A DNA stretch of 64,000 nt, taken from an uncultured cyanobacterium (GTDB taxonomy: Bacteria; Cyanobacteriota; Cyanobacteriia; Cyanobacteriales; CAWCAG01). The stretch covers positions 512,001 through 576,000 of the forward strand of contig CAWDOD010000011.1 of NCBI GenBank assembly GCA_963803805.1, in the 5' to 3' direction. Shown here one piece after another: positions 1 to 64,000 of this stretch. A program made the translations under genes and the position numbers. Below the pieces are notes generated by a model. The model worked only from the letters and a program-made list of their open reading frames with translations. It did no database searches and had not been told where the DNA came from. The number at the start of each line of letters is the position of its first letter. The stretch's first letter is position 1.

Positions 1-2026
1 GTTGAGTCAGGAGATACCTTTGCACCCATCTTTTATGTTTCCCCCATGACAGGCAAACCCGCAGTCACCTTAGCTACACCTTTAAAGAATCAAGCAGGGG
101 ATCGCCAAGGGATGATTTTAACAGAGCTTAACCTAGAACAAATTGATGGCATTGTCAGAGAAAGTATGGGCTTGGGGGAAAGCGGAGAGACATATTTAGT
201 TGGTTCACTCATAACTAAAAATGTTTTTATTTCTAAAGCAAATACTCCTAATCCTAACCAACAAAACTCTGAAGGTATAACCAGCCAAGGTATTGATCGG
301 GCAATGAGTGGCGAAAGTGGTACTCAGTTGTATCGCAATTATGCAGGAGTCCCGGTAATTGGGGTTTATCGTTGGTTGAATGATCAAGATATTGCTTTGT
401 TGGTGGAAATGGAACAAAAGGAGGCTTTTACTCCAGCTAGAGAGCTTGCTGTCACTATTGTTTTAGTAGGGCTAGCCGCAGCAGCTATTTTGTTGGTAGG
501 AGTGTATTGGTTATCTCGCCAGTTAACCCTGTCTCGGCAGCAACTGGAAATTAAAGCCCAAGAAGCAGATACTGCAAACCGCGCTAAGAGCGAGTTTTTA
601 GCGAATATGAGTCATGAATTGCGTACTCCCCTTAATGCTATTCTTGGTTTTGCTCAACTGCTAGATCGTGATACGACTTTAAGTTCTCAACAAAAGGATT
701 TTTTAGCTACCATTAACCGTAGCGGTGAACATCTCCTCGATTTAATTAATGATGTGCTGCAAATGTCGAAAATTGAGGCGGGTAAAACAGTTTTAGCCCC
801 AGAAGTTTTTGACTTGCATAGTCTTTTGCAAACTCTCCATTCCCTGTTCCAAGTTAGGGCAGCAGCAAAAGGACTAACCCTTAATTTTCATCTTGATCCT
901 GACTTACCCCAACATATTCTTACCGATGAAGGCAAACTGCGCCAAGTTTTAATCAACCTGTTAAGCAATGGGATTAAATTTACCCCAAAAGGAAGCGTAA
1001 CCTTAACAGCAAACTGCAAACAATGGCAAAAATCTCTCCCAGCCTATCCCCTTACTTCCTCACCTCCTCAGCCTAAAATCTTTCGTCTGTGTTTCGGTGT
1101 TGAAGATAGTGGCATCGGCATTGCCGAAGCAGAATTAGACCAGCTTTTTCGTCCTTTTGTACAAACAGCTAGCGGTGTCAAAACTCAAGGTGGTACAGGC
1201 TTAGGACTAACAATTAGCCGTAAATTCATTCAATTAATGGGGGGGGGATATTCAAGTTCAGAGTAGTTTGGGAAAGGGTTCTAACTTTCAATTTACCATC
1301 AAAGTTACTATTGCCCAACCAAAGGTAGTTGCAGAATCTTTAACCGAAAGGAGAGTGGTGAAAATTGCTCCTCACCAACCAACTTACCGCTTGTTAGTTG
1401 CTGATGACAAAGAAGAAAATCGTAACCTTTTAGTACAACTGCTGCAAACCGTTGGTTTCCAAACTCAAACAGCTACTAATGGGGCTGAGGCGATCGCCCA
1501 ATGGCAAACCTGGCAACCTGATTTAATTTGGATGGATATGCGGATGCCTGTTGTAGATGGTTATGAAGCAACCAGGAAAATTAAGGCCCAAGCAACTTCT
1601 TCTCAACAAAAAGCTAAAATTATTGCCCTCACTGCTGCGGTTTTTGCAGAACAACAGGAGCATATTTTAAAGGCGGGTTGCGATGATATTGTTCGCAAAC
1701 CTTTCCGGGAAAAGATTATTTTTGAAAAAATAGCTCAACACATAGGAGTTAAATATATCTATGAAGGGGAATCTCAGTCTCCCTTGCCCGAAGCAACCCC
1801 AACAGCCTTAAACTCTGAAACCTTAAAAATAATGCCCCCAGAATGGCAAGAAAAACTCTATCAAGCCGCCGTTGAGGTAGATGGAGAGGCGATTTCCCAG
1901 TTAATAGAGCAAATTCCGTCCCATAGGGAGTCTTTGGTTACAGGACTAGCACAGTTAAATCGCAGTTATGATTTTGATGGGATTATCGAATTGTTGCAAG
2001 GTATGACGAAAAAAATTGACAATTGA
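1..2026 (+). pseudogene. Hybrid sensor histidine kinase (periplasmic Cache-like/TM-HisKA-HATPase-REC), 5'-partial, split by +1 frameshift in a G9 run at 1239-1247
   Basis: Frame is open from base 1. H-box FLANMSHELRTPLN, N-box LINLLSNGIKFT, G1/G2 boxes DSGIG/GTGLGL. Removing one G gives MGGDIQVQSSLGKGSNFQF, which joins ORF 1268-2026 (REC: LLVADD, WMDMRMP, KP). Confidence 0.9.
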
Positions 2027-2044
2027 CAATTTGGATTCAACACA

Positions 2045-2171
2045 TAAGCTGTCAGGCATTTAATTTACTTATTAGGTTTGATGGGGAGATAGGGAGATAG
2101 GGAGATGGGGGGAGGGTTTTAGGGCTTATTTCCTAGTTGAGTAATACACAGTTTAAATGCACATCAGCTTA
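2045..2171. repeat. MITE/REP-like element with imperfect terminal inverted repeats (TAAGCTG..GCATTTAA / TTAAATGC..CAGCTTA) and internal GGGAGATA repeats
   Basis: Inverted ends visible in the sequence; related ends at 17883-18003 and 49313. Confidence 0.6.
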
Positions 2172-2248
2172 CTCTCATGGCAATTTTCATATTTCTATTA
2201 GCCATTAGCAAAAGTAAGAATAAACACTCCTTTATATAGAACTAGTTT

Positions 2249-3004
2249 ATGAATTTTCCGGTTTATTTACAGCTTGGTACTTGGCAAATTCATCCTCATC
2301 CTATCTTTGAATTATTGGGTTATGTAGTTGCTTTCCGCTTATTATTGAGACGTAATTTGCGTCGAGGAGATACTATTTCTTTTAGTCAACGTAGTTCTGT
2401 CGTTGTGGGGGGAATGTTAGGTGCTTTATTGGGAGCAAAGTTATTAGTTTTAATACAACATATTTATTTAATAGAACAAAGCTGGGCAAAATTACTATTA
2501 TTATTGGTACAAGGAAAAACTATTGTTGGTGCATTGCTCGGAGGATTGATTGGGGTTGAGTTAACTAAAAAGATCATAGGTGTAAAACGTTCAACAGGAG
2601 ATGTTTTTGTTTATCCTTTAATTGTTGGTATGGCTATTGGTAGGATTGGTTGCTTTTTAACAGGATTAAGCGATCGCACCTATGGTATAGCCACAAGTTT
2701 ACCTTGGGGAGTTGATTTTGGCGACGGTATTCTTCGACATCCTACACAAATTTATGAAATCATTTTTCTAATTGCCTTGCTGATTAGTTTGAGAATTTGC
2801 CAAAAGTATTTAACAGTTGAGGGGGATTTGTTTAAGTGGTTTATGACAATTTATTTAAGCTTCCGTTTCTTAATTGATTTCCTCAAACCAGATTTTCATC
2901 TCCTATTAGGTTTAAGTGCAGTTCAAATAGCTTGTTTAGCAGGATTAATTTATTATCTAATTAAGCAACTTTCTTCGCAAAAAGCTGAAGAAAAAAACTA
3001 TTGA
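2249..3004 (+). CDS. Prolipoprotein diacylglyceryl transferase (Lgt)-family membrane protein, divergent
   Basis: Multi-TM protein with GRIGCFLTG, LPWGVDFGDG, RHPTQIYE and RFLIDFLK motifs typical of the Lgt family. Confidence 0.85.
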   Translation: MNFPVYLQLGTWQIHPHPIFELLGYVVAFRLLLRRNLRRGDTISFSQRSSVVVGGMLGALLGAKLLVLIQHIYLIEQSWAKLLLLLVQGKTIVGALLGGLIGVELTKKIIGVKRSTGDVFVYPLIVGMAIGRIGCFLTGLSDRTYGIATSLPWGVDFGDGILRHPTQIYEIIFLIALLISLRICQKYLTVEGDLFKWFMTIYLSFRFLIDFLKPDFHLLLGLSAVQIACLAGLIYYLIKQLSSQKAEEKNY

Positions 3005-3093
3005 TAATAGAGAGATAGCCAATCTAAAACTCGGCTTCTCGAAAATACTTGGAAAATGGGCTACCTTTACAAATTATAATTGATAACTGAAAA

Positions 3094-4503
3094 ATGCCTA
3101 CTCGTAACTACCTATTCCATTCCTTAACCAATAGTGTTTGTTCCCAATGTTTAACCAAAGTTGAAGCAAAGATTATTTTCCGCAACGATAAAGTTTATTT
3201 ACTTAAAAACTGCCTCCATCATGGTAGAGAAGAAGTTTTAATAGCTGATGATGTTGAGTATTACAAAAAATCCCTAGAATTCATTAAACCAGGAGACTTA
3301 CCTCTCAAGTTTAATACTCCAATTAAATATGGTTGTCCTTATGATTGTGGTTTGTGTCCTGATCATGAACAACATAGTTGTTTGACGTTAATTGAAATTA
3401 GCGATCGCTGTAATCTTTCTTGTCCTATTTGTTATGCCGATTCTGGTCAAGCAGAATTTTCTTCTCTTTCTCAACAGAGGAGAAAACATCGTAGTTTAAC
3501 TGAAATAAATCGGATGTTGGAAGTAATTGTAGCTAACGAAGGAGAACCACAAGTTGTCCAACTTAGTGGCGGTGAACCAACTATTCATCCTGAATTTTTC
3601 GCCATTATGGATTTGGTTAAAACTAAACCCATTCAACATTTAATGATTAATACCAATGGCATAAAAATTGCTCAAGATCGAGAATTTTGCCAGAGATTGA
3701 GTCAATATATGCCGGGGATTGAAATTTATTTACAGTTTGATAGCTTTGAATCAGAATCCTTAAAAGAGTTACGGGGAGTAGATTTAAGAACTATTCGAGA
3801 ACAAGCGATCGCCCACCTTAATGAGTTTAATATTTCCACTAATTTAGTTGTTACTTTGAAAAAAGGACTTAACGACAAAGAAATAGGTAAAATTATTGAA
3901 TATGCGGTAGGGCAAAAAGCAGTACGTGGAGTCACATTTCAACCTATTCAAGCAGCAGGAAGATTAGAAGGATTTGCTCCAGCCAAAGATAGATACACCC
4001 TAACAGAAGTTAGGCGTTCAATTCTAGAGCAAAGTAACTATTTCAAACCAGAAGATATTTTACCTATTCCTTGCCATCCAGACTGTCTAGCAATGGCCTA
4101 TGGCTTAAAAGTAAAGGGTGAGATTATACCTCTAACAAGTTTGTTGCAACCCCAAGAATATGTTGACATTGCCCCGAATAGCATCCTTTATGAACAAGAC
4201 GAAGATTTAAAAAAGAAAATCTTCGACCTATTTTCCACTCGCCATTCTCCTCAATCTGCCACCACTTCCTTAAAACAATTACTTTGTTGTTTACCAATGC
4301 TTCCTGTTCCCCAAGGTATCACCTACGAAAATATTTTTCGTATTACTATTGTCCAATTTCTAGACCGTTATAACTTTGATGTTCGTTCGGTAAAACGCTC
4401 TTGCATTCACATAGTTCATCCTGATGGGAGGATTATTCCTTTTGATACTTTTAATATGTTTTATCGCCCCGGTATTAAAATAGAGAACAGAACAATAAGT
4501 TAA
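3094..4503 (+). CDS. Radical SAM protein of the MJ0619/Tes (GDGT-MAS)-like family
   Basis: N-terminal CSQC...CLHH, GCPYDCGLCPDH, radical SAM motif CNLSCPIC, SGGEPT, NTNG, YLQFD, FQP; C-terminal CCLP and SCIH...DGRIIPF. Confidence 0.85.
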   Translation: MPTRNYLFHSLTNSVCSQCLTKVEAKIIFRNDKVYLLKNCLHHGREEVLIADDVEYYKKSLEFIKPGDLPLKFNTPIKYGCPYDCGLCPDHEQHSCLTLIEISDRCNLSCPICYADSGQAEFSSLSQQRRKHRSLTEINRMLEVIVANEGEPQVVQLSGGEPTIHPEFFAIMDLVKTKPIQHLMINTNGIKIAQDREFCQRLSQYMPGIEIYLQFDSFESESLKELRGVDLRTIREQAIAHLNEFNISTNLVVTLKKGLNDKEIGKIIEYAVGQKAVRGVTFQPIQAAGRLEGFAPAKDRYTLTEVRRSILEQSNYFKPEDILPIPCHPDCLAMAYGLKVKGEIIPLTSLLQPQEYVDIAPNSILYEQDEDLKKKIFDLFSTRHSPQSATTSLKQLLCCLPMLPVPQGITYENIFRITIVQFLDRYNFDVRSVKRSCIHIVHPDGRIIPFDTFNMFYRPGIKIENRTIS

Positions 4504-4542
4504 AGAGAGTGTTTTAATCTTTGGTATCTCAAATCAAACATT

Positions 4543-4857
4543 ATGTCTCAAAATAATGAAAGCTTCAAAATATTCCTCGGCGTTGTTATTTTATTTGCCT
4601 TTCATATTGCTGCTATTGTTGCTTATTGTCTGATTGCTTTATTGCTAAATACTGGTTTATATGATTCTAGTGTTGCTATCTTTGCCTTTCTAATTTTTGG
4701 TATTGGCATATCCCAAATTATATATGTAATCCCAATAGTAATAATTTTAAGATCCCGTAGAGAGTTTGCTTTAATGAAAGGAGTAATTATTGGTGCTGTC
4801 ATTACCGCCCTCTTAAACGGTGGTTGCTGGTTATTATTGACTCTCCCCTCTACATAA
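4543..4857 (+). CDS. Small three-TM membrane protein
   Basis: 104 aa with three hydrophobic segments; starts 39 bp after the radical SAM gene; ends LLNGGCW. Confidence 0.75.
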   Translation: MSQNNESFKIFLGVVILFAFHIAAIVAYCLIALLLNTGLYDSSVAIFAFLIFGIGISQIIYVIPIVIILRSRREFALMKGVIIGAVITALLNGGCWLLLTLPST

Positions 4858-5051
4858 CCAAGGAATCTGAAATAGTAAATGTTTGCTATAGGTAGTGAGA
4901 GTTAAGGATAAAACTTTTGCCTCTTGCCTTCTTCGATTAGCAAGATTTATCTCGTAACTACAATGCTAAAATAACTTCTAACAAGTCAATAATTTAGAGT
5001 CAGCTTTACTTAATCTCTTTTTGTTACCAATAGAGAGAAAAAAGCCAAATA

Positions 5052-5984
5052 ATGAAACTATACCAAAACCCCTCTCAATGGCAAGTAGCAACAATCCTTT
5101 GTATTGGCGTATTTGCTATTTCCACAGCCGCCATCTTTATTCGTTTAGCCATCGAAACTGCTCAAATAAAAGGAATCGGTTTTAGCCTTTTTATTGCCGC
5201 TTCTCGCCTCACCTTAGCTTCTTTAGTCCTTATTCCCACTATCCCTTTTTTAGAGCAAAAAACCATTCCCAAAAAGGGATTTTATTATGCCACTGCTGCG
5301 GGAATTTGCTTGGCTTTACACTTTGCTACTTGGATTACTTCTCTCTCCTTTACCTCCATAGCAGCCTCCACAACCTTAGTAACCACAAATCCGATTTGGG
5401 TAGCCTTATTTTCTTGGCTTTGGTATCAAGTCAAACCCCACAAATTAACCATAATTGGTATTGGCATCGCTTTACTAGGAAGCCTGATTATTGTCGGTGG
5501 TGATACTGGGGAAACAGAGGTTAGTACAAATCCTTTATTAGGTAACTTCCTGGCTTTAATAGGGGCTTGGATGGCTAGTCTTTACTTACTTTTAGCCCGT
5601 GAAGCCCAAAACGAAAGTTTTAGCACTGGAAGTTATGTAACCATCGTTTATAGTACAGCCGCAGTAGTACTTTTGCCTTTGCCTTTACTATTCGGAATAA
5701 GCTACTTTGGTTATCCGAGCGACGTGTATCTCTACATTTTACTAATGGCTATATTATCCCAGGTAGTAGGTCACACTAGCTTGAATTGGGCAGTACGCTG
5801 GCTTTCTCCTACCTTAGTAACCTTAGCAATTCTCCTCGAACCCATCGGCTCAAGTTTAATGGGATTTGCTATTTTTGGTGAAATTCCTCATAATCTAGTC
5901 CTGTTAGGGGCTGGAGTCGTACTAATGGGTGTGGCTTTAGCCATTTTTGGTGTCACAGAAGAAGAGCAAAAAAATTATCCTTAA
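5052..5984 (+). CDS. DMT/EamA family transporter
   Basis: About 10 TM segments; LALHFATWITSL, GHTSLNWA and EPIG motifs. Confidence 0.9.
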   Translation: MKLYQNPSQWQVATILCIGVFAISTAAIFIRLAIETAQIKGIGFSLFIAASRLTLASLVLIPTIPFLEQKTIPKKGFYYATAAGICLALHFATWITSLSFTSIAASTTLVTTNPIWVALFSWLWYQVKPHKLTIIGIGIALLGSLIIVGGDTGETEVSTNPLLGNFLALIGAWMASLYLLLAREAQNESFSTGSYVTIVYSTAAVVLLPLPLLFGISYFGYPSDVYLYILLMAILSQVVGHTSLNWAVRWLSPTLVTLAILLEPIGSSLMGFAIFGEIPHNLVLLGAGVVLMGVALAIFGVTEEEQKNYP

Positions 5985-6055
5985 CTAGAAGAATTTGGTT
6001 AAAGTCCCACATCGGGTAATAATTAAAAAGATTGGTTGGTAAAAGGAATCATTGC

Positions 6056-6985
6056 ATGGTAACGACGGACGGACGACCTGCCCCCCCAAAAACGCCCTCA
6101 GTCTTTGATGTTAAGGGTTATTTACAAGAGCAAAAGCAGATTGTTAATCAAGCTTTAGACTGCTCTGTTCCCGTGACTGAGCCGATAAAAATTTATGAAG
6201 CAATGCGCTATTCCCTGTTAGCCGGGGGGAAGCGCCTGCGTCCTATTCTTTGTCTGGCAACTTGTAACATGATGGGAGGGACATCAGAAATGGCCATGCC
6301 CACTGCTTGCGCCTTAGAAATGATCCATACCATGTCCTTAATCCACGATGATCTTCCTGCCATGGATGACGACGATTATCGCCGGGGTAAGTTGACAAAT
6401 CACAAAGTTTATGGTGAAGATATCGCTATTTTAGCAGGGGACGGCTTACTATCCTATGCTTTTGAATATATTGCTACTCAAACTAAAGGTGTAGAAGCAT
6501 CCCAACTTCTCCAAGTCGTTGCTCATTTAGCCCGTGCTGTGGGTGCAGGGGGTTTAGTTGGTGGGCAAGTTATTGATTTAGAGTCAGAAGGAAAGTCAGA
6601 TATTTCCTTAGATACTCTCAACTATATTCATACCCATAAAACAGGTGCTTTATTAGAAGCTTGTGTAATTTGCGGAGCTACTTTAGCGAAGGCATCTTCC
6701 CAAGATACACAAAGACTTTCTAACTACGCTCGTAATATTGGCTTAGCATTTCAGATTATTGATGATATCTTAGACATCACAGCAACTAAAGAGGAACTAG
6801 GCAAAACTGCTGGCAAGGATCTTCAAGCTCAAAAAGCAACTTATCCTAGCTTGTGGGGATTAGAAGAGTCGAGGAAACAAGCCCAAAAATTGGTAGATAA
6901 GGCTATTGCCCAATTAGAACCCTATGGGAAAAAAGCTTTACCTTTACAAGCGATCGCTCAATTTATTACTGCTCGTAAAAACTAA
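6056..6985 (+). CDS. crtE: Geranylgeranyl diphosphate synthase
   Basis: GGKRLRP, first DDxxxxD motif ([11 protein letters not shown]), [22 protein letters not shown] at 6056 preferred over the upstream TTG. Confidence 0.93.
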
Positions 6986-7033
6986 GTTTTCCCTTTTTAT
7001 TTTGCTTAAATTGCCGATTTTAAATGAGATACC

Positions 7034-7489
7034 ATGCAAGATTTTAACAACATCTTAGACAATAATGTCCTACTGATGGCTGTCCTTGCTTGTCTGAGCG
7101 CTCAAGGATTGAAATTGGTGATTGAGTGGATTAGACATCGCAAGGTAGATATTAAGTATTTGGTTAGTACAGGGGGAATGCCTAGCGCTCACTCAGCCTT
7201 AGTTGGAGCCTTAGCCACAGGAGTGGGGCAAACTATGGGCTGGTCTAGTCCTGATTTTGCGATCGCTTGTCTTTTTGCTGTGATTGTTATGTATGATGCC
7301 GCCGGAGTACGCCAAGCAGCCGGAAAACAAGCTCGTATTCTTAATCAAATTATTGATGAGTTATTTCAGGAAGATAAAGAATTTGATGAAGAAAGGTTAA
7401 AAGAATTATTAGGTCATACTCCTTTCCAAGTTTTGGTAGGTTTGGCTTTAGGAATTGGTATTTCTCTGATGTTAGGAAAAATTTGGTAA
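7034..7489 (+). CDS. Divergent PAP2 family protein (DUF212)
   Basis: GGMPSAHSA, VMYDAAGVR, ELLGHTP; usual neighbour of crtE. Confidence 0.92.
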   Translation: MQDFNNILDNNVLLMAVLACLSAQGLKLVIEWIRHRKVDIKYLVSTGGMPSAHSALVGALATGVGQTMGWSSPDFAIACLFAVIVMYDAAGVRQAAGKQARILNQIIDELFQEDKEFDEERLKELLGHTPFQVLVGLALGIGISLMLGKIW

Positions 7490-7552
7490 TATTTAGTTTC
7501 AACAACAACTTAATTGAGTGTACAATAGCTAGCTAAACTCTCCTCACTAAAG

Positions 7553-8539
7553 ATGAGATTCATTAGTCCTAAAACCGACTTTGCCTTCAAGAAAATATTT
7601 AGCTCCGATGGGAGTCAAGATATTCTCATCTCTTTCCTCAATGCCACCATCTACTCTGGGGATTCTGTCATTGAAGACTTGAAAATTATTGACCCTTATA
7701 ACCCTAGTGACACAGTTGATTTAAAAGATAGCTATCTTGATGTTAAAGCAGTATTGAAAGATGGCACAAGCGTTATTATTGAGATGCAGGTCTGGAATGT
7801 AGAGGCTTTTAAAAAACGAGTAGTTTATAACCTTTGCAAAACTTACGGTAATCAACTTAAATCAGGACAAGGATATTCTGACCTTAGTCCAGTTATTGCT
7901 TTAACTATCACTGACTTTACTTTATTTTCCTTAAGCCAAAAAGTAATTACTCGTTTCTATTTCCAAGAAGAAGAAGAAAAAATTGCTTATCAAGAGGGAG
8001 AGTTAAAACTAGTATTTATAGAATTGCCTAAGTTTGACAAAAAACTAGAAAATTTAGAAAGCGTTACAGATAAATGGATTTATTTTATTAAAGAAGCACC
8101 AAATTTAGAAGTGATTCCAGAAAAAATGGGGGAAATACCCCAGATTAAAAAAGCCTTGAACATAGCAAATCAAGCGAGCTTAAGCGGAGAAGAATTAGAG
8201 AAGTTACATAAACAGGAAATGTTTATTGCTGACCGTCAGGGGGCTATGAGTTTAGCGAAAAAACAAGGTCGAGAAGAAGGTCGAGAAGAAGGCAGAGAAG
8301 AGGGCAGAGAAGAGGGCAGAGAAGAGGGCAGAGAAGAAGGCAGAGAAGAAGGTTTACTTGAGGGAGAAAGAAACCTATTACTACGACAAATTCAACATCG
8401 TTTTGGAGAATTATCCCCAGAGGTAATCGCTTCTTTTGAAGCACTAGATGCTCAAGGATTAGGGAATTTAGGAGAAGCAATCTGGGAGTTTAGAACTAAT
8501 AATGATTTAGTTCAATGGTTGCAAAACTACTCTCTCTAA
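7553..8539 (+). CDS. Rpn family PD-(D/E)XK nuclease with C-terminal DUF4351-like tail
   Basis: ISPKTDFAFKKIF, LDVKA, IIEMQV, FIELPKF, DKWIYF, and seven GREE repeats. Confidence 0.9.
   Translation: MRFISPKTDFAFKKIFSSDGSQDILISFLNATIYSGDSVIEDLKIIDPYNPSDTVDLKDSYLDVKAVLKDGTSVIIEMQVWNVEAFKKRVVYNLCKTYGNQLKSGQGYSDLSPVIALTITDFTLFSLSQKVITRFYFQEEEEKIAYQEGELKLVFIELPKFDKKLENLESVTDKWIYFIKEAPNLEVIPEKMGEIPQIKKALNIANQASLSGEELEKLHKQEMFIADRQGAMSLAKKQGREEGREEGREEGREEGREEGREEGREEGLLEGERNLLLRQIQHRFGELSPEVIASFEALDAQGLGNLGEAIWEFRTNNDLVQWLQNYSL
8267..8350 (+). repeat. Seven tandem 12-bp repeats encoding GREE
   Basis: GG(T/C)(C/A)GAGAAGA(A/G) x7. Confidence 0.9.
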
Positions 8540-8568
8540 TAGTCTTAGCAACTTAGCAACTCACAATT

Positions 8569-10281
8569 TCATTTTCTTCCTTTGAGGAAATAGGTAGTCA
8601 TCTTCCCTTTACCCTTAATAGCAATCTTGCCTCTTTTCTCTAAATAATACTTATCCTTAAGTAGTTGGTGTGTTGTTTCTGTAACTTGGATTTCTCCGGC
8701 AAGCCCTTGGGATTCCATGCGGCTAGCAACATTAACGGCATCTCCCCAAAGATCATAAACGAATTTCTTCAAGCCGATTACCCCAGCAACCACCGAACCT
8801 GTGTTGATGCCGATGCGTATTTGGAAAGGACGGCCATTGACTTCTCTAAACTTAGCAATCTCTTCTTGCATCGCTAGGGCCATTTCAGCGATCGCTTCGG
8901 CATGGTTAGCCGCAGGTACAGGTAAACCCCCCACTACTAAATAAGCGTCCCCAATGGTTTTGATTTTTTCTAAGCCATACTTATCTGCAAGGCGATCAAA
9001 AGCAGAAACTATTTCATTCAATAAATTTACTAATTCTGTAGGGCTTAGTAAGGAAGCTAGTTGAGTAAAGTTAACCAAATCAGCAAAGAGAATTGTCACC
9101 TGCTCAAAACGTCTGGCAATGGAACCAGGATTCTGTTTCAGTTCTTCAGCAATTTTTTGCGGCAAAATATTTAGTATAAGGCGTTCAGACTTTTCTTTTT
9201 CTAAGCGTAGTTCTGATTCAGCCTTCTGGCGTTCTTGAATTTCTACTTGTAGTTGTCCATTAAGCTGATTGAGTTGGGCATTATCACCCTTGAGGCGTTT
9301 ATTTAAGTTCTCAATTTTCTCATTAGCTTGGGAAAGTTGATTAATATAGATAATTTCGCGATCTCGCAAGCGTTTTTTTTCTAAACAGGCACTAATTCTC
9401 GCTTGTAACAAAACGGAGTTACAGGGTTTAGGTAAATAGTCCACTGCCCCCATTTCAATACATTTAACTGCACTATCTAATTCTCCTAAAGAAGAGATGA
9501 CAATGGTGGGTATATGTCGCCAAGCTGGGTTAGCTTTAAGATGTTTCAAGACCTCGTAACCATTCATCTGGGGCATAATGACATCAAGAATGATTAAATC
9601 GTAATTATTCTTAGCCAACATCTCTAAAGCTTGTTGCCCATTGACACTAGTAGCTACGCTATAGCTTTGTTTTTCTAGTTGGCGAGAGAGCAAGTCTCTG
9701 TTGGTAGGATTGTCATCTACGACTAGAATATGACTTGAGGTTAAGTTCTGCTCTAAATTGCCACTGACCTGAATTTCTAGTTTTTCTATTAAGTTTTCTT
9801 CTAAACTTTCTTCAGAAATAACCTCTTGCCATTTATGCTGAGCAAGGGTGCTGAGATTTTCAATCATTGCTGATAAATCTTGGGCTGCGGCACTTATTTT
9901 ATCTAAATCCGAGCGCATTTCTTGAGAATTGAGTTTCTCAAACAATAACTGACAATAACTAGTAATTTTATTTAAAGGCGGTTGCAACTCTTTTTTAATT
10001 TCTTCTTGATATCTAGCTAAATCTAAACTAAAATCCTCAGAAATCAGGGAAACAGGATTAAGGATAGTATTAATAGAATCAAGTATTTCTTGGCCACAAA
10101 CATTAACTTCTTCTAGCTCTTCTTGACCTTTTTGTTGCTCAATATCTGCTAATTCTTCCAGTAAAATTTCACTATAACCATTAACAGCATTCATAGGAGT
10201 ACGCAATTCGTGCCGTAGGTAAGCTAAGATAGTTTGCTGAACTTGAGTTTCTTTCGGAATAGCAAAATTGCTGTCACTCAT
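8569..10281 (-). CDS. Class III adenylate cyclase with N-terminal HisKA-like helices and REC domain
   Basis: LRHELRTPMNA; REC (LVVDD, ILDVIMP, KP); cyclase motifs LFADLVNFT, KIKTIGDAY, YDLWGDAVNVASRMES. Confidence 0.92.
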   Translation of the reverse strand: MSDSNFAIPKETQVQQTILAYLRHELRTPMNAVNGYSEILLEELADIEQQKGQEELEEVNVCGQEILDSINTILNPVSLISEDFSLDLARYQEEIKKELQPPLNKITSYCQLLFEKLNSQEMRSDLDKISAAAQDLSAMIENLSTLAQHKWQEVISEESLEENLIEKLEIQVSGNLEQNLTSSHILVVDDNPTNRDLLSRQLEKQSYSVATSVNGQQALEMLAKNNYDLIILDVIMPQMNGYEVLKHLKANPAWRHIPTIVISSLGELDSAVKCIEMGAVDYLPKPCNSVLLQARISACLEKKRLRDREIIYINQLSQANEKIENLNKRLKGDNAQLNQLNGQLQVEIQERQKAESELRLEKEKSERLILNILPQKIAEELKQNPGSIARRFEQVTILFADLVNFTQLASLLSPTELVNLLNEIVSAFDRLADKYGLEKIKTIGDAYLVVGGLPVPAANHAEAIAEMALAMQEEIAKFREVNGRPFQIRIGINTGSVVAGVIGLKKFVYDLWGDAVNVASRMESQGLAGEIQVTETTHQLLKDKYYLEKRGKIAIKGKGKMTTYFLKGRK

Positions 10282-10652
10282 GGATTTGCTTTTGTTAATA
10301 GAGCTTCAATCTTAGCTAAAAGATTCTTTAAGTTGATGGGTTTAGTATCATAATCATCACAACCGGCTGCCAAAGCTTTCTCGCGATCGCCTGACATAGC
10401 ATGGGCTGTTAAAGCAATTATGGGAATAGCCTGGGTTTGAGGATTGGCTTTAATTTTGCCTGTGGCTTCCCAACCATCCAACACCGGCAAACTCATATCC
10501 ATCAAAATAAGGTCTGGGCTTTCGCTACTAGCCATTGCCACCCCCTCAGCCCCATCTACAGCAATAGTTACTTCATATTGTCTTCGCTGTAAACGCCGAG
10601 AAAGCATATCACGATTCATTTCATTATCTTCCACTAAAAGAATTTTAGCCAT
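10278..10652 (-). CDS. Single-domain response regulator (DivK-like)
   Basis: ILLVEDN, LMDMSLP, ALTAHA, TKP. Confidence 0.93.
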   Translation of the reverse strand: MAKILLVEDNEMNRDMLSRRLQRRQYEVTIAVDGAEGVAMASSESPDLILMDMSLPVLDGWEATGKIKANPQTQAIPIIALTAHAMSGDREKALAAGCDDYDTKPINLKNLLAKIEALLTKANP

Positions 10653-10666
10653 AGCTTTGCCTTTGT

Positions 10667-13369
10667 TTAAATTGTTTGGGATAGAAGTTTGGTTACTTCC
10701 GATGCTAAATTTTCCTCATCGCGACCACATCTTTGGATAATCTTTTCGGCATATCCGTTTAGACGTTGGCGGTCTTCTAAAGTCAAATCTTTAGCTGTTA
10801 AGATAATTATGGGAATTGATTGCCACTCTTTGTTTTCATGTAACTGTTCCACTAATTCAAAGCCATCCATTTCCGGCATCATTAAGTCGAGAATTAGAAC
10901 TTGGGGCAAAGAAGCTGCAATTTTTTCTAGGGCAATTTGTCCATTCTCTGCTTCCTCTACCTGCCACCCTTCTTGTTCTAAGTGACGACTGATGATTTCG
11001 CGATTATCCTTGACATCATCAACCACCATAATCACCTGAGAAGAATTATCTGATTTATACTTGTGCAGAATTTTGCTCAAGCGATGGCGATCAATCGGTT
11101 TAGAGAGATAGTCTTTGGCCCCCAAAGCATAACCCAGCTTTTTATTATCTACCATAGTAGTCATAACCACAGGAATATTAGCTAATTCTGGGTCAGCTTT
11201 GAGTTGAGTAAGAATCGACCAACCATCAACTTTAGGCATCATGACATCTAAAATAATCGCTTGAGGTTGCAGTTCCTTGGCCAAGAGTAAGCCTTTTTCA
11301 CCATCAGAGGCTAAAGTGACATTGAACCCTTCTTTAGTTAAATGACGCTGCATTAATTCCCTGGCTGCGGGATCATCATCAATTACCAAGATGCGATTGA
11401 TTTGAGCAGGAATTGGAGGGTTTTGCAGAGATAGGGCAGATAAATCCTCTTCTGGAGAAGCTTTAACCTGGGCTGGTAAATGAATGGTGAAGTTAGAACC
11501 TTTACCACACTCGCTGGTAACTTCGATTTTCCCCCCCATTATTTCACAAAACTTTTTGGTGATAGCAAGTCCCAATCCTGTACCACCAAACTTGCGAGTA
11601 GTAGAAGTATCAGCTTGGCTAAAAGCTTGAAATAGCTTAGCCATTTGCTCAGCACTCATACCAATACCTGTATCTTTAACTTCAAATTTAAGCCAATCTA
11701 GATTTTGCTTTTGGTAACGCTCAACAGTAAGATGAATTTGGCCATTTTCTGTAAACTTGCTGGCATTACTGAGCAAATTAAACAGATTTTGTCTGAGCTT
11801 AGTAATATCTATTTCCATATTACCAATATTCTCTGGGCAACTAAGAATTAAGGTGTTGGCATTTTTATTGATCAAAGGTTGAATAGTCGCCACCACATCA
11901 TCAATTTCTTGTTTGATGTTGCAGGTTTCTAGATACAACTCCATCTTACCTGCTTCAATTTTAGATAAGTCGAGGATGTCATTGATTAAACCAAGGAGAT
12001 GTTCCCCAGAACTTTGAATTTTATCTAAGTCAGGGACAAACTCTTCTGGTTCTAAGTCTTCAGCCTCTTCAATTAACATCTCGCTATAGCCGATAATGGC
12101 ATTGAGGGGAGTTCGCAATTCATGGCTCATGTTAGCTAGAAAAGTACTTTTAGCTTTATTAGCTTTCTCTGCTTCTGCCATACTTGCTTTCAACTGTGCG
12201 GTGCGTTTTTCAACCTTTTGTTCTAAGGTGCGATTAGCGTTAGCTAATTGTTCACGGGCATGGTTAAGGGCTTGATTTTTGCTTTCTAGTTTCAAAAAAG
12301 ATTCCTGTAGTTGTTGGGCCATGCGGTTGAAGGTTCTAGCTAAGATGCCTAACTCATCTTTACGCTTTACAGGTACTCTTTGTTCTAGTTTGCCGTCGGC
12401 AAGGGTTGTGGCTGCTTCTGTAAGTTCAGTAATGGGTTGCACTAGGCGATCAGCAGCAAACCAAGTAACTAAACAAACACTTAACATCGCTAGCCCTGTT
12501 ACTACGCAAGCAAAATAGACGAATAGTCTTTCTTGTTGTAAAACCTCTGCTTCTTGTTGCAGCACAATAATTCCCCAATCACTATTCAGAGGGACAGTAT
12601 AAGACAACCAACGCACTCCTTTCTCATCTTGGAAAATAAAACGACCTTCTTTGCCTTTCAACCAGCGACGCACCGGAGGATAATCTCGATAATTTACTAA
12701 TTCATCAGCAACAGCTAGTTCCGAATGAGTATCAGATTCAATATGGGGATGGGCTAAGATATTCCCCTTGTCGTCCACCAAAAAAGCGTGGCCTGTTTTG
12801 CCAACTGTGACATTATCTATTTGTTTGGTTAACTCTTGTAGGCTGGTGCAAACTACTCCCACACCAAGGATAATTTCTTGTTGGTGAATGGGTGTAGAAA
12901 GGCAAATACCCGGTTGGTTGGTAGTGCGACTAATTAAGGTTTGGCGGGTAATTTCTTTGCCATTAACCGCTTTCAAAAACCACTGGCGATCGCTATAATC
13001 TTTGTTAGCTTCATCGTCTTGACGAGCAACATTAACGCCCTGCAAATCTGTTGTAGCAATTAAATACATCTCCGGATAAATTTGAGCCATCGCTTCCAAG
13101 ATCGGCTTCTGCCTTTGGGCATCCATGCTCACAATGCCCGGTTGTACGCTGAGATTTTCTAAAGCGGAAACCACCATTTTGTCCCAGGTTTCCAGGTTAT
13201 CTGCTAAAGCCAGAGCCGTTTTTCCTAAGTTTTCTTGGGCGTGATCGCGTAAAATTTGAGCAGCACGGAAGCTAGGAAACAATATAGCTGCTAACATCGG
13301 AGGAACTACAGCTAGCAGGATGAGGAGAGTCAGGCGTAAACGTAGGTTGCCGAAGGATGGCTTTTTCAT
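10667..13369 (-). CDS. Hybrid histidine kinase (Cache-HAMP-HisKA-HATPase-REC-REC)
   Basis: Two TMs flanking a Cache domain (YSDRQWF), HAMP (DELGILARTFNRM), SHELRTPLN, GGTGLGL and two receiver domains. Start is ATG 13369 or the upstream TTG at 13408. Confidence 0.92.
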   Translation of the reverse strand: MKKPSFGNLRLRLTLLILLAVVPPMLAAILFPSFRAAQILRDHAQENLGKTALALADNLETWDKMVVSALENLSVQPGIVSMDAQRQKPILEAMAQIYPEMYLIATTDLQGVNVARQDDEANKDYSDRQWFLKAVNGKEITRQTLISRTTNQPGICLSTPIHQQEIILGVGVVCTSLQELTKQIDNVTVGKTGHAFLVDDKGNILAHPHIESDTHSELAVADELVNYRDYPPVRRWLKGKEGRFIFQDEKGVRWLSYTVPLNSDWGIIVLQQEAEVLQQERLFVYFACVVTGLAMLSVCLVTWFAADRLVQPITELTEAATTLADGKLEQRVPVKRKDELGILARTFNRMAQQLQESFLKLESKNQALNHAREQLANANRTLEQKVEKRTAQLKASMAEAEKANKAKSTFLANMSHELRTPLNAIIGYSEMLIEEAEDLEPEEFVPDLDKIQSSGEHLLGLINDILDLSKIEAGKMELYLETCNIKQEIDDVVATIQPLINKNANTLILSCPENIGNMEIDITKLRQNLFNLLSNASKFTENGQIHLTVERYQKQNLDWLKFEVKDTGIGMSAEQMAKLFQAFSQADTSTTRKFGGTGLGLAITKKFCEIMGGKIEVTSECGKGSNFTIHLPAQVKASPEEDLSALSLQNPPIPAQINRILVIDDDPAARELMQRHLTKEGFNVTLASDGEKGLLLAKELQPQAIILDVMMPKVDGWSILTQLKADPELANIPVVMTTMVDNKKLGYALGAKDYLSKPIDRHRLSKILHKYKSDNSSQVIMVVDDVKDNREIISRHLEQEGWQVEEAENGQIALEKIAASLPQVLILDLMMPEMDGFELVEQLHENKEWQSIPIIILTAKDLTLEDRQRLNGYAEKIIQRCGRDEENLASEVTKLLSQTI

Positions 13370-13401
13370 TTGATTAACTAAGTCATTAAAGTAAGTCAGT
13401 T

Positions 13402-14379
13402 TTAACAATTACTGCTACAAATCCATTTCTCCATCTCCTCATCTCCCCACCTCCCCGTCTTCAAGTCTCCCTGAGTAGGTGCTGCCAATAAGTTACTCAA
13501 TTTTGTTAAGGTTAAATCAGGACAATTTTTTTTCATTTGTTTACCGAGGGTATTGGTTGCACTAATCTCTATGACCTTTTTTATGCCTGCTGTAGATAGT
13601 TGTGTAGAAATACCTTGCCACTGAACAGGTTGCACCATCTGGGCGATGAGGTTTTGTTTAAGGTGAGGGATGTTGGTGCTATTGTACAGTCCTTTACTGC
13701 CCAGGAGAGGAAATTGCAGTGGTTTGAAAGGAGTAGCATTTAAAATAGGTTGAAATTTTGCTGCTGTGGTAGTTAATAAAGGAGAGTGGAAAGCAGCACT
13801 AACATTTAATTTATTGGTATGTCTAACTTTGATTTTGTTTAACAAAGAGGTTACACCTTCCGGGGTTCCAGAAACAATTACTCTATTAAGGTCGTCATTA
13901 GCCCGCCAAACCTTGGGGCTGTTTTGCAATGCCTGGACTAATTGTTGCCGATTAAAGCCAACTAAACTCACCATCACCCCCGGAGGCGCTTTAGCCATTA
14001 ATTCTGCTCGACTTTTGGTTAAATACAATCCTGTTTCAAAGTTAAAGGCTCCTGCGGCATAAAGGGCTGCATATTCCCCCAAGCTATAGCCGGCGAGGAG
14101 ATGGGGTTGATAGCCCTTTTGTCGTAACAGATCGATTAAGATGGTTGCAAAAACAAATAAACAAGGTTGAGTGTAAAGGGTTTGGGATAACCTCTTGATG
14201 GGACTTTGCCATAACTCAGCCACAGACCAACCTAAAATTCCTTGGGCTTGTTGCAATCTTTTTTTTGTTAAGGTTAAATGCAGTAAGTCTTTGCCCATGC
14301 CAGTCATTTGGGAACCTTGACCAGGAAATATCCAAACAGTTTTGATGTTTTCTGGAGATTGGTAGTTAATGAAACTCAT
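13402..14379 (-). CDS. ACP S-malonyltransferase (FabD)-like acyltransferase
   Basis: FPGQGSQ, TQP, GYSLGE nucleophile motif, R in KSRAELM, SAAFHS, PVQW. Confidence 0.85.
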   Translation of the reverse strand: MSFINYQSPENIKTVWIFPGQGSQMTGMGKDLLHLTLTKKRLQQAQGILGWSVAELWQSPIKRLSQTLYTQPCLFVFATILIDLLRQKGYQPHLLAGYSLGEYAALYAAGAFNFETGLYLTKSRAELMAKAPPGVMVSLVGFNRQQLVQALQNSPKVWRANDDLNRVIVSGTPEGVTSLLNKIKVRHTNKLNVSAAFHSPLLTTTAAKFQPILNATPFKPLQFPLLGSKGLYNSTNIPHLKQNLIAQMVQPVQWQGISTQLSTAGIKKVIEISATNTLGKQMKKNCPDLTLTKLSNLLAAPTQGDLKTGRWGDEEMEKWICSSNC

Positions 14380-14548
14380 AGTTGCTCTGGCATCTACCTT
14401 GGCTCTAAAGTTCTATAGTTGTTAAAACCTAACTCAATTTACTTCAAGGCAGCAAGGCTATTTTTCGGGAGTAAGGTTCTGTTTTATGGAAAACTTTATT
14501 TATTAAATTTTGATAAAGTTCAAGAGATATTTTTAAGGGCGATCGCTT

Positions 14549-14708
14549 GTAGGGGCAGGTTTATTCAGAAGAGGTTGCCCAAGAAAGTGATGCAAATGCT
14601 GAAGATATTCGTGCTGTTGTAAAAAGAGCTTTTACTTACTAAAATCTGGTAGGTTAGATGTTTACCTTCTTTTGTTCTTCTAAAGAAAGCTCCCAACCCC
14701 GCTCCGAC
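14549..14708. repeat. REP-like element (GTAGGGGCAGGTTT ... AACCCGCTCCGAC)
   Basis: Imperfect inverted ends; same family as 48545-48606 and 43931-43945. Confidence 0.55.
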
Positions 14709-14832
14709 TGAAAAAATTTTGTTGAAACTGAATTTTATCTAATGAGATAATTATAACATAAATTGTGGTTTCCTGCTTCAATTATGAACCCTAAATTTTT
14801 AAAATCTGCTCTTGATAACATTGGTATAACCT

Positions 14833-15438
14833 ATGACCTATAGCCCATCCAAAATACTAAGCTTTGAAGAGTTTATCGCCCAACACGGGGACAATACCCG
14901 CTACGAACTCATTGATGGAGAAATAAGAGATATGGAACCTACTGGTCTTCATGAAGCTGTGGCTGGGAGTATTGCCGGTAGAATTTATGTCGAGATTTTT
15001 CAAGGGAAACTTAATTGGTTAGTTCCCAAAAATTGTTTAATTAAACCTTTATATGCTGAAGCTACAGCACTACGTCCTGATGTGGTGGTTTTAGATCGAG
15101 AAAAGCTGCTTCAAGAACCACTCTGGCAAAAAGAACCTGTGATTTGTAATGGGGATACTATCAAGTTAGTAGCCGAGGTAGTTAGTAGCAATTGGCAAGA
15201 TGATTATGCTCGAAAAGTAGAAGAATACGCTTTTTTAAAGATTCCAGAATATTGGATTGTGGATTTCCGGGGTTTGGGTGGGCTGCAATTTATCGGCAAC
15301 CCGAAGCAACCAACCTTGACAGTTTGTCAGCTAGTAGAGGGCGTATATCAGCACCAACAATATCGCTTAGGGCAAGGAATTGCTTCTAAGTTATTTCCTC
15401 AGTTAAAATTACGACTAGATGATTTGATGCTTGTCTAA
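14833..15438 (+). CDS. Uma2 family (DUF820) endonuclease-like protein
   Basis: RYELIDG, RPDVVV, LVAEVVS, IPEYWIVD. Confidence 0.92.
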   Translation: MTYSPSKILSFEEFIAQHGDNTRYELIDGEIRDMEPTGLHEAVAGSIAGRIYVEIFQGKLNWLVPKNCLIKPLYAEATALRPDVVVLDREKLLQEPLWQKEPVICNGDTIKLVAEVVSSNWQDDYARKVEEYAFLKIPEYWIVDFRGLGGLQFIGNPKQPTLTVCQLVEGVYQHQQYRLGQGIASKLFPQLKLRLDDLMLV

Positions 15439-15508
15439 CCTTCGTCTTCAAAACTCAGTATAAGATTTTAGCAACTAGCGACTAGCCATTAGCTTATCGC
15501 TTAGCGTC

Positions 15509-15799
15509 CTACCTTATGGCTTGTTTTATAGCAGCTTCCAAGCCTTGCTTATCTAAATTAGTAATAATAAACACTTCCTGAACAGATTTTCCTTGCCGAG
15601 CGATCGCTTTATAACCACCACGAATAGGTACAGAAACTTTTAACTTAATTTTAGGACAATGACTTCTAGAGCGACTAATAACAGCAGGAGTCACAGTGCG
15701 GATACCTTCACATTTAATCAATCTTTCTAAAATAGGAATTAAACCGGATATATGGGTAGAATGATTCCAAACTAATCTGCCCCTAGACTCATGAGCCAT
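15509..15799 (-). CDS. DUF2103 family protein
   Basis: GRLVWNHSTHI...ARQGKSVQEVFI; usual neighbour of clpS. Confidence 0.8.
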   Translation of the reverse strand: MAHESRGRLVWNHSTHISGLIPILERLIKCEGIRTVTPAVISRSRSHCPKIKLKVSVPIRGGYKAIARQGKSVQEVFIITNLDKQGLEAAIKQAIR

Positions 15800-15803
15800 T
15801 ATG

Positions 15804-16133
15804 CTAAGCTTCCTCCAAAGGAGCCATGGTTAAACCGGCACGACTTAACTGTTGATGATATAATTCTGCGGGTTCTTGGGGGCCAATCCAGACAATCGCT
15901 TGTCCTTCAAAATGAACTTGGTTGGTTAATTCCCAGGCGCGATTGCTGGTCATATTAGGAATATATTTCATCAAGCATTCAGAAACGTGCTGAAAGGTAT
16001 TAAAGTCATCATCAAGAACAATTACCTTATAGTTAGGGTAAGGCTTGCGAGTAGTTTGATTAGTTTTTTCTGGGGTAACGACAGGGGAAGTCGTTGCTTT
16101 GATAGTTTCTGTTTTAATCATATTTACTAGCAT
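15804..16133 (-). CDS. clpS: ATP-dependent Clp protease adaptor
   Basis: YKVIVLDDDFNTFQHV...VHFEGQAIV; the true start may be a few codons downstream. Confidence 0.92.
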   Translation of the reverse strand: MLVNMIKTETIKATTSPVVTPEKTNQTTRKPYPNYKVIVLDDDFNTFQHVSECLMKYIPNMTSNRAWELTNQVHFEGQAIVWIGPQEPAELYHQQLSRAGLTMAPLEEA

Positions 16134-16208
16134 AGTGAACAGAAAACAATCTTATCTCGTTGCCTACCAGACTACTTTACCATTTTCTCTTTTTAAGCAA
16201 GGGCTGGT

Positions 16209-17828
16209 TTATGTATATTTTTGAATTACCTTACCGTAGTCTAGTTTAATGAGGCGGTCTGCAACCTCAAAATAGCTATCATCATGACTAATAACTAAAA
16301 CTGTTTTGCCCTGCTCTTTTAATTGGGGTAAAAATTGGGTATAAAAAACTTTCTTAAAAGTAGGATCTTGATCTGCTGCCCACTCATCAAAAAGATAAAT
16401 TGGCCTATCTTCTAAGTAAGCAGTCAGTAAAGCTAGTCGCTTTCTTTGACCTTGAGAAAGGTCAGTAGTGGAGAGTTGACCTCGATTAATTTTAACCTTT
16501 GATTCTAGTTGTAATTGTTGAAGATAGTTTTGTGCTTGCTGGTCTAAGTTGGGTTTAGCAAACCCCAAAAGTCGCTCAAATAAATAGAAGTCAGAAAAAA
16601 TTACTGCAAAGTGCTGACGATACCACTCTCTATTATCTTGCTTAATTAATTGTTGATCAAAATAAATGCTTCCTGCTTGGGGAAAATAAAGTCCTGTGAT
16701 TAACTTAGCTAGGGTAGATTTGCCGCTACCGTTACCACCGATAATAAAGACTATTTCCCCTGGTTGTAATTCTAAATCTAATGGTCCTAAAGTGAAATTA
16801 ACATCTTCTTGTTGATTAGAGTAGGTGTGAATTACTCCTTTCAGTTGTAAATGTCGCCATTCAAAGTTAAGAGGAGGTGGCTGAGTTGCAACTTCTGAGC
16901 AATTTGTTAAAGATAAATCTAGCATCGTGATTTTTTGGAGAGCAATATCAGCTTTGCTAAGTAAAGGAAGTTTGTTAACAATATTCTCCATTGGTCCACT
17001 TAAGTAAGTGAAAGTTAATACATAACCAGATAAAGTTTGGGGAGAAATTGTTAGGAAGTTGGGTAAGATAAACAACACTAAGCCAATAGCAAAAAAGAGA
17101 ATTAGTTTTCCCCAACTATCAGTGGTAGCAAATAGAGTTAGTCCTTTGATATTATGGTGTTTAAACTGATTAGCCGTGATTTGTAAATCTTCTTTTAAAA
17201 AGTCTTGACGACGTTGATAGTGAAGTTTGAGTTCTTTGGTTCCTTCGGTAATGGTACGAAAATGTTTGAAGAGTAAATCCTGTTCATCACGGGCGAGGGC
17301 AAGTAAGTACCTTCCTTTAGTTAATAGCAACCGACAACTAATTAAAGCGAGGAAAGATAAACCCATCACCAGAAATAAAACTTGCCAAGAAAGCCATGTA
17401 ATATAAATTAAACAACCTGCAACTACTGCTAAGTTAATAAACAGAAAAGGTAAAACATAAACAGCGTTGGCAATAGTTTGAATATCTTCAGTTAGGGTTG
17501 CTAAAAGTCGAGGGGAACCCAACTTTTCTAAATGAGTTAGTTCAGTAGCTAAAATTTGCCGACTCAAGCGTATTTGTAGTTGGAAAACTGACTCCTGAGA
17601 AAGTTTGATTAGGACTACTCGCGTGATAATACTTGTAAATAGAACTACCATTGCTAGTCCTGCGAAACTCCAGGCTATAGTGACGGGTGTAGTATTAATT
17701 CCATCTCCGAAAGTTTTACTAATTAAAGCAATTAAACCTGCACTACTTCCCCCACTAATGAACCCCATCAAAACTGCAATTACGACTAGTTGCCAGGAAG
17801 ATTTCGACAGGAAATAGATTAGTTTCAT
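16209..17828 (-). CDS. Cyclic peptide export ABC transporter (SyrD/PvdE/YojI type)
   Basis: Six TMs plus NBD; GGNGSGKST, LSQGQRKRLAL, FDEWAADQDP. Confidence 0.92.
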   Translation of the reverse strand: MKLIYFLSKSSWQLVVIAVLMGFISGGSSAGLIALISKTFGDGINTTPVTIAWSFAGLAMVVLFTSIITRVVLIKLSQESVFQLQIRLSRQILATELTHLEKLGSPRLLATLTEDIQTIANAVYVLPFLFINLAVVAGCLIYITWLSWQVLFLVMGLSFLALISCRLLLTKGRYLLALARDEQDLLFKHFRTITEGTKELKLHYQRRQDFLKEDLQITANQFKHHNIKGLTLFATTDSWGKLILFFAIGLVLFILPNFLTISPQTLSGYVLTFTYLSGPMENIVNKLPLLSKADIALQKITMLDLSLTNCSEVATQPPPLNFEWRHLQLKGVIHTYSNQQEDVNFTLGPLDLELQPGEIVFIIGGNGSGKSTLAKLITGLYFPQAGSIYFDQQLIKQDNREWYRQHFAVIFSDFYLFERLLGFAKPNLDQQAQNYLQQLQLESKVKINRGQLSTTDLSQGQRKRLALLTAYLEDRPIYLFDEWAADQDPTFKKVFYTQFLPQLKEQGKTVLVISHDDSYFEVADRLIKLDYGKVIQKYT

Positions 17829-17882
17829 TGAGTAATAGCTACGGCAATTATGACAAGTTAAAATAGTTTAGCATTTGAGGAT

Positions 17883-18003
17883 TAAGCTCAGACGCATTTA
17901 AAGGATAGATTATTGAATTAGCCAAAATAAGCTGTGGTTTTTACCCATTAACCCATTACCTATTACTTCGCCCCCATAGGTGAGCTAAATGACTAATAAC
18001 TTA
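17883..18003. repeat. Degenerate MITE-like element related to 2045-2171
   Basis: Starts TAAGCTCAGACGCATTTAA and ends CTAAATGACTAATAACTTA. Confidence 0.45.
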
Positions 18004-18010
18004 TCACCTA

Positions 18011-19475
18011 TCAAATCTGTTCACCATTTTCCAACTTCTGTAACAAATCTTCCGCAATTTCATACCATTGTTCGCGATACTGTTTATCTTGTTCTTCTCC
18101 GGTTAAAGTATAATCTTTTAATTGGGGATTTTGAGCGTAGAAAGTTTTGTTGACTTGGTCGTAGAAAGCTTTTTCTTCAAGAATCAATTGTGTTAAGGCG
18201 AGTGATTATTTTTGCTTGCCTTTCTTGCTCTGTTAAGCTTAAATTTTCATCTTGCTGAGTTGGCAAAGCTTCTTCTTGACTAGTAGAAGCAAAAGGCCAA
18301 GGAATTAAGGCAAATACTTGTTTGATGCCCCAAGTACCAAGACTTATTAATAGGGCAATGCCAATGCCGAAAGAAATTATTTTTAAAACACTATTACTAC
18401 TTAAATTTTTCCTTAATACTTTGTTGCCTCCTTGGTTGATTTTGCCAAAAGAAGTTAGAGAAGTTAACATTGTCTGTAGAGGGCGGGCTGGGGCTACAAC
18501 TACAGTACGAAGCTTAGAAACAGCTTGGTTTAAGACTCCACCATTATGCTTAATAGTAGGAGAAGAAATAGGAGTTGATGCAGCAGTTGTTGTAGCTTGG
18601 TAAGTTTTTTGTTGAGGAAGAGAGGCAAAGGTATTATTATTTCTTAAAGCTTCTAAAGCTTCTTGTGCTGATGAATAGCGATCGCGCGGACGGTAAGCTA
18701 GCATTTTAGTTAAAAACTCCCGAAAACTGGGACTAGCCTTAACAGTTTGTAGGTTCCAAGTAGCGTTAGAACTTTCGTAAAGCTCCCCAGGTTCTCGGTT
18801 GGTTAATAGTACTAATACTGTAGCCCCCAAAGCATAGAGATCGCTACTAGGGGAGATTTCTCCAAACTGCATTTGTTCTTCTGGGGCGTAACCATCTTTA
18901 CCAATGATTGTTCCTATTGGTACTTGGTTAGGGTTAGAACCGACACTAATAGCCACCTGTTTAACAGAACCAAAATCAATTAAAATTGGTAACTTATCTT
19001 TGTTTCGTAAAATAATATTATCAGGGGAAATATCGCGGTGAATTACATTTTGGTTGTGAATATATTGCAATACAGGAAGTAACTTAAATAGTAATTGCAC
19101 CATATCCGCTTCACTAAAGCGCTTACCTGCCTTTAAAAGTTGAGAGTAGCTTTGTCCTTCGATATAATCTTGCACCAAAAACAAAGACTCTTTGTTGCCA
19201 GTGTTTACTTTGAGCATTTCCCGGAAACAAGGTATTTGAGAATGATTAAGGCGGTAAAGCATTCCTGCTTCCCTCTCAAACAATTCCTTCGCTTTATGCC
19301 ATTCCTGATTATTCTGGACTTGAGGAACAAACTCTTTAAGGACACAAGACTCGTGAAAACGGTTAGTATTCTCTGCCAAATAAGTTCTACCAAATCCCCC
19401 CTGTCCCAACTCTCGTACAATACAATAACGGTTTTCTATAATTGATCCAGGACTAAGCACAGAGGAAGTGTACAT
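18011..19475 (-). CDS. Membrane Ser/Thr protein kinase with a frameshift near 18195 separating a ~60-aa C-terminus
   Basis: LGQGGFG, VLKE, IHRDISPDN, IDFG, APE and a TM segment. After the ORF stop at 18177 a shifted frame continues LEEKAFYDQVNKTFYAQNPQLK...REQWYEIAEDLLQKLENGEQI* to 18011. Confidence 0.85.
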
Positions 19476-19735
19476 AATAATATTGATGAAAAATCAAATT
19501 AAAAGTAAAAAGATCGGTTACAGGCTATTTTAACTAACTACATTATCCAACCCTAAATCTACGGACACGGAAAAAATGGTTTAGCAATTAGTTAGTACCA
19601 TGAGGTACACCCTAGACTCTGGTTTTTACACTGTTGCTAGTGGCTAATGGCTAATCGCTAATAATGATAGGAGATAGGCAATAATATTTATACTTATTAC
19701 TTATTACTTACTACTTCCCCCACTCCCTTCTTCAT

Positions 19736-21952
19736 ATGAGTTCTTCCCAGCCTCCTAACAAACCCCAAACTCAGATTGGTCAAATCTTTAACCAAGCGAC
19801 GCAAATTGTCCAAAAAGCCCTGGCTATTAAACCAGGGGCCAAAGTTGCGGAACTATGGGTACAAGAAGCTAATGCACAAAAGGCTAAAGTACATAAATTA
19901 CTCGGCGATCGCTATTTTTTGGGACGCAGCTCCCAAGATGCTGATATTGTAGTTCCTAACCCGGTGGTTAGTAAGAAGCATTTGTCCTTAACTAGGGATA
20001 GTAAGCGCCCCCGTAAGTTTATGATTCGGGATGAACATTCTACTAATGGTATTTATTTGGGTAGAAGAAGGCTAAAATCCTTGCTATTGCGCCACGGTGA
20101 TATTCTGACATTGGGACCACCGGAACTTAAAGATGCAGTCAGGGTTCAATATCATAATCCTCCACCCCTGATTATTCTTATTTTGCGCTACTTACTTTAT
20201 GGTTTGGGGGGAGTTTCTGGTTTAATTGTGCTGTGGATGGCGATTGTTTGGGCAAAATACCCCGTAGGTAGGATGCCCCCTGGAGTACAAGGTCCAGTAA
20301 TTGTTTATTCTAGGGATAATGAACCTTTAAGGGAATTACGTAATAATTCCCACCAAGAAATAGGGCGCTTAAAAGAGTTTTCCCCTTATTTACCCAAAGC
20401 CTTACTCGCCTCAGAAGATAGTCGCTATCACTGGCATTTTGGAGTTGATCCCTTGGGTATTGCAGGGGCTTTGCGAAGAGGTTTTGGGGGAGGGAGCACC
20501 CTCACCCAACAGGTAGCCCGTAGCCTTTTCCCGGAAGTGGGGAGAGAAAATACCATTGGGCGTAAAATTCGGGAGATGATTGTCGCTTTTAAACTAGAAA
20601 CTTTTTATAGTAAAGACAAAATCATCAGAACCTATTTAAACAGGGTTTACTTAGGAGTTGATAGTTATGGTTTTGAAGATGCGGCGCAGTTTTACTTTGA
20701 TAAATCAGCGAGGGATTTAGATATTTCTGAAGCTGCTACCTTAGTGGCGATTTTACCCGCCCCCAACAGTTTTAATCCTGTACAGGATTATGAAACTGCT
20801 ATTAAGTTGCGTAACCGCATTATCACCCGCATGGTTGATCAAGGTAAAATTAGCGAAGAGGAAGGTTCTAGGGCAAGGCGATCGCGCATCGAAGTTAGTC
20901 CTGAAGCCCGAAGAATCCTTGGCAGCACCAAAGCCCCCTACTTTTATAGCTATATTTTTACTGAATTAGAAGAACTGTTAGGAGAAGATTTAGCCGAAGA
21001 AGGCAACTTTATTGTCCAAACTTCCTTGGATTTAAACGCTCAATCACAAGCCGATGCTGCTTTGCGTGACGGAGTTAATAATACAGGTTCTCGCCTGGGT
21101 TTTTCCCAAGGGGCAGTTGTTACCCTCAATACCAGCAATGCCGAAATTATTGCTATGACAGGGGGTGTGGATTATGGGCAAAGTCAGTTTAACCGTGCTT
21201 ACCAGTCCCAACGACAACCAGGTTCCACTTTTAAGGTTTTCGCCTATGCTGCTGCCATTGAACAGGGCATTTCTCCTGGCAAAGCTTACTCCTGCGCCCC
21301 TTTAACCTGGCAAGGACAAAGGTACAAAGGCTGTGAACGTAGTAGTGGTGCAGTGAATATGTATACAGGCTTGGCACAATCGGAAAATGCGATCGCCCTG
21401 CGTATTGCCCAGGATGTGGGTTTAGACAAGACTATTGCTATGGCTAGAAAGTTGGGGATTAAATCTAAGCTAGTGGAGACTCCTGGCTTGGTTTTGGGGC
21501 AAAGTGAAGTTAATGTTTTAGAAATTACTGGGGCTTATGCAACCTTCGCCAATAATGGAGTTTGGAACCGTCCCCACGGCATTCGTCGTGTCCTTGATAG
21601 TAGTGATTGCGAAGACAGCAAGAATCCAGAAACCTGTCGCGTAATTTACTCCTATGACCAAGATAGCAGTCGGGGTATCCAAGCAATTTCTACGGGTGTG
21701 GCGAGTACCATGAATAGCCTCTTGCGAGGGGTTATTGGCGGTACAGGGGCTGCTGCCGCTATTGGTAAAGGAGAAGCGGGTAAAACAGGGACTACTAACC
21801 GCAATGTGGATATGTGGTTTATTGGTTATGTACCTAGCGCTCAGCTAGTAACTGGAGTATGGTTAGGTAATGATGATCCCATTGCTACTAGGGGCAGTAG
21901 CGCTCAAGCTGCGAGGATTTGGGCTAATTATATGGGGCAGATTACCCAATAA
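19736..21952 (+). CDS. Class A penicillin-binding protein with N-terminal FHA domain
   Basis: FHA (LGRS, VVSKKH, STNG), TM, transglycosylase (ASEDSR, GGSTLTQQ, RK), transpeptidase motifs STFK / SEN / KTG. Confidence 0.93.
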   Translation: MSSSQPPNKPQTQIGQIFNQATQIVQKALAIKPGAKVAELWVQEANAQKAKVHKLLGDRYFLGRSSQDADIVVPNPVVSKKHLSLTRDSKRPRKFMIRDEHSTNGIYLGRRRLKSLLLRHGDILTLGPPELKDAVRVQYHNPPPLIILILRYLLYGLGGVSGLIVLWMAIVWAKYPVGRMPPGVQGPVIVYSRDNEPLRELRNNSHQEIGRLKEFSPYLPKALLASEDSRYHWHFGVDPLGIAGALRRGFGGGSTLTQQVARSLFPEVGRENTIGRKIREMIVAFKLETFYSKDKIIRTYLNRVYLGVDSYGFEDAAQFYFDKSARDLDISEAATLVAILPAPNSFNPVQDYETAIKLRNRIITRMVDQGKISEEEGSRARRSRIEVSPEARRILGSTKAPYFYSYIFTELEELLGEDLAEEGNFIVQTSLDLNAQSQADAALRDGVNNTGSRLGFSQGAVVTLNTSNAEIIAMTGGVDYGQSQFNRAYQSQRQPGSTFKVFAYAAAIEQGISPGKAYSCAPLTWQGQRYKGCERSSGAVNMYTGLAQSENAIALRIAQDVGLDKTIAMARKLGIKSKLVETPGLVLGQSEVNVLEITGAYATFANNGVWNRPHGIRRVLDSSDCEDSKNPETCRVIYSYDQDSSRGIQAISTGVASTMNSLLRGVIGGTGAAAAIGKGEAGKTGTTNRNVDMWFIGYVPSAQLVTGVWLGNDDPIATRGSSAQAARIWANYMGQITQ

Positions 21953-22040
21953 TTGGGAGTGAAGAGTAGGCAGCAAGGACTAGGGGGCTAGGGAGTTAGG
22001 CAATGAAACTGTTATCTATTACCCAATTCCCAATTCCCTA

Positions 22041-22634
22041 TTACTTTGCAGCTTTCTGAAAGCGACGCTTGACAAAGTAACCACCAAGTATGAGCAAACC
22101 TCCCATTGTGGTGGGTTCAGGAACAGATTGAGGGTCATTATCATTATCTTGAGTGGGCCATTCTGCTTGATCTTGAGCGCAATCGGCAGCACTATTGACA
22201 CCAGAATCACCTACTATAGCATCGGCATCTAAACAAGTCCTTACACCACCTACACCTTCTACCTCAATGCCTAAATCTGCTTCTACTCCAACTTCAACAA
22301 TATTCTCACCACCAACCACAACTTCTCCTTCTAAGAAACCTTCTTTCTGAATTGCTTCTTCAATGTTGTGTAAATCAGGGATTTCTAAATCTTCAAGCTC
22401 GTTTACACCAACCTCAGTGTAGGAATCTGAACCTAACCCAGCCAGACTGTCTATTTCAGTATCGCTGCTTTCACCTAAAAAGGCATCAAGTCCATCTTCA
22501 GTAGTAGCTCCTAAAGTACTCTCAAGAGTATTAGTTAGTGTTCCACCTAAAGAAGTCAAAGCGGATGCGGAAGGCGCAAAGACTCCAGTTAAGGTTGTAG
22601 CAGCGATCGCGGTGGCAAAAAATAACTTGTTCAT
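22041..22634 (-). CDS. PEP-CTERM sorting domain protein, acidic
   Basis: Signal peptide ending ASA; C-terminal VPEP, TM segment and basic tail KRRFQK. Confidence 0.88.
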   Translation of the reverse strand: MNKLFFATAIAATTLTGVFAPSASALTSLGGTLTNTLESTLGATTEDGLDAFLGESSDTEIDSLAGLGSDSYTEVGVNELEDLEIPDLHNIEEAIQKEGFLEGEVVVGGENIVEVGVEADLGIEVEGVGGVRTCLDADAIVGDSGVNSAADCAQDQAEWPTQDNDNDPQSVPEPTTMGGLLILGGYFVKRRFQKAAK

Positions 22635-22867
22635 GATTTCTCCTGGTTTGAATCGTTTGTTTTTTAGCTATACCTCATTGTGAAATGCTCATGTTTACAG
22701 TTAGGTATGCGCTATGGTTGCGTTCACGTGTTACTTGAAATTAATGTTTACGCAGACAAGATTTTCTGGTTTTTGATATCAAATTCTACTAAAATCACTC
22801 TTTTATTGTGTTGAAGATACGTGGATTTTGGGGAGTAGAAATTATCATAATTACTAAATATCCTCAC

Positions 22868-22902
22868 AAGGTGCGTTACGCTTACAGCTAACGACACCCT
22901 AC
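22868..22902. repeat. REP-like palindrome (GGTGCGTTACGC...GCTAACGACACCCTAC)
   Basis: Imperfect hairpin; related copy at 56158-56226. Confidence 0.55.
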
Positions 22903-22979
22903 GAAAATTAATAGATTTGAGATTGATTATATTTACTTGAACTGTTCTTTTATAGGAACCATTCTCAATTCAAAATAGA

Positions 22980-25433
22980 TTAAGTTAACACCACACCACT
23001 ACTCATACGTTCATATCTTTCTTTTAACTCTTGACGCAAAGAAGACCAACGCCCTAAACTTTTATCTGCAAGCATCAACTTTTCGGCTGCTTCACGGGCA
23101 ATAACTAGAACCTCTTTATCTTCAACTAAACTGGCTAAAGCGAAGTCTGGTAAACCAGATTGGCGTTTCCCCAACACCTCTCCGGGGCCACGAAAACGCA
23201 TATCCATCTCGGAAATAAAGAAGCCGTCTTGAGATTGTTCTAAAACTTGCAAACGCTGCCTGGCATCAGGATTTTTGCTACTACTCATTAATAAACAGTA
23301 GGATTTGTGGGAACCACGCCCGACTCGCCCCCTCAATTGGTGCAGTTGCGATAAGCCAAAGCGTTCGGCATTTTCGATTAACATTACCGTAGCGTTGGGA
23401 ACATCTACTCCTACTTCAATAACTGTGGTAGAAACAATGATTTGAGTTTCATTGTTTCGGAAAGCATTTAAGGATTCATCTTTATCTGCTGAACTCATGC
23501 GCCCGTGGAGTAAACCAACTTTAAATTCTGGGAAGATAGTTTCCTGTAACTTTTCCTGTTCTTCCACCGCTGAACGCACATCTAGTTTTTCTGACTCTTC
23601 AATTAAAGGCAAAATCACATAGCATTGTCGCCCTTGGGCAATTTCTCGGCGAATTAAGTCATAGGCATCTCGCCGTTGCTTCCCAGCTAAAACTGTGGTT
23701 TGAATTGGTTGTCTGCCTGGGGGGAGTTCGTCGATTTGGGAAACATCTAAATCTCCGTGCAAAGTCAAAGCCAAGGTGCGGGGAATGGGGGTTGCTGTCA
23801 TAGTGAGAACGTGGGGAGATTTACCTTTGTCTAATAACCTCGCCCTTTGTTGTACCCCAAAGCGGTGTTGTTCATCGATGACGACTAAACCAAGTTTTTG
23901 GAAGTTAACAGGATCTTGAATGAGGGCGTGGGTTCCCACTAAGAGGGGGAGTTCTCCTGTTTCTAATTGGTTGTGAATTTCCCGACGTTTAGCAACTTTA
24001 GTTGAACCGGTGAGCAATTCTACAGGTAAATGCAAAAGGTTAAACCAGCTTACTAGTTTACGATAATGTTGTTCTGCTAATACCTCTGTTGGGGCCATTA
24101 AGGCTGCTTGATAGCCAGATTGAATAGCTGTGAGGATCGCAAATACAGAAACAACGGTTTTTCCTGAACCGACATCCCCTTGTACTAAGCGATTCATAGG
24201 AGTAGGGGATTGCAATTCTTGTAAAATATCGTTGGTAACACGCTTTTGGGCATCGGTTAACTCAAAGGGTAATAGTTGATTAAACTGTTCAATTAGCTTA
24301 CCTGTGGGGGAAAAAACAGCACTGCTTTGATTTTGCTTTTGTTGTTGACGACGGGAAAGGAAACCGAGTTGTAGGTAAAAGAATTCGTCGAAAACCAAGC
24401 GCCTCCTCGCCAAAGCCAGACTTTCTTTACTATCAGGGAAATGAATTTGGCAAATGGCATCTTTTAAACCCATAAACCCATAGCTATTAATTAAAGCTGG
24501 GGGCAAGGGATCTTTAATTTGGTTAATGGCAGGCAAAACCTCAACTATTGCCCGCCTCACCACATCTGCTGTGACTCCTTCAGCTAAAGGATATACAGGA
24601 ACCACCCTGCCAATTTTTAAAGAGTCTATATTCGCCCCAGGATGGTCAATCACCTCTAATTCTGGGGTGTCGAGGTTGAATCCGTATTTATTCTGTTTAA
24701 CCAACCCTGAAGCGGCTACTATTGAGCCGTTGGGAAATTGCCGCTTCATTTTATGTTGCCAGCCTCGGTTAGCGTAGCGCATCCCGGCATAAAAACGGTT
24801 GAGTTTGATTTGTCCGGTATTATCTTTGAGTACTAATTCAAAGATGGTTAATTTCTTGTTTTTAGGGCTAGAAAAACAGTTGCAACGCTTCACAGCCCCC
24901 ACAATAGTTACCGTTTCTCCAACTTCCAGGTTTTTGATTTTCACCTGACGGGCATAATCAATGTAGTCACGGGGGTAGTAAAAGAGTAAATCCCTAACTG
25001 TGGTTAAGCCTAGACGTTCGAGGTAAGCTCCTTTTTGTTTACCAATTTTAGGAATTTCTTTTAAAAGCTTGTTTAAAGTTAAGGTTTTGTAGCTATAACC
25101 TTGTTGAGTTGCTGCCACAGGAGTGGTACGGGGAGTTTTTGCTTGAGGAACCTCTACTTGAGGAGGATGTTGTAATTGCTGAATTAATCTCCTGGCTTCT
25201 GCGACTACGTGCTGCCGTTGGGTTATGCTTAAGCTAGGATAGCGAGCAAAATCCCCACTAAGATCCTGCCAACGCCTTCTTTGCTCCGTATTCATACCCA
25301 AAGGGCGTTTACCGAAATTTAAACACAGGAACTCGCTGAAGCGATAGTGATTTCCCATTAAATCAGAAAAACCTCGTTCCGCTTCTACAGAGAGAGCTTT
25401 TTGTAAAGCAACCCAATCTGGCGTTTCCTTCAT
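22980..25433 (-). CDS. recG: ATP-dependent DNA helicase RecG
   Basis: QGDVGSGKT, MAPTEVLAEQH, DEQHRFG, TATPIPRT, QLHQLRGRVGRG. Confidence 0.97.
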   Translation of the reverse strand: MKETPDWVALQKALSVEAERGFSDLMGNHYRFSEFLCLNFGKRPLGMNTEQRRRWQDLSGDFARYPSLSITQRQHVVAEARRLIQQLQHPPQVEVPQAKTPRTTPVAATQQGYSYKTLTLNKLLKEIPKIGKQKGAYLERLGLTTVRDLLFYYPRDYIDYARQVKIKNLEVGETVTIVGAVKRCNCFSSPKNKKLTIFELVLKDNTGQIKLNRFYAGMRYANRGWQHKMKRQFPNGSIVAASGLVKQNKYGFNLDTPELEVIDHPGANIDSLKIGRVVPVYPLAEGVTADVVRRAIVEVLPAINQIKDPLPPALINSYGFMGLKDAICQIHFPDSKESLALARRRLVFDEFFYLQLGFLSRRQQQKQNQSSAVFSPTGKLIEQFNQLLPFELTDAQKRVTNDILQELQSPTPMNRLVQGDVGSGKTVVSVFAILTAIQSGYQAALMAPTEVLAEQHYRKLVSWFNLLHLPVELLTGSTKVAKRREIHNQLETGELPLLVGTHALIQDPVNFQKLGLVVIDEQHRFGVQQRARLLDKGKSPHVLTMTATPIPRTLALTLHGDLDVSQIDELPPGRQPIQTTVLAGKQRRDAYDLIRREIAQGRQCYVILPLIEESEKLDVRSAVEEQEKLQETIFPEFKVGLLHGRMSSADKDESLNAFRNNETQIIVSTTVIEVGVDVPNATVMLIENAERFGLSQLHQLRGRVGRGSHKSYCLLMSSSKNPDARQRLQVLEQSQDGFFISEMDMRFRGPGEVLGKRQSGLPDFALASLVEDKEVLVIAREAAEKLMLADKSLGRWSSLRQELKERYERMSSGVVLT

Positions 25434-25525
25434 TTGTTTTTTTACGTCAATATACTCTCTATATTTTAGGCGGGAAGGTTAGGGGGGTTAATTAAAAATT
25501 AAAAATTGACACCTAAAGTTGAATC

Positions 25526-26374
25526 ATGAAACGAAAGATTCTTTGGACAGTATTATTAGCCATCAGTACCAGTTTTATAAATAGCTGTACTCCAAAAACT
25601 GGGCAACCTACAGGAGTAGTGACAACCCAGCAAGAAGTTAAGATTACAGGTTCAGGTAGTACTTATCCTGCCTTAGAAAGTTTAGTTAGTGCTTACGAAG
25701 CTGAAAATCAAGCTGCTGAAATTACCTTTTTACCCCAAAGCCAGTCAGATAGTGGCATTGTTGCAGTGAATCAAGGATTAGTGAATTTGGGGGGAGTTAG
25801 TAGAAAGTTAAAGCCCCAAGAAAAAAGTGACTCCATTGAATATCGAGAATTAGCCAAAGATGCTTTGGTAGTGGCTACCCATTCTAGTGTTGAAGATGTG
25901 ACAAACCTAAATACAGAGCAACTTAAAGGTATATATAGTGGAGAAATAACTAATTGGCAAGAAGTTGGGGGGCCAAATGCAGAAATTGTGGTGCTGGATC
26001 GACCGGAGGATGAGTCGGGAAAGCGTCTGTTAAGGGAATACTACTTGGGTAAAGAACTCAAGAATGCCCCAGAAGCAATAATTATGCGCCAAGAAGGAGA
26101 ATTAATTGAGGCGGTGGAAGATACTGCCTATAGTATCGGCGCTTTTTCCCTTGCCTACGCGATCGCCAATGATCTGTCAGTTAACCGTCTTAGTCTTGAT
26201 GGGGTTGAACCCACAGCAGCTAATGTTAAAGCCAATAAGTATGAAATGGTACGCAACATTGGTATTATTTATAACCCCAAGCCTTCAAAAGAAACTCAGA
26301 AGTTTCTTGACTTTATTTTTAGTGAAGAAGGAGCAAAGCAATTACAAGAAAACGGTTTTATTTCTTCTTTTTGA
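25526..26374 (+). CDS. PstS-like phosphate/anion-binding lipoprotein (PBP_like_2)
   Basis: Lipobox-like INSC; GSGST, IYSGEITNWQEVGG; no permease genes adjacent. Confidence 0.8.
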   Translation: MKRKILWTVLLAISTSFINSCTPKTGQPTGVVTTQQEVKITGSGSTYPALESLVSAYEAENQAAEITFLPQSQSDSGIVAVNQGLVNLGGVSRKLKPQEKSDSIEYRELAKDALVVATHSSVEDVTNLNTEQLKGIYSGEITNWQEVGGPNAEIVVLDRPEDESGKRLLREYYLGKELKNAPEAIIMRQEGELIEAVEDTAYSIGAFSLAYAIANDLSVNRLSLDGVEPTAANVKANKYEMVRNIGIIYNPKPSKETQKFLDFIFSEEGAKQLQENGFISSF

Positions 26375-26382
26375 GCAGAGGT

Positions 26383-27381
26383 TTATGGATTGACGGGCGA
26401 CTCAATTTTAGAACCATAGGCTTTACTAAGGGAGCGCTGATAACTAGGATCATAATGATAAGTTAATAAATCTCCTACCAATTCTCGCCACTTACCCTGA
26501 TCAATAAAACTATACCACTGAGCGATTTTTGCTTTACCGTAGCGGGATGTTAGCATCTTCAGTTTATCTTTCAAAAAGTCAGGATTGGCGATTAAGTGGG
26601 GATATTCTTGCAACAACCCATCAATTCTTGCTTCTAAAGGTAATTGAACTTCTACGCAACTTCCTTGCTTCATCATTTCCCAAAGGACAGGAGGTAAATA
26701 ACATTTACCAATTTTGTTACTTTCGGACTCTACCCAAACTGGCTTTTGAGGAGAAAATTGCTTGAATTTTTCTAGGAGTAGGGATTCAAAACGCTTTTGG
26801 GAAGGTTGAGATTGAGGTTCCCCAAGCCAAGCTTCCCCTAACAAAGAACCACGATGATTAGCGAGTGCTTCTAAGTCTAAGACTTGTGTACCTTGATTAG
26901 CTAAATTTTGCAAAATATAAGTTTTGCCTGTACCAGTTAAACCGCACAACACCTTATAGGTAAACTGTTGTGGCAATTGAGAAAGTTGTCCCCTTACATA
27001 GGCGCGATAGGTTTTGTAACCCCCTTCAATGATGGTTGTACGCCAGCCAATTTGCGATAAAATAACTGCCATACTATAGGAACGCTGCCCCCCACGCCAA
27101 CAATAAACCAGGGGATAATAATCTTTCCCCTTGTGAGCAAAATGATTACTGAGGTAGCCAGACATATTTTTGGCAACTAAAGCCGCACCAACTTTACGGG
27201 CAGCAAAGGGAGACTCTTGTTTATAGATGGTTCCCACCTTCTCCCTTTCAGTGTCATTAAGTACCGGTAAATTAATCGCCCCAGGAAAATAATCTTCTCT
27301 AAACTCACTTTCTGAGCGTACATCAATAATGTCACTGTAAGTTTCTTGCCAAGGGGTTTTAGTATAAACTGGCGATCGCAC
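26383..27381 (-). CDS. mnmH: tRNA 2-selenouridine(34) synthase
   Basis: Rhodanese domain (IDVRS, YCWRGGQRS), P-loop GLTGTGKT, DLEALANHRGS. Confidence 0.93.
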   Translation of the reverse strand: MRSPVYTKTPWQETYSDIIDVRSESEFREDYFPGAINLPVLNDTEREKVGTIYKQESPFAARKVGAALVAKNMSGYLSNHFAHKGKDYYPLVYCWRGGQRSYSMAVILSQIGWRTTIIEGGYKTYRAYVRGQLSQLPQQFTYKVLCGLTGTGKTYILQNLANQGTQVLDLEALANHRGSLLGEAWLGEPQSQPSQKRFESLLLEKFKQFSPQKPVWVESESNKIGKCYLPPVLWEMMKQGSCVEVQLPLEARIDGLLQEYPHLIANPDFLKDKLKMLTSRYGKAKIAQWYSFIDQGKWRELVGDLLTYHYDPSYQRSLSKAYGSKIESPVNP

Positions 27382-27476
27382 CTTTTTTTTAATCTGTTGA
27401 ATGTTTGCTATGGAGGGGAGATGGGGAGATGGGGGGATAGGGAGAAAACAACTAGCAACTAGCCATTAGCCATTAG

Positions 27477-27989
27477 CTAATTCCCCGCATTCTTCTGAGC
27501 ATATTGCAAATACCCTTCATATTCTCCCGCTTTTTCCTGTGCTACTTGATAGTTAGTATCTCCTTGAGGGACAGCTTTCATGAGGGCGATCGCATTTTGC
27601 CAAAGGGTTGCTACGTTTTGCCACTCTTGCTGAGTTTGTGCTGTTTGGGTTAAATTAGCTGCTTCTTGAGCATTTTTAACTGCATCATAGAAAGGAACTT
27701 CTGAAGCTGGGGCATTTGCTGGGGCGGCAGCAGCAGGAGATTCTGTTTCTGTAGGAGAGGCTTCTGTTGTAGCAGGAGACTCAGTTGTAGCAGGAGACTC
27801 AGTTGTAGCAGGAGACTCAGTTGTAGCAGGAGACTCTGTAGCAACAGGGGCTTCACCCGCAGGAGGTTCAGTAACTACTTCAGCATCACCGCCACTATTA
27901 GCAAAAAAGATATTATAAACTTGCCATAATCCTAAGCCAACGGCAATTACTGCTAAGACAGCGAGAAGATATTTAAAAGGTTTCGACAT
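27477..27989 (-). CDS. Membrane-anchored hypothetical protein with ATTESP low-complexity linker
   Basis: N-terminal TM, repeats, then a helical domain (AQTQQEWQNVATLWQNAIALMKAVP). Confidence 0.8.
   Translation of the reverse strand: MSKPFKYLLAVLAVIAVGLGLWQVYNIFFANSGGDAEVVTEPPAGEAPVATESPATTESPATTESPATTESPATTEASPTETESPAAAAPANAPASEVPFYDAVKNAQEAANLTQTAQTQQEWQNVATLWQNAIALMKAVPQGDTNYQVAQEKAGEYEGYLQYAQKNAGN
27766..27837. repeat. Four tandem 18-bp repeats
   Basis: GTTGTAGCAGGAGACTCA repeated. Confidence 0.85.
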
Positions 27990-28033
27990 TTGCTTTCCTG
28001 AAATTATAAATTAGCTAGTTTAAAAGGAAGTAA

Positions 28034-28133
28034 CTAGTGGCCTGTCAATTTTCAATTGACGGGTATAAGGGGAAAAGGGCAATATGTTTGTTTTTTCAAG
28101 CTATTCCCAAATTCAATCTAGACAAACCACTAG
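28034..28133. repeat. MITE-like element with inverted ends CTAGTGGCCTGTC / GACAAACCACTAG
   Basis: Imperfect terminal inverted repeats about 100 bp apart in an intergenic region. Confidence 0.55.
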
Positions 28134-28163
28134 GAGGCAATATACCCAATTTTTTGGTTTAAG

Positions 28164-29927
28164 TTAATAACCTAAAGTTAAAGCACCGGGTTTACGAGGG
28201 TCAGAAGCCCCGTATAATTTACCTTCTATGCTCATAACACTTTGTGTACTTCCCATAGCCTCTTGAACATTGACTTCATAACCTTTCTCCTTTAACAAAC
28301 TAATAGTATCCTCGTTTAACCCCCGCTCTATCCTCAATTCATCTGGCAACCATTGATGATGAACCCTTACCGCATTAGTTGCTGTGGCGATATTCATTTT
28401 GTGGTCAATTACATTCATAATAATTTGGAGGGTAGTAGTAATAATACGACTGCCCCCAGGACTACCGGTAACTAAAAACGGTTCACCATCTTTGGTAACA
28501 ATGGTGGGTGTCATGGAACTCAGCATTCTTTTTTCTGGTTCAATGGCATTAAATTCTCCACCAATTAAACCATAGGCATTAGGTACTCCAGATTTAGCAG
28601 AGAAATCATCCATTTGATTATTTAATAAAATCCCTGTTCCTGGCACAACAATACCGCTACCGTAGCTAAAATTTAAAGTATAAGTGTTAGATACAGCATT
28701 ACCATAACTATCAACAATAGAATAATGGGTCGTTTCATTGCTCTCTTGTGACTGAAGGTTGCCAGGAGCAATATTTTGACTGGGAGTTGCTTGGTTCAAG
28801 TTGATTTTTGCTGCTAATTGACGGGCGTAACTTTGAGAAGTTAACCAAGCTATGGGAACCTCAACAAAATCACTATCTCCTAAATAGCGGGAACGATCTG
28901 CGTAGGCAAATTTCATGGTTTCTGCCATTAAATGAATAGTTTGGGCGGTATTATGCCCTGACTTTTCAATGGGGAATTTTTCTAGAACATTTAACATCTG
29001 TACCAAATGAACCCCTCCTGAACTAGGGGGAGGCATAGAATAAATTTGGTAGCCGCGATAATTCCCCTTAATTGGTTGGCGAATTACTGGTTCGTAAGCT
29101 GCTAAATCTTCTTTAGTAATTAACCCCCCCTCAGCCTTCATCTCCATCACAATTTTGTCAGCAATGGAACCTTGGTAAAAGGCTTTTTCTCCTTCAGTTG
29201 CAATTAATTTTAGGCTATTAGCAAGGTCTTTTTGTACTAGTATATCCCCAATTTTGTAAGGGATTTTTCCTTCCTTAAAAAAGATTTCTCGACTAGCAGG
29301 GTGCAAGTATAAATACTTTTTCATCCCCAACAAAGAGTCCCTTAAATCTCCATCAACTATAAAACCTTTTTCTGCTAAGTCAATAGCTGGTTGTAAAGCA
29401 CGTTCTAAAGAAATTGTCCCGTATTTTTCTAAAGCTAAACTCATCCCCGCAACAGTTCCCGGTACTCCCACTGCTAAATGACTAAACCGCGACTTTTCTT
29501 GATCAACTTCCCCATTAGCATCAAGGAACATATCCCTAGTTGCTGCTTGGGGGGCTTTTTCTCGGTAGTCAATGGCAATGGTTTCGTTACCCTCCCTTAA
29601 ATGAATGAGCATAAACCCCCCACCCCCAACATTACCTGCCCGTGGTAAGGTTACAGCTAAGGTGAAAGCAACGGTTACTGCTGCATCAACGGCATTTCCC
29701 CCCTCTTGTAAAACTTGCAATCCTGCCTTAGTTGCTAGGGCTTCTTGAGAAGCAACCATACCCTTTTCACTAACCACAGGATGAAATATGTCTTCATAGC
29801 TATAAATAGCGCTTTCTTGAGCTAAGCTACTCTTAGGAAGAAGTTGGCAGAAAAACATAAGCAAGAAGAAAATTTTTCTTCTGCCTAAACTGGTAATTAT
29901 TAAGTAAATATTCTTACTAAAAAACAT
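28164..29927 (-). CDS. ggt: Gamma-glutamyltransferase
   Basis: GGNAVDAA, IDYRE, PPPSSGG, autocleavage site ETTHYS, MLSSMTP, GSPGG. Confidence 0.95.
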   Translation of the reverse strand: MFFSKNIYLIITSLGRRKIFFLLMFFCQLLPKSSLAQESAIYSYEDIFHPVVSEKGMVASQEALATKAGLQVLQEGGNAVDAAVTVAFTLAVTLPRAGNVGGGGFMLIHLREGNETIAIDYREKAPQAATRDMFLDANGEVDQEKSRFSHLAVGVPGTVAGMSLALEKYGTISLERALQPAIDLAEKGFIVDGDLRDSLLGMKKYLYLHPASREIFFKEGKIPYKIGDILVQKDLANSLKLIATEGEKAFYQGSIADKIVMEMKAEGGLITKEDLAAYEPVIRQPIKGNYRGYQIYSMPPPSSGGVHLVQMLNVLEKFPIEKSGHNTAQTIHLMAETMKFAYADRSRYLGDSDFVEVPIAWLTSQSYARQLAAKINLNQATPSQNIAPGNLQSQESNETTHYSIVDSYGNAVSNTYTLNFSYGSGIVVPGTGILLNNQMDDFSAKSGVPNAYGLIGGEFNAIEPEKRMLSSMTPTIVTKDGEPFLVTGSPGGSRIITTTLQIIMNVIDHKMNIATATNAVRVHHQWLPDELRIERGLNEDTISLLKEKGYEVNVQEAMGSTQSVMSIEGKLYGASDPRKPGALTLGY

Positions 29928-30137
29928 GAGGTTTGCTTATTTTTTAAATTGGCTAAATTTGCTTAGTGATTCTACTAATTTAAGTACTTTTTCTTACCCG
30001 AAAGATAGTTATCAAGAAAAAATCTTAAATCAACCCTAAACGTATACGCAATAATCTACATCAGCCTTACACAATAAATATAAATAGTCTAGATAAAAAC
30101 TTACATCTTTTTTTAGCCCTACAGAAAATAAGCAATC

Positions 30138-31472
30138 ATGCATCTGAATAATCCCCCTAACTCTCTTTCTGTGATAGAGACTAATTGTAATAATCAACCT
30201 CAAGTATCTGATTTTATGGCAACGGATATTATCCAAGCTAAGGCGACGGCTTTGGGGGTAGAAATAGTGCAGCAGATGGCAGAAAATAGCGTTGGTTATG
30301 TAGTTATCACAGAAATTAATAATTCTTCTTTAACTGTACCTATTGGTATTATTACTAACCAAGATATTGTCCAACTTATAGCTAGGGGACAAGATTTACA
30401 AAAAGTATTAGCACAAACAGTTATGAGTAGTTCTTTGTTTTGTACAAAATCTTCTACTCATCTCCGGCTAGCTTACCAAGAAATGGTTCAGCAGCAGATT
30501 AGCCATTTAGTAGTAGTAGGAAGTCAAGGAGAATTACAAGGAGTTATTACAGAAAGCAATTTGCTTAAAGGACTAGCTAATTTATCAGACTATAGCCTAG
30601 AATGTCAGCTAGAAAAGCAGCCAAAAATTAATCACCTCAAACAATTTACAGAGCAACTAGGAATCGCTGTTGAACAACACGAGCTTTATCAAAATGTTCA
30701 ACAAGAATTAGCAGAAAGTAAACAAGTTGAATCTTCTTTAAAAAAGCTCAATGAAAATTTACAACTTTCCCTCAAAGAACGCACGAATGCTTTAGAAATA
30801 GCTCAATCAGAAGTAAACAAAGAAGCGATTATTTTTGCTCAAGTAGAAAGAGCCTGGCAACAAACCAATGCTCAACTACAAGCTGTTTTAGATGCTGTAC
30901 CGGGTTGTATTTCTTGGATTAGTGCTGATTTAAAATATTTAGGAGTTAATCGGCAGTTAGCAGAACTTTCTAATGCTTCTCCCGAAGAATTTATTAACCA
31001 ACCCATTGATGTTTTTGATTCTTACGATGTCTTCACTAATTACACAAAACAGTTTTTTGCTAGCTCTTTACAACAAGATTTTAAAGAGATTGAAGTAATA
31101 CAAAACGATGTTACGGTGACTTACTTAATTGTGGCTAGAAAGTATTGTCAAGGACAAGCCGCAGTATTTGTTGGTATTGACATTAGTGAACGCAAGCAAG
31201 CAGAGCAAGAATTACAAAAAGCATTAGCAAAAGAAAAGGAACTCAACGAACTCAAAACTCGTTTTGTAACGACAACTTCCCACGAGTTTCGCACTCCTTT
31301 AACCACTATATTAGGTGCTACAGAATTGCTAAGCCATTATAGTCATCTCTGGGATGAAGAAAAAAAGCAACGCTACCTAACTCGCATTCAAACTAAGGTA
31401 GAATATATGACCAAGATGTTAGATGATATTTTACTAATTAGCCAAACAGATTCGAGAACACGCTATTTTTGA
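30138..31472 (+). CDS. CBS-CBS-PAS-HisKA protein lacking the HATPase domain (probably truncated kinase)
   Basis: IGIITNQDI/GVITESNL CBS pair, PAS-like region, SHEFRTPLT, then a stop. Confidence 0.75.
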   Translation: MHLNNPPNSLSVIETNCNNQPQVSDFMATDIIQAKATALGVEIVQQMAENSVGYVVITEINNSSLTVPIGIITNQDIVQLIARGQDLQKVLAQTVMSSSLFCTKSSTHLRLAYQEMVQQQISHLVVVGSQGELQGVITESNLLKGLANLSDYSLECQLEKQPKINHLKQFTEQLGIAVEQHELYQNVQQELAESKQVESSLKKLNENLQLSLKERTNALEIAQSEVNKEAIIFAQVERAWQQTNAQLQAVLDAVPGCISWISADLKYLGVNRQLAELSNASPEEFINQPIDVFDSYDVFTNYTKQFFASSLQQDFKEIEVIQNDVTVTYLIVARKYCQGQAAVFVGIDISERKQAEQELQKALAKEKELNELKTRFVTTTSHEFRTPLTTILGATELLSHYSHLWDEEKKQRYLTRIQTKVEYMTKMLDDILLISQTDSRTRYF

Positions 31473-31519
31473 TAATTGTACGGCTTTACCTTTGTGGTAG
31501 ACTAAATTGATAATTAGAG

Positions 31520-32170
31520 TTAAGTCCCAAAAGCGCGATCCCCTGCATCTCCTAAACCAGGAACAATAAAACCTTGCTCATTTAATGCTTCATCAATAAT
31601 TGCTGTATAAATATTGAGACTGGGGTAAGTTTGTCCCAACTTTTGTAAGGCTGGCGGTGCTGCTACTACAGAAATTATTCTCATTAAACCAGGATCTGCA
31701 CCACTATTAGTTAATTTTTCCATCGCTGCCATAATAGAACCCCCAGTAGCTAACATAGGTTCTAAAATAATGATACGGGTTTGAGGGAGAAACTGTTTGG
31801 GTAAATTATCTAAATAGCAACTTGGTTTGAGGGTTTCTTCATTTCTGGATAAACCAAGATGATAGGTTGAAACTATAGGTAAAACAGTCTGTGCGCCATC
31901 TAACAAAGCTAACCCTGCCCGTAAAATTGGGACAACAGCTATGGGTACTTGAGGATCAATCGTTACCCCTGAAGCCTGGGCTAGGGGGGTTTGGACTTGC
32001 ACTTCTTCGGCTGGCAACCAATTACGTACAGCTTCATAGGTTAACCAACGCCCCAATTCTGTCATAGCACTTTTGAACATCACAGAAGGAGTTTGGCGAT
32101 CGCGGGCTACCGCTAGCCAATGCTTGATTAAAGGATGATCGGGAACGTAAACACGTAATTGCAAAGGCAT
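31520..32170 (-). CDS. upp: Uracil phosphoribosyltransferase
   Basis: VPILRAG, EPMLATGGS, IVPGLGDAGDRAFGT. Confidence 0.96.
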   Translation of the reverse strand: MPLQLRVYVPDHPLIKHWLAVARDRQTPSVMFKSAMTELGRWLTYEAVRNWLPAEEVQVQTPLAQASGVTIDPQVPIAVVPILRAGLALLDGAQTVLPIVSTYHLGLSRNEETLKPSCYLDNLPKQFLPQTRIIILEPMLATGGSIMAAMEKLTNSGADPGLMRIISVVAAPPALQKLGQTYPSLNIYTAIIDEALNEQGFIVPGLGDAGDRAFGT

Positions 32171-32278
32171 ATTCAGGGAGCAGGGAGCAGGGAGTAGGGA
32201 GCAGGGAGTAGTGAAGAAATAGTTAATTGATTTATGGCAGTAGTGCCATAAAACGAGCAGTCGGGTATTGGATATTTA

Positions 32279-32668
32279 CTATTTAGCGATCGCCCTTATA
32301 AACCAACTAGCCACACTAATATTTGTCCCTTCGTTCAAACGTACCAGAGTTTGGTTAAGCAAAGCAATGGGCAACCCCAGCAAAGCTAGAGAATGAGTAA
32401 TTTGTTGATATCTCCCATCTTCTTGCAAACCAAATGCTATTACTCTTACTCCTTGCACATCTATTACCCAATATTCAGGTATTTTAAAATCGGCATAGAG
32501 TCGTTTCTTTTCATCCAAATCCGTTGCCAGAGTAGTATCACTAATCTCTCTTACTAAATCTGGTACTCGCCACTTATCTAAATTAATCCGACGCTTTTCT
32601 CCTTGTTGCCATTGGGGAATATCTTGGTTAGAAGCTCTGGAATTAGCTATAGAAGTTGAAGCTACCAT
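32279..32668 (-). pseudogene. Internally deleted Uma2 family remnant
   Basis: Only the C-terminal half is present (VPDLVREISDTTLATDLDEKKRLY, IPEYWVID), attached to a short N-terminus. Confidence 0.7.
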
Positions 32669-32748
32669 AAATCCAAGCGGTTTGGTAAGGATTCATTCGT
32701 ATCTTAACTTGACTCCAACTTTTAGTCTCTTACTGCCAACCCAAGAAT

Positions 32749-32802
32749 TTATTGAGAAATATTTGCATTAGTATTGACATATTATCTCAATAAGCCTATA
32801 TT
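32749..32802 (+). promoter_or_regulatory. Sigma70 promoter (TTGACA-17-TATATT) overlapped by AT-rich Fur-box-like inverted repeats
   Basis: TTGACA at 32774-32779 and TATATT at 32797-32802; inverted repeat TTATTGAGA...TCTCAATAA at 32749-32793. Confidence 0.75.
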
Positions 32803-32808
32803 GAATTT

Positions 32809-32890
32809 CAGTGTTCTCCTCTCTTAAGAGATCGGCAGGTAAGATTGGTTAGCGGGCAAGGCATAGCTAACCAATCTCCTCTTTCTTTTT
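32809..32890 (+). ncRNA. isaR1: IsaR1-like iron-stress sRNA
   Basis: 5' CAGTGTTCTCCTCTC...GATCGGCAGGT resembles IsaR1 as recalled; Fur-type promoter; 12-bp terminator stem plus U-rich tail; close to upp, a known isaR1 neighbour. Confidence 0.78.
32842..32890 (+). terminator. Rho-independent terminator
   Basis: AGATTGGTTAGC (32842-32853) pairs with GCTAACCAATCT (32866-32877), followed by CCTCTTTCTTTTT. Confidence 0.8.
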
Positions 32891-32943
32891 ACCTTTAAGA
32901 TAATAAGGTTAGAACAAGATACTCACCCATTGGGGACAAAGGT

Positions 32944-33753
32944 ATGATTCGCTGGATATTAAGTCTATTTTGCTTTTGCTACTTTTTAAGTATTGCCCCT
33001 CCAGTTATGGCACAAGAAGCTGATTTACCTGCTGTAACGCAACAAAAACTACAAAAGGGGGAAGAAATAGCTCAAAAAGCTTTAAATGCTGCGGAGAAGG
33101 GAGATTTTGCTACCGCAGAGGAGTATTGGACAGAATTAACCGAAGAATTTCCTACTAACCCAGCAGTATGGAGTAATCGAGGTAATACGCGAGTTGGCCA
33201 AAATAGATTAGCAGAAGCGATCGCCGATTTTGATAAATCTATCGAATTAGCCCCTGATGCAGCAGATCCTTATTTGAATAGAGGTGCGGCTTATGAAGGG
33301 CAAGGGCGTTGGCAAGAAGCTTTAGCCGACTATGAAAAAGTTTTGAGTATTGCTCCAGAAGAACCTTTAGCCTACAATAACCGAGGTAATGCTAAAGCAG
33401 GGCAAGGACGCTGGGAAGAAGCCCTACAAGACTATAAAAAAGCAGCAGATATGTCTCCTGACTTTGCTTTTGCCCGCGCCAATTATGCCTTAACAGCTTA
33501 TCAAACAGATCGTCAAGAAGAGGCAGTGCGTACCATGCGTAACCTAGTACGCAAGTATCCTATGTTTCCTGATATGCGAGCAGCCCTAACAGCAGTTCTC
33601 TGGCAACAAGGACAACAAGGAGAGGCAGAAAGTAACTGGGTAGCAGCAGTGGGTATTGACAATCGCTATCAAGATATTGATTGGGTGAAAAACATCCGGC
33701 GTTGGCCTCCTAAAATGGTTGTAGCTTTGGAAAAGTTTCTTAATTTGGAATAA
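32944..33753 (+). CDS. Secreted tetratricopeptide repeat protein
   Basis: Signal peptide ending VMA; repeats such as AVWSNRG, PYLNRG, AYNNRG. Confidence 0.9.
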   Translation: MIRWILSLFCFCYFLSIAPPVMAQEADLPAVTQQKLQKGEEIAQKALNAAEKGDFATAEEYWTELTEEFPTNPAVWSNRGNTRVGQNRLAEAIADFDKSIELAPDAADPYLNRGAAYEGQGRWQEALADYEKVLSIAPEEPLAYNNRGNAKAGQGRWEEALQDYKKAADMSPDFAFARANYALTAYQTDRQEEAVRTMRNLVRKYPMFPDMRAALTAVLWQQGQQGEAESNWVAAVGIDNRYQDIDWVKNIRRWPPKMVVALEKFLNLE

Positions 33754-33883
33754 TTTTAACTATTTTGGGCAACTCTTGAGGAATAGTAGTTGTACCACTT
33801 ACTAATAACTATCACTAAAACCAAGCAAAATAAGCTTTCTAAATATCATTTATAGCAATGGAGAACTTATTAGTTATTACTTA

Positions 33884-34870
33884 TTATTCAATTTCCCGAA
33901 CTCTTTCTGAATAATCTTGAGGGCGCGATCGCCGGAAGGTATTTAAAGCGGCTTGCCGTAAAGTTAAAGGTAGGTAAGATAAAAAGAAACCAAAGGTTGA
34001 TTTTTGAGAATTTCCTAACACAGCATTTGCTTCTTGTAAAAGTTTTCTTCCTGCTGCTGCTTCACCACTTTCAATTAGCCTTAAACCCAAAGCTTGTTGA
34101 GTACCTGCTAATTTGTATTGCCTGTCTTTTTCTAACTCTAAATCAGGAAATCGATAACTATCAATACAAAATACTTTTGCTTTTAAGAAATGGAGATTTT
34201 GCCTTAAACTAGTTTGCTGTCCGTGGAAGCGATATTCCATTAATAATTCCGGCAAGAAATAACCTTTTTTCCCCGCTAAAGCTAAGCGTACTAACAAGTC
34301 AAAATCCTCACAACCATCAGCTTCAGGACGCATATAATCAATTTCTTGTAAACAGCTATGGCGAAAAAGAGTAGAACCAACTTGTAAGCTTTGTTTTTGG
34401 AAAGTTTCTCTCATTAAATCGGGAATTATTCCTGCTTGAAGATTATCTTTTCCCCACTTAGCAGAATTCTCCTTAGTTGCTTCTAAATCCCGTTTCCCTT
34501 TACTATTAATAACCCAGTGATCGCTACAAACAAAATCCACTTCAGGATGATGATCTAAAACCGCTACAGTTTTAGCTAAAAACTCTGGAGTTAAGCCATC
34601 ATCGTCGTCAAATTTAATAAAATACTCCCCCTTTGCTGCCTCAAAACCGGAACGCATATTACGACTGCGGCCAATATTTTGGGGATGACGAAGATAATTA
34701 AGGCGAGGATCTTCCCATTTACCAACAACTTCTGGAGTATCATCGGTGGAACCATCGTCGCAGATAATTAGTTCAAAATCTTTGTAAGTTTGGTTGAGTA
34801 CACTGTCGACAGAATAAGCTAAATAATCAGAACGATTATAAGTAGGTATACAAATACTAACTTTAGGCAT
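33884..34870 (-). CDS. Family 2 glycosyltransferase
   Basis: ICIPTYNR, DDGSTD, FDDDD, EDFDL. Confidence 0.92.
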   Translation of the reverse strand: MPKVSICIPTYNRSDYLAYSVDSVLNQTYKDFELIICDDGSTDDTPEVVGKWEDPRLNYLRHPQNIGRSRNMRSGFEAAKGEYFIKFDDDDGLTPEFLAKTVAVLDHHPEVDFVCSDHWVINSKGKRDLEATKENSAKWGKDNLQAGIIPDLMRETFQKQSLQVGSTLFRHSCLQEIDYMRPEADGCEDFDLLVRLALAGKKGYFLPELLMEYRFHGQQTSLRQNLHFLKAKVFCIDSYRFPDLELEKDRQYKLAGTQQALGLRLIESGEAAAGRKLLQEANAVLGNSQKSTFGFFLSYLPLTLRQAALNTFRRSRPQDYSERVREIE

Positions 34871-35004
34871 GATAGGCGATTTGCAAAAGATAACTGATAA
34901 GCTGACAACTGAGTTATAACGGTATAGGACTTTAAGCGTAGCATCCGTATTTACTCATCATCTCTTCTATTACACCCTGACAAATGTTAAATGGTAAATG
35001 TTAA

Positions 35005-35976
35005 ATGATACTACCCCCAGTTGCAGTTATTATTCCCATTTACAATGGTGAGGCAGATGTACCTAATCTCGTTGATTGTTTATTGTGCCAAACTTATCCT
35101 CCGGAATTGGTGGAGTATTTATTGGTAGATAATAATAGCAGCGATCGCACCGCAGAACTTATTAAGGATGCCCAGGAAAAAGCTAAACTTCAAGGCCTTA
35201 CCCTACGTTACCTCACTGAAGACCAAATCCAAAGTTCCTATGCAGCAAGGAATAAAGGTATTCAAGCTACTAAAGCAGAAATTCTCGCTTTTACCGATGC
35301 TGATTGTCGCCCCCAACCGGATTGGTTGATGAAGCTAATTCCCCCCTTTGCAAAGCCGGAAATTGGTTTGGTGGTAGGGGAAATCCTGGCTTTACCTGGT
35401 AAGACTATTTTGGAAAAACACGCTGAGGGACAGGGCATTTTATCCCAGAAGAATACCTTAGCACATCCATTTTGTCCCTATGGTCAAACAGCTAACTTAG
35501 CAGTCAGGAAAAAAGCTTTCGCAGAGGTTGGTTTATTTCGTCCCCACCTTACCACAGGGGGAGATGCAGATATGTGTTGGCGCATCCAAAAAGAAGCAGC
35601 TTGGCAACTCCACTTCGCCGAAGATGCCATCATCCGTCACCGTCACCGTGAAACAATTAAAGAATTAGCCAGTCAATGGCGTAGATATGGGCGTTCAAAC
35701 CGTTACTTAAACCAACTCCACGGTATTCCCCTACGCCCTAAAGTTGAGAACAAACATTATCTTTTTTTGCTGACTCGCTGGTTATTAAAAGAACTACCTT
35801 TGAATATAGTTAAAGCCATAATGGGGAAAACTAATTATATAAATGCGATCGCAACTCCGATTAATGTTTTTTGTATCAAAGCTAGGGATGAAGGTCAAAC
35901 TCAAGCAAGTTTACCAGAAGAAGCCAAACAAATTCCCGCTTATTTTGACGGGGTGACTGGGGGAAGTAATAAGTAA
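35005..35976 (+). CDS. Family 2 glycosyltransferase
   Basis: IIPIYN, VDNNSSD, FTDADC, QWRRY. Confidence 0.92.
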   Translation: MILPPVAVIIPIYNGEADVPNLVDCLLCQTYPPELVEYLLVDNNSSDRTAELIKDAQEKAKLQGLTLRYLTEDQIQSSYAARNKGIQATKAEILAFTDADCRPQPDWLMKLIPPFAKPEIGLVVGEILALPGKTILEKHAEGQGILSQKNTLAHPFCPYGQTANLAVRKKAFAEVGLFRPHLTTGGDADMCWRIQKEAAWQLHFAEDAIIRHRHRETIKELASQWRRYGRSNRYLNQLHGIPLRPKVENKHYLFLLTRWLLKELPLNIVKAIMGKTNYINAIATPINVFCIKARDEGQTQASLPEEAKQIPAYFDGVTGGSNK

Positions 35977-36043
35977 TAAGTTAAGAATATACTATTCCCT
36001 AGCACGATTAGCAATTAGCCACTAGCCACTATCCACTAGCAAT

Positions 36044-36955
36044 ATGAAAATTTCTGCCATCATTTGTACCCATAACCGAGATAATTATCTTGGCGCAGCT
36101 ATTGATAGTTTGTTGGAACAAGACTTTGTTGATTATGAGGTTTTGGTTGTTGATAATGCTTCTACTGATAATACCCGTAAAGTAGTAGAAGATCGTCTTG
36201 ATCATCCTCGTTTGCGTTATATTTATGAATCTACCCTCGGTTTATCTGCGGCTCGTAATCGGGGTGCAAAAGAGACAACCGGGGAGATTATTGCTTATTT
36301 AGATGATGATGCTGAAGCAAGCCCTCAATGGTTAAAAGAATTAGTTATTGCTTATGAAAATAACGAGAAATTAGCCGTTGCTGGGGGCAAAGTTACCTTG
36401 ATTTGGCCTGAAGGTATCACTCCTCCGCAATGGATTTCCCAGGAATTATCAGGTAATTTAGGTTACTATGATTTAGGAGATGAAGTAGTTTTAATTACCG
36501 AGCCGGGCTTAACTCCTAGAGGGCTAAATTATTCTTTGCGTCGCACTTTCCTAGATTCTATTGGTGGCTTCGATATCAACTTAGGCAGAGTGGGAAAAAA
36601 CTTACTTTCTAACGAAGAATTATATATGACCGAACTTGCCTTACAAAAAGGTTGGCAAGTCGCCTATATTCCCAAAGCATTAGCTGCCCATAATGTCTCT
36701 GTTGAGCGTACCAAACCGGGTTGGTTTTTGTCTCGTAGTTGGTGGCAAGGAATTAGTGAATGTTACCGTGAAGAGGTGGCAGGAAGAACAGGTTGGCAGC
36801 AAATTGAAAGAGGCTCAGAACGTATTATCCGGGGGTTATATAAGTCTCTAAAATACTTCCGTAACCCGGCAGTGCGTTTTGATAATTTCGCCTATGCTTA
36901 CGGTCAATTTGGTTATTTAAAAGCCGTTATTCAGCATCTAGTTAATAGAAAGTAG
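36044..36955 (+). CDS. Family 2 glycosyltransferase
   Basis: IICTHNR, VDNASTD, YLDDDA. Confidence 0.92.
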   Translation: MKISAIICTHNRDNYLGAAIDSLLEQDFVDYEVLVVDNASTDNTRKVVEDRLDHPRLRYIYESTLGLSAARNRGAKETTGEIIAYLDDDAEASPQWLKELVIAYENNEKLAVAGGKVTLIWPEGITPPQWISQELSGNLGYYDLGDEVVLITEPGLTPRGLNYSLRRTFLDSIGGFDINLGRVGKNLLSNEELYMTELALQKGWQVAYIPKALAAHNVSVERTKPGWFLSRSWWQGISECYREEVAGRTGWQQIERGSERIIRGLYKSLKYFRNPAVRFDNFAYAYGQFGYLKAVIQHLVNRK

Positions 36956-37065
36956 ATGCTACATTTTTTATGCTAGGGAAAATTGAAAAAAGCGGGGGAT
37001 TTATCGACGATAGCTACCAAGTAAGACTGATAGAAATTAGTTTCTAAAGGTATAATGAGATTTAT

Positions 37066-37897
37066 ATGTCTTTGGAGGGTTGTTTTTCTATCATGGTAGA
37101 GATAGGAAAATTGTTTCGTGCCTGTAATCCTAATAAAACTCTAGACTTAAGTAAAGCTGAAGATTGGAGGTATTACATCGACTTTGCCAAGGTGAGAGGC
37201 AATAGTATCATTCAAGAGTTACAACGTACTATTGTTCTCTCAGAAGATGAACCGACTTGCCAATTATTCACTGGTCACATTGGTTGCGGCAAATCCACGG
37301 AGTTATCTAAATTGAAGACACAGTTAGAAAAAGAAGGCTTTCATGTCGTCTATTTCAAGTCTTCCCAAGATTTAGATATGGCTGATGTAGATATTAGTGA
37401 TATTTTACTAGCGATTACCCGCCAAATCAGCCAGAGTTTAGAGGATGCAGGAATTAAGCTGCAACCTAGTCGCTTTCAGGAGTTACTCCAAGGTGCAGCT
37501 ACTTTACTGAATTCTGATGTCATGGGTTTAAATGTTAAAGTCCCCAAGGGAGGTAATTGGGGATTAAAAGCGGAGAGTGATAAATTCAATCTTTCTCTGG
37601 GTATTGCCGAAATTACGACCAAAGCTAAGAATAGCACAACAATCCGTTCTCTTTTGCGGCAACATCTCGAACCAAGAGTTAATAGTATTTTAGAAGCCCT
37701 TAATCAGGAATTGATTGCCCCGGCACAACAACAACTTGAGGAGCAAAACAAGCCCGGATTAGTGGTAATTGTTGATAATTTAGATTGCATTGATAATAGA
37801 ATCCGTTTGGGAGACAAATCTCAACCGGAGTACCTATTTATTGAACGAGGGGAACAACTCAACAAACTTCAATGCCATGTTGTCTATACTATTCCCC
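37066..37897 (+). pseudogene. P-loop ATPase, 3'-truncated by IS
   Basis: Walker A GHIGCGKST and Walker B VVIVDNLD; coding sequence stops at the IS end after VVYTIP. Confidence 0.88.
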
Positions 37898-39225
37898 CTG
37901 GTTGACTGACAAAACTTATGTTGTTGGATAAGAGTAAGTCTGCACCTGGAACTCAAATTGATAGAGTCGTTTTTGGTGCTGCTTTCGTGAAGCCATAGCA
38001 GGTGAGGGGTCTTGGTTTGTCCTAAAGCAAACCCTATCAATAAGTTTCCATCCTTGAATTAATGCTCCTTTAACCCAATCCCAACCAATACGAAGATAGC
38101 TGTTGCCACGAAACCAATGAGTATCAACCCATCTTCGCTTTCGGGACTCGACAACCTCAACCCCTTGTGCGCTGAGATAGAGGGTAGCCACAGCTAAAAT
38201 AAAAAATAACCTGGACAAGGCACAGACATTTCTGATTGATGAGCGTTGAATATTCCATGCTTGAGACTGGTCATCAAGAAAGTTTTCTTCAATATCAAAG
38301 CGTAACCCATATTCAGCAAAAGTCTGTAGAGTTGTTTTTTCATCACTGACGATAGCCCAAAACTCGCCATTAACGTTATTACGACCCACAATGACATTGA
38401 TTAGTTGGGATTGGGAGTGTTTATATAGCCTGACATGATGTAAACAAAGTGCCTCTCCTCGATTAAAGTGGAAATGCTTGAGTTGACACCAACCTTTACC
38501 TCCTCGAAATATCCAGCTATTACTTTTGAGCCTGATTCGGTAATGCCATCCCAGTTGGTTGGTTAACATTTCCATCAACTCACTATGAACAAATCCTCTA
38601 TCTGCCAAGAGTATTACCTTTAACCCTGCCGGTAATCTTGTCTTTGCTTGTTGAAGTATTTCTTGATAATCTTGGAAAGACACACTCGCACTTTTGTGTT
38701 TCATCACTCGCCACACGATTGGTAATGCTCTCCCCCGATGAATGACACATAAGCGCACCAAGCAGTATTCTTCCCAAAACATTGATGTATCCAATCCCAA
38801 ATACATTTTCTGCTCTTCCCAGTCAGCTAGTGCTGCTGTGATTAGAGGTTTATAGAGCCTATGTATATTGATTCGAGGATTATTCAACCATCTTTGAACA
38901 CGCCTTTGCTTACTTTGAGCATATAACCCTCGACAAGGTATATAAACAGACCATTTAGTTAGATTCACGCTACCTGTATGGACTAAGGCAAATATTATCC
39001 AGATGCAAGTTTTTAGATGTGTTTGATGTTTCCAATTACTACCTTGACCCAGCCATGATTTCAAGGCACTGTAAAGAGGGGAGTTCTTTTTCATCGTATT
39101 GCGAAAGATTTGAGTGGTTTCTTCTCTTTCACAATCGGAGGCTCCCCTCCTCTTTGTCAACTCCCTCAATCTCTTTCTCTTTCTTCCGTTTCCTCTCTCC
39201 CTACCATCTTTTGTCAGTCAACCAG
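37898..39225 (-). mobile_element. IS4-like insertion sequence, copy 1 (1328 bp, 17-bp terminal IR CTGGTTGACTGACAAAA)
   Basis: Terminal IRs read directly; same length and same transposase translation as the inverted copy at 54540-55867; no target duplication visible. Confidence 0.93.
37916..39094 (-). CDS. DDE transposase (IS4-like)
   Basis: LGLDTS, LADRGF, YGLRFDIEE; ATG of MKKNSPLY preferred over the upstream TTG at 39169. Confidence 0.9.
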   Translation of the reverse strand: MKKNSPLYSALKSWLGQGSNWKHQTHLKTCIWIIFALVHTGSVNLTKWSVYIPCRGLYAQSKQRRVQRWLNNPRINIHRLYKPLITAALADWEEQKMYLGLDTSMFWEEYCLVRLCVIHRGRALPIVWRVMKHKSASVSFQDYQEILQQAKTRLPAGLKVILLADRGFVHSELMEMLTNQLGWHYRIRLKSNSWIFRGGKGWCQLKHFHFNRGEALCLHHVRLYKHSQSQLINVIVGRNNVNGEFWAIVSDEKTTLQTFAEYGLRFDIEENFLDDQSQAWNIQRSSIRNVCALSRLFFILAVATLYLSAQGVEVVESRKRRWVDTHWFRGNSYLRIGWDWVKGALIQGWKLIDRVCFRTNQDPSPAMASRKQHQKRLYQFEFQVQTYSYPTT

Positions 39226-40813
39226 GGCTGGCACAGTGAGTTTTAGCCCTGATGGGGATATATTGGCTTCCGGTCACTATGGCGGCATAATTAAGTTGTG
39301 GAACACAGAAACAGGAGAACAAATTCGCATCTTCGACAACAGATCAAATTATAGTGAAAGAGAGATTGTGGATTTTAGCCCTGACGGTAACATAGTAGTT
39401 TCTGGTAATGCCAGCGGTGGTATAACTTGGTGGAGTGTGGAGAAAGGAGAAGAGATACACTCCGATATCCGTAGCGGTCATGATGGCGGCAACCCTGTCT
39501 CCAGCGTAGAGTTTAGTCCTGATGGAAATATATTAGCTTCTGGTGGTGAAGATGGAACTATCAAACTATGGAGTGTAGGAACAGGAAACGAAATTATCAC
39601 CCTCCGGGGTCATGATGATGTTGTACATAGCATCAGTTTTAGTCCTCATGGAAAGGTATTAGCTTCTAGCAGTAACGATGGAACTATCAAATTGTGGAAT
39701 TTAGAGAAAGGAAGAGGAATCGATATTATTGGCAGGGGTAACGAATCTAGAATTACAGAAAGTTTTAATCTTGATGGTAATGTGTTGGCTCTTGTTAGTA
39801 ATGACGGAACTGTCATGCTATGGAACGTGGAGACAGGAGAAGAAATTATCACTATTCCAGTATACTTTTATACTGTCGATGGCGTAAAGTATTTGTTCAA
39901 GGTGCGTAGTGTAATTTTTAGCAACGAGGCTAAAGTATTAGCTCTTATTCATGATGACCAGGCTGTTAAATTATGGGATGTAGAGAAAGGAGAGGAATTT
40001 TCCACCATCCCACAGCATACTTACACTTCCAACAATGAAACTTATATTGCCAATTTCGGGAGCGCAGCTTTTAGCCATGATGGGAAGATATTATCCCTCA
40101 AATACAGCGACGGTACGATTAAGCGATGGGATATAGAGAAAGGAGAAGAAGTAAAGACTTTCCAAGGTAATGAGGATTACAGGAATCTAAGCTTTAATTC
40201 AGATGGAAGATTACTAACTTTTTCCATTAGTGAGAACAATATTATTACGTTATGGGATGCAGAGAAAGGAGAACAAATTACAACTTTCCAGAGAGGTAGA
40301 GGCAGTTTAGAGCATGTAGATTTTAATTCAGATGGAGAGTTATTAGCATATTTTGTTGATGAAGATAGCAATATTACGCTATGGGATATAGAGAAAGGAG
40401 AACAAATTAGCACTTTCCCAATAAACGAATACTACAACGTCAGTTATGGCAGCTCAGCCGGGGAAGTATCAGCTAAATTTAGTTTAGATGGAACAATGTT
40501 AACAGCGTTTACAGGTCAAGATTATACAAGTACAACCTTCAGACTCTGGGACATAGTGGGAGAGGAAGAAATCTTTACTCTTCAATTTGCATGGTATGAC
40601 ATGAACCTATATTCCAGACCCAATGATATATTTCTTACTAATAAGGAATTATTGGTATTTGATTTTGGCCAAGGGATTCTCCAATTTAGGCATACGAACT
40701 TGAACTTTTTAATAAAACGCAGTTGCGATCGCATCCGCAATTACTTAAAGTACAACCCCAACGTTAAAGAAGAAGATAAACGCTTGTGTGATGGTATTGG
40801 TATGGCAGATTAG
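39226..40813 (+). pseudogene. WD40-repeat protein, 5'-truncated by IS
   Basis: Many FSPDG..LAS...IKLW repeats begin mid-repeat at the IS end; C-terminus CDRIRNYLKYNP...LCD. Confidence 0.88.
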
Positions 40814-40871
40814 AGAAGGAAATTTCTCACGAAACGCTATACTCATCCGTGAGTGCAACTAAATCACAACC

Positions 40872-41288
40872 ATGCCAGCCAAAGACATCTATCATCACCA
40901 ACTCAAAAATGCTCTGATTAAAGATGGCTGGACAATTACCGATGACCCCTTAATTTTATCCATCGGTAAAAAGGATTTATTTGTTGACTTAGGAGCAGAA
41001 AAAATAATTGCTGCGGAAAAAAATAATCGCAAGATTGCGGCGGAAATCAAAAGCTTCGTTGGTAGATCGCAAATTAATGACTTAGAAAATGCTGTAGGTC
41101 AATATATGGTTTACCATCAGGTTTTATTGGAAACTAAAAGTGAGCGAGTTTTATATTTAGCGATTAGGCAATCATCTTATCAAGAAGTATTTGAAGAAAC
41201 TCTAGGTAAAATATTTTTAAAAAAGAAGCTGATTAACTTAATTGTTTTTGATGAAAACAAGGAGAGTATCTTACAGTGGATAGACTAA
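40872..41288 (+). CDS. xisH: XisH family protein
   Basis: MPAKDIYH, LIKDGWTITDDP, DLGAEK, EIKSF, AVGQY. Confidence 0.92.
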   Translation: MPAKDIYHHQLKNALIKDGWTITDDPLILSIGKKDLFVDLGAEKIIAAEKNNRKIAAEIKSFVGRSQINDLENAVGQYMVYHQVLLETKSERVLYLAIRQSSYQEVFEETLGKIFLKKKLINLIVFDENKESILQWID

Positions 41289-41611
41289 CGGAACTTTATA
41301 ACATCATCTATCCTATTCTCAAGGAATATGCAGACTTGCCCTATGCAGACCGGAATTTAAAACATAAATTAGTCATCAGTGATGATCACAAAGACTATCT
41401 ATTAATGACCATCGGCTGGCGAGATGATGTCAAAATACATGGTTGTGTGGTTCATCTAGAAATTATTGACCAGAAGGTGTGGATACATCGGGATGGCTTA
41501 GAAGATGGTATTGCCGATGATTTACTCAGAGCCGGCATCCCTCCAAATCAGATCGTCCTGGCTTTTCATCCTCCCAAAATTAGACACTATACTGAATTTG
41601 CTGTCAATTAA
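41276..41611 (+). CDS. xisI: XisI family protein
   Basis: HGCVVHLEI, KVWIHRDGLEDGIA, GIPPNQIVLAFHPP; overlaps xisH. Confidence 0.92.
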   Translation: MDRLTELYNIIYPILKEYADLPYADRNLKHKLVISDDHKDYLLMTIGWRDDVKIHGCVVHLEIIDQKVWIHRDGLEDGIADDLLRAGIPPNQIVLAFHPPKIRHYTEFAVN

Positions 41612-41615
41612 ATGC

Positions 41616-41670
41616 AAATACAATCGCAACATCAAAGAAGAAGATAAACACTTATGTGACGGTATTGGTA
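41616..41670 (+). repeat. Diverged duplicate of the WD40 gene 3' end (40748-40802)
   Basis: KYNRNIKEEDKHLCDGIG versus KYNPNVKEEDKRLCDGIG, ungapped over 55 bp. Confidence 0.85.
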
Positions 41671-41895
41671 AAAATAAGCAGAAAAAAGTATAAATTAAGG
41701 TTTCCATGAAGAACAAACAGAATTAACCACCTCTTAACAGTGCATCTGTAGCCTCACAAGGAGCCAACCGTAAAGCTGAGTTCGATTTAGAGTTGGAAAT
41801 TTCTCTTGATTTATCGTTTCACTACGGAAGTCCTATAATTGATAATCAGTAACTAACAATTTCCTTTACCTAAAACCCACTACCTAAAATCTAAA

Positions 41896-43248
41896 ATGAC
41901 TCCCCAAAACTACCACATAACTACCTTCGGCTGCCAAATGAACAAAGCCGACTCTGAACGTATGGCTGGTATTTTAGATGAGATGGGTTTAGTACATTCA
42001 GCAGATCCTAACCAAGCGGATTTGATTCTCTACAATACTTGTACCATTCGTGATAATGCCGAACAAAAAGTTTATTCTTATTTAGGTAGGCAAGCTAAAC
42101 GCAAACATCAACAACCTAACTTAACTTTAGTGGTGGCGGGTTGCGTTGCACAACAGGAAGGAGAAAAGTTGTTGCGACGAGTTCCAGAGTTGGATTTAGT
42201 CATGGGGCCGCAACACGCTAATCGTTTAGAAGACTTATTAAACCAAGTCTTTGACGGTAATCAAGTGGTTGCCACTGATCCTATTCATATCGCCGAAGAT
42301 ATCACCAAACCTCGGCGGGATAGTAAGGTGAGTGCTTGGGTGAATGTCATTTATGGTTGCAATGAACGCTGTACTTATTGCGTTGTTCCCAATGTGCGAG
42401 GGATAGAACAATCTCGCACCCCGGAGGCGATTCGGGAGGAGATGGAAGAGTTGGCCAGACAGGGTTATAAAGAAGTTACCCTGTTGGGGCAAAACATTGA
42501 TGCCTATGGTAGAGATTTACCAGGCAGCACCCCAGAAGGTCGTCACCAAAACACCTTGACAGATTTACTCTATTATGTTGCAGATATTCCCGGCATTGAA
42601 CGCATCCGCTTTGCCACCAGCCATCCTCGCTATTTCACAGAAAGATTAATCCGTGCTTGTCAAGAAATTCCCCAAGTTTGCGAACATTTCCACATTCCCT
42701 TTCAATCGGGGGATAATGAGATTCTCAAGGCGATGGCGCGGGGTTATACCCAAGAAAAATATCGCCGCATTATTAATAAGATTAGGGAATGTATGCCCGA
42801 TGCAGCCATTAGCGCTGATGCAATCGTGGCTTTTCCTGGGGAAACAGAGGAACAGTTTAACAATACCCTTAATTTAGTTGCAGACATCGGTTTTGACCAA
42901 CTAAATACAGCAGCCTATTCACCTCGCCCCGGCACTCCTGCGGCTTTGTGGGACAATCAATTAAGCGAGGAGGTAAAGAGCGATCGCCTGCAACGTATTA
43001 ACCGTTTAGTTGAGGTAAAAGCAATCGAGCGATCGCAGCGTTATTTAGGTAGGATTGAAGAAGTTTTAGTCGAAGATATCAACCCCAAAGATCCCAGCCA
43101 AGTAGTGGGGCGTACTAGAGGTAGTCGTTTAACCTTTTGTCAGGGAGATATTGAGGAGTTAAAAGGAAAAACAATTAAGGTGAAAATAACCGATATTAGA
43201 GCCTTTAGTTTAACAGGAGAAAGGGTGCTTGAGAAGGTGAGTGTTTAA
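41896..43248 (+). CDS. miaB: tRNA-2-methylthio-N6-isopentenyladenosine synthase
   Basis: [21 protein letters not shown]-terminal TRAM domain. Confidence 0.96.
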
Positions 43249-43299
43249 GTTTTGAATTTGAGAGTTTTTGTTAATAGAAAAATAACCAGCAAGCTACTT

Positions 43300-43860
43300 T
43301 TATTCAGGAGGTTCAAAAATACAAATAGATTGTGGCTCAATAGGACAAGTTTGATTAATAAGCTTCGGATTTCCCGACAGTCCAAGCGAAGTCAAATTAG
43401 TCAAGGAAGATAGAGGTGTTATATCTTTTATTTGGTTTTCTGCCAGTCCAAGCGAAGTCAAATTAGTTAAGGAAGATAGAGGTGTTATGTCCTCTATTTC
43501 ATTTACCCCCAAGTCAAGCGAAGTCAAATTAGTTAAGGAAGATAGAGGTGTTATGTCCGTTATTCCATTATTCCACAGGAAAAGGTCAGTAAAATTAGTC
43601 AACCGCCTCTGAGCAAGCTGGCAATCTTCAGTTTCAGCTTGTGTTAACAACACTTCAACAGTATGTTGAGCTTCATTAGTTAAACCTTCTTTATTTTCGC
43701 ACCATTCCGCAAAGCTTTCAAACTGCTGCCCTTGAGCCATTGCTTGATGCCCACCACCTCCCACCGTTAGCAATACAATTGCATAGGCAAAGCCCTTAAT
43801 AGACTTCGTGATTATCTCTTCACTCTGTTTAAACCACTGTTTTTGTTTTCTACTAATCAT
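43300..43860 (-). CDS. Secreted internalin-type leucine-rich repeat protein
   Basis: Signal-like N-terminus, SFAEWC cap, three 22-aa (66-bp) DITPLSSLTNLTSL repeats, terminal CP...C. Confidence 0.88.
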   Translation of the reverse strand: MISRKQKQWFKQSEEIITKSIKGFAYAIVLLTVGGGGHQAMAQGQQFESFAEWCENKEGLTNEAQHTVEVLLTQAETEDCQLAQRRLTNFTDLFLWNNGITDITPLSSLTNLTSLDLGVNEIEDITPLSSLTNLTSLGLAENQIKDITPLSSLTNLTSLGLSGNPKLINQTCPIEPQSICIFEPPE

Positions 43861-43941
43861 GGGCTAACTCTTTAACCTGAAGAAATTTTATTATATTTAC
43901 TATGAGTCTTTATTTTGAAATAAAGAAGATGAAACCCGCCC

Positions 43942-45135
43942 CTACTCCTTAACGATTAGCAAATCACCAGCAGAAACACTCCCCTCAACATTACCAATAG
44001 CCAACAAACCATTGCGAGTTTGATATCTTACCAAGCCTTGTTTACCAGGGACACTAAACTTCATCCCTCGTTCAACTTCACCAGGATCGATGCCACCTAA
44101 CCAGAATTTAGCCTGTCTGCCTTCAATTCTGGTTACTATAGCATGGGCTGCTGCTCTGGTGGGGGATGCAAAATAAATTGGTTGTTCTTCGTAACCGCTA
44201 CCTACTTCCACATTCAAAGTGGGAGTTTGTACAAAATCATCGGGAAGGTACTTTGTGATATTTTTTACTACATAAGCAATGGCTTCTTCTGGGTTGGTGT
44301 TTTCTTGCCAAAGATACTGGGTTAAGGCATAGGTGAATGCCCCGGCTGAGAAGCCATTAATCCAAGCATCCGCAGCGAGTTGATTAGGATTAGTTGAGGC
44401 AATAACTACTCCCTTAGCAACCCCTCGGCGATAACCAGCGATGAACTCTTGAGGAGAAATGTTTAATTTACTAAGCAATTGTTCTTGATAAGCTTTTTCT
44501 TCACCAGAAACCAGAGTTTCCTTACCTCCATCACGAGAGCGAATACGAATTTTTCTGTTAGCAGCCCCCGAAAAACAGCTATCTAAAACCGCCGTAAAGT
44601 TTTCTGTAGGTACAGCAGACATGAGTAAGTAGAGAGTATGACCCATAATATCTTTAACTGACCCTGATTGTTCTGGATATCCTGGGGGAAGAGTTGCATC
44701 GATGGGGACGAAAGTGCCGTTTAAATTGCTTTCTTCCTTGCTGAAGTCGGTAACAATGGGGTTAGGGTCAAAAATGCGCGAACCATGGCCAGAATAGTGA
44801 TAAACAGCCACATCCTCCGGTTTAACTTGGTTGATTAAGTATTCTTCAAAAGCCCCTAACATTCCTTTGCGGGTGGCATCTTGATTCAGGAGGAGATGAA
44901 TATCTTTGGGGTTAAAACCAAAGCGGTGAATTAATAATTCTCGCTGCATAAAAACATCGTTGATGCAACCTCTAAGAGGACTTTGGCTATAGTCATTGAT
45001 ACCAACCAAAAGGGCAACTTTACGGGGTGTACTTTGGGCTAAAACTTTACCGTAGCGTTCCCATTTACTTAAGCCCAAAGTGCTTAAGGTTGCCCCAGCC
45101 AATTGCAAGAAATGGCGACGAGATAGTTTACTCAT
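43942..45135 (-). CDS. Caspase-family (C14) protease with Tat signal
   Basis: SRRHFLQ twin-arginine motif; ALLVGINDY, LRGCINDV; dyad YSGHG / LDSC. Confidence 0.9.
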   Translation of the reverse strand: MSKLSRRHFLQLAGATLSTLGLSKWERYGKVLAQSTPRKVALLVGINDYSQSPLRGCINDVFMQRELLIHRFGFNPKDIHLLLNQDATRKGMLGAFEEYLINQVKPEDVAVYHYSGHGSRIFDPNPIVTDFSKEESNLNGTFVPIDATLPPGYPEQSGSVKDIMGHTLYLLMSAVPTENFTAVLDSCFSGAANRKIRIRSRDGGKETLVSGEEKAYQEQLLSKLNISPQEFIAGYRRGVAKGVVIASTNPNQLAADAWINGFSAGAFTYALTQYLWQENTNPEEAIAYVVKNITKYLPDDFVQTPTLNVEVGSGYEEQPIYFASPTRAAAHAIVTRIEGRQAKFWLGGIDPGEVERGMKFSVPGKQGLVRYQTRNGLLAIGNVEGSVSAGDLLIVKE

Positions 45136-45202
45136 ATCTAGATAGATTCTTATCTAATTGGTACTGGTATCTTTTTAATTTAGCCTGCCAATCAACATAA
45201 AA

Positions 45203-45238
45203 AACAGTTCGTTTCAAAAACTGTAACCTAAGTCAATG
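45203..45238 (-). promoter_or_regulatory. Conserved upstream element, copy 1 (68 bp before caspase start)
   Basis: 32/36 identical to 48496-48531. Confidence 0.65.
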
Positions 45239-45319
45239 ATGTCTATGACAAGGGATGGATAGACTTCAAAACTGTCAATGATCCAAAGTGATCATTGTTC
45301 ATTGATAATTAATTATTGT

Positions 45320-48300
45320 TCACTGTTCCCCTTGAATAGTGAAAGCTGCCCAGTAATAAGGATCTTGCCAGTTACTGTCTTTTTGCCACATTTCTAATTG
45401 TGCTTCTCTTAAAGCAGCAGCAGGTTTTAGTTTTTCTTGGTACATTTTTTTGTAGAATGTACTCATCAACTCAGAGGTGGAACGGTCATTAACCGCCCAA
45501 AGACTGACCACAACTCGCTTTGCCCCTGCATACATAAAACCTCTGGTTAAGCTAACTAATCCTTCTCCGGCTAACTCTGACCCTAAGCCAGTTTCGCAGG
45601 CACTCAATACTACTAACTCCGCCGGGAGTTCGAGGTTATAAATAGTATCTAAACGTAACAAAGGGTCTTGTAATTCTCCTTGGGAATTATATACCGACAG
45701 TGCTAAACCAGAAAACTGAGGTACATCTTTGTTGAGACAACCGTGGGTGGAAAAGTGAACGGTTTGATACTGAGAAAGTTGAGGGCTGGTAGCGGTGGCG
45801 AGGGAAGCATCATAGCCAAAAGCTGCAAAGCTTTCATTTTCTGGTACAAGGGCAAGAATGTTTTCTGCTTCAGTGCGGGTATATTGTAGGTTTGGTAGGG
45901 AGAGGCAGACATTTTGGGCTGATCGGGTTAAGTCTCTTAAGTCTACGGTTTGTTGTCCTTCTAGTTCATAAACAGGGTCAGCAAAGACAGCAAGCTGTTT
46001 AGGGGCGAGGGGACGACCTTTGACCTGTTGGCGCAATGCCTCTAAACTGGAAGCAGAAGGGAGAGTGATGATTTCGTGGTTGGCGATTAGGGGCTTTTGA
46101 GCTAGGGAGTTGGGGAGAGGTAGGGCGGCGAAGGGGATGCTTTGTAAGGTTCCGTCGCCGACAATTAAAAGGCGTTTGTTGCCTAATTCCTGAACAGCAG
46201 GTCCAAGAATTATTTTGCTGAGTTGTTTGACTATTTCTGGGTTGTTAATGGTTTCACTGGCCATGTCGTTGCGAAATTTGTTAGCGAGTTGCTCAATTTC
46301 TGCTTGGGGAGGAAGTTCATAACTACTAACTTTGTCTTTACTAACCACCCAAAGATAGCTACCCTGCTCGCTGAGGTGGTATTCTAAGAGGAGGGTATCA
46401 TCATCAAGAACTTGCTCTTGAATTTCTCTAGTTTGTAGGGTAAACTTGGTTGGTTGATTAATGGCAGCATAGGCAGGACTTTGCAAACGAATAGTTGTTT
46501 CTATTTGGTCAAGTTCAGCCACAAGAGAATTGATTTCTTGGTTGAGGTTTGCTTGTTCTTTGGTTCTATAGGAACCTCGCAAAAGCTGGGCTTGCTCTTC
46601 TAATGCAGTAGCAAGTTGCTTAGTTGATGCTTTTTCGGCTTGAACTAGTTTTGGGTCTACTCCTTGGCGAATATCTACCCTAGCTTCTTGGAGTTCGGTG
46701 AGGAGTTGACGGGCGCGGATTCTTTCACTGTAGTAGAGTGCCTGACTATGGTATCCTTGGGAAGAATCTTTTTGGTGCAATTCCATCAGCAGCCTGATTT
46801 GAAAATCATAGTATTCTTCAACAGTTAGGAAAAAGGAAGTTTGCAGCCGGGGAGTAAGAATTTGGTTGCGAAGAAATTCAATATTTTCAATGGCTTGTTC
46901 CATAGACTCAGAGGCAGGGAGGAGATTATTTTGTTCGTATTGCAAGACAGCAATGTTTCTGAGGGTATTAGCTTCTCCGCTACGATTCTTGACTGCACGG
47001 TATAGGGATAATGCCTGGTTGTAATATTCTAAACCTCGCTGCTTTTCTCCTAAATTGTAATAAACAAGCCCAATGTTATTAAGAGTAACCGCTTCCCCAT
47101 CTTGATCCTCCACGGCAAGATACAAAGGTAAGGCTCGATTATAGTATTCTAAGGCTTGTTGCTTCTCTCCTAAATCTGAATAGATACCGCCAAGATTATT
47201 GAGAATACTAGCTTCCCCGCTGCGATTTTCCACAGCTAGGAAAAGAGGTAACGCCTGGTTGTAGTATTCTAATGCCTGCTGCTTTTCTCCTAAAGCGTTG
47301 TAAATACCACCAATGTTGTTGAGGGTGATAGCTTCTCCTTGGCGATCGCCTACAGCCCGACGAAGGGTTAAAGCTTGGTTATAATATGCTAATGCCTGCT
47401 GCTTCTCTCCTAAAATGTCGTAGACACTGCCAATATTGTTGAGGGTAGTAGCTTCTCCTTGGCGATCGCCTACAGCCTGACGAAGGGGTAAAGCCTGGTT
47501 ATAGTATTCTAATGCCTGCTGCTTTTCCCCCAACCCGTCATAGGCAGCACCAATATTATTAAGGGTAGAGGCTTCCCCATCTTGATCCCCTACAGTACGG
47601 AAAATAGGCATTGCTCGATTATAATATTCTAAGGCTTGCTGCTTCTCTCCTAAATCGGAGTAGACACGACCAATGTTATTAAGGATATTGGCTTCTCCGT
47701 TGCGATCGCCGATAGTAAGATAAAGGGATAATGCTTGATTATAGTATTCTAAGGCTTGCTGGTTTTCTCCTAAAGCTTTGTAAGTCAGGCCAATGTTGTT
47801 GAGGGTATCTGCTTCTTTGTCTCGATATTTTAGGGTACGAACAAGGAGCAAAACTTGATTATAGTATTCAAGTGCCTGCTGATTTTCTCCCCAAGCTTTG
47901 TAGATAGAAGCAATGTTATATAGTGCAGCAGCTTTACTATCGTGATCACCTACTGCACTATACAAAGACAATGCTTGTTTATAGTATTCAAGTGCTTGCT
48001 GATTTTCTCCCAAAGCATTATAAGCAAAGCCAATACTGTGGAGAGTAAGTGCTTCTCCATCCTGATCACCTACTGTACGATATAGGGACAATGCTAGGTT
48101 ATAGTATTCAAGTGCTTGCTGGTTTTCTTCTAAAGCATTGTAGGCACGACCTATTCCTAGTAAGATCAGGGCTTGTTGAGATTGATCTCCTTGTTGTTGC
48201 CAAAGTTGAAGGGCTTTCTCCCATTCAATGATACTTTGTCTTAGAGATGCTGTTGTTCCTTCTTGGTAAAGTCGTAATCCTTGTTCATAAGCTTCTTCAG

Positions 48301-48427
48301 CAGCAACAGAACTTTTCTGGGCAATTTCTGTTGGGTATGGGTTTGCAATGACAGTATGAATTGGAGAAGCTAGAGAGAGAAAGAAGGCGAGAAAAGCTTT
48401 CGACTTTGGACTTGAAGATGGAGTCAT
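45320..48427 (-). CDS. TPR-repeat CHAT domain protease
   Basis: About 12 40-aa TPR repeats (GEKQQALEYYNQAL); CHAT dyad HFSTHG / LSAC; VVVSLW; PYYWAAF. Confidence 0.93.
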   Translation of the reverse strand: MTPSSSPKSKAFLAFFLSLASPIHTVIANPYPTEIAQKSSVAAEEAYEQGLRLYQEGTTASLRQSIIEWEKALQLWQQQGDQSQQALILLGIGRAYNALEENQQALEYYNLALSLYRTVGDQDGEALTLHSIGFAYNALGENQQALEYYKQALSLYSAVGDHDSKAAALYNIASIYKAWGENQQALEYYNQVLLLVRTLKYRDKEADTLNNIGLTYKALGENQQALEYYNQALSLYLTIGDRNGEANILNNIGRVYSDLGEKQQALEYYNRAMPIFRTVGDQDGEASTLNNIGAAYDGLGEKQQALEYYNQALPLRQAVGDRQGEATTLNNIGSVYDILGEKQQALAYYNQALTLRRAVGDRQGEAITLNNIGGIYNALGEKQQALEYYNQALPLFLAVENRSGEASILNNLGGIYSDLGEKQQALEYYNRALPLYLAVEDQDGEAVTLNNIGLVYYNLGEKQRGLEYYNQALSLYRAVKNRSGEANTLRNIAVLQYEQNNLLPASESMEQAIENIEFLRNQILTPRLQTSFFLTVEEYYDFQIRLLMELHQKDSSQGYHSQALYYSERIRARQLLTELQEARVDIRQGVDPKLVQAEKASTKQLATALEEQAQLLRGSYRTKEQANLNQEINSLVAELDQIETTIRLQSPAYAAINQPTKFTLQTREIQEQVLDDDTLLLEYHLSEQGSYLWVVSKDKVSSYELPPQAEIEQLANKFRNDMASETINNPEIVKQLSKIILGPAVQELGNKRLLIVGDGTLQSIPFAALPLPNSLAQKPLIANHEIITLPSASSLEALRQQVKGRPLAPKQLAVFADPVYELEGQQTVDLRDLTRSAQNVCLSLPNLQYTRTEAENILALVPENESFAAFGYDASLATATSPQLSQYQTVHFSTHGCLNKDVPQFSGLALSVYNSQGELQDPLLRLDTIYNLELPAELVVLSACETGLGSELAGEGLVSLTRGFMYAGAKRVVVSLWAVNDRSTSELMSTFYKKMYQEKLKPAAALREAQLEMWQKDSNWQDPYYWAAFTIQGEQ

Positions 48428-48495
48428 GGGATGGTAAGAGGCAGTAGATTAATTCACTAGCATATTTCTAAATTTACTTGCCAATTTTAGTAAAG

Positions 48496-48531
48496 AACAG
48501 TTCGTTGCCAAAAATGTAACCTCAGTCAATG
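48496..48531 (-). promoter_or_regulatory. Conserved upstream element, copy 2 (69 bp before CHAT start)
   Basis: 32/36 identical to 45203-45238. Confidence 0.65.
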
Positions 48532-48544
48532 GTCAATCAGATTT

Positions 48545-48606
48545 GTAAGGGCAGGTTTTCGTAAATCTCGGTTGTTGTCTAAAATCTTGATGAAACCCGC
48601 CCCTAC
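48545..48606. repeat. REP-like palindrome (GTAAGGGCAGGTTTT...GAAACCCGCCCCTAC)
   Basis: Inverted ends; the right half recurs at 43931-43945. Confidence 0.65.
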
Positions 48607-49286
48607 TAGGGTCTAATTTCCACTTTTGTACCCACCTCAACTACTTTATATATTTCCTCAACATCAGTATTCCTCAAAGAAACACAACCCCAAGTCCAAT
48701 TATCCCCTTCCTCGATTAAATTATCTTGTCCTGGGGGAACACCATGAATACCAATTTGCCCACCAATGGTAGCTAAAAGACTAATTTCTCCCTTTCTTTT
48801 TGCCTGCCAATGTTCACCCCAAGAATCAGCGTTAGGATAATCTAACCAGAGAAATTTTGACCAATTAGGGTGGGGATAAAGGTCACGAATAGAGTAAATT
48901 CCCTCTGGAGTTTTCATATCTCCTTCCTTAAGTTTATCTCCTTGAGGATTAGGACCAAAAACAACCGGATAAGCTTTGAGAGGAGTTTGTTGATAGTAAA
49001 TTGTGAGGCGGTATTTACTTTTTTCAATCAAAATAGAAGTGGCACTTTTGTCCAGGGGTTGATTGATTAGTTCGTTTAAAGATTGTTCGTAGTTGAGTAA
49101 ATCGTTGTTGGCTAAGGCAATATGTTGAGGTTTTTGCAACGACGAATTATCAAGATTGAGTAATTTTGCAAGCTGAGGAGGAGGAGGTAAATAACCTCTT
49201 TTATAAGCAAAGAAGTAAAATAATAAACCACTTATAAGTAATGTAGAGAACCAAAAAACAATCTTTTTTGTCTTGTATTTATTCAT
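48606..49286 (-). CDS. L,D-transpeptidase (YkuD) family protein
   Basis: N-terminal TM, KTPEG, LDYPN, IGIHG...WTWGCV. Confidence 0.9.
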   Translation of the reverse strand: MNKYKTKKIVFWFSTLLISGLLFYFFAYKRGYLPPPPQLAKLLNLDNSSLQKPQHIALANNDLLNYEQSLNELINQPLDKSATSILIEKSKYRLTIYYQQTPLKAYPVVFGPNPQGDKLKEGDMKTPEGIYSIRDLYPHPNWSKFLWLDYPNADSWGEHWQAKRKGEISLLATIGGQIGIHGVPPGQDNLIEEGDNWTWGCVSLRNTDVEEIYKVVEVGTKVEIRP

Positions 49287-49388
49287 AAGTTTAAGGGTAA
49301 GGCAGCAGATAGTAAGCTGTCTAGCGTTTAATTTACAATAGTGAGATGACTGGGTGATAGTCTGGCTTTGGCTATTTTTAGAAAATAT

Positions 49389-52300
49389 TTAATAATAAGC
49401 GTCACAGAGTTTGCGATCACTTTCTTTTACTTTAGGATTGTTTTTGAGATAGCCTTTTATTTTGTCACACCCATGTTGCAATAATTCGTCTAATTCTAAG
49501 CTTTTAGATATTAAGCCTTCGTAAGTTGCAAAAGCTATAGATTTGCCATCCGGACTAAAGCTTACATCTCGACCACTAAAACTACTGAAGGGAACATATC
49601 TTTCAAACATACCATCAATTAGCCAAAAAGCAACTATTTCTGATCTATTTTCTTCCTGTATAAAATTCACTGCTAACAATTTTCCATCAGAACTAAAGTT
49701 GATATTTTTAGCAGAATAGTTCTCATAATATTTTAAGGTTTTCACCGAAGTAGTGCCATTTGGCTTCCAAAGCTTTACTGTCCCGTCATCACTTGCTGAA
49801 ACAATTAAGTTCCCTTTAGGAGTAAATTTAGCATCATTAACTTCTTTTGTATGTTCATCAAAAGTTTTAGTTAAAGTACCATCTAGCTTCCGAAGCTCAA
49901 TGGTTTTCTCATCGCTAGCTGAGACAATTGATTGACCATTTGGGCTAAAGTCAATACTATTTACCCTCTCTCCGTGGGTTGCGATGTTTTTGAGTAAAGT
50001 TCCATCAGATTGCCAAATTTGTATTTTTCCGTCATTGCTACCAGAAGCAATTAGTTTACTGTCAGGACTATAACTAATTGCATTTATTTGATTGTCGTAA
50101 ATTTTAAATCTTTGAACAGATGTACTGTCACCTTTCCATAGTTTGATCCTACTATAGGGAGTCGTAAAAACAAAGTTGCTGCTATTAGGAAGAAATTTAA
50201 ACTGTCCACTGTATTCTTCAAAAGAATTAATTAAATTACCGCTACGACTTAAAATACTGACTTGCTTGTTATTGCTGCTGACCGCAATGAAGTCTCCTTG
50301 AGAGCTAAACACAATATAATTACTAATATCATCACTATAATCGCCTTCAAACTCTTCTAACAAAGATCCATTTCTATTCCAAATTTTTATTGTGTCCTGA
50401 TTTTCTTTGTCAAAGATTGCAGCTATTAAATCACTGCCAGGACTAATAATAATATCTTTGACATTGCTATCATCTTTATTAAGCGTTTTACTTAAACTGC
50501 TGCTAAGATGCCAAATTTTAATCTGATCGATTTTATCAACTGTTACTACAAGCTGACCATCTGAACTAATTTTAATCATTTTATAGTCTTTGAATGTTTT
50601 GACTTTACTTAAATTATCTTTCGTATTTACAATATTCAGTTGCTCACCAAATTTAAAAACTGAACCATTAGAATTACGTGAGACTAATTGATCATTGATA
50701 AAAACAAGTTCGCTATCATTGCTAAAGCTGATAATTTCTCCTCTCAAGCTTTTAAGAAGTTGTCCATCTTGCTGCAAAATATCCACTTGATTAAACTTTT
50801 GAATAGCAATAAGTTGGCTATCAGGGCTAAAGATTACTTTTTGCGCCTCGTCAAATTCTTCTAAAGAATTACTACCCCTTTTCCAGATAGCTATCTTCTT
50901 ACCATTACCAACAGCAATAAGTTGGCTATCCGGACTAAACTCTACTTCTGTTACATCTTTGAATTTTCTTAATACGCTGCCATCTTCTCTCAAAATTGCT
51001 GTCTCTTTATAGTTACCAATAACAATAAGCTGGCTATCCGGACTAAACCTGACTACTACTTTATTTTCCAATTCTTTCGGTTCAATGGCAATTCTTCTTA
51101 AGGAATCGCCATCTCTTCGCCATATTCCTATTTCTTTATCGTTGCTAATAGCAATAAGTTGACTATCCGGACTAAATTTGACTGTTGTTCCACCTTCAAA
51201 TTCTTTCAATAAACTACCATCTCTCCGCCATATTTTGATACTATCACCAGTGTTAGCACCTATAAGTTGACCATCAGCACTATATTCTATATTGCTGAGA
51301 ACTGTCTCAGATTGTATAGTTTCTAGTTGTTTAGAATCCGCAGACCAAATATTGATATTATCACTAACGCTAATAAAGGCAAGATTGTTATTATTAGGAC
51401 TAAAAGCAATATCACTAGCATACTCTCGGATACTTTCTATTAATTTACCGTTAGATTGCCATATATCTATACTGAATTCACTCAAGGCAGCAATCCTTTG
51501 AGAATCATGACTAAATTCGACTCGATAAAATTGATCAATATAATAAGGTTCCACTTTAAAAGTTGATACAGCAGCTTTTTGAGAATCAGGACTAAATTTA
51601 ACTTGATAATATTTCTCGAACGGTTTTATTTGTGAACTTAATAAAGTGATATCGTTACTGTTTTCTTTAATTTTTGCAGTTATACCAAAACCTGATTCAA
51701 AACTATTCTGTGGTGTTGAACTATCAATTGTAAGGGTTGGATTTACGACAATAGTATTTTCCTGACTTGTTTCTATTTCATTTAAGTCTTGCCTCAGCAA
51801 ATTACCTTCTTCATCCCAATACTGCTGATCTCCTTTCGTATCAGTGCTAACTAAAAAGAAATCATCTTCAGGTAGACCCAATCTAAAATCATATATATCG
51901 GAATGGTCAAGTTTCTTGTGTTTGTTATTCTTCAAGTCCCAAAGCATTACTATATTATCTTTAGCAACAGAAACAAGGGTTTGACTATCTTGGCTAAAAC
52001 GGATTTTAGTTGCTTTACCTTTGTGTCCAATAAAAGTCTTATCTATCGTGCCATCAATATTCCATAACTTTATTGTTGTATCATCACTCGCAGAAGCAAT
52101 TTTTTTACTATCCGAGCTAAATTCTACATCATTTACAGTCTCAGTATGACCTTCTAAAGTGTCAATATATTTACCTTCAATAGTCCAAAGTTTAACCGTT
52201 TTATCTTCGCTAGCAGACACTATATGTTTTTTGTCAGTACTAAAAGAAATATCTTTTATTGATCTAGTATGACCTTCCAAACGATTGATTTCTGAGTCAT

Positions 52301-54539
52301 CATAGAATGCCCTATGCAACGATATTAAAGTAAACATCTTGGCATCAAAAATTTTCCAGGGGGCAAGCTTAAGGAATTTGCCTGCTTTTATGTAAGTTAT
52401 CGTTCTATCTATCCCATCTTGTGAAGCTTGAAGAGATAGTGTTGCTGCAAAGCCGTTTAAAGCTGCTGTTGCTGCCACAAATGCAATTCCTGCTATGCCA
52501 GTTGCTACTAAACCCAATCCTATTAATGATCTACGGGCTGTCTTCAACTGCTTCTTAAGAGCATCATTGTATCTTGCTTCCGCAATCCTTCTTTGTTCCC
52601 TTTCCTTCTCTAATTCTTTGATCCATTTTTCTGACTGTAGCTGACGGACGAAAGGTACTAAGTAATCATGAACTAACTGATATCTATCGGATGGATTTGC
52701 AGGAACTCTCAAAACCATTCCTGATTGAACTAAAATATCTAAAACTAAATCAAAAGTTTCTTCTTTTCCTTTGAAATCAGGCTCTAAAATTGTACGAGTC
52801 TTTAAAGGACGGGTATTATTTTCATCAGTTAATAAATACAACACTAACTTAGTTACTTGCTCATTTCCTTTGCCACAATCTTTGACAACATCATCTAAAA
52901 ACCTATTTACCAACTGCTCCTTAGAACCCAGTTCCTCATACTTCGCCAATTGAGTTATGTTTTCTGCTTGTAATTGCGCCCCTACGACTTGTAACTCAAT
53001 CGGACTAACTTCCCCTAAATCACTAGCTAAATCTTTTACCAAAACATCTAATAATTCAGGTTCTAAGTTAAACTGAGTTTTAGCAGTAAGGTTTTCAATT
53101 ACCAACTTTGCTTCTACTTGAGAGAAGTTACCTAAATAACAGAGAATGTTTTTATTGAGAATGTCGTTATTAGCAACATCTAAACTAACTATGCGGTTGT
53201 TGCACTCCAATAAATAAAAAAGATAGTCTTCTCGCAAAGAGAGAATGATTTTAGTAAAAGGAATATTTAAACAGTCTTGCAGAAACTTATAAAAAACTTT
53301 CCTTTGCTTTGGTTCTTTGTAAACGAAGAAAAACTCTTCAAACTGGTCAAAGATAATTACAGTTAGTAAGTTGCTGTAGCTGTTTTCCCTTAATTGAGCC
53401 AAAATTGTTGCTAGGGAATCAAGATTTTTCTTCTGATTTTGTTGAAAAACAGTTTGTTGTAAGCAGCGTCCTAATTCTTTAACCCAACCTGCATAAACAC
53501 GCTGCAAAACAGGTAAAACTTGCCTTGCTTCTATTCTTTTTTGCTGCAAAGCTGGGATTAAGCCTGCTTCAATTAAGGAACTTTTTCCTACTCCCGACTG
53601 ACCATGAATAATTGTTAGTCTGTAATCACTACGTTCAACTCTTGCTACTAATTTATTAACATCCTGTTCCCTTCCCGAAGCTTTAATTTCTAAAGATATT
53701 TCTCCGGGGATAACAGGAGGTAAAGCAGGATTAGTAACCAACTGTTTTGCTTTTAACCGACTTGCACCAGTGAAGGCACGGAAACCAAACTGAGTTTCTC
53801 TGGTTTGTTGTTCTTGCTTAAGTTCAAAAGCTGTGAGATACTCCCCTTGTTGGAAATAAATTTGCCATAAGGTACTTAAAATATTAATGTAAAGTGCCGG
53901 ATCATAGCGAGGTTTGGTTGTCTCTTTTGCAGTTAATAAGGTTTCCTTTGCTGTTGTTTTTTCTCCTAATTGCTGTTGGGCTTTCCCTAAAGAAAAAAGA
54001 TACCAACCTTGATGAAAGTGGCGTTCCCATTCTAAGGAAGTAGCTGTATCTTCTTGCTTTTCTTGTAAAGCTTTTTCTTCAGCCTGGGCAAATAAATTTA
54101 AAGCTTGTTGAGACTGTTGTCGTGCTTTTTCTGGTGCAGATTTAGCTAAAGCAACTTCTGCCAGAAAACCATACATTCTTGCTTGGCGAAACGGGCTTGT
54201 TTTAATCTGCTCTAACTGCAAAGCTTCTTTAGCAATCCTTTCTAACTCTTGCCACTGCTCTAACCGATGTAATACTTCTGCTAAATAACTAATATACTTG
54301 CTAACAAAATCCTGACGATCAGCATCTTTGAAAGTCGCGATCGCTTGCTGAAAATACTTCCTTGCTTGTTGGCAAGCTTCCTCATATTCGCGACGTTGCT
54401 GTAGTGCATAACTGCGCCACCACAAACCCAAGTGTAAGTAAACAATTCCTTTTTTAACTTGGTTGCCAGTTACGGGATATAAAGCTAAACTACGTTTGTA
54501 ATGCTGCCTTGCTTCTGCTTGGTTATTTGTCCATCTACC
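49389..54539 (-). pseudogene. TPR - STAND (nSTAND1-like) NTPase - TM - WD40 protein, 5'-truncated by IS
   Basis: Walker A GQSGVGKSS, Walker B IIFDQFEE, SLREDY, YQLVHDYL and many WD40 repeats; the first ~69 codons of the ORF-track call are IS sequence. Confidence 0.88.
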
Positions 54540-55867
54540 CTGGTTGACTGACAAAAGATGGTAGGGAGAGAGGAAACGGAAGAAAGAGAAAGAGATTGAG
54601 GGAGTTGACAAAGAGGAGGGGAGCCTCCGATTGTGAAAGAGAAGAAACCACTCAAATCTTTCGCAATACGATGAAAAAGAACTCCCCTCTTTACAGTGCC
54701 TTGAAATCATGGCTGGGTCAAGGTAGTAATTGGAAACATCAAACACATCTAAAAACTTGCATCTGGATAATATTTGCCTTAGTCCATACAGGTAGCGTGA
54801 ATCTAACTAAATGGTCTGTTTATATACCTTGTCGAGGGTTATATGCTCAAAGTAAGCAAAGGCGTGTTCAAAGATGGTTGAATAATCCTCGAATCAATAT
54901 ACATAGGCTCTATAAACCTCTAATCACAGCAGCACTAGCTGACTGGGAAGAGCAGAAAATGTATTTGGGATTGGATACATCAATGTTTTGGGAAGAATAC
55001 TGCTTGGTGCGCTTATGTGTCATTCATCGGGGGAGAGCATTACCAATCGTGTGGCGAGTGATGAAACACAAAAGTGCGAGTGTGTCTTTCCAAGATTATC
55101 AAGAAATACTTCAACAAGCAAAGACAAGATTACCGGCAGGGTTAAAGGTAATACTCTTGGCAGATAGAGGATTTGTTCATAGTGAGTTGATGGAAATGTT
55201 AACCAACCAACTGGGATGGCATTACCGAATCAGGCTCAAAAGTAATAGCTGGATATTTCGAGGAGGTAAAGGTTGGTGTCAACTCAAGCATTTCCACTTT
55301 AATCGAGGAGAGGCACTTTGTTTACATCATGTCAGGCTATATAAACACTCCCAATCCCAACTAATCAATGTCATTGTGGGTCGTAATAACGTTAATGGCG
55401 AGTTTTGGGCTATCGTCAGTGATGAAAAAACAACTCTACAGACTTTTGCTGAATATGGGTTACGCTTTGATATTGAAGAAAACTTTCTTGATGACCAGTC
55501 TCAAGCATGGAATATTCAACGCTCATCAATCAGAAATGTCTGTGCCTTGTCCAGGTTATTTTTTATTTTAGCTGTGGCTACCCTCTATCTCAGCGCACAA
55601 GGGGTTGAGGTTGTCGAGTCCCGAAAGCGAAGATGGGTTGATACTCATTGGTTTCGTGGCAACAGCTATCTTCGTATTGGTTGGGATTGGGTTAAAGGAG
55701 CATTAATTCAAGGATGGAAACTTATTGATAGGGTTTGCTTTAGGACAAACCAAGACCCCTCACCTGCTATGGCTTCACGAAAGCAGCACCAAAAACGACT
55801 CTATCAATTTGAGTTCCAGGTGCAGACTTACTCTTATCCAACAACATAAGTTTTGTCAGTCAACCAG
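54540..55867 (+). mobile_element. IS4-like insertion sequence, copy 2 (inverted relative to copy 1)
   Basis: Same 17-bp IRs, 1328 bp, identical transposase translation; no target duplication visible. Confidence 0.93.
54671..55849 (+). CDS. DDE transposase (IS4-like)
   Basis: Same protein as 37916-39094. Confidence 0.9.
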   Translation: MKKNSPLYSALKSWLGQGSNWKHQTHLKTCIWIIFALVHTGSVNLTKWSVYIPCRGLYAQSKQRRVQRWLNNPRINIHRLYKPLITAALADWEEQKMYLGLDTSMFWEEYCLVRLCVIHRGRALPIVWRVMKHKSASVSFQDYQEILQQAKTRLPAGLKVILLADRGFVHSELMEMLTNQLGWHYRIRLKSNSWIFRGGKGWCQLKHFHFNRGEALCLHHVRLYKHSQSQLINVIVGRNNVNGEFWAIVSDEKTTLQTFAEYGLRFDIEENFLDDQSQAWNIQRSSIRNVCALSRLFFILAVATLYLSAQGVEVVESRKRRWVDTHWFRGNSYLRIGWDWVKGALIQGWKLIDRVCFRTNQDPSPAMASRKQHQKRLYQFEFQVQTYSYPTT

Positions 55868-56055
55868 TCTTGCACCATTGACTTACGACCCTCAGAATCT
55901 GGCTTCTTTTCCAATTTGTCAACAGCATCAACTAGATCGCTTTCTGAGCCAAACTTTTTCTTTAAAGCAGATTTAAGAGCATTGTAACTGTCTTTGATAG
56001 CATCTTTACTAAGGGCCGCTAGAGCAGCCACAATTGCTGTAGTTATGGGGTCCAC
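55868..56055 (-). pseudogene. Small helical protein or N-terminal domain (MDPITTAIVAALA...YNALKSALKKKF), 3'-truncated by IS
   Basis: GTG start preceded by GAGG; coding sequence runs into the IS end. Confidence 0.7.
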
Positions 56056-56157
56056 GTTGAGCCTCAACCGTTTACTAAATTTGGCAACAAAGTTATTTTA
56101 GATAATATTATAAATACCTTGCCACTTTGTGAAATTACTGATCTTCTTTAGGGAAGT

Positions 56158-56226
56158 GGTGCGTTACGCAGGAGAAAAAATTAGGGAATTTTCGATAGGT
56201 ATTATTTGCCTGCTAACACACCCTAC
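56158..56226. repeat. REP-like element (GGTGCGTTACGC...GCTAACACACCCTAC)
   Basis: Same ends as 22868-22902. Confidence 0.55.
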
Positions 56227-56376
56227 TGGACTTTTGGATTATAGCGGAGAAGAAGCGCGAATCCATCTTCTAAGAATAGGGTTTTAGACCTTTTTTTATT
56301 TTGATAAATTTAGCTACAGTTTGCGATCGCCTCTTTTGGCAGTCTATAAAAGTATTAGATTGTTCCTAAGCAACTA

Positions 56377-57492
56377 ATGAATCAACATCATATCGAAGTC
56401 AAAGTTTCTGCACCCACTTTCGCCCATAATATTCGTAATCTGCGCGCCAAAGTTGCTCCTTCCCTGATTTGTGTTGTCATGAAGGCTAACGCCTATGGAC
56501 ATGGTTTGCAGGCATTAGCACCCACAGCCGTTGCAGCAGGGGCTGATTATTTAGGTATTTGCACCAACCCCGAAGCGGCGATTATTCGAGATTTAGGGTT
56601 GAATGTGAAGGTTATGCGCCTACGTATGGGCTTTCCCCAAGAATATGAAGAATCACTCTCTAGCTTGGATATAGAAGAACAAGTGGGTTCCTGGGATGCT
56701 GCAACTTACCTAGCCGATGCCGGGGTGAAACGGGGTAAAAAGGTTCGAGTTCATTTAAACATTGATACAGGTATGGGGCGTAGTGGTTTTTTCTCAACAG
56801 AGGTGGAAACCATTAAAAGAATCTGTTCCCTACCCGGCATAGAAGTTGTAGGAATTATGACTCACTTCGCCACTGCTGATGGTGAGAATCTCGATTTTAC
56901 TACCCAGCAAATGGAAGACTTTTATAAGTTACGAGAAGCTTTGGATGATTGTTTACCTGATGGTGTCTTAACCCACACCCACAACAGTGCTGCAACGGTA
57001 CGCTTAACCCCAAAATGCAATAGTTTGGTGAGGATTGGGGCTGCTTGTTATGGGGTACGAACTTCCCAAGATTTTACCAATCCCCCAGAACTAAAACCAG
57101 TTATGTCTGTGAAAACCAAAGTAGCCCAAGTAAGGAAAGTTCCCGCCGGGCGTACTATTGGTTACGGCAGTTTATTTACAACGAAGCGCGATAGTTTAAT
57201 TGCTTCTTTACCTGTAGGTTTTGGTGAAGGTTATCCGCGATCGCTATTTAACAAAGGTATTGTTTTAATTAAGGGCTATCGCTGCCCGGTGGTAGGTAGA
57301 GTTTCTTTGAACATTACCACGGTGGATGTAACCGATGTTCCCCAAGAGGTGCAATGGGGAGATGAGGTAGTCTTGGTGGGTTGCCAAGGCAAAGAAGAAA
57401 TTACTTTCGAGGAACTAGCAGATAAGTTTGCTAGCGTTCATACAGAAATCAACTTAATGGCTGGTTTTATGAATGAGGTTAGTTATGTTTAG
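56377..57492 (+). CDS. alr: Alanine racemase-family PLP enzyme (divergent)
   Basis: VMKANAYGHG, DTGMGRSG, MTHFA, HNSA, VRIG, IGYG. Confidence 0.85.
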   Translation: MNQHHIEVKVSAPTFAHNIRNLRAKVAPSLICVVMKANAYGHGLQALAPTAVAAGADYLGICTNPEAAIIRDLGLNVKVMRLRMGFPQEYEESLSSLDIEEQVGSWDAATYLADAGVKRGKKVRVHLNIDTGMGRSGFFSTEVETIKRICSLPGIEVVGIMTHFATADGENLDFTTQQMEDFYKLREALDDCLPDGVLTHTHNSAATVRLTPKCNSLVRIGAACYGVRTSQDFTNPPELKPVMSVKTKVAQVRKVPAGRTIGYGSLFTTKRDSLIASLPVGFGEGYPRSLFNKGIVLIKGYRCPVVGRVSLNITTVDVTDVPQEVQWGDEVVLVGCQGKEEITFEELADKFASVHTEINLMAGFMNEVSYV

Positions 57493-57591
57493 GAAATAGC
57501 GTCTGGCAAAAGTAATAAGTAATAAGTCTAAGTTTGAACTAGATATTATTACTTGTTACCTAAGATTTAAACTGAGTTTAAATCTTTATAC

Positions 57592-57768
57592 TTAACATCT
57601 TAAGAGTTTGAACTTAGTCAATCTATGGGAAGAGATTTCACTTTCATCATCAGACATTACTGTTGATAAATTGGGCATTTTTTCACGGCAATGAGAGCAA
57701 AACCAATAAACATTACTATGGGCAATATGACGTAGCATTAAGCGGGAGCAACAAGGACACTTGTTCAT
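57592..57768 (-). CDS. Small Zn-ribbon protein (58 aa), absent from the ORF track
   Basis: Manual translation MNKCPCCSRLMLRHIAHSNVYWFCSHCREKMPNL...; matches a recurrent cyanobacterial CPCC..LRH..YWFC..C small-protein pattern. Confidence 0.8.
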   Translation of the reverse strand: MNKCPCCSRLMLRHIAHSNVYWFCSHCREKMPNLSTVMSDDESEISSHRLTKFKLLRC

Positions 57769-57829
57769 GATTTTTAGGTAAAATAAAGTTTGTAAAAAAA
57801 GCGATTAAATTGGATGGGGCAACAATCTA

Positions 57830-58129
57830 TCAATCTAACAATCGTTCTTTGTTATTGGTATGTCGTGTTTTTGGGAATCCACTTTTCTTCACCTTTCTAG
57901 TTTTCCATTCACTTTTTAGCTTTTGGGTACAATAACTAGAAAATTCCCTAAATTCTTTCAATGAATATTGATTTTTCCAACCACAAGCAAGACAATCAAA
58001 TCCGAATTGCCGATTTACTGCCAATTCGCGATATTTAATTTTTTTAGAAGAACAGTAAGGACAGCAACCTCCTAATACAAAATGCTGTAACTCTTCTTGA
58101 TAGTTTTTTTTCTGAATTTTATTGTCAAA
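57830..58129 (-). CDS. Putative small Zn-ribbon protein; start codon unclear or frameshifted
   Basis: Open frame ...YQEELQHFVLGGCCPYCSSKKIKYRELAVNRQFGFDCLACGWK...; the ORF-track TTG start omits the CPYC. Confidence 0.55.
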   Translation of the reverse strand, partial: FDNKIQKKNYQEELQHFVLGGCCPYCSSKKIKYRELAVNRQFGFDCLACGWKNQYSLKEFREFSSYCTQKLKSEWKTRKVKKSGFPKTRHTNNKERLLD

Positions 58130-58226
58130 TTACTTGGTTAATTAAACTAATGATTACACAACCATTCTTGCTTTGTCTGTACAATAATGCACTCTACTGA
58201 TTACTGATTACTGATTGCTGACTTAC

Positions 58227-58973
58227 TCATCCTCGCCTCGAACCTAATAAGCGGATAAACTCACTTTGCACCAAGCGATAACATTCACAGGCAGTTGCTT
58301 CTAAGTCTTCTTGATTGAGGATCTTAATTATACCACGGTGATAGGATATCATTCCTGCTTGTTGAAGGGTTCCTGCTGCCACCGTTACACCGGAACGACG
58401 TATACCTAGCATATTGGCAATAAATTCTTGAGTGAGGGGTAACTCGTTTTTGAGTACACAATCTTGAACAGATAGTAACCAACGAGCCAGTCGTTCTTCA
58501 ATGGTATGCTGACGATTACAGGCTGCACTTTGAGAAACTTGAGTTAATAAGGCTTGGGTGTAAAGTAGCAATAGCTTTTGCAGTTTTTCACCCCGATTAA
58601 ATTCTTGCTGAACAATATGGGTAGGGAGTTTCACCGCTGTACCAGCAATTTGTACAATGGAACGACTAGTAGTGCCACCACCTCCCAAAACAGCAGAAAG
58701 CCCAATCATACCTTCATTACCAATTAAACCAATTTCAGTAGTTGAACCATCCATCATAATTGAAACCAGAGAAATCATCGCTTGTTGAGGAAAATAGACT
58801 TCTTTAACTGGTTCATTGGGTTCAAGGAGAACTTTACCGAGGGGAAGTAAGACAAACTGTAAATGAGGGGCTAGACGCTGATAGTCTGTTTCTGATAAAG
58901 CTGCTAATATCTGATTAATTGGCCTTGTAATTTTCTCAGACTTGTCTATTTCGTCGGGCATCTGGAAGTACAT
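58227..58973 (-). CDS. Crp/Fnr family transcriptional regulator
   Basis: IGNEGMIG, AACNRQHTIEERLARWLL, LTQEFIANMLGIRRSGVT HTH. Confidence 0.93.
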   Translation of the reverse strand: MYFQMPDEIDKSEKITRPINQILAALSETDYQRLAPHLQFVLLPLGKVLLEPNEPVKEVYFPQQAMISLVSIMMDGSTTEIGLIGNEGMIGLSAVLGGGGTTSRSIVQIAGTAVKLPTHIVQQEFNRGEKLQKLLLLYTQALLTQVSQSAACNRQHTIEERLARWLLSVQDCVLKNELPLTQEFIANMLGIRRSGVTVAAGTLQQAGMISYHRGIIKILNQEDLEATACECYRLVQSEFIRLLGSRRG

Positions 58974-59162
58974 AAGTCTTGATTAATTGGGTTGAAGTAC
59001 AAAAAATAACCCTAGTGCTTATGTCCAGATTAAGTTAAAGAATAGCTTTATTAACTGGATAGTTGTTAATTATCTAATTACTGAACTATTGACCAATTAA
59101 TTCAAAATTGACAGGCTACTAGTTATTTTGTTTAAAAAATTATACCGAAGTACAACCCCTTG

Positions 59163-59220
59163 CTTCAGTACGTTACCGTACATCAAGTTTTATTTTCTAC
59201 TTCAGTACGTTATCGTACAT
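59163..59220. promoter_or_regulatory. Two tandem palindromic Crp-type operators GTACG-TTA(C/T)-CGTAC
   Basis: Cores at 59168-59181 and 59205-59218 within 21-bp direct repeats 37 bp apart. Confidence 0.72.
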
Positions 59221-59244
59221 AAATTTTAACTTATTCCAATTCTT

Positions 59245-59961
59245 TTAAAGCAGTTTGGTCTTCAGCAAACGCTTGTACTCAGATTTAATTGTGCCGTAAC
59301 ATTCACAGGCCATGTCTTCCAAGCTAGGGCGATTGATGATAATAATGTTACCGCGACTGTATCGGATCATTCCTTGCTTCTGGAAGGAGATAGCTATTTC
59401 AGTAACGCTAGCACGGCGTACTCCCAACATCAGAGCAATAAATTTTTGTGTTAAAGGCAAAGTATCTTCTTGCAGGGAGTCGTGAACTAATAATAGCCAG
59501 CGCGCAAATCGTTTTTCGATGCTATGGTGAGATCGACAAGCAGCAATCTGGGAAACTTGACTAAATTGTGCTTGGGTATAAAGTAGCAATAACTTTTGTA
59601 GTTCTTTCCCTCTTTGAAACTCCACTTTAATTACCTCCGCAGGAAGTTTCCAAGCAGTACCAGGAATTTGCACAATTGTGCGAGTTGTAGTTGAATTTCC
59701 ACCCCAAATAGCAGTTAATCCTACCATGCCTTCATTGCCCACCGAGGCAATTTCGGTGGTAGATTGATTAGATAGCACTAAAACCAGAGAAAATATGGCA
59801 TCTTGGGGAAAGTAAACCTCTGTAATCGTTTCGCTAGATTCGTGTACAACTTGCCCCCTATTCAGGGAAATCTTTTCTAAGTCGGGTAATAGATGCTGGT
59901 AAGTAGAGGCAAATAAACTAGCTAGTAGTTGATTATTCAGAGCAAAAACCGCGTTAAGCAT
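59245..59961 (-). CDS. Crp/Fnr family transcriptional regulator (paralog)
   Basis: VGNEGMVG, AACRSHHSIEKRFARWLL, LTQKFIALMLGVRRASVT. Confidence 0.93.
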   Translation of the reverse strand: MLNAVFALNNQLLASLFASTYQHLLPDLEKISLNRGQVVHESSETITEVYFPQDAIFSLVLVLSNQSTTEIASVGNEGMVGLTAIWGGNSTTTRTIVQIPGTAWKLPAEVIKVEFQRGKELQKLLLLYTQAQFSQVSQIAACRSHHSIEKRFARWLLLVHDSLQEDTLPLTQKFIALMLGVRRASVTEIAISFQKQGMIRYSRGNIIIINRPSLEDMACECYGTIKSEYKRLLKTKLL

Positions 59962-60216
59962 AAATTTGTTAGTCTCCTAATGCTATTTTGTTATTAGCCC
60001 AAAAAAGCTAAGCATTAAGAAAAAATATCGACAATAATAACCCAATGTCAGGCAAAATTTGCTTTAGGAATAGTGGAGAAATATTATTATTGCTAAGATA
60101 GCTAACTTCACTATATAGTCATCTTAAAGCTATTTGAGTAAACTATTGCAAATTTACTAAATTTGTCTATCTTTTATTATCTAAATAGCACTTAAGTTTG
60201 TACTCTTGTAAATAAA

Positions 60217-60237
60217 GTACATAATCGTACAGACAAA
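60217..60237. promoter_or_regulatory. Crp-type operator GTACATAATCGTACAGACAAA
   Basis: Same GTAC-N6-GTAC core; a near copy lies on the minus strand at 58172-58192. Confidence 0.6.
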
Positions 60238-60270
60238 AATTATCTGATCCCAATTTTTTTGATAGTTTAA

Positions 60271-61257
60271 TTAATTAGCTTCCTGGGGAGAAATCACATA
60301 TTCAGAAGGAACTGCTTCTGCCTTACCAGCTTCTACTAAAGCTTGGTAAATCATCGCTGCTACTTCTGCGCGAGTTGCTGCTTGTTCTGGTTTTAGCAAG
60401 TTGGGATCGGGATGATTAACCACTAAACCATTTTCTGTTGCCGCAGCAACTTGATTTGTTGCCCATTGTGGGAGTTGATTTTTATCTTGAAAAATATCTA
60501 AAGTTTTAGCTGGTTCTGAAGGGGGTTGTAAAGTAAAACCAGAAGCTAAGGCGACAAGAACTTGGTAGCGGGGTATTTCTTGTTGGGGGCGAAAAGTATT
60601 TTGAGGATAACCTTTCAAAAAGCCAGTCTTTACTGATTTAGCTATTTGAGTAAAAGAGTCATTTTGGGTAGTAACATCTTCAAATTGAACTTCAGCAATT
60701 GCTTCGGCTTCATCACCAAATGCCCTAGATAATTGGATAGCAAATTCTTCCCTAGTTACAGGTTGATCGGGATAAAAATTACCGTCTTCTGCTCCTTTAA
60801 CAATATTTTCTTCCGCAACTTTTTCAATAAAAGGATAAGCCCAATAATCTAAAGGAACATCAGGAAATCTTAATTTTTTCTCAGTATCTTCTGGTGCAGT
60901 TTGTTGGGCTGTTGCTTCCTCTTCTCTTACTAAAGGAGGAAGCATATATAAGCTTTCTGGTCTATTTCCTACGGCTTTTTTTTCTCCTTCAGCATCTACT
61001 TTAGGAACTACAGTTTTTTTAGGTTCTTCAATAACTTGAGACTCTTCTTCCCCCCCTGGAACTTCCTCAATCCCCGGTTTAATTGCAATTACGGGAGTAT
61101 CGTTATTAAAAAATTTATTGAGGAACCTAAACCTACTACCATTTCTCGTTAAGCCCCAAAAAAGCAAAGCACCAACAGTTAAAAATGCGACGATAATTGC
61201 AATTAATTCATCTAAGCTTAGTCTTCTTCTCGGAGATGGAGGTGGGGAGTTAGTCAT
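60271..61257 (-). CDS. S-layer homology (SLH) domain protein with N-terminal TM
   Basis: FPDVPLDYWAYPFI, FYPDQPVTREEFA, GYPQNTFRP, ATRAEVAAMIYQAL. Confidence 0.9.
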   Translation of the reverse strand: MTNSPPPSPRRRLSLDELIAIIVAFLTVGALLFWGLTRNGSRFRFLNKFFNNDTPVIAIKPGIEEVPGGEEESQVIEEPKKTVVPKVDAEGEKKAVGNRPESLYMLPPLVREEEATAQQTAPEDTEKKLRFPDVPLDYWAYPFIEKVAEENIVKGAEDGNFYPDQPVTREEFAIQLSRAFGDEAEAIAEVQFEDVTTQNDSFTQIAKSVKTGFLKGYPQNTFRPQQEIPRYQVLVALASGFTLQPPSEPAKTLDIFQDKNQLPQWATNQVAAATENGLVVNHPDPNLLKPEQAATRAEVAAMIYQALVEAGKAEAVPSEYVISPQEAN

Positions 61258-61403
61258 AAGTAATAAGTCATAAGTAATAAGTAATAAGTAAAGAATATAC
61301 TTATTACTGCTAGAGAGTCAGCATACGTCTTTTGAAGTTTAATTTCAAGTTTGGGCAATACCAATCTTAATTAAAAACTAGCCATTAGCCATTAGCAAAT
61401 ATA

Positions 61404-63194
61404 TCAATCAATGCGAAAATCAAACGGTAAGCGGGTATAAGAATTTTTAGGATCATTCAAGCTGCGGAGAACATCTAAATCTTTCTTTAACCGGAGAAAT
61501 TCTGCTGTTAAAGGATCAAGCTGCTTAGTTTCTGATTCCCCAAGTAAGTTTTCTAAAAGTTCTTCTTCTAAAGTACGCTGTTCAGGATACTCTGTTAATT
61601 CCCAATCATCTTCTAATTCAGCTTTTTGGGCAGCATAGGCGATCGCCGCATCAACTCCACCAATTTGATCCACTAAACCAATTTCTTTCGCATCTTTCCC
61701 TGACCAGACTCTACCTTGGGCGATTTCTGCTACCTTTTCTTTAGGTAAGTTACGAGACTTAGCAACCTTATCAAGAAACTTATTATAAATATCGTCAACA
61801 TATTTTTGATAAATAGCTAACTCTTCAGGAGTTTTCGGGCGATCAACTCCCTCTGTATCAGCGAAGGTTCCTGTTTTAACCACATCCCAATTTAGCCCGT
61901 TATCAGTAGCCAACTTTTGAACATTGGGCAACAAACCAAATACACCGATAGAACCAGTGATAGTATTGGGTTCAGCGAAAATCTGATCAGAAGCAGTAGA
62001 AATCCAATAACCTCCCGAAGCTGCCACATCCCCCATAGAGATAATTACAGGCTTATCTTCCCGAATCAACTGTAACTCCCGCAAAATGATTTCAGAAGCA
62101 GTAGCACTTCCCCCAGGGCTATTAACCCGCAAAACTACCGCTTTGACATCTTCGTCGCGACGAATTTCTCTCAACTCCTCTGCAAAGCGACTGCTACCAA
62201 CTTCTTGGAGTTGCCCTTCTCCATTCACAATTGCCCCTTCAGCATAAACAACAGCTATTTTATTACCCGAAGATCGCCCCTTATTTTCTACCGCTTCGGC
62301 ATAGGTACTCAGGGAGATTTTGCGAAAAGATTCATCTTCCTTTTCTTCGATATCCGTTAGTTCCTTAAGCTGATCTATAACCTCATCAAAATAGGCTAAC
62401 TGATCTACTAAACCTGAAGCTTTTGCTTCTTCTGGCAACAATAATCCTTTAGTACTAGCAATGGTTTGAAGTTGCTTTGCCGGCAATTCCCGGCTTTTAC
62501 CCACTGTGGTAAGAAATTCTCCCCAAAGATCCCACAATAAATCCTGGGTTTGTTGGCGATTTTCCTGGCTGAAACTAGTGTTAATAAAAGGTTCTACCGC
62601 AGATTTATATTTCCCCACCCGAATTACTTGTACCCCAACTCCATACTTTTCTAGCGCCCCAGCCAGAAAAAGTTGTTGAGAACTTAAACCATTAATTTCC
62701 ATCCCTCCCATGGGATTAACGATCACCTGATCCGCAACAGAGGCTAAATAATAGTCTCTTTCTCCCCAATCTAGGTTATAAGCAATAATCGGTTTTCCTG
62801 CGGCTTTAAACTCTTCTAAGGCTGCCCTCACTTCCGTTAAAGTGGCGTAGCCTGTAGCAATGTCACCTTCATTGCTACCATCCAAAAACAAACCGACAAT
62901 TCTCTCATCATCCTTAGCTTGTTCCAACGAATCAAGAACTTGACGCAGGGTAATCATACTGTTTTCTTCCCCAGCGAGGGCTTCTCCTAAACTAGCAGGG
63001 GGATTAGTGTCTCGAATGGGTAACGAAAGATTCATCACCAAAACCGACTCATTTTTAACTTTTGGCCCTTCTTCTTCAACGGTGGCAGCAACTAAAATAG
63101 CGATTAACCCTGCTGCACCTAAAGCCATAAACAGGAATAAAGCAATAAGAGTACCAACGGTGCTAGCGAAGGTTTGTTTGAGAAACTGTTTCAT
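61404..63194 (-). CDS. sppA: Signal peptide peptidase SppA (67K type)
   Basis: VGKYKSAVEP, RVNSPGGS, AASGGYW, TGSIGV; real start at MKQFLKQ (ATG 63194). Confidence 0.95.
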   Translation of the reverse strand: MKQFLKQTFASTVGTLIALFLFMALGAAGLIAILVAATVEEEGPKVKNESVLVMNLSLPIRDTNPPASLGEALAGEENSMITLRQVLDSLEQAKDDERIVGLFLDGSNEGDIATGYATLTEVRAALEEFKAAGKPIIAYNLDWGERDYYLASVADQVIVNPMGGMEINGLSSQQLFLAGALEKYGVGVQVIRVGKYKSAVEPFINTSFSQENRQQTQDLLWDLWGEFLTTVGKSRELPAKQLQTIASTKGLLLPEEAKASGLVDQLAYFDEVIDQLKELTDIEEKEDESFRKISLSTYAEAVENKGRSSGNKIAVVYAEGAIVNGEGQLQEVGSSRFAEELREIRRDEDVKAVVLRVNSPGGSATASEIILRELQLIREDKPVIISMGDVAASGGYWISTASDQIFAEPNTITGSIGVFGLLPNVQKLATDNGLNWDVVKTGTFADTEGVDRPKTPEELAIYQKYVDDIYNKFLDKVAKSRNLPKEKVAEIAQGRVWSGKDAKEIGLVDQIGGVDAAIAYAAQKAELEDDWELTEYPEQRTLEEELLENLLGESETKQLDPLTAEFLRLKKDLDVLRSLNDPKNSYTRLPFDFRID

Positions 63195-63290
63195 AGGGAG
63201 ATAGGGAGATAGGGAGATAGGGAGATAGGGAGATAGGGAGGTAGGGAGGTAGGGAGGTAGGGAGATAGGGAGATAGGGAGATAGGGGGGT
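63195..63290. repeat. Tandem 8-mer array AGGGAG(A/G)T (~12 units)
   Basis: Read directly; related short arrays near 2083-2110 and 27415-27444. Confidence 0.9.
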
Positions 63291-63321
63291 AGGGGGAAAA
63301 AACAATCTTACCCATTACCTA

Positions 63322-63366
63322 TTAGCAACTAGCAACTAGCAACTAGCAACTAGCAATTAGCAATTA
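63322..63366. repeat. Heptamer STRR array TAGCAA(C/T)
   Basis: About six tandem units; similar heptamers near 15470, 27450, 36000 and 61378. Confidence 0.85.
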
Positions 63367-63369
63367 ACC

Positions 63370-64000
63370 CTATCCTAACTTTTGTAGAGAATTTGAGTTT
63401 TGTAAATCAACTAAATTAGCATTACCAGTACAAAAAAGGACGGTGGTAATTTCGGCTATGAGGAGATTAACCAATTCTTGTAAAGCTTCTGGAGAATCAG
63501 TTGCTGCTTGTAGAAAAGGCCAAGCTAAACCTGCTAAATCTGCACCAAGGGCGATCGCCTTCGCTACTTCTAAACCATTACGCAACCCTCCGGAGGCAAT
63601 GAGGGGAATATGAGGGAAAAGATTGCGAATCTCCACCAAACATTCAGCAGTGGGTAAACCCCAGTCAGCAAAGGTTTGTCCTAAGCGCCTTTGCAAAGGA
63701 TTTTCTGCCCGTTCACTTTCTACTTTTGCCCAAGAAGTTCCCCCCGCCCCAGCAACATCAATAGCCCTTACACCAATATTAATTAGCTGTTGTGCCATCG
63801 GTGCAGAGATGCCATTACCTACTTCTTTAACAATTGCTGGCACTGGTAGTTTTCTACATAAAATTTCGATTTTGTCAAGAAGCCCGCGAAAATTTGTATC
63901 ACCATTACTTTGAATACACTCTTGGAGAGGATTGAGATGTAAAATCAGTGCATCAGCTTCGAGGAGATCCACTACCTGCAAACATTGCTCAATACCATAA
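63370..64000 (-). CDS. fni: Type 2 isopentenyl-diphosphate delta-isomerase, 5'-partial
   Basis: [32 protein letters not shown]; frame open to the window edge. Confidence 0.94.

Follow-up and report, generated by a model that had tools for sequence, protein, structure and literature searches.

An Lgt paralog linked to a Tes-like radical SAM enzyme and a cysteine-bearing miniprotein: a candidate protein-lipidation cassette present in several bacterial phyla

Background

Lgt is viewed as one housekeeping enzyme that acts on all lipoproteins. In the E. coli protein, His103 (the His of the HGGL motif), Asn146 and Tyr26 are reported to be needed for activity or for phosphatidylglycerol (PG) binding, and the active site is described as opening toward the periplasm (PMC4728403). 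The lipobox is given as [LVI][ASTVI][GAS]C (PMC12462473). The radical SAM enzyme closest to the one considered here is the GDGT-MAS of M. jannaschii (MJ0619), also called Tes. It joins the ends of lipid tails by C-C coupling, has two hydrophobic lipid pockets and carries four metallocentres: a rubredoxin-like iron held by three Cys and one His, an N-terminal cluster ([4Fe-4S]N, three Cys and one His), the radical SAM cluster and a C-terminal cluster ([4Fe-4S]C, three Cys and one Met). Its structure paper assigns the rubredoxin-like site to C9X2C12X20C33X2H36 and the N-terminal cluster to C73, C77, C80 and a His (PMC9433317). Surveys of genomes and metagenomes have tallied bacterial "Tes homologs" as potential sources of the brGDGT palaeoclimate biomarkers, as reported in PMC8941075 and PMC11868695.

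The window analysed here is a stretch of 64,000 nucleotides from an uncultured cyanobacterium (contig CAWDOD010000011.1, positions 512,001 to 576,000). Close to its start lies a three-gene cassette that combines an Lgt-family gene with a Tes-like gene; its product is probably a lipid-modified membrane protein that has not been described before.

Organization of the locus

The cassette is composed of three ORFs in the same orientation on the + strand, at 2249-3004 (ORF1, 251 aa), 3094-4503 (ORF2, 469 aa) and 4543-4857 (ORF3, 104 aa), separated by gaps of 89 and then 39 nt. This arrangement, like all the motifs listed in a preceding sequence-only reading, was recovered from the ORF translations. 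The grouping is far beyond chance, since the same gene order occurs in other genomes and the first two genes are also found fused. A scan for regulatory signals was uninformative (15 promoter-like sites for 12.1 expected and 2 terminator-like sites for 2.2 expected).

The genes lying downstream of the cassette encode an EamA transporter, the GGPP synthase CrtE and a DUF212 protein. None of them is kept beside the module in 20 other Cyanobacteriota loci, and the same holds for the upstream histidine kinase. As these wider neighbours are not conserved, a connection with isoprenoid metabolism was rejected.

An altered Lgt paralog

ORF1 (2249..3004) encodes a 7-TM-type membrane transferase of the Lgt family, an assignment based on the Pfam LGT profile and on residue conservation over 78 members. 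It matches PF01790 with 97.8 bits, well above the gathering cut-off of 24.9, but stays below the cut-offs of the housekeeping Lgt equivalogs (51.8 vs 118.9 for TIGR00544; 65.7 vs 334 for NF000778). A canonical Lgt is encoded elsewhere in the genome and scores 275.8 bits with PF01790, against about 97.4-97.8 for ORF1. The two proteins share 31% identity over 125 aa only.

The donor and catalytic residues are present in ORF1, where R132, Y202 and R206 correspond to E. coli R143, Y235 and R239. They are also kept across the Lgt-like family (E. coli numbering: R143 in 77/78 members, R239 and Y235 in 78/78), together with E202 (76/78), E243, R246 (as Lys) and the signature glycines. Other positions have changed. 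The E. coli N146 position is occupied by Cys in 77 of the 78 sequences and is invariant in the family alignment (A2); in ORF1 this residue is Cys135 (TGC codon at 2651..2653), which belongs to the signature GR[IV]GCF. The Y26 position is a His in 68/78 members (His17 in ORF1). The HGGL His (H103) is absent from ORF1 and is replaced by V, M, L or I family-wide. On these sequence comparisons, ORF1 is an altered Lgt paralog and not the housekeeping copy.

A Tes-like radical SAM protein outside the curated families

ORF2 (3094..4503) matches the Pfam profiles Zn_ribbon_HMPTM (60.0 bits) and Radical_SAM (71.5 bits), and its sequence retrieves the GDGT-MAS chain 7tol from the PDB with an E-value of 1.5e-61. 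Four domains succeed one another, beginning with a rubredoxin-like Zn-ribbon; next come the N-terminal auxiliary cluster and the radical SAM core, and a C-terminal domain bearing Cys residues closes the protein. The rubredoxin-like site, C16-X2-C19-X20-C40-X2-H43 (3139..3222), has the same spacing as in GDGT-MAS. It is followed (3334..3432) by C81PYDC85GLC88PDH91, whose three Cys and His are candidate [4Fe-4S]N ligands, and by C106NLSC110PIC113, the motif of the radical SAM cluster. In the C-terminal region (4072..4404), the conserved C327, C399 and C437 are candidate ligands of an auxiliary cluster; C437 belongs to the segment S436-C437-I-H, and a DGRIIPF motif is also present. In the alignment of the ORF2 family (A1), C81, C88, C106, C110, C113 and C327 are invariant, while C85, H91, C399 and C437 are found in at least 90% of the sequences. 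Opposite the labile Met439 of GDGT-MAS, ORF2 has Val420 in the alignment. As this Met is a ligand of the C-terminal cluster of Tes, the chemistry of ORF2 may differ.

The AlphaFold model of ORF2 (pLDDT 79.3, pTM 0.85) exhibits the four-domain fold: Foldseek aligned it over its full length (about 505 columns) with 7tom (TM 0.79) and 7tol (TM 0.78). The next match, MoaA, reached a TM of 0.36 only, and the SPASM/twitch peptide maturases, including SkfB and SuiB, were matched over the radical SAM core alone (TM 0.36-0.38).

The sequence-only reading had recognized the layout of MJ0619/Tes in ORF2, and sequence, metal-site spacing and predicted fold all bear this out. Membership of the Tes family itself is another matter. 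The reading had named a position outside the MJ0619/Tes clade as a refutation, and ORF2 does lie outside the curated family: it scores 275.4 bits against the Tes equivalog NF045702, whose cut-off is 450, and none of the 81 full-length representatives scanned from its family of about 5000 members reaches this value. The best curated model is that of TrsS (NF045646, 309.7 bits), but ORF2 remains under its cut-off of 490 as well. In a midpoint-rooted tree of the ORF2 family, the TrsS-class representatives that pass the cut-off, 10 rows in all, group apart with a support of 99. This tree includes no Tes sequence, and the relation of ORF2 to Tes therefore rests on the HMM cut-offs and on the PDB match. 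ORF2 sits in a clade of its own and scores below the cut-offs of both curated families, Tes and TrsS.

Conservation and distribution of the cassette

In a sample of 401 Cyanobacteriota genomes, orthologs of the radical SAM gene were identified in 26, the Lgt paralog in 25 and both in 24. In 22 of the 26 genomes with the radical SAM ortholog, an Lgt-like gene is found no more than 1.5 kb away, although two of these genes are weak Lgt-family matches only. The two genes are unlinked in three genomes, and one genome (G004, 95% complete) has the radical SAM ortholog while the query used found no Lgt paralog in it.

A wider survey of 80 named loci, which span 11 phylum labels, shows an adjacent Lgt paralog on the strand of the radical SAM gene in 72 cases, located at most 200 nt upstream in 56. 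The hosts include Bacillota, Bacteroidota, Acidobacteriota and Planctomycetota. In Planctomycetota and Verrucomicrobiota, LGT, Zn-ribbon and radical SAM domains occur as natural fusions (P0123 and P0252, for example), which represent 55 of the 120 relatives listed for P0123. The model of one such fusion, P0280 (55 rows), has a pLDDT of 81.7 and a pTM of 0.63, with values under 50 in the linker (residues 247-262). Given this disordered linker and this pTM, the model gives no sign that the two domains dock in a defined way.

The linkage between the Lgt paralog and the radical SAM gene is thus strongly conserved, as the neighbourhood survey, the co-occurrence in 24 of 26 genomes and the fusions indicate; its conservation had been made a test of the original proposal. 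Cyanobacteria are not the only hosts of the cassette. An O2-sensitive enzyme had been considered noteworthy in an oxygenic phototroph. However, the cassette occurs in many phyla, including genera that we take to be aerobes, and its presence in a phototroph is consequently not in itself remarkable. Literature searches, which did not extend to the supplementary tables of PMC8941075 and PMC11868695 on bacterial Tes homologs, found no paper describing the cassette, and a search combining Lgt, radical SAM and lipobox returned none.

A miniprotein with a single invariant cysteine

ORF3 (4543..4857) encodes a membrane miniprotein of three helices, with no match to Pfam or NCBIfam families. Homologs are found downstream of the radical SAM gene in Cyanobacteriota, Bacillota and Planctomycetota. 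The last helix follows a K/R-rich loop (RSRREFALMK) and the protein ends with ALLNGGC95WLLLTLPST. Cys95 (TGC codon at 4825..4827), in a GGCW motif 9 residues before the C-terminus, is the sole invariant column among 23 homologs (alignment A3) and the proposed lipidation site. By the positive-inside rule, it is predicted to lie near the outer face of the membrane.

A motif consisting of a K/R loop, an uncharged helix and a small-small-Cys sequence was scored in the vicinity of the module. Small ORFs with at least 2 TM helices and this lipobox-like motif accompany 59 of 81 loci, against a background of 9/4253 ORFs, or 9/72 if small multi-TM ORFs only are considered. With a stricter C-terminal version the numbers are 52/81 loci and 29/5228 background ORFs. 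No such small Cys ORF was found adjoining the module in the other 22 of the 81 loci. In Acidobacteriota, the same motif occurs in the first helix of small ORFs placed between the two enzyme genes. At least two such ORFs are present at 16/81 loci, and duplicated copies are a frequent trait of substrates. This enrichment and the position of the homologs point to the miniprotein as the acceptor.

ORF3 does not show the canonical feature of prolipoproteins, an N-terminal signal peptide ending in a lipobox, and carries L-N-G-G-C95 instead. It departs from the lipobox consensus by an Asn at -3, and in other phyla the motif does so by I, L or T at -1. Since this is not a canonical lipobox, lipidation at the miniprotein Cys is something that we infer.

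A complex between the Lgt paralog and the miniprotein, predicted with alignments A2 and A3, scored 0.56 (runs at 0.56, 0.58 and 0.54), graded as weak support, whereas the best of three controls scored 0.00. At least 86% of the contacts are common to the runs, and the pLDDT of the partner is at least 73. The mark reached here is also reached by 116 of 157 solved complexes and by 2 of 215 mismatched pairs, but scores between it and 0.60 include only 18 of those solved complexes and both mismatches. The prediction returned no interface, and the score is a hint at most that the two proteins interact.

Proposed function and alternative explanations

In the reading that we favour, at about even odds, the three genes form one functional unit devoted to lipidating a protein and then tailoring the attached lipid by radical chemistry of the Tes type. 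The Lgt paralog would bind PG through its retained donor-site network and would move diacylglyceryl onto the thiol of Cys95; both steps appear moderately supported. Cys95 would stand near the outer end of its helix, which looks like an internal lipoprotein signal peptide with its K/R loop, uncharged stretch and small-small-Cys sequence. The altered acceptor side of the enzyme, with its HGGL His gone and a new Cys beside the catalytic Arg, would suit a non-canonical target left aside by the housekeeping Lgt. The second step is suggested by fold and metal sites only. The Tes-like protein, which is cytoplasmic and in some cases forms the C-terminal part of a fusion with the Lgt paralog, would abstract a hydrogen from an acyl-chain end, either of the lipid borne by the miniprotein or of its PG precursor. 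It would then form a C-C bond with the help of the C-terminal auxiliary cluster, as Tes does, and generate a macrocyclic or cross-linked lipid anchor.

A more specific form of this proposal, a protein-borne lipid with coupled tails, seems rather unlikely at present. Here the diacylglyceryl on the miniprotein Cys, in the outer leaflet, would be joined through a C-C bond by the Tes-like enzyme, either between its own two chains, giving a macrocyclic anchor, or with a lipid of the inner leaflet, giving a membrane-spanning anchor that pins the protein across the bilayer.

The radical SAM domain must be cytoplasmic, while the active site of Lgt is periplasmic; the proposal does not explain this geometry.

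Three other explanations were weighed. The Lgt paralog could act as a membrane scaffold that holds PG while the Tes-like enzyme couples the acyl tails of bulk phospholipids and the small protein plays an accessory role; the products would be membrane-spanning or macrocyclic free lipids, in line with what has been put forward for bacterial "Tes homologs" and brGDGTs. The Tes fold with all four metal sites (counting the C-terminal one, where the Met position is Val420), the retained PG-binding residues and the 22/81 loci where no small Cys ORF was found are in its favour, as is the suggestion that bacterial Tes homologs are brGDGT candidates (PMC8941075, PMC11868695). It leaves unexplained, however, the lone invariant Cys in its signal-peptide-like context, the tandem copies of the small ORFs and the selective loss of the acceptor-side HGGL His next to an intact donor side, and the radical SAM protein scores under the Tes cut-off. 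Many host genera also have, to our knowledge, no reported membrane-spanning lipids. We regard this free-lipid pathway as improbable. The sequence-only reading had left a choice between lipid-chain coupling and lipidation followed by modification of the 104-aa protein. The latter fits best, given the invariant GGCW Cys and the recurrent lipobox-like context, whereas nothing in the analysis points to bulk membrane-spanning lipids in cyanobacteria, and the cassette is probably not a tetraether pathway.

Small, fast-evolving and often duplicated ORFs adjoining a radical SAM gene also follow the logic of RiPP systems. The enzyme might thus modify the miniprotein itself, for instance at or near the conserved Cys, with lipidation by the Lgt paralog before or after. 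The weaker structural matches to SkfB and SuiB agree with this, but they cover the radical SAM core only, and over its full length the fold resembles the lipid enzyme GDGT-MAS (TM 0.79), not the SPASM/twitch maturases (0.36-0.38). The conserved Cys is moreover predicted near the outer face (positive-inside rule), away from a cytoplasmic enzyme, and a RiPP-like role is quite unlikely. Finally, JGI labels several homologs "7,8-dihydro-6-hydroxymethylpterin dimethyltransferase", which would make the locus a normal lgt gene beside a pterin methyltransferase. This is hardly credible: the canonical Lgt lies elsewhere in the genome (275.8 bits vs 97.4 for ORF1), ORF1 is far under all Lgt equivalog cut-offs and lacks Y26, H103 and N146, the cassette occurs in only 27/401 genomes of the phylum, and the authors of the structure paper considered MJ0619 wrongly annotated as a pterin enzyme (PMC9433317).

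If the lipidation proposal is true, a specialised Lgt paralog that has a substrate to itself and comes with a radical enzyme attached would represent a new branch of protein lipidation. Its tail-coupled form would add a new class of protein lipidation and a first function for the large bacterial radiation of "Tes homologs"; many of those that environmental surveys have recorded would in that case not be synthases of brGDGTs. The Lgt-linked clade, with its Planctomycetota fusions and Acidobacteriota members, probably does something other than brGDGT synthesis; counts of Tes homologs may therefore overstate brGDGT potential. With only three genes and hosts that include culturable bacteria, the compact cassette lends itself to direct testing.

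Comparison with known systems

ORF1 shares its Pfam family (PF01790) and its donor/catalytic network with E. coli Lgt (PDB 5AZB/5AZC; TIGR00544). It differs in being a second copy in its genome with a sub-equivalog score, and in the exchange of H103, N146 and Y26 for V/M/L/I, Cys and His, respectively. The targets of canonical Lgt are the N-terminal signal peptides of many lipoproteins. The presumed target of ORF1, in contrast, is one small adjacent protein whose lipobox would be non-canonical and internal or C-terminal.

Among radical SAM systems, Mss of Thermotoga and Thermoanaerobacter has been proposed to carry out an analogous tail-to-tail coupling of fatty acyl chains. It is reported as distinct from Tes, of which no homolog was found in those organisms (PMC13159169, PMC13459092). 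As described in these reports, Mss is so far confined to anaerobes and is presented with no mention of an Lgt partner, which sets it apart from ORF2. TrsS (NF045646) has its superfamily and domain order in common with ORF2. However, the fusion partners of TrsS members are different ones (a DVU_1556-type methyltransferase, DUF5714), and the ORF2 gene contains no selenocysteine codon.

Tes/GDGT-MAS (7TOL, 7TOM; NF045702) shares with ORF2 its four-domain architecture, the identical spacing of the CX2C...CX2H and CX3CX2C...H sites, the radical SAM motif and a C-terminal domain with Cys residues. Their sequences are 28-29% identical, and residues 328-409 of ORF2 are left unaligned by sequence. The ORF2 family is bacterial and typically adjoins or is fused to an Lgt paralog, often with a Cys miniprotein, an association undescribed in the accounts of Tes consulted. 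Its hosts have ester-linked fatty-acid lipids, whereas the lipid of Tes is archaeol.

The cassette and its genomic surroundings

The cassette consists of three forward-strand genes separated by 89 and 39 nt. ORF1 (2249-3004) encodes a 251-aa Lgt paralog (Pfam LGT, 97.8 bits for a cut-off of 24.9), ORF2 (3094-4503) a 469-aa radical SAM enzyme carrying the Pfam domains Zn_ribbon_HMPTM and Radical_SAM, and ORF3 (4543-4857), according to its translation, a 104-aa miniprotein with no family match in Pfam or NCBIfam. The grouping of these genes, proposed from the sequence alone, is confirmed, and all motifs quoted with it are present in the codon-checked translations. Among the genes 3' of the cassette, Pfam and NCBIfam identify an EamA transporter, a GGPP synthase (CrtE, which exceeds its cut-off at 561 bits) and a DUF212 protein. 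A 328-aa ORF with seven tandem GREE/EGRE repeats (REEGREEGREEG...) lies at 7553-8539. At 1-2026, a sensor histidine kinase is seemingly split: an ORF ending at 1266 stops within the ATPase domain (...GLGLTISRKFIQLMGGGYSSSE) and the next (from 1268) resumes with ...GKGSNFQFTIKV, after which comes a segment that by eye resembles a response-regulator receiver. The split points to a frameshift, a pseudogene or an error in sequencing.

The Lgt paralog and the radical SAM gene are linked in many phyla

The radical SAM enzyme was matched in 27 of the 401 genomes of the phylum sample, 26 with orthologs (55-80% identity) and one with distant paralogs only. In 22 of the 26 genomes with the ortholog, the Lgt paralog is found no more than 1.5 kb away, two of these being weak Lgt-family matches (24-26% identity). 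A whole-genome search (E <= 1e-25) found the paralog in 25 of 401 genomes. Both genes occur in 24, three of which carry them unlinked, and the radical SAM gene occurs without the paralog in two (G004, 95% complete; G118, 66% complete). The only paralog-only genome retains a 24-residue radical SAM remnant. Beyond the phylum, 80 loci with orthologs (55-79% identity) were found by scanning named genomes: Bacteroidota (30), Bacillota (14), Acidobacteriota (11), Cyanobacteriota (6), Planctomycetota (5), Pseudomonadota (4) and others. The paralog is present in 72, always on the same strand and in 56 at most 200 nt upstream. Four of the eight loci lacking it have a contig end at or close to the start of the radical SAM gene, leaving 26 to 309 nt upstream; the remaining four show no Lgt paralog match in 6 kb of upstream sequence. 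The two genes thus belong together, as the sequence-only reading had anticipated, and the cassette is widespread and not specific to cyanobacteria.

Several individual loci deserve mention. In the paralog-only genome (L134, G242:C3:3572000-3584000), the copy at 5152-6548 is decayed: behind an intact Lgt paralog (68% identity) come an ABC-permease fragment of 191 aa and then the radical SAM remnant (58% identity, E 3e-5). In L049 and L052 (G028 and G118, one genus of a non-photosynthetic class), the radical SAM gene comes after two small ORFs and an Lgt-family gene that is much more divergent (24-26% identity), and one of the small ORFs resembles a classical short lipoprotein (...VVWFASTAC...); G028 has a second, 49%-identical Lgt paralog on a different contig. 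One ortholog (58.5% identity) sits on NZ_CP111057.1, a Chondrinema litorale plasmid of 163 kb, at 55173-56519, where its neighbour is annotated as a 'prolipoprotein diacylglyceryl transferase family protein'; another (54.1%) is carried by the 1.07-Mb Persicobacter replicon NZ_AP025293.1 (930244-931590). Such carriage could help to explain the patchy distribution. L057 (JBLNEP010000039.1), assigned by its label to an Actinomycetota MAG, carries the cassette at cyanobacterial-level identity (radical SAM enzyme 78%, Lgt paralog 65%) with a miniprotein of typical cyanobacterial type, and is probably a mis-binned cyanobacterial contig.

Natural fusions and family tree

The radical SAM family search returned 4993 matches (E <= 0.001), of which the best 150 representatives were considered. 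A Pfam scan of the seven longer than 540 aa identified two LGT + Zn-ribbon + radical SAM fusions (P0123 and P0252). All three domains were found in 55 of the 120 matches listed for P0123, those named coming from Tepidisphaerales/Tepidisphaeraceae and Verrucomicrobiota. An invariant or near-invariant Cys-Cys pair (positions 246-247 of P0280) marks the Lgt/Zn-ribbon junction of the fusions and is lacking in the unfused window protein.

A FastTree tree of 97 rows was built from the window protein, 30 of the 80 named loci picked for phylum spread, 64 of 81 full-length representatives (17 with partial or split matches were omitted) and two further fusions. In this tree, which includes no true Tes sequence and therefore has only a midpoint root, the Lgt-adjacent orthologs form a single clade of 33 rows (support 98), adjacent to three fusions (support 99) and inside a clade of 40 rows (support 100). 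The ten TrsS-class rows form a separate clade (support 99).

A remodelled Lgt paralog

ORF1 is a specialised Lgt paralog. A canonical Lgt is encoded on a different contig of the genome; it scores 275.8 bits for PF01790, compared with 97.4 for ORF1, and the two share 31% identity across 125 residues. Our alignment set 78 paralog-family proteins (71 unfused ones, from the window and 70 named loci, plus the N-terminal portions of seven fusions) against this Lgt and that of E. coli, residue roles being those given in the accessible part of the structure paper (PMC4728403). Donor and catalytic residues are retained (E. coli numbering): R143 in 77/78, R239 and Y235 in 78/78 and E202 in 76/78, the other two having Asp; E243 is E or D and R246 is K or R. 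However, H103 of the HGGL motif, the proposed binding site for the lipobox peptide in that part of the paper, is replaced by V, M, L or I, N146 by Cys in 77/78 and Y26 by His in 68/78, whereas the canonical Lgt of the same genome keeps all three. The lipid-donor side therefore looks intact and the acceptor side is remodelled. The family-specific Cys135, at the N146 position beside the catalytic Arg, might form a covalent intermediate with the lipid.

The miniprotein and its conserved cysteine

The miniprotein is the most informative of the three genes. A small membrane protein is the only recurrent neighbour of the two enzymes and, while it varies by phylum, nearly all examples share a K/R-rich loop, then an uncharged helix and then a Cys preceded by two small or aliphatic residues. 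In most phyla this motif belongs to the final helix and ends 3-12 residues before the C-terminus (...ALLNGGCW... in cyanobacteria, ...LLNAACFG... in Bacillota, ...IGFSTC... in Mucilaginibacter, ...SLGICG... in flavobacteria and ...LFAACFG... in Gammaproteobacteria). In Acidobacteriota, small ORFs situated between the two enzyme genes carry it in their first helix. It is also present in non-photosynthetic classes of the window's phylum.

The strict C-terminal motif occurs in a module-adjacent ORF in 52 of 81 loci; of the remaining ORFs of 35-170 aa at these loci, 29 of 5228 have it. Its position-free form, combined with at least two hydrophobic helices, raises this to 59/81, for a background of 9/4253 ORFs or, alternatively, 9/72 small ORFs having at least two helices; a few near matches are clearly spurious. 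By these rules 22/81 loci have no motif ORF beside the module, some being near misses, and 16/81 have at least two. Cys95 is the sole invariant column in the alignment of 23 homologs from three phyla. In a cyanobacterial MAG (L061), a second tandem copy (7866-8168) has Tyr at the position of this cysteine (...LLNGGYW...) and the first copy retains Cys.

Proposed pathway

The sequence-only reading offered two alternatives: modification or cross-linking of lipid chains, or lipidation of a target followed by its modification. The second is the better supported by sequence comparison, with its chemistry proposed as follows. The Lgt paralog would transfer diacylglyceryl from phosphatidylglycerol onto Cys95, as the retained donor residues, the remodelled acceptor site and an invariant cysteine in a signal-peptide-like context suggest. 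The Tes-like enzyme might then couple acyl chain ends, by radical C-C bond formation, of the Cys95 lipid or of the phosphatidylglycerol precursor, a step to which fold, metal sites and fusion point. By the positive-inside rule the K/R loop would be cytoplasmic and Cys95 directed toward the outer leaflet, the side on which the Lgt active site is placed in the accessible part of PMC4728403. In the natural fusions the radical SAM enzyme follows the C-terminus of the Lgt domain. That of E. coli Lgt is cytoplasmic, and coupling would need a cytoplasmic Tes-like enzyme acting on outer-leaflet chains.

Comparison with known systems

The motif arrangement mirrors that of a lipoprotein signal peptide with its lipobox but departs from the canonical [LVI][ASTVI][GAS]C, as given in the accessible part of PMC12462473. 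Bacterial Tes homologs have been put forward as brGDGT candidates without experimental test, and the accessible parts of these papers mention no Lgt partner (PMC8941075, PMC13459092, PMC11868695). A full-text literature search, covering neither the supplementary lists of bacterial Tes homologs nor the TrsS paper, both possibly relevant, found no description of the cassette, which appears undescribed so far.

Of the NCBIfam models, TrsS and Tes score best for ORF2, at 309.7 and 275.4 bits, but both fall short of their cut-offs (490 and 450); ORF2 therefore belongs to neither curated family. The TrsS-class proteins P0267 and P0254 have fusion partners other than Lgt, namely a SAM methyltransferase of the DVU_1556 family at the N-terminus and DUF5714 at the C-terminus; accessory domains of the superfamily thus vary by clade. 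The only solved sequence relative of ORF2 is GDGT-MAS (7tol/7tom, E 1.5e-61), aligned over residues 10-327 and 410-461, with 328-409 unaligned. The AlphaFold model of ORF2 (16-row alignment, pLDDT 79.3, pTM 0.85) superposes over its whole length on 7tom/7tol (TM 0.79/0.78, 28-29% identity), the second-ranked match, MoaA (TM 0.36), covering the radical SAM core only. Among 16 radical SAM sequences from several phyla, C16, C19, C40, C81, C88, C106, C110, C113 and C327 are invariant, and C85, H91, C399 and C437 are at least 90% conserved. According to the accessible part of PMC9433317, GDGT-MAS holds a rubredoxin-like iron at C9X2C12X20C33X2H36 and an N-terminal cluster at C73/C77/C80 and a His; C16X2C19X20C40X2H43 and C81/C85/C88/H91 of ORF2 have equal spacing. 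However, Met439, the labile ligand of the Tes C-terminal cluster in that source, aligns with Val420, which leaves a fourth metal site in ORF2 plausible rather than established. The MJ0619/Tes-type assignment made from the sequence alone is thus sustained for fold and metal-site spacing but not for family membership: the enzyme resembles Tes and lies outside curated Tes.
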